Shown here piece by piece: positions 1 through 11,293 of a stretch of DNA of 11,293 nt; position 1 is the stretch's first letter, and the number at the start of each line of letters is the position of its first letter. The notes under the pieces are model-generated. The model had not been told where the DNA came from, did not search any database, and saw only the letters and a program-made list of their open reading frames with translations. The stretch comes from Candidatus Thorarchaeota archaeon. Lineage in GTDB: Archaea > Asgardarchaeota > Thorarchaeia > Thorarchaeales > Thorarchaeaceae. Where the stretch lies: NCBI GenBank assembly GCA_029858305.1, contig JAOUFI010000074.1:1-11293 (forward strand). The letters are read 5' to 3'. A program made the translations under genes and the position numbers.

Positions 1-410
1 GTAGTGGTACTCTCACCTATGAGATTGCTGCGGGTATGACACATGCAGGTATAGGTATCTCGACTGCAATCGGTTTGGGCGGAGACCCTTGTGTTGGACT
101 CACAACTATTGAAGCAGTAAAGATGTTCAAAGGGGACAAGAAAACGAAAGCTCTGGTTCTTGTAGGTGAAATCGGTGGCGATGCTGAGGAGAAAGCGGCG
201 GCCTATATCAAAGATAATTACGACCTGCCAGTAGTTGGATTCATAGCTGGAAGAACTGCGCCTCCCGGTAAGAGAATGGGTCATGCAGGTGCGATAATCA
301 GTGGAAGCACTGGCACAGCAGCAGCCAAGATCAAGGCAATGAATGATGCCGGTATTGCGGTCGCTGAAAAGCCTAGTGATGTTTCACGCCTCTTGAAAGA
401 GGCCATGTAG
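1..410 (+). CDS. sucD: Succinyl-CoA ligase alpha subunit, 5'-partial (frame open from the window edge; the ORF-track ATG at 36 is internal)
   Basis: Frame from nt 3 reads SGTLTYE..., followed by GLGGD, GEIGG and the phospho-His motif MGHAGA, all typical of SucD. Confidence 0.95.
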   Translation, partial: SGTLTYEIAAGMTHAGIGISTAIGLGGDPCVGLTTIEAVKMFKGDKKTKALVLVGEIGGDAEEKAAAYIKDNYDLPVVGFIAGRTAPPGKRMGHAGAIISGSTGTAAAKIKAMNDAGIAVAEKPSDVSRLLKEAM

Positions 411-418
411 ATCGAGGA

Positions 419-454
419 TTGCAGAGGGACTCACATAGTAGTCCCTATCTGCAA
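419..454 (+). terminator. Stem-loop just after the sucD stop (possible terminator or mRNA-stabilising hairpin)
   Basis: TTGCAG-AGGGACT (419-431) pairs with AGTCCCT-at-CTGCAA (440-454): 13 bp with a 2-nt bulge. No U-tract follows. Confidence 0.45.
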
Positions 455-477
455 ACTAGTATCACAAACTAGTTTCA
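452..477. repeat. Tandem 13-bp repeat with palindromic ACTAGT cores
   Basis: CAAACTAGTATCA (452-464) and CAAACTAGTTTCA (465-477). AAACTAGTTT (466-475) is a perfect palindrome. Confidence 0.7.
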
Positions 478-503
478 TATTATAAACGGGCCGGAGCACA
501 AGC

Positions 504-511
504 TTTTAAAA
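504..511 (+). promoter_or_regulatory. Probable TATA box for rpl40e
   Basis: TTTTAAAA ~80 nt upstream of the ATG at 590. A second AT-rich candidate (TTATAAA) lies at 480-486. Confidence 0.4.
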
Positions 512-589
512 CAGAACACCGGTGGAAAGCCCGAGCGGGCTCATCAGAGAATTCTCTAACCGCCAAAAACACGAAGAGGTCAAAGAAAG

Positions 590-748
590 ATGCCAGTAGC
601 TGACATCGAAAAACGCAGGCTTGCACAGTACTACTTGCTGTATAAATCAGTATGCCGATATTGCGGAGCAACTAATCCCCTTAAGGCAAAGAAGTGCAGA
701 AAATGCAAGACAAAGGACCTCAGACCAAAGAGGCGTTCAAAGAAGTAA
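590..748 (+). CDS. rpl40e: 50S ribosomal protein L40e (52 aa, not ubiquitin-fused; absent from the ORF track)
   Basis: Manual translation: [52 protein letters not shown]. It has the eL40 zinc ribbon CxxC..NP..A..CRKC and LRPK. A GAGGT SD-like sequence lies upstream. Confidence 0.95.
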
Positions 749-773
749 TCATCTGATGAATGAGCCGACTTAC

Positions 774-850
774 GGGCCGGTGGTCTAGTCGGCTATGACG
801 TCGCCTTCACATATAATATGCTGTTGCATTCTGCGGGAAGCGGCGAAGGT
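774..850 (+). pseudogene. tRNA-Val(CAC) 5' portion A (positions 1-47) with a 29-nt 37/38 intron (812-840); T-arm and 3' acceptor strand absent
   Basis: Exons GGGCCGGTGGTCTAGTCGGCTATGACGTCGCCTTCACA (774-811) and CGGCGAAGGT (841-850) differ from the intact tRNA at 3040-3147 only in the D-loop and position 47. The BHB is imperfect (TTCA/GGGA has one mismatch). Confidence 0.85.
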
Positions 851-879
851 GCTTCAGTTTAATTACAATATATTTCTCT

Positions 880-2355
880 CTAAGTTATCTGAGCTCTCTC
901 CAGCTCCTTCAGTCTGTTAATTACTCTCGCCCGCATAGTCTTAACTGTCATTGAATCTGTAATTTCCAATGCATTGATTAACGTCTGCTTGGCTGCTTCA
1001 TGCTCTCCAATTGCGACTTGGTATTCTGCTTTTAGCAGTGCATACTTAATCTTGATGCCTAGGTAGTTCTTTTGATACACATGTTTTCGCAGACGAGTCA
1101 TCCATGGACCCGATGTTTCAGCATCTCGGTCATCTTGTGAAGCATTCACAAGCTCCGATATTTCCACTTTTGTAAGGGCTATTAGACATTCATTCACAGT
1201 GATTTGAAAATGAGAATCGCCCATCTCCAAGCACTGCTGAATGAGTTCCCTAGCTGATGTAATATTCCCAAGTGCCAAATCTAAGAGCCCCTGAACATAG
1301 AGGTAGCTCATCATATCCTGTTCATTTCCTGAATCCATCGCTTGTCTTTGTGCAATGTTCAAATATCCGGCCGCTCGGTCCAATTCGTTTTTCAACAGAA
1401 GTGCTAATGCCATGCTTGAATTGAGCTGCGCGTGATCAAATTCGAATGATTTAGAGTATATTTGCAGCCATTCAATAGATTCTTTTGGCTGTTCAAGGGC
1501 ATTATGAATTCTGGCTGCTACGAGACTGGTTAACATTCTAGGGGTTTCAGAATAACTTGAAATAACTTCGAATTCTTCTCTAACCAGCTCCAACGCCATG
1601 TCATACTCGCCAAGAGCTTCATACGCAATGGCCATGATTATCGCAACTGCAGTGACTGCATTTCTCCTACTATCTCTTGTTTTGGCCATTGTATATGCTT
1701 CATCGAGTATCTCCAAACCTTTGTGAACATCGAAGTCTTTGATTATGTTACCCTTAATTGCAAGCAGGCTGACAATTTCGAGAATATCATCGTATTCCTT
1801 TGCTATTTCCAAAGACTCATCGAGAACACTAATTGCTCCATCAACATCTCCCTGACTTCGTAATGAATACTGTATACTGCCAGCGATCAGCGGAAGAAAC
1901 CTACGCATTTCGTGTTGTTTCTCAACAGACTCCCTTGCTAATTCAACGTATTTCGAGAAGTTTGGTTCCCCCAGTATCCAGACTCCAAGCACATAGAGAT
2001 GGAAGAGAATCCAATTATCTGAAGTTGCATCTATCGCTTGTTGAAGTGCAATAGCCGCCTTATTCTGGTCTTCCTTCAACACCTGATCTTCATATTTGAA
2101 GAAGAGGAATGGTCTTGTGAGAACTGATTCGCTACATCGCTTCTTCATCTTTTGCCAACAATCTTGATAAGTAATCGCATGGATAATCGAGAAGAACACC
2201 AAGTCTGAACTAATCGGATGGTTCTTGGACTCTTCTACAATATTGACAACAAAATCACGATAGTCTCCAGACTCGTTTACAATTGATTCAATGACTTCTT
2301 TAATTTCATCGGTGAGAAAGGGATAGTACAACGAGATTGTTCCGATTGACTTCAT
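880..2355 (-). CDS. Alpha-helical repeat (TPR-like) protein, ~491 aa; likely leaderless start at MKSIGTIS (2355) rather than 2409
   Basis: Long ORF with repeated TPR-like helices (GDVDGAISVLDESLEIA, AIAYEALGEYDMALEL, LGNITSARELIQQCLE, IGEHEAAKQTLINALEI). TTTATA lies 26 nt upstream of ATG 2355. Confidence 0.8.
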   Translation of the reverse strand: MKSIGTISLYYPFLTDEIKEVIESIVNESGDYRDFVVNIVEESKNHPISSDLVFFSIIHAITYQDCWQKMKKRCSESVLTRPFLFFKYEDQVLKEDQNKAAIALQQAIDATSDNWILFHLYVLGVWILGEPNFSKYVELARESVEKQHEMRRFLPLIAGSIQYSLRSQGDVDGAISVLDESLEIAKEYDDILEIVSLLAIKGNIIKDFDVHKGLEILDEAYTMAKTRDSRRNAVTAVAIIMAIAYEALGEYDMALELVREEFEVISSYSETPRMLTSLVAARIHNALEQPKESIEWLQIYSKSFEFDHAQLNSSMALALLLKNELDRAAGYLNIAQRQAMDSGNEQDMMSYLYVQGLLDLALGNITSARELIQQCLEMGDSHFQITVNECLIALTKVEISELVNASQDDRDAETSGPWMTRLRKHVYQKNYLGIKIKYALLKAEYQVAIGEHEAAKQTLINALEITDSMTVKTMRARVINRLKELERAQIT

Positions 2356-2380
2356 CTTACTGAGAGAAACATAACTCCGA

Positions 2381-2386
2381 TATAAA
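2381..2386 (-). promoter_or_regulatory. TATA box of the TPR-like gene
   Basis: Minus-strand TTTATA at the spacing expected for a leaderless transcript starting at ATG 2355. Confidence 0.55.
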
Positions 2387-2474
2387 TCAAAGTGGAAATG
2401 ACTTTTCATCGTTTATAGTTACACTGAGCGTCTAAACAGCTCGGAACTTCAAGATATGCAATTGATTGTTTCTC

Positions 2475-2488
2475 CGCCATTCTTAAAT
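2475..2488 (+). promoter_or_regulatory. BRE/TATA promoter upstream of tRNA-Val 5' portion B
   Basis: CGCCATTCTTAAAT ends 32 nt before G1 and is 12/14 identical to CGTCATTCTTATAT upstream of the intact tRNA-Val. Confidence 0.65.
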
Positions 2489-2519
2489 ACAAATGCCCTC
2501 GTTTGACCCTTTTAGGACA

Positions 2520-2596
2520 GGGCCGGTGATCTAGTTGGCCATGACATTGCCTTCACATGTTGGGTTCGATTGTATTCAACTGGAAGCAGTGAAGGT
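2520..2596 (+). pseudogene. tRNA-Val(CAC) 5' portion B (positions 1-47) with a 29-nt 37/38 intron (2558-2586); T-arm and 3' acceptor strand absent
   Basis: Exons GGGCCGGTGATCTAGTTGGCCATGACATTGCCTTCACA and CAGTGAAGGT. The BHB is good (central TTCA/TGGA, bulges CA^T and AG^C, inner helix GTTGGGT/ATTCAAC), but the exon stems have A10-C25 and C31-A39 mismatches. Confidence 0.85.
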
Positions 2597-2676
2597 GATC
2601 CAAAAACTGCTCCGAAAACTAGGTAATTTCGTCTAGTTGAACCATTTGGCGTAATGACAATCTCAAATCCTGATAA

Positions 2677-2862
2677 CTACGTCCAGTGTCTTTTGATGTT
2701 ATAGCGAAGCAGGACTAGTCCAATGATAAGAATAACGACACCAAAACTTAATGTTTCTGTGAACTGTGATCCTCTAACTAGCATGTCAACTCCCATCCAA
2801 ATAAATAGCCCACCTACGCATGGGAAAAGGATTGCCAGCTTCCCGGACACTCGCTCATCCAA
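2677..2862 (-). CDS. Small hypothetical membrane protein (61 aa, two predicted TM helices)
   Basis: Two hydrophobic segments (LAILFPCVGGLFIWMGV, LSFGVVILIIGLVLL) and a basic tail. The TTG start has a GGTGA SD and an AT-rich TATA-like stretch near 2895-2906. Confidence 0.65.
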   Translation of the reverse strand: MDERVSGKLAILFPCVGGLFIWMGVDMLVRGSQFTETLSFGVVILIIGLVLLRYNIKRHWT

Positions 2863-2927
2863 CAGACTTCACCACATTTCACTAGAGTTCAAGAATTTAT
2901 ATTATAGCTATATAGCATAGTATTAGT

Positions 2928-3019
2928 CTCGTGGATTTCGGAGGATTTCTAAATGGCGGGTGTTTATTCAATTATCACTTGAAGCTGTACGATTCACTTG
3001 TTTTAAGCACTCGTGGATT
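2928..3019 (-). repeat. Two copies of AATCCACGAG (2928-2937, 3010-3019) containing tRNA-Val positions 47-53
   Basis: Plus-strand CTCGTGGATT occurs twice, and CTCGTGG also occurs inside the intact tRNA at 3093-3099. Confidence 0.7.
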
Positions 3020-3039
3020 AAGAAGATTGTTGAATAAGA

Positions 3040-3147
3040 TGGTGGGCCGGACGAGATGTATTCCATTTCGAGGAGGTCTCGAAAAGTTCGAACTCGTGGC
3101 CTTCGCCGTGTGAAGGCGACGTCATAACCGGTCTAGACCACCGGCCC
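3040..3147 (-). tRNA. Intact tRNA-Val(CAC) with encoded CCA and a 30-nt non-canonical intron at 58/59 (3058-3087)
   Basis: Acceptor GGGCCGG/CCGGCCC plus ACCA; anticodon stem TCGCC/GGCGA with CAC at 3112-3110; T-stem ACGAG/CTCGT. The BHB (GTTC/GAAT, bulges GA^A and AC^A, inner hairpin TTTCGAG/CTCGAAA) restores the T-loop TTCGAAT after splicing. Confidence 0.95.
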
Positions 3148-3173
3148 ATATACTATTCGGGAAAGTCTACAAG

Positions 3174-3187
3174 ATATAAGAATGACG
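3174..3187 (-). promoter_or_regulatory. BRE/TATA promoter of the intact tRNA-Val
   Basis: Minus-strand CGTCATTCTTATAT ends 27 nt upstream of G1. Confidence 0.7.
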
Positions 3188-3220
3188 CTGAAAGATATCT
3201 GTGGTCATTCCAATTGGATT

Positions 3221-3246
3221 CTAGCGAAGTCGCTCCCGGCGCACCA
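3221..3246 (+). other. tRNA-Val 3'-end-like element A
   Basis: C-TAGCG-AAGT-CGCTC-CCGGCGC-ACCA: 10 of the last 11 nt match the tRNA-Val 3' end. It has a T-stem-like AGCG/CGCT but only a 4-nt loop. Confidence 0.5.
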
Positions 3247-3283
3247 TACTTGTTATTTGCTCTCTGTATGTAAATTGATGATA

Positions 3284-3300
3284 CAGCGTTACAGTTATAA
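3284..3300 (+). promoter_or_regulatory. Probable BRE/TATA promoter for rpl38e
   Basis: CAGCGT-N5-TTATAA has the same layout as CAGCGT-N5-TTATAT in the divergent tRNA-Val promoter. Confidence 0.6.
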
Positions 3301-3333
3301 CCCAACCAATCGACCTCCGATTAGTCACGCTGG

Positions 3334-3361
3334 ACTGATTCAAGTCATGTCCGGCTCACCA
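3334..3361 (+). other. tRNA-Val 3'-end-like element B in the rpl38e leader
   Basis: TTCAAGT-CATGT-CCGGCTC-ACCA (3339-3361) is 18/23 identical to the spliced tRNA-Val positions 54-76. CCGGCTC pairs fully with GGGCCGG (one G-U). Confidence 0.55.
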
Positions 3362-3387
3362 CCAAAAGAGCATAATGGGGCGTTTCA

Positions 3388-3603
3388 ATGCCAAAACAAA
3401 TCACTGATGTCGACAAGTTCCTCGAGATGACTGAGGATGCAGTAGAGTGCCGGGTTAAGAGAAACACGAATTCAGTCAAGCTCAAACTCCGCACGACCAA
3501 CTACCTCTACACTATCATTCTTGAACCCCAGAAGGCTGAAGAAATCATCCAGCAAGTGAAGTGTCAGGTCGTTGAGGCACGAACAAAGGCCGAAGAAGCC
3601 TAG
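3388..3603 (+). CDS. rpl38e: 50S ribosomal protein L38e
   Basis: MPKQITDVDKFLE, VKLKLRTTNYLYT and the ~70-aa length match eL38. Confidence 0.92.
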   Translation: MPKQITDVDKFLEMTEDAVECRVKRNTNSVKLKLRTTNYLYTIILEPQKAEEIIQQVKCQVVEARTKAEEA

Positions 3604-4865
3604 AAACTTATCTTCTCATTAAGCTCTGCAACATGTGCTTTCCTTCCCCGTTTCTCTAGTTTTTCTGCAAGGGCATCACAAGACTCTGACTCACCGTGTA
3701 CGAGGTAGAACTCAGGTTCACCGGGTATCTTCGTGAGCATATCAAGAAGTCCTCTAGAGTCTGAGTGGGAAGATAGATGATGCTGGCGGACATCTGCAGT
3801 CACATTGAATTCACGACTTCCTACAACCACTTTTCCAGTTCTGAGAAGTTCCTCACCTGGAGTACCAGGAATCTGAAAACTCACAAACACAATAGCGTTC
3901 TTAGGATCATCGTGTAACATCTTGAAATAGAGATGAGAGGCGCCACCCTTGAGCATCCCAGCAGGGGAGATAATTATACCACCTTTCCGGACTGCATCTT
4001 TTCGGTCACGATCGTCATTGATGATAAGAGCACGCCCAACTGCTCTCTGGAGAGCTTGAGGACTTTGGAGGTATTGTGGGTGTCGCACAAGTATCTCATC
4101 GACTTCTCGAGCCATTCCATCAATATATATTGGATATTTCTTTGGGAGATTTGCACGTTCTAGAATGCACATTATCTCCTGACTTCGACCAACCCCGAAC
4201 GCAGGAATGAGGACGGTGCCTCCACGTTCTTTTGTTTCTATAACAGTCTGGATGAGCGCTTCCTCAGTTGTTTCCCTTGGAGGATTGATACGACGGGCAT
4301 AGGTACTTTCAGTTACAACAATATCATGCTTTGGAAGGTTCTTTCTCGCTCCAGGGGTGAGATGGGATTCGATGGCATTGAAGTCTCCTGTGAATAAGAT
4401 TCGTTTCTCATCTACTCTAACCGAAACCATAGCACTTCCAGGGATATGACCTGCGTTGAACAGAGTCATCTCAAAATGACGGCCTAGGGGCATGGTTTCT
4501 TCATAGGAGATAGATTCGTATTGTCTGCGCACTAATGCTATATCCTTGAGCGTAAATGGCAATCTACCATGTGATATCTTGTACATATCTCGAAGAAGAA
4601 GAAGACTAAGATCACGTGTCGCGGGAGTGCAGAAGAGCGACGCCTCAGTTTCTTTTAGAATGATTGGAAGACCTCCTGAATGATCAAGATGAGCATGTGT
4701 GAGAGCAACTCCTTGAAGATTCTCAACTGGTATCATGTCAGGAAACTTCGGAGGTTCTGAGAATTTGACGCCATAATCTACAAGAATACTCTCATCTTTT
4801 GCTTCTAAGAAAAATCCTGAACGACCAACCTCTCGGCAAGAACCGAGGAATGTTAATTTTGCCAT
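3600..4865 (-). CDS. Metallo-beta-lactamase/beta-CASP ribonuclease without N-terminal KH domains (aCPSF2-like, CPSF73/YSH1 family)
   Basis: Motifs EVGRSG, THAHLDH, AGHIPGS, TGDF, TESTY, GRSQE, SSHSD and VHGE. Confidence 0.92.
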   Translation of the reverse strand: MAKLTFLGSCREVGRSGFFLEAKDESILVDYGVKFSEPPKFPDMIPVENLQGVALTHAHLDHSGGLPIILKETEASLFCTPATRDLSLLLLRDMYKISHGRLPFTLKDIALVRRQYESISYEETMPLGRHFEMTLFNAGHIPGSAMVSVRVDEKRILFTGDFNAIESHLTPGARKNLPKHDIVVTESTYARRINPPRETTEEALIQTVIETKERGGTVLIPAFGVGRSQEIMCILERANLPKKYPIYIDGMAREVDEILVRHPQYLQSPQALQRAVGRALIINDDRDRKDAVRKGGIIISPAGMLKGGASHLYFKMLHDDPKNAIVFVSFQIPGTPGEELLRTGKVVVGSREFNVTADVRQHHLSSHSDSRGLLDMLTKIPGEPEFYLVHGESESCDALAEKLEKRGRKAHVAELNEKISF

Positions 4866-4986
4866 CTACCGTTACTTCCTGATGCATTGCCACTAGTGAG
4901 TAAGAAAAAGGTTTGCTAATATGTAGTTATTGAAACCAAAACACCTTTTGCTTAGTTTTCACATATGCATAAAGCCTATAGCTAAA

Positions 4987-4998
4987 CGAAATCTATAT
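4987..4998 (+). promoter_or_regulatory. Probable BRE/TATA promoter for albA and the NusA-like gene
   Basis: CGAAAT-CTATAT ~60 nt upstream of the GTG start, similar to CGAAAT-CCTTAA upstream of rpl21e. Confidence 0.45.
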
Positions 4999-5056
4999 CA
5001 GATAGCATACCCTCATCACATGAATGTGGTTCAAGTAGTAGGCGGAGAGACTTCGG

Positions 5057-5395
5057 GTGACAGAGGATAAGTCAAGTAAAAAGGTCAGTAATAAACAAAC
5101 TGAATCAAAGGCTCTGCGGGATAGTAAAGACATGGACTGTATCCTAGTGGGTAACAAGAATGTCATGTCCTATGTACTAGCCTGCGTTACATTATTCAAT
5201 AAAGGTGCAAAAGAAGTTGTAATCAAAGCGCGTGGACGGCTCATAAGTCGAGCTGTGGATGTTGCAGAGATTACAAGACATAGATTCATTGAAGATCTCA
5301 TGGTCAAGCATATTGAGATTGGTACTACCTCTGTTCAAACAGACAAGGGTAGTGACCTCAATGTATCAACAATCGACATTACGCTCTCCAGATAG
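5057..5395 (+). CDS. albA: DNA/RNA-binding protein Alba with a charged N-terminal extension
   Basis: [30 protein letters not shown] and [13 protein letters not shown] lies upstream of the GTG start. Confidence 0.95.
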
Positions 5396-5461
5396 ATGCC
5401 TTTATGTTCTCGCCCGAAGTTCAGTCTTTACTGAGCCTTCGAAACTGGCGAGGAAGAATAA

Positions 5462-6049
5462 ATGAAACTGCCTATTTGTAACTTTGATTTAGAATCAGAT
5501 ATGCTATGTCCCAATTGCCAAGCTAGGTTCGACCGTGGGGAAATCACGCAGTTTGATATCGAGTTCAGCAAATGGATGTTGGATAAGGAGAAAAAATACC
5601 CCAATATCGAAAATCTGAACATTCTGAAAGCGGCCAAGGCAGAAACCCGTCTAATCCTAGTGGTGAAGAAAAAGAACAAGGAACTTTTGCTCTCTGAGGA
5701 GTCCCTAGTACAGGAATTATTCGAGCAATTCGGAGAACTCATTGTCATAGAGGGGCCAGCCAAGTTGAGAACGGTAGTCAGAGAATTCATTTTTCCTGCA
5801 ATAGAAGTTGGTGTCAATAATCTCTACTCTCCAGATGGAACGAAAGAAAGCATCGTCATGCTTCGAGAGGGGGATAGAGAGAGAATTAAATTCAGCAAGG
5901 ATGAGCTTCGTACCATTGTATCCGCAATCATGGGCGAATCAGTCCTATTTGAGTATCAAGATGACCGTAGGCAACTGATTAAGGAAGAAGAGGTCAAGGA
6001 CGAATTTGAGCAACGGATGAAAGAGCTTGAAGAACACCGTGCCAGGTAG
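5462..6049 (+). CDS. NusA-like transcription factor paralogue with an N-terminal Cys cluster (NusA2 type)
   Basis: PIC.FD...DMLCPNCQ N-terminus followed by degenerate KH-like segments, located directly downstream of albA. Confidence 0.75.
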   Translation: MKLPICNFDLESDMLCPNCQARFDRGEITQFDIEFSKWMLDKEKKYPNIENLNILKAAKAETRLILVVKKKNKELLLSEESLVQELFEQFGELIVIEGPAKLRTVVREFIFPAIEVGVNNLYSPDGTKESIVMLREGDRERIKFSKDELRTIVSAIMGESVLFEYQDDRRQLIKEEEVKDEFEQRMKELEEHRAR

Positions 6050-6055
6050 ATAAAG

Positions 6056-7396
6056 CTACACCCGATTGATTGGATGGTTTTTCATCAATTCACGGAGAAC
6101 TACAGTGGCATAGGATCCTTTCCTCAAGCAAAATGCAACACGAAGACCTTCTTCTGTATTTGATGCCACAAGATCGTCTATAATGATTGCAGCCAGATGG
6201 AGCCCTCCTGGAGAATCGAGAGATTTCATCTTTGGACTCCGAAAATCCTTGAGTGTAATTCCTTCCTCAATCAGGAGCGATTTGAGTGCTTCTGTCTGTG
6301 AAGCAGGCGGTAGACGGGTTGCATATCCAGGTACTGGAAGCGCTAATCCGTACTCACTTCGTTCTACTTGCGCAATTCGCTCTTCAAGGGATGCCTCTGT
6401 AACATAGAGCCATGAATCTCTCCCTGAATGTGTAGTATCCAGTTCGATAAGGAAATCACCAGGTTCCGGTTCGACTATGGACATTCCTGCTTCGATACGT
6501 CGACTTAGAAGACGGTTGAATAGAAAGGATTGGTAGGCATGTACCATTAGTGTGAGTATTCGTGGTGATACTCTTTGTAGGGCGCGTTCAAATTCACCGG
6601 GATATTTGATGAGTTCATGTAGGATTTTTCGTTCGTAACTCAGATCCTTTGGGAAGGATTCAATCATCTTTTCATTTGGCGTAAAATCTTCGGTTAATCT
6701 CAATCGGATATCCCTAAGCTCCTCTGTTTCAAACGCACTTTCTGTACACAGCATTGTTCGAACGGCATTCTCAAAATCACGCTTGACAAGAAATTTTCCA
6801 GCAAGATGAGTATTCGGGCGATTAAGCCCAAACCTCTGAACTCCAAAATAATTGAGTAATGGAGTTTCTCGAACTATTTCTGCTGCTCTCAAAGCTATGT
6901 CAGGCTCTATTTCTAAATCTCTTAGAAGGATTGTGAATTTGTTTCCCCAGAGATCACCTATTTGGATAGGATGTCGTGTGTACGAATAATCGCGGATAAC
7001 AATACGGGTCAAATCTAACTCCATCAGACCAGCTATTGTGCGAGATGGTGCCGACATCAGTTGGACAGTAATTGCGCGTTTGTCCTTTAGGCCAGCATAG
7101 GTCACTAAATTTCTGGGCAGCTTCAGGGAGGATGCAAGGATTGTTGAAACATCCATGGTTGAAATTCCCATCTTCTGAACGGTGAAAGTCACGAATCGTG
7201 ACTTCTGTCCTTCTACTACTGCGTTTCTACTAGTTACTTCCTGCCATTCCTTAAAACCGATTAATCTGCCATCAGAAGCAATCTCTTCGACTAAGAAATC
7301 TTCGTACCTCGTTTTTAGCTTGCCACCAATTCCAATACTATCTGTGGAATAGAATTCCATTCCAAATGGCTTTTCAAACGGATGGCCCACCTGCAC
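6056..7396 (-). CDS. truD: tRNA pseudouridine(13) synthase; probable GTG start at 7396, as the ORF-track start overlaps pth2
   Basis: Motifs EDFLVEE, YAGLKDKRAITVQ, GDLWGNKF, NYFGVQRFG, AYQSFLFN and KGSYAT. A GAGGG SD precedes the in-frame GTG. Confidence 0.95.
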   Translation of the reverse strand: MQVGHPFEKPFGMEFYSTDSIGIGGKLKTRYEDFLVEEIASDGRLIGFKEWQEVTSRNAVVEGQKSRFVTFTVQKMGISTMDVSTILASSLKLPRNLVTYAGLKDKRAITVQLMSAPSRTIAGLMELDLTRIVIRDYSYTRHPIQIGDLWGNKFTILLRDLEIEPDIALRAAEIVRETPLLNYFGVQRFGLNRPNTHLAGKFLVKRDFENAVRTMLCTESAFETEELRDIRLRLTEDFTPNEKMIESFPKDLSYERKILHELIKYPGEFERALQRVSPRILTLMVHAYQSFLFNRLLSRRIEAGMSIVEPEPGDFLIELDTTHSGRDSWLYVTEASLEERIAQVERSEYGLALPVPGYATRLPPASQTEALKSLLIEEGITLKDFRSPKMKSLDSPGGLHLAAIIIDDLVASNTEEGLRVAFCLRKGSYATVVLRELMKNHPINRV

Positions 7397-7406
7397 GAAT
7401 ATCCCT

Positions 7407-7778
7407 CTATAATAGCTTGAGATCACCGGTGACCTTGTCCATAACTTCAGCTCTTGCAGGTCCAATACCTAGTACGGTGATAGTTCCAGGAGGCAGTTCA
7501 GTCATTCCGGCATCACGAATCAAGGCATGAGGCAATCTATGATTTATTGCCTGTCTTCTGAGTTCTAGGAGTTCCTCCTCGGAAGATACTTTGACAGCTA
7601 CCTTCTTCTGGCCTTCTCTATACCATGCCCGCCAAATTTCTTGCTGTGAAACACGGGCATTCTCTGATGCACTCAATGCACCATGTGCTACCTGCACTGC
7701 AATTTTGCCTCTACTCATCGCCAAATCTGTCCTCACAGCAATGACTTGTTTGTATTGGAATTTACTTGGAATTGACAT
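7407..7778 (-). CDS. pth2: Peptidyl-tRNA hydrolase Pth2 (start at 7778 favoured; 7790 possible)
   Basis: KQVIAVRTDL.MSRGKIAVQVAHG, GQKKVAVKV, IRDAGMTE, LGIGP and VTGDLKLL. GGAG lies before the second ATG. Confidence 0.95.
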   Translation of the reverse strand: MSIPSKFQYKQVIAVRTDLAMSRGKIAVQVAHGALSASENARVSQQEIWRAWYREGQKKVAVKVSSEEELLELRRQAINHRLPHALIRDAGMTELPPGTITVLGIGPARAEVMDKVTGDLKLL

Positions 7779-7845
7779 TAGAACTCCCATAGGTCTTCCG
7801 AGGAGAGAGTTAAAAACGTGCCCTCAGCATGATTGTTTGGGTACA

Positions 7846-9048
7846 ATGATGGATCATGATGCTATTGTCATTGGCGGTGGACCAGCGGGTCTCTTTGCAG
7901 CCACAGAGATAGCTAAGAAGGGATTTGATGTTCGTGTACTAGAAGAGCATGAGCGAGTTGGTGCACCGGACCACTGTGCAGGGCTTCTTAGTGCGTCAGG
8001 GCTTAAGCGATTAGGATTGAACTTACCAGATAAGGTCATACAGAACACAGTATCTAGTGCAAAGATTTACGCACCATCTGGACATTCTATCACGATTGAA
8101 CGGGGAAGAAGAGAGGCGCATGTCATTGATAGAAGACAGTTTGATGCATGGCTAGCAACTGAAGCAATGAACATAGGTATAGATATCACAACAAATGCAA
8201 AAGCGAGCGAGTTTGTTAGAGCAGGACCTTATAACCATAAGATCAAGATTAGGGGAAAAATCGATTCTGAACTCATGTCCCATGCATATATCATAGCGGA
8301 GGGTTCTCGATGTCGATTATCGGGAAGTATTGGGCTCCCCACGGTTGAAAAATCTAGCAAGTATCCCGCGTTTCAGTATGAAGTTTCTGGTGTCGATATC
8401 GATAATGAGATGGTAGAGATGTTCTATGGGCGCAATGTAGCCCCAGGATTCTTTGCTTGGATTATTCCACTTGGAGAAAAGAGAGCTCGAGTCGGGCTAG
8501 CTTCTCAAAACCAATCAAAGTTACGACTCGACGCATTGATGCGCCATCATAATATAATATCAAAAAGATTGGAAGGAGCAAAGATTGACCGGTCTCTCGG
8601 GGGTATTGTATTGGTTGGAATGCCAATTACAAGAATGACATGTCGAAATATCATCACCGTGGGAGATGCCGCTGGAATGGTGAAAGCCACAACTGGAGGC
8701 GGTGTGATTATAGGTGGACTAACTGCCAGACTAGCTGGCAAGATCATTGCCGAATATCTAATTCGCGAAGCAAAAACGACTGAAATCAAAAAATATGAAA
8801 AACAGTGCAAATCAATGGTTTTTGATGAACTGAGAACGATGTATTTTGCTCAGCGTGCGCTTTCCTCACTGAGTGATAAGGGACTGGATTCGATAATCAA
8901 GGATACAGCCAATCTGGGACTTTTAGATGTTGTAAAGAGCGAAGGAGACATGGACCTCCAGAGTAGGGTCATAAGGAAGCTACTGACTGACCCACGGATG
9001 GTGTTGACTGGGCTCAGAGCAATTAGGTACATCAATCCGTTTTTATGA
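7846..9048 (+). CDS. Geranylgeranyl reductase family FAD-dependent oxidoreductase (DGGGPL reductase-like); real start 7846 or 7849, not 7591
   Basis: VIGGGPAG, HCAG, IDRRQFD, APGFFAWIIP and VGDAAG..KATTGGG. The upstream extension is antisense to pth2. Confidence 0.9.
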   Translation: MMDHDAIVIGGGPAGLFAATEIAKKGFDVRVLEEHERVGAPDHCAGLLSASGLKRLGLNLPDKVIQNTVSSAKIYAPSGHSITIERGRREAHVIDRRQFDAWLATEAMNIGIDITTNAKASEFVRAGPYNHKIKIRGKIDSELMSHAYIIAEGSRCRLSGSIGLPTVEKSSKYPAFQYEVSGVDIDNEMVEMFYGRNVAPGFFAWIIPLGEKRARVGLASQNQSKLRLDALMRHHNIISKRLEGAKIDRSLGGIVLVGMPITRMTCRNIITVGDAAGMVKATTGGGVIIGGLTARLAGKIIAEYLIREAKTTEIKKYEKQCKSMVFDELRTMYFAQRALSSLSDKGLDSIIKDTANLGLLDVVKSEGDMDLQSRVIRKLLTDPRMVLTGLRAIRYINPFL

Positions 9049-9079
9049 ACAAGTGCGAGTCAGGAACATCAGGAGGCCA

Positions 9080-10450
9080 ATGTCTATGACTAACCATGAA
9101 GAGTATAGTGTGCTGGAAACTGCACGTAAGATGCTAGTACAGCACCCACTCTGTGATCGTTGTCTAGGTAGACAGTTCGCTTGGTTGGGCAGTGGGACCA
9201 CAAACGAGGACAGAGGTCATTCCATTAAGCTCACGCTGTGTATGATTGCTGATAAGGAAATAAAATCGGGGGACAAAGCATCAGGAGAACATACTTTGGC
9301 AATCCTAGCTGGCAATGGTATGTTTGCTCCGGCAAGAACTATTGCAACTAAGAACTCGATTGAGTACGTAACGAGTGATAGCTGTCATTTATGCTTCATT
9401 GATGGAAGCTCAATATTTGAAAAAATCCCACTAATTACGGAAAGAATGGTTGGCATAGCAGACCAAGTTGAGTTCGAAACTTTTCTTGCAGGATGTGTGC
9501 CTTCTCCCTTGCTTGTGGAACGTCAAGATGAGATAAGCGCAATACATTCTGCTCTGTACTCAGAAACTCTAAAGTCCCACTTCAATCGTCTTGCAGGAAT
9601 TCAACTCCAAGAACTATTGGGGAAATCTGTTGATTTTGAAAAACCTGATGTTGTATTCATCTATGACATGAATAAGGATGAGGTAGGACTTCACGTGAAT
9701 CCTATCTTCATCTTCGGAAGATACAAGAAATTGGTGCGAGGCATCCCCCAGAGCAGATGGGACTGTAAAAAGTGTAAGGGCAGAGGGTGCGAGGAATGCG
9801 AGGGGACGGGAAGAAATTACCCCGACTCTATATCTGAATATGTTGGTATTCCTGCTCAACAGTGTGCAGGAGGCTCTCGTTTTAAGTTCCATGCTGCTGG
9901 AAGAGAGGATGTAGATGTCCTCATGCTAGGCAAGGGAAGGCCGTTTGTTGTGGAAATAAGTAAACCTAGAGTACGGAAACCGGATCTCCTTGAGATGGCA
10001 CAGACTATAAACCAAGAAGCTGCAGGTAAGATTGAGGTTCATGACCTCGAACTCACTGACAGGCATCGACTCCAAAAGCTGAAGGAAGATGCTGCATCGA
10101 ATATCAAAGAGTATGCTGCAATCATTCATACAGAGGGGTTGGTGACTGACGAAGCAATTCAAAGAGTAATTCAGTCATTTCAAGGCGCTACAATAGAACA
10201 AAGGACTCCAAACCGTGTATCTCATAGAAGGAGTGATTTAGTAAGAAAGAAAAAAGTACACGGGATTAAATTGACAAAGCTAGAAGAGGGGATTCTTGAA
10301 GCATTCTTCAAGGTTCAAGGCGGCACGTACATTAAGGAGCTAATCTCAGGCGATGATGGGCGTACTAAGCCATCTGTTGCAGAAATTCTTGGTACTGCTT
10401 GTGTGTGCAAGGTGCTGAATGTTACCGCAATATATAGCAGCGAGAATTGA
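9080..10450 (+). CDS. pus10: tRNA pseudouridine(54/55) synthase Pus10 (start 9080 or 9086)
   Basis: LCDRCLGR, GRYKKLVRGIPQSRW, AAGREDVDV.MLG.GRPF, QRTPNRV and GGTYIKELISGD.GRT.PS. AGGAGG SD at 9071-9076. Confidence 0.95.
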   Translation: MSMTNHEEYSVLETARKMLVQHPLCDRCLGRQFAWLGSGTTNEDRGHSIKLTLCMIADKEIKSGDKASGEHTLAILAGNGMFAPARTIATKNSIEYVTSDSCHLCFIDGSSIFEKIPLITERMVGIADQVEFETFLAGCVPSPLLVERQDEISAIHSALYSETLKSHFNRLAGIQLQELLGKSVDFEKPDVVFIYDMNKDEVGLHVNPIFIFGRYKKLVRGIPQSRWDCKKCKGRGCEECEGTGRNYPDSISEYVGIPAQQCAGGSRFKFHAAGREDVDVLMLGKGRPFVVEISKPRVRKPDLLEMAQTINQEAAGKIEVHDLELTDRHRLQKLKEDAASNIKEYAAIIHTEGLVTDEAIQRVIQSFQGATIEQRTPNRVSHRRSDLVRKKKVHGIKLTKLEEGILEAFFKVQGGTYIKELISGDDGRTKPSVAEILGTACVCKVLNVTAIYSSEN

Positions 10451-10477
10451 AAGTACTTCTCAAAAAGAGTGACTGTT

Positions 10478-10491
10478 GCGAAATCCTTAAG
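10478..10491 (+). promoter_or_regulatory. Possible BRE/TATA promoter for rpl21e-rpoF
   Basis: GCGAAATCCTTAAG in the pus10-rpl21e spacer. Confidence 0.45.
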
Positions 10492-10576
10492 TGGTGACCC
10501 AAGAGGTCATGCTGGACTTCGAGTGTATTTCAGCTTAGGCAGAACACCGAAGAACAGCAATTCGTAGTGATGACTT

Positions 10577-10873
10577 ATGGTAAAGAAGAGTCATGGATAT
10601 CGTGCCCGAACACGTGGCCTAATGACCAAGAGAATACGTGAGAAAGGATTGAGCTCACCAAGTAAAGTATTGGTTGACTATGAAGCTGGTCAGCGCGTGG
10701 ACATCGTAATCGATTCAGGATTTCATAAGGGTATGCCTCATAGAAGGTATCAGGGGAAGACTGGTATTGTTACTGGTCTTCGCGGAAGAGCTGTTCTTGT
10801 TGATGTTGGCCTAGGCAAAGCCACAAAGAGCCTCATTGTCAGACGTGAGCATCTCCGAGTGAGCAAAGGTTGA
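10577..10873 (+). CDS. rpl21e: 50S ribosomal protein L21e
   Basis: KKSHGYRARTR, HKGMPHRRYQGKTG and VRREHLR. Confidence 0.97.
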   Translation: MVKKSHGYRARTRGLMTKRIREKGLSSPSKVLVDYEAGQRVDIVIDSGFHKGMPHRRYQGKTGIVTGLRGRAVLVDVGLGKATKSLIVRREHLRVSKG

Positions 10874-10882
10874 GGGATAATA

Positions 10883-11218
10883 ATGCCTAAGGAGATTATT
10901 AGTGAGGAGGAAATCACCCTTCCACAGGTAAAGAAAATCTTGACCCAGAGGGGAAAGGAAGGAGAACTGTCTTTTCAGCAATCTATAACCCTTGAACATG
11001 CCACAGTGTTTTCGAGAATGGCACCTGCTGTATCTATAAAGCTAGTCGAGAAACTGATTTCTAGCTATGATATCTCAAGAAGCCAGGCCGTTCAGATAGT
11101 TAATATTGCACCTACGACGATAGAAGAGCTGAAGTCGGTCTATGATACCAAAATGACAAATCTCACTGATGAAAAGCTCTTGGAGATTGTCGATTTGATT
11201 GTTAAGAACCGATCATAG
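10883..11218 (+). CDS. rpoF: DNA-directed RNA polymerase subunit F (Rpo4)
   Basis: ELSFQQ..TLEHA..F and AVQIVNIAPTT.EEL, in the usual archaeal position after rpl21e. Confidence 0.9.
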   Translation: MPKEIISEEEITLPQVKKILTQRGKEGELSFQQSITLEHATVFSRMAPAVSIKLVEKLISSYDISRSQAVQIVNIAPTTIEELKSVYDTKMTNLTDEKLLEIVDLIVKNRS

Positions 11219-11293
11219 TTGCTTCTGAAAGCATCACTATTCTTCTTTGATTGGTAATAGAACACGTAGAATTATGTCATAGTCCGATTACTT

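Follow-up and report, generated by a model that had tools for sequence, protein, structure and literature searches.

The closest analogue of the locus described here is SegB of phages T4 and T6. In the published accounts SegB is a free-standing GIY-YIG homing endonuclease encoded within the phage tRNA gene cluster, where it cuts tRNA genes at a recognition site that takes in a conserved T-arm motif. Homologous recombination at the break copies the nuclease gene together with the neighbouring tRNA genes and can duplicate segments, and SegB is associated with many tRNA isotypes (PMC2330249; PMC13096335). A second system for comparison is the tRNA-Thr(GGU) locus of Caldiarchaeum subterraneum. There the 5' fragment of an older gene is reported 1.8 kb upstream of a complete gene that has an extra intron; fragment and gene are separated by a multi-copy insert encoding a DNA-binding/recombination-type protein, and the locus is polymorphic in the natural population (PMC3293823).

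The stretch of DNA that we analysed (the window) comes as one short contig, 11.3 kb long, from a Thorarchaeota (Asgard) MAG of 205 contigs. Between rpl40e and rpl38e it presents two 5' portions of tRNA-Val(CAC), two 3'-like elements and an intact tRNA-Val in the opposite orientation. The interval is probably a scarred insertion hot spot, in which tRNA-Val was broken at 47/48 by two nested inserts bearing a spare gene, with a family of HTH/HNH endonucleases as the likely driver.

The locus and its working tRNA gene

All seven elements claimed for this interval in a preliminary description are found where it placed them, far above chance. The parts of the interval are as follows.

590..748, + strand: rpl40e, left conserved flank of the probable hot spot (Pfam Ribosomal_L40e, E 3.8e-6; syntenic in relatives)
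774..850, + strand: 5' stump A, the ancestral resident tRNA-Val(CAC) from position 1 to 47, break 47/48 (same site as the intact tRNA in 12 relatives)
about 812-840, + strand: anticodon-loop intron within 5' stump A
851..3333, no strand: outer insertion with the TPR gene, tRNA-Val gene B and its promoter-like stretch, and the conserved TATA-like stretch (lacking in the empty-site genomes)
880..2409, - strand: TPR-repeat protein gene, cargo (Pfam TPR families)
2464..2519, + strand: promoter-like stretch upstream of tRNA gene B (similarity to G003)
2520..2596, + strand: 5' stump B, positions 1-47 of a second tRNA-Val(CAC), with a 37/38 intron, decayed
2597..3220, no strand: inner insertion with a small membrane-protein ORF, the working inverted tRNA-Val and its promoter-like stretch (splits the gene B halves, which are contiguous in G003)
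2677..2862, - strand: 61-aa hydrophobic ORF, cargo
3040..3147, - strand: working tRNA-Val(CAC), CCA encoded, with a 30-nt T-loop intron at about 3057-3086 (Rfam, ARAGORN)
3148..3195, - strand: promoter-like stretch upstream of the inverted tRNA, related to the one before gene B (inverted repeat; conserved in relatives)
3221..3246, + strand: 3' stump a, what is left of the gene B T arm and acceptor strand (alignable to the intact G003 tRNA at its 3' end)
3285..3301, + strand: conserved TATA-like stretch, probably the rpl38e promoter in insertion-bearing genomes
3334..3361, + strand: 3' stump b, T arm and acceptor strand of the ancestral resident gene, in decay (column-by-column alignment with the G007 tRNA 3' end)
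3388..3603, + strand: rpl38e, right conserved flank (Pfam Ribosomal_L38e, E 1.3e-12)

The inverted gene with the T-loop intron is the only working copy of tRNA-Val(CAC), and it is the sole intact Val(CAC) gene detected in the assembly. On the window as it stands ARAGORN makes no tRNA call, and the sole match to the Rfam tRNA family (RF00005), with the intron in place, is 3074-3147(-) at 30.7 bits (gathering score 29). The match stops there, and ARAGORN is blank, because the 30-nt intron interrupts the gene running from 3147 to 3040. Once the intron is removed, ARAGORN reports a perfect tRNA-Val(CAC) of 78 nt, and the inverted copy has the cloverleaf, the four arms and the anticodon loop by which RF00005 is defined. 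Its promoter-like stretch is conserved in G001, G012, G013 and G014, and an inverted repeat (2469-2488 / 3174-3193, 80% complementary) relates it to the stretch in front of gene B. The TATA-like stretch at 3285..3301 closely precedes the rpl38e-proximal stump in 11 genomes, and is conserved better than that stump.

Pfam recognizes TPR repeats in the product of 880-2409(-), for which a paralogue (27% identical) exists in the cargo of G013; the gene itself was found at the rpl40e-rpl38e locus in none of the relatives. The 61-aa ORF at 2677-2862(-) has zero Pfam matches and a single paralogue in the genome (contig C107; 47% identity over 60 aa), which is preceded by a similar upstream stretch.

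tRNA-Val broken by two nested insertions

Comparison with relatives provides the history of the interval. The original single tRNA-Val(CAC) was broken between positions 47 and 48 by an insert (851-3333), which brought in the TPR gene as well as a spare tRNA-Val, complete and preceded by a promoter-like stretch of its own. This spare gene was later broken at the same position by a further insert (2597-3220), which carried a complete, oppositely oriented tRNA-Val(CAC). Both 5' portions and both 3'-like elements are stumps left by these events, now in decay.

The preliminary description proposed a comparison of the rpl40e-rpl38e interval across relatives, and the empty sites that it looked for are present: an uninterrupted single tRNA-Val(CAC) occupies the interval, 128-192 nt long, in 12 of 24 same-genus genomes. 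In a 13th (G005) the intact tRNA-Val(CAC) is accompanied by one 3' stump. The layout of 5' stump, cargo, inverted intact tRNA and one or more 3' stumps recurs in G001, G009, G012, G013 and G014. The same layout is seen at another gene, tRNA-Val(TAC) of G043, both flanks of which are syntenic with 12 relatives that hold the gene uninterrupted. Near-identical strains with intact alleles occur both in the source run and in independent runs. In a tree built from the beta-CASP protein encoded nearby (22 rows), at least eight changes are needed to account for the three locus states; G000 is sister to the empty-site genome G007 (98/95 support), and presence or absence of the insertion among close relatives does not track phylogeny.

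An 83-nt direct repeat with 75% identity relates the 5' portions A (774-850) and B (2520-2596); compared with the intact gene over its first 38-39 nt, A is 92% identical and B 87%. A pattern made of the 3' acceptor strand, the discriminator and CCA, with one mismatch allowed at most, matches three times (3040-3050 minus, 3236-3246 plus, and 3351-3361 plus), where 0.04 matches are expected by chance; none of 200 shuffles gave three. The D-loop variant of stump A is that of G007, the nearest relative, and stump b can be aligned, along with its downstream flank, to the G007 tRNA at its 3' end and to the same flank there. 3' element B is the ancestral gene's 3' end in decayed form. The stretch 2464-2562 is 84% identical to the one that runs from upstream of the intact G003 tRNA into it, and the intact G003 gene is matched by stump B, together with the DNA that precedes it, and by stump a, together with the DNA that follows it. 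5' B and 3' A are one gene, a second tRNA-Val that is intact in G003. The preliminary description had listed successive nested insertions at one tRNA site among its readings, and the empty sites and the G007 and G003 orthology argue for it.

Alignment to intact orthologues bears out the earlier claim that both 5' portions end at position 47. The break is at 47/48 in stumps A and B and in G009, and at 48/49 in G012. The ends of 5' stumps cluster at 47-53, an indirect sign of possible cutting at the insertion point. Break points at other loci spread from about 25 to 58, and a comparison of insert ends revealed no conserved termini in common. Decay is evident in stump B, which retains two of four D-stem pairs and four of five in the anticodon stem, and in 3' stump a, with its shortened T loop and a G2/G71 mismatch.

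Other readings of the tRNA pieces

Classical integrative elements offer an account that we consider unlikely: elements with a tyrosine or serine recombinase would have entered the tRNA gene serially, left tRNA copies as att sites, decayed and lost their integrases. Archaeal tRNA genes are described as integration sites (PMC3218864; PMC3293823), and such a history fits G005 and contig C111 of the source genome, where an intact gene is followed by a 3' stump in direct orientation. However, Pfam detects no recombinase domain in the window proteins, as the preliminary description had said, nor in the cargo of G009, G012, G014 and G043, and the recent G043 insert holds an HNH gene, a tRNA and two small genes, nothing else. 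Moreover, integrase insertion restores the target tRNA, whereas both targets here are broken and what enters is a spare gene with a promoter-like stretch, often inverted. The preliminary description also raised an inversion system in which several 5' halves share one 3' half. As an invertible tRNA gene, this would have opposed promoter-bearing 5' halves and an intervening segment that flips, by site-specific or homologous recombination, to yield alternative tRNA-Val genes. One part of this idea held: when 5' A is followed by positions 48-76 from the intact gene, a complete cloverleaf results. A and the intact gene share inverted repeats in their 5' parts (22 nt at 95%, 18 nt at 94%), the G043 stump and its inverted gene have 46 identical nt in common, and one short contig of the independent run X2, from a diverged relative, joins 2596 to 3071 of the opposite strand. 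But this joint is 27 nt off the predicted point and would not produce a T arm. As a working system the flip is not supported: contigs of the source run show a single arrangement (although rare forms can escape contigs), 5' B has decayed and its join folds poorly, and an invertase is absent. All copies have the same anticodon, so that flipping would gain nothing, and the two 3' stumps and the empty sites are left unexplained. We consider an invertible gene very unlikely, while recombination between tRNA pieces in inverted orientation may have played a part at the locus through inversion.

The preliminary description also raised split tRNA genes, the 5' and 3' pieces being transcribed apart and trans-spliced as in Nanoarchaeum and Caldivirga. 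The promoter-like stretch retained by 5' B, and the TATA-like stretch about 35 nt upstream of 3' element B, would suit this scheme. Of the two nested pairings, that of the B trailer with the 3'A leader runs over 7 bp (p about 0.012) and that of the A trailer with the 3'B leader over 5 bp (p about 0.40); the non-nested pairing of the A trailer with the 3'A leader is likewise 7 bp (p about 0.036). Overall, these pairings lie close to the chance level or do not single out the nested order. An intact tRNA-Val(CAC) exists at 3040-3147(-), and the joined halves misfold: A with 3'B forms two of five T-stem pairs, and B with 3'A is flawed in all four arms (acceptor 6/7, D 2/4, anticodon 4/5, and a 4-nt T loop), with ARAGORN recognizing a tRNA in neither. 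Trailers and stumps vary among relatives (the trailers differ in G009 and G012), and the stumps decay at unequal rates. With an intact gene present, no complete cloverleaf from the joins, and no long conserved complementary trailer and leader to build a bulge-helix-bulge site, we reject a split tRNA identity, which is hardly credible here. An assembly artefact at the repeated tRNA sequence, the circumstance that the preliminary description had named as fatal to its reading, is suggested by the short contig of a 205-contig MAG and by assemblies of several relatives that break at the locus. It is extremely improbable, as a different assembler, applied to the probable source run, gave contigs that span all three junctions (782-2508, 2479-3341), the same layout is present in five other genomes, and the repeats are only 75-92% identical.

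A candidate nuclease family and the systems it resembles

For the nested insertions, the driver would be free-standing endonuclease genes that encode helix-turn-helix units in an array and, after it, two HNH-like zinc modules. The endonuclease would cut the DNA of a tRNA gene near the border of variable loop and T arm. Repair of the break would then copy in the nuclease gene and a linked tRNA copy, so that the host would retain tRNA function; from this window the nuclease gene would since have been lost. No HNH gene or remnant is detectable in the window (2597..3220 included), and the driver is thus deduced from relatives. Their inner insert contains an HTH-array plus tandem HNH-like gene convergent on the inverted tRNA; the inserts of G009 and G012 contain the gene, and those of G001 and G013 retain remnants of it. 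Of 28 genus genomes, 15 have the family, and at 22 of 27 loci examined the gene adjoins a tRNA gene or tRNA piece (an intact tRNA convergent on the gene end at 14, a tRNA piece at 4, a close same-direction tRNA at 4, nothing found at 5), counts that are not independent, since the relatives are kin and several of the HNH loci are orthologous. The cassette is not one rigid unit, as the HNH gene of G003 runs in the same direction as the tRNA.

The protein is a putative HNH nuclease. In PHROGs, HNH endonuclease profiles match the whole protein at E 2.4e-20 and its C-terminal part at 7e-6. The Cys and His residues of the two HNH-like modules are invariant. Pfam provides HTH matches only, plus a weak HNH match (E 0.056), and a sequence search of the PDB gave zero matches. 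In Foldseek the protein model (pLDDT 92) places HNH nucleases at the top, none below E 0.5. That the HNH protein cuts tRNA-gene DNA is an inference.

We tentatively suggest a wider possibility, that Thorarchaeota chromosomes host an undescribed archaeal counterpart of the homing endonucleases of phage tRNA clusters: HTH-array, tandem-HNH enzymes that would cut at the variable loop/T arm border and spread with a spare copy of the tRNA that they destroy, often intron-bearing. If so, the tRNA stumps, the turnover of tRNA introns and the gene cargo of tRNA loci in Asgard archaea would be products of conflict, and the old idea that tRNA introns shield genes against mobile elements could then be put to the test. 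Two findings point toward such protection by introns: the broken stump of G043 is without the 45/46 intron that all 12 unbroken relatives have, and the spare gene at locus L063 has an intron exactly at the stump break point.

The systems described to date resemble the locus in part. The split and permuted tRNAs of Nanoarchaeum, Caldivirga and Staphylothermus likewise consist of separate 5' and 3' pieces in an archaeal genome; as described, those pieces are the sole source of the tRNA, fold correctly and have long complementary leaders and trailers, none of which is true here (PMC3218864). Integration of the SSV/pNOB8 type also has tRNA hot spots and partial tRNA copies that border the inserted DNA. 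By the same accounts, these elements encode an integrase and rebuild the target from the att copy, whereas here no integrase was found and the target is broken (PMC3218864; PMC3293823). The C. subterraneum locus has in common with ours a 5' tRNA fragment, an insert, a complete intron-bearing gene and polymorphism. It differs in its direct orientation, in a break at about 27 and in an element that supplies only the 5' part of the gene, and the published passages on it report neither nesting nor an inverted spare gene nor an HNH protein (PMC3293823). Genes for other site-specific endonucleases, those of a phage, also lie among tRNA genes, and the account used here reports no stump-plus-spare-gene layout for them. 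SegB, like the HTH/HNH family, has its gene among tRNA genes. It is a GIY-YIG enzyme of phages, whereas the Thorarchaeota family is HNH-like with a long HTH array, resides in an archaeal chromosome and is a presumed cutter. The outcome described for SegB is marker exclusion or tandem amplification; in Thorarchaeota it is a broken resident gene together with a spare copy, often inverted.

Nested ends of tRNA-Val(CAC) genes at position 47/48

The window, which is the entire contig C95 of its MAG (G000; 3.04 Mb in 205 contigs, 43% G+C, completeness 88.9%), contains every element that the preliminary description had listed for the rpl40e-rpl38e interval. Pfam confirms rpl40e, the TPR repeats and rpl38e, and both 5' stumps of tRNA-Val(CAC) do end at tRNA position 47.

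Features of the rpl40e-rpl38e interval (window coordinates)
774-850: A, 5' stump of tRNA-Val(CAC)
851-3333: outer insertion, with the TPR gene and stump B
2520-2596: B, 5' stump of tRNA-Val(CAC)
2597-3220: inner insertion, with a small ORF and the inverted working tRNA-Val
3147 to 3040, minus strand: inverted intact tRNA-Val(CAC), CCA encoded, 30-nt T-loop intron (from reading the sequence)
3221-3246: 3' A, 3' stump
3334-3361: 3' B, 3' stump

Stumps A and B form a direct repeat of 83 nt with 75% identity. In a genome-wide blastn search, matches to their first 38-39 nt were confined to the window contig, and these segments are 92% (A) and 87% (B) identical to the inverted gene. ARAGORN calls zero tRNA genes in the window because of the T-loop intron in the inverted tRNA-Val; when this intron is removed, the program calls a perfect tRNA-Val(CAC). 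The single Rfam tRNA match in the window is at 3074-3147 on the minus strand (30.7 bits). An 11-nt pattern composed of the 3' acceptor strand, discriminator and CCA (at most one mismatch) occurs three times in the window against 0.04 expected, a number reached by 0 of 200 shuffles.

Alignment with relatives shows which ends belong together. Column by column, 3' B corresponds to the T arm, acceptor strand and CCA of the gene in G007, the nearest relative, and the sequences downstream of the two also align in this way. A sits at the position of the resident gene in relatives and has the D-loop variant seen in G007; A and 3' B are thus the two ends of the ancestral gene, now 2.5 kb apart. In the T stem of 3' B, two of five positions still pair. 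Stump B with 56 nt upstream is 84% identical to the intact tRNA-Val gene of the related genome G003, and the 3' end of that gene aligns with 3' A, as its downstream flank does with that of 3' A; B and 3' A were thus formerly one gene, now 624 nt apart. The nested order proposed earlier (A with 3' B, B with 3' A) is thereby confirmed through the G007 and G003 genes: insertion at 47/48 was nested, and the interrupted genes have decayed to stumps. The stump ends in two further relatives, G009 and G012, are at 47/48 and 48/49. The short pairings between stump trailers and leaders that had been read as following the same order did not hold up well, as they amount to 7 bp (p ~0.012) and 5 bp (p ~0.40), and a non-nested combination also gives 7 bp.

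Paralogues of the TPR cargo gene (880-2409) are found at locus L025 2558-4099 (G013, 27% identity) and on contigs C288 of G019 and C13 of G014 (~73% DNA identity). Their presence at other places or in other cargo suggests a gene family travelling with such inserts. Within 7 kb of the hot spot lie genes for the pseudouridine synthases TruD and Pus10 (6056-7465; 9053-10450) and for a beta-CASP nuclease (3600-4865); the proximity of these tRNA pseudouridine synthase and beta-CASP genes is probably a coincidence.

Empty sites and locus states among relatives

A DNA search of 24 same-genus genomes was followed by extraction of the rpl40e-rpl38e interval. An uninterrupted tRNA-Val, the empty site that the preliminary description had proposed to look for, is present in 12 of them, and together with the stump alignments to G007 and G003 these sites bear out its reading of successive insertions at one tRNA site.

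State of the rpl40e-rpl38e interval in 24 same-genus genomes
Empty site, 128-192 nt, lone uninterrupted tRNA-Val(CAC) on the rpl40e strand (12 genomes): G004, G006, G007, G008, G010, G015, G016, G020, G021, G022, G023, G024
Intact gene and one 3' stump, 267 nt: G005
Interval of 809-3699 nt: G011, G012, G014, G017, G018
Locus spread over contigs: G001, G003, G009, G013
Contig end directly after rpl40e: G002
Locus not found: G019

The uninterrupted genes vary in their introns, with none, one at 37/38, one in the T loop, or both. An inverted intact tRNA-Val amid stumps, as in the window, also occurs in G001, G009, G012, G013 and G014. A maximum-likelihood tree was made from 22 rows of the neighbouring beta-CASP protein (G012, with 228 aa only, was left out). 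On this tree the three states of the locus, namely empty, direct with stump and inverted, require at least eight changes, and G000 is sister to the empty-site genome G007 (support 98/95).

The locus is polymorphic among very close relatives, because intact alleles are found in run contigs from near-identical strains. In an independent run, a contig that enters an intact, intron-less tRNA comes from a strain that differs at 1 of 313 nt over rpl40e. Three runs contain an intact T arm and acceptor strand beside rpl38e, one of these being a minor variant in the source run.

A TATA-like stretch and the rpl38e-proximal stump are common to 11 genomes. As the TATA-like stretch is less diverged than the adjacent stump, and so outlasts it in conservation, it probably acts as promoter of rpl38e in genomes with the insertion. 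In the empty-site genomes only 25-30 nt, without a TATA-like stretch, separate the tRNA CCA from the rpl38e start (compare 3362-3387 in the window), which suggests that rpl38e is co-transcribed there with the tRNA.

A family of HNH-like genes beside tRNA genes and tRNA pieces

The candidate driver of the insertions is a family of HTH-array genes with two C-terminal HNH-like Cys/His modules. In G003, a 756-aa frame (5' end open) just upstream of the intact B-type tRNA combines many sigma-70-region-4-like HTH units with the two modules. Homologues lie within the insert in G009 and G012 and converge on the inverted tRNA, whose 3' end is 6-18 nt from their stop codon; remnants occupy the equivalent place in G001 and G013. 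No remnant was detected in window 2597-3045 by tblastn and low-stringency blastn. Of 28 genus genomes, 15 carry members of the family, often with several copies, and its tRNA neighbours include Val (CAC, GAC, TAC), class II and other types. By our own arithmetic (~46 tRNA genes, 3 Mb), chance adjacency to a tRNA within 40 nt is below 0.1% per gene end.

Neighbours of HNH genes at 27 loci (7 earlier, 20 fetched); the counts are not independent, because several loci are orthologous
Intact tRNA converging on the end of the gene: 14/27
tRNA piece only: 4/27
Nearby tRNA in the same direction: 4/27
Nothing detected: 5/27

The family protein is matched by PHROGs profiles called HNH endonuclease, and weakly by Pfam HNH (E 0.056 at best); the Cys and His residues are invariant in both modules. 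Foldseek with a model of the C-terminal part (pLDDT 92.3) ranked HNH nucleases first, all at E >=0.5, with no PDB match below E 0.5, and phmmer against PDB sequences gave no match. The family search, started from a 6-row alignment, reached close relatives only. A weak module homologue (E 2e-12) lies within an array of 13 tRNA genes in a Saccharibacteria MAG record (L068, 2545-5807).

The related genome G043 has the architecture of the window at another gene, in a much younger form. A resident promoter-like stretch leads into a tRNA-Val(TAC) stump (positions 1 to ~52). Next are the HNH gene, a complete tRNA-Val(TAC) in inverted orientation that is identical to the stump over its first 46 nt, and two small genes; beyond these follow the usual downstream flank and the adjacent tRNA. 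No recombinase domain was found in the insert. All 12 relatives with readable sequence at this site have an uninterrupted gene with a 45/46 intron (in a 13th, the contig stops inside the gene). The cassette copy in G043 has this intron and the stump is without it (L046 2432-2484, 4013-4122; L070-L082), a contrast that, in one case only, fits an intron that would shield the gene from the nuclease.

G000 itself holds the direct-orientation form of the phenomenon (C111:7775-9289). Here an HNH remnant (8124 to 7933), which contains an in-frame TGA, converges on a two-intron tRNA-Val(GAC) (7775-7914, plus strand); a membrane-protein gene follows and, 1.4 kb further on, a well-kept 3' stump that starts at 47/48 (positions 48-76, ~9261-9289). 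The same genome has an orphan tRNA-Val-like 3' piece, from T loop to CCA, behind a membrane-protein gene (C192:2077-2100), and four tRNA genes within 4 kb (C34:45911-49983; Arg GCG twice, Val AAC, Arg CCG; ARAGORN), an unusual clustering for an archaeon. Locus L063 (1355-1451, 3219-3335) has a stump of a class II tRNA that breaks off at 53/54, directly past the T-stem 5' strand; precisely this position, 53/54, is where an intron lies in the complete copy located behind the HNH gene. At L045 (4162-4190, 4442-4464, 5609-5637, 6003-6026) a single HNH gene is surrounded by as many as four 3' pieces from one tRNA, in both orientations, and orthologous loci in three genomes share the layout (L043, L044).

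Alternative readings and known systems

Public contigs were compared over window 500-3700, where runs X3 and X4 cover parts only. Contigs of the probable source run (782-2508; 2479-3341) span all junctions and contain no alternative joint in this range; with the recurrence of the architecture in relatives, they contradict a misassembly at the tRNA repeats. That the pieces are trans-joined split tRNAs is contradicted by the sequence itself: ARAGORN finds a tRNA in neither A + 3' B nor B + 3' A, and the latter join is faulty in all four arms. The 3' stumps are incapable of forming a T arm, and on this ground a bulge-helix-bulge site at 47/48 was discarded.

Integrase elements that inserted at the tRNA gene are an unlikely explanation, as no recombinase was found among the proteins of the window and of the G009, G012, G014 and G043 cargo, and the target tRNA was left unrebuilt. 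Less likely still is an inversion switch that builds alternative tRNA-Val genes. As proposed earlier, A would indeed fold once joined to the 3' part of the intact gene, and a diverged contig of the independent run X2 links 2596 to 3071 on the opposite strand; but the source run contigs hold one arrangement only, flipping would be without benefit, and the stumps would stay unexplained. The X2 contig (135 nt, 8 differences in 66 nt) has the end of a B-like 5' half joined, with both parts in one orientation, to the T-loop intron tail and the 3' end of the gene; its joint lies 27 nt off the simple-inversion point and would yield no working T arm. A single flip of promoter and 5' half between inverted 3' halves (G003 versus G013) was not kept as the main model: G009 and G000 have two promoter-plus-5'-half copies, and in G043 a plain insertion is bordered by syntenic flanks on both sides.

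Successive insertion with replacement means that a single-copy essential RNA gene was destroyed repeatedly and its function kept, because every insert supplies a replacement. The locus also shows the build-up of cargo genes and of a new putative rpl38e promoter at such a site. For annotation, tRNA "halves" in Asgard MAGs can be scars rather than split genes, and working tRNA genes of these MAGs may escape standard finders, as with ARAGORN here. Scars as such are nothing unusual at archaeal tRNA genes. Our literature search, which included PMC11529989 and PMC8813620, found no account of nesting with complete, often inverted replacement genes, nor of a link to the Asgard HTH-array tandem-HNH family.

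In the proposed mechanism, the HNH protein would cut tRNA-gene DNA near the T arm, and repair of the cut would copy in the cassette. If the nuclease is the driver, archaeal chromosomes would join the T-even and T5 phages as hosts of homing endonucleases that target tRNA genes, and selfish nucleases would have a testable tie to unusual archaeal tRNA intron content. The best analogue is SegB of T4/T6 (PMC2330249; PMC13096335): its recognition site includes the T-arm motif found in tRNA genes, and SegB spreads along with adjacent tRNA genes and drives their duplication through homologous recombination. The closest archaeal precedent is the tRNA-Thr of Caldiarchaeum (PMC3293823), where a stump and a complete gene surround a multi-copy insert.
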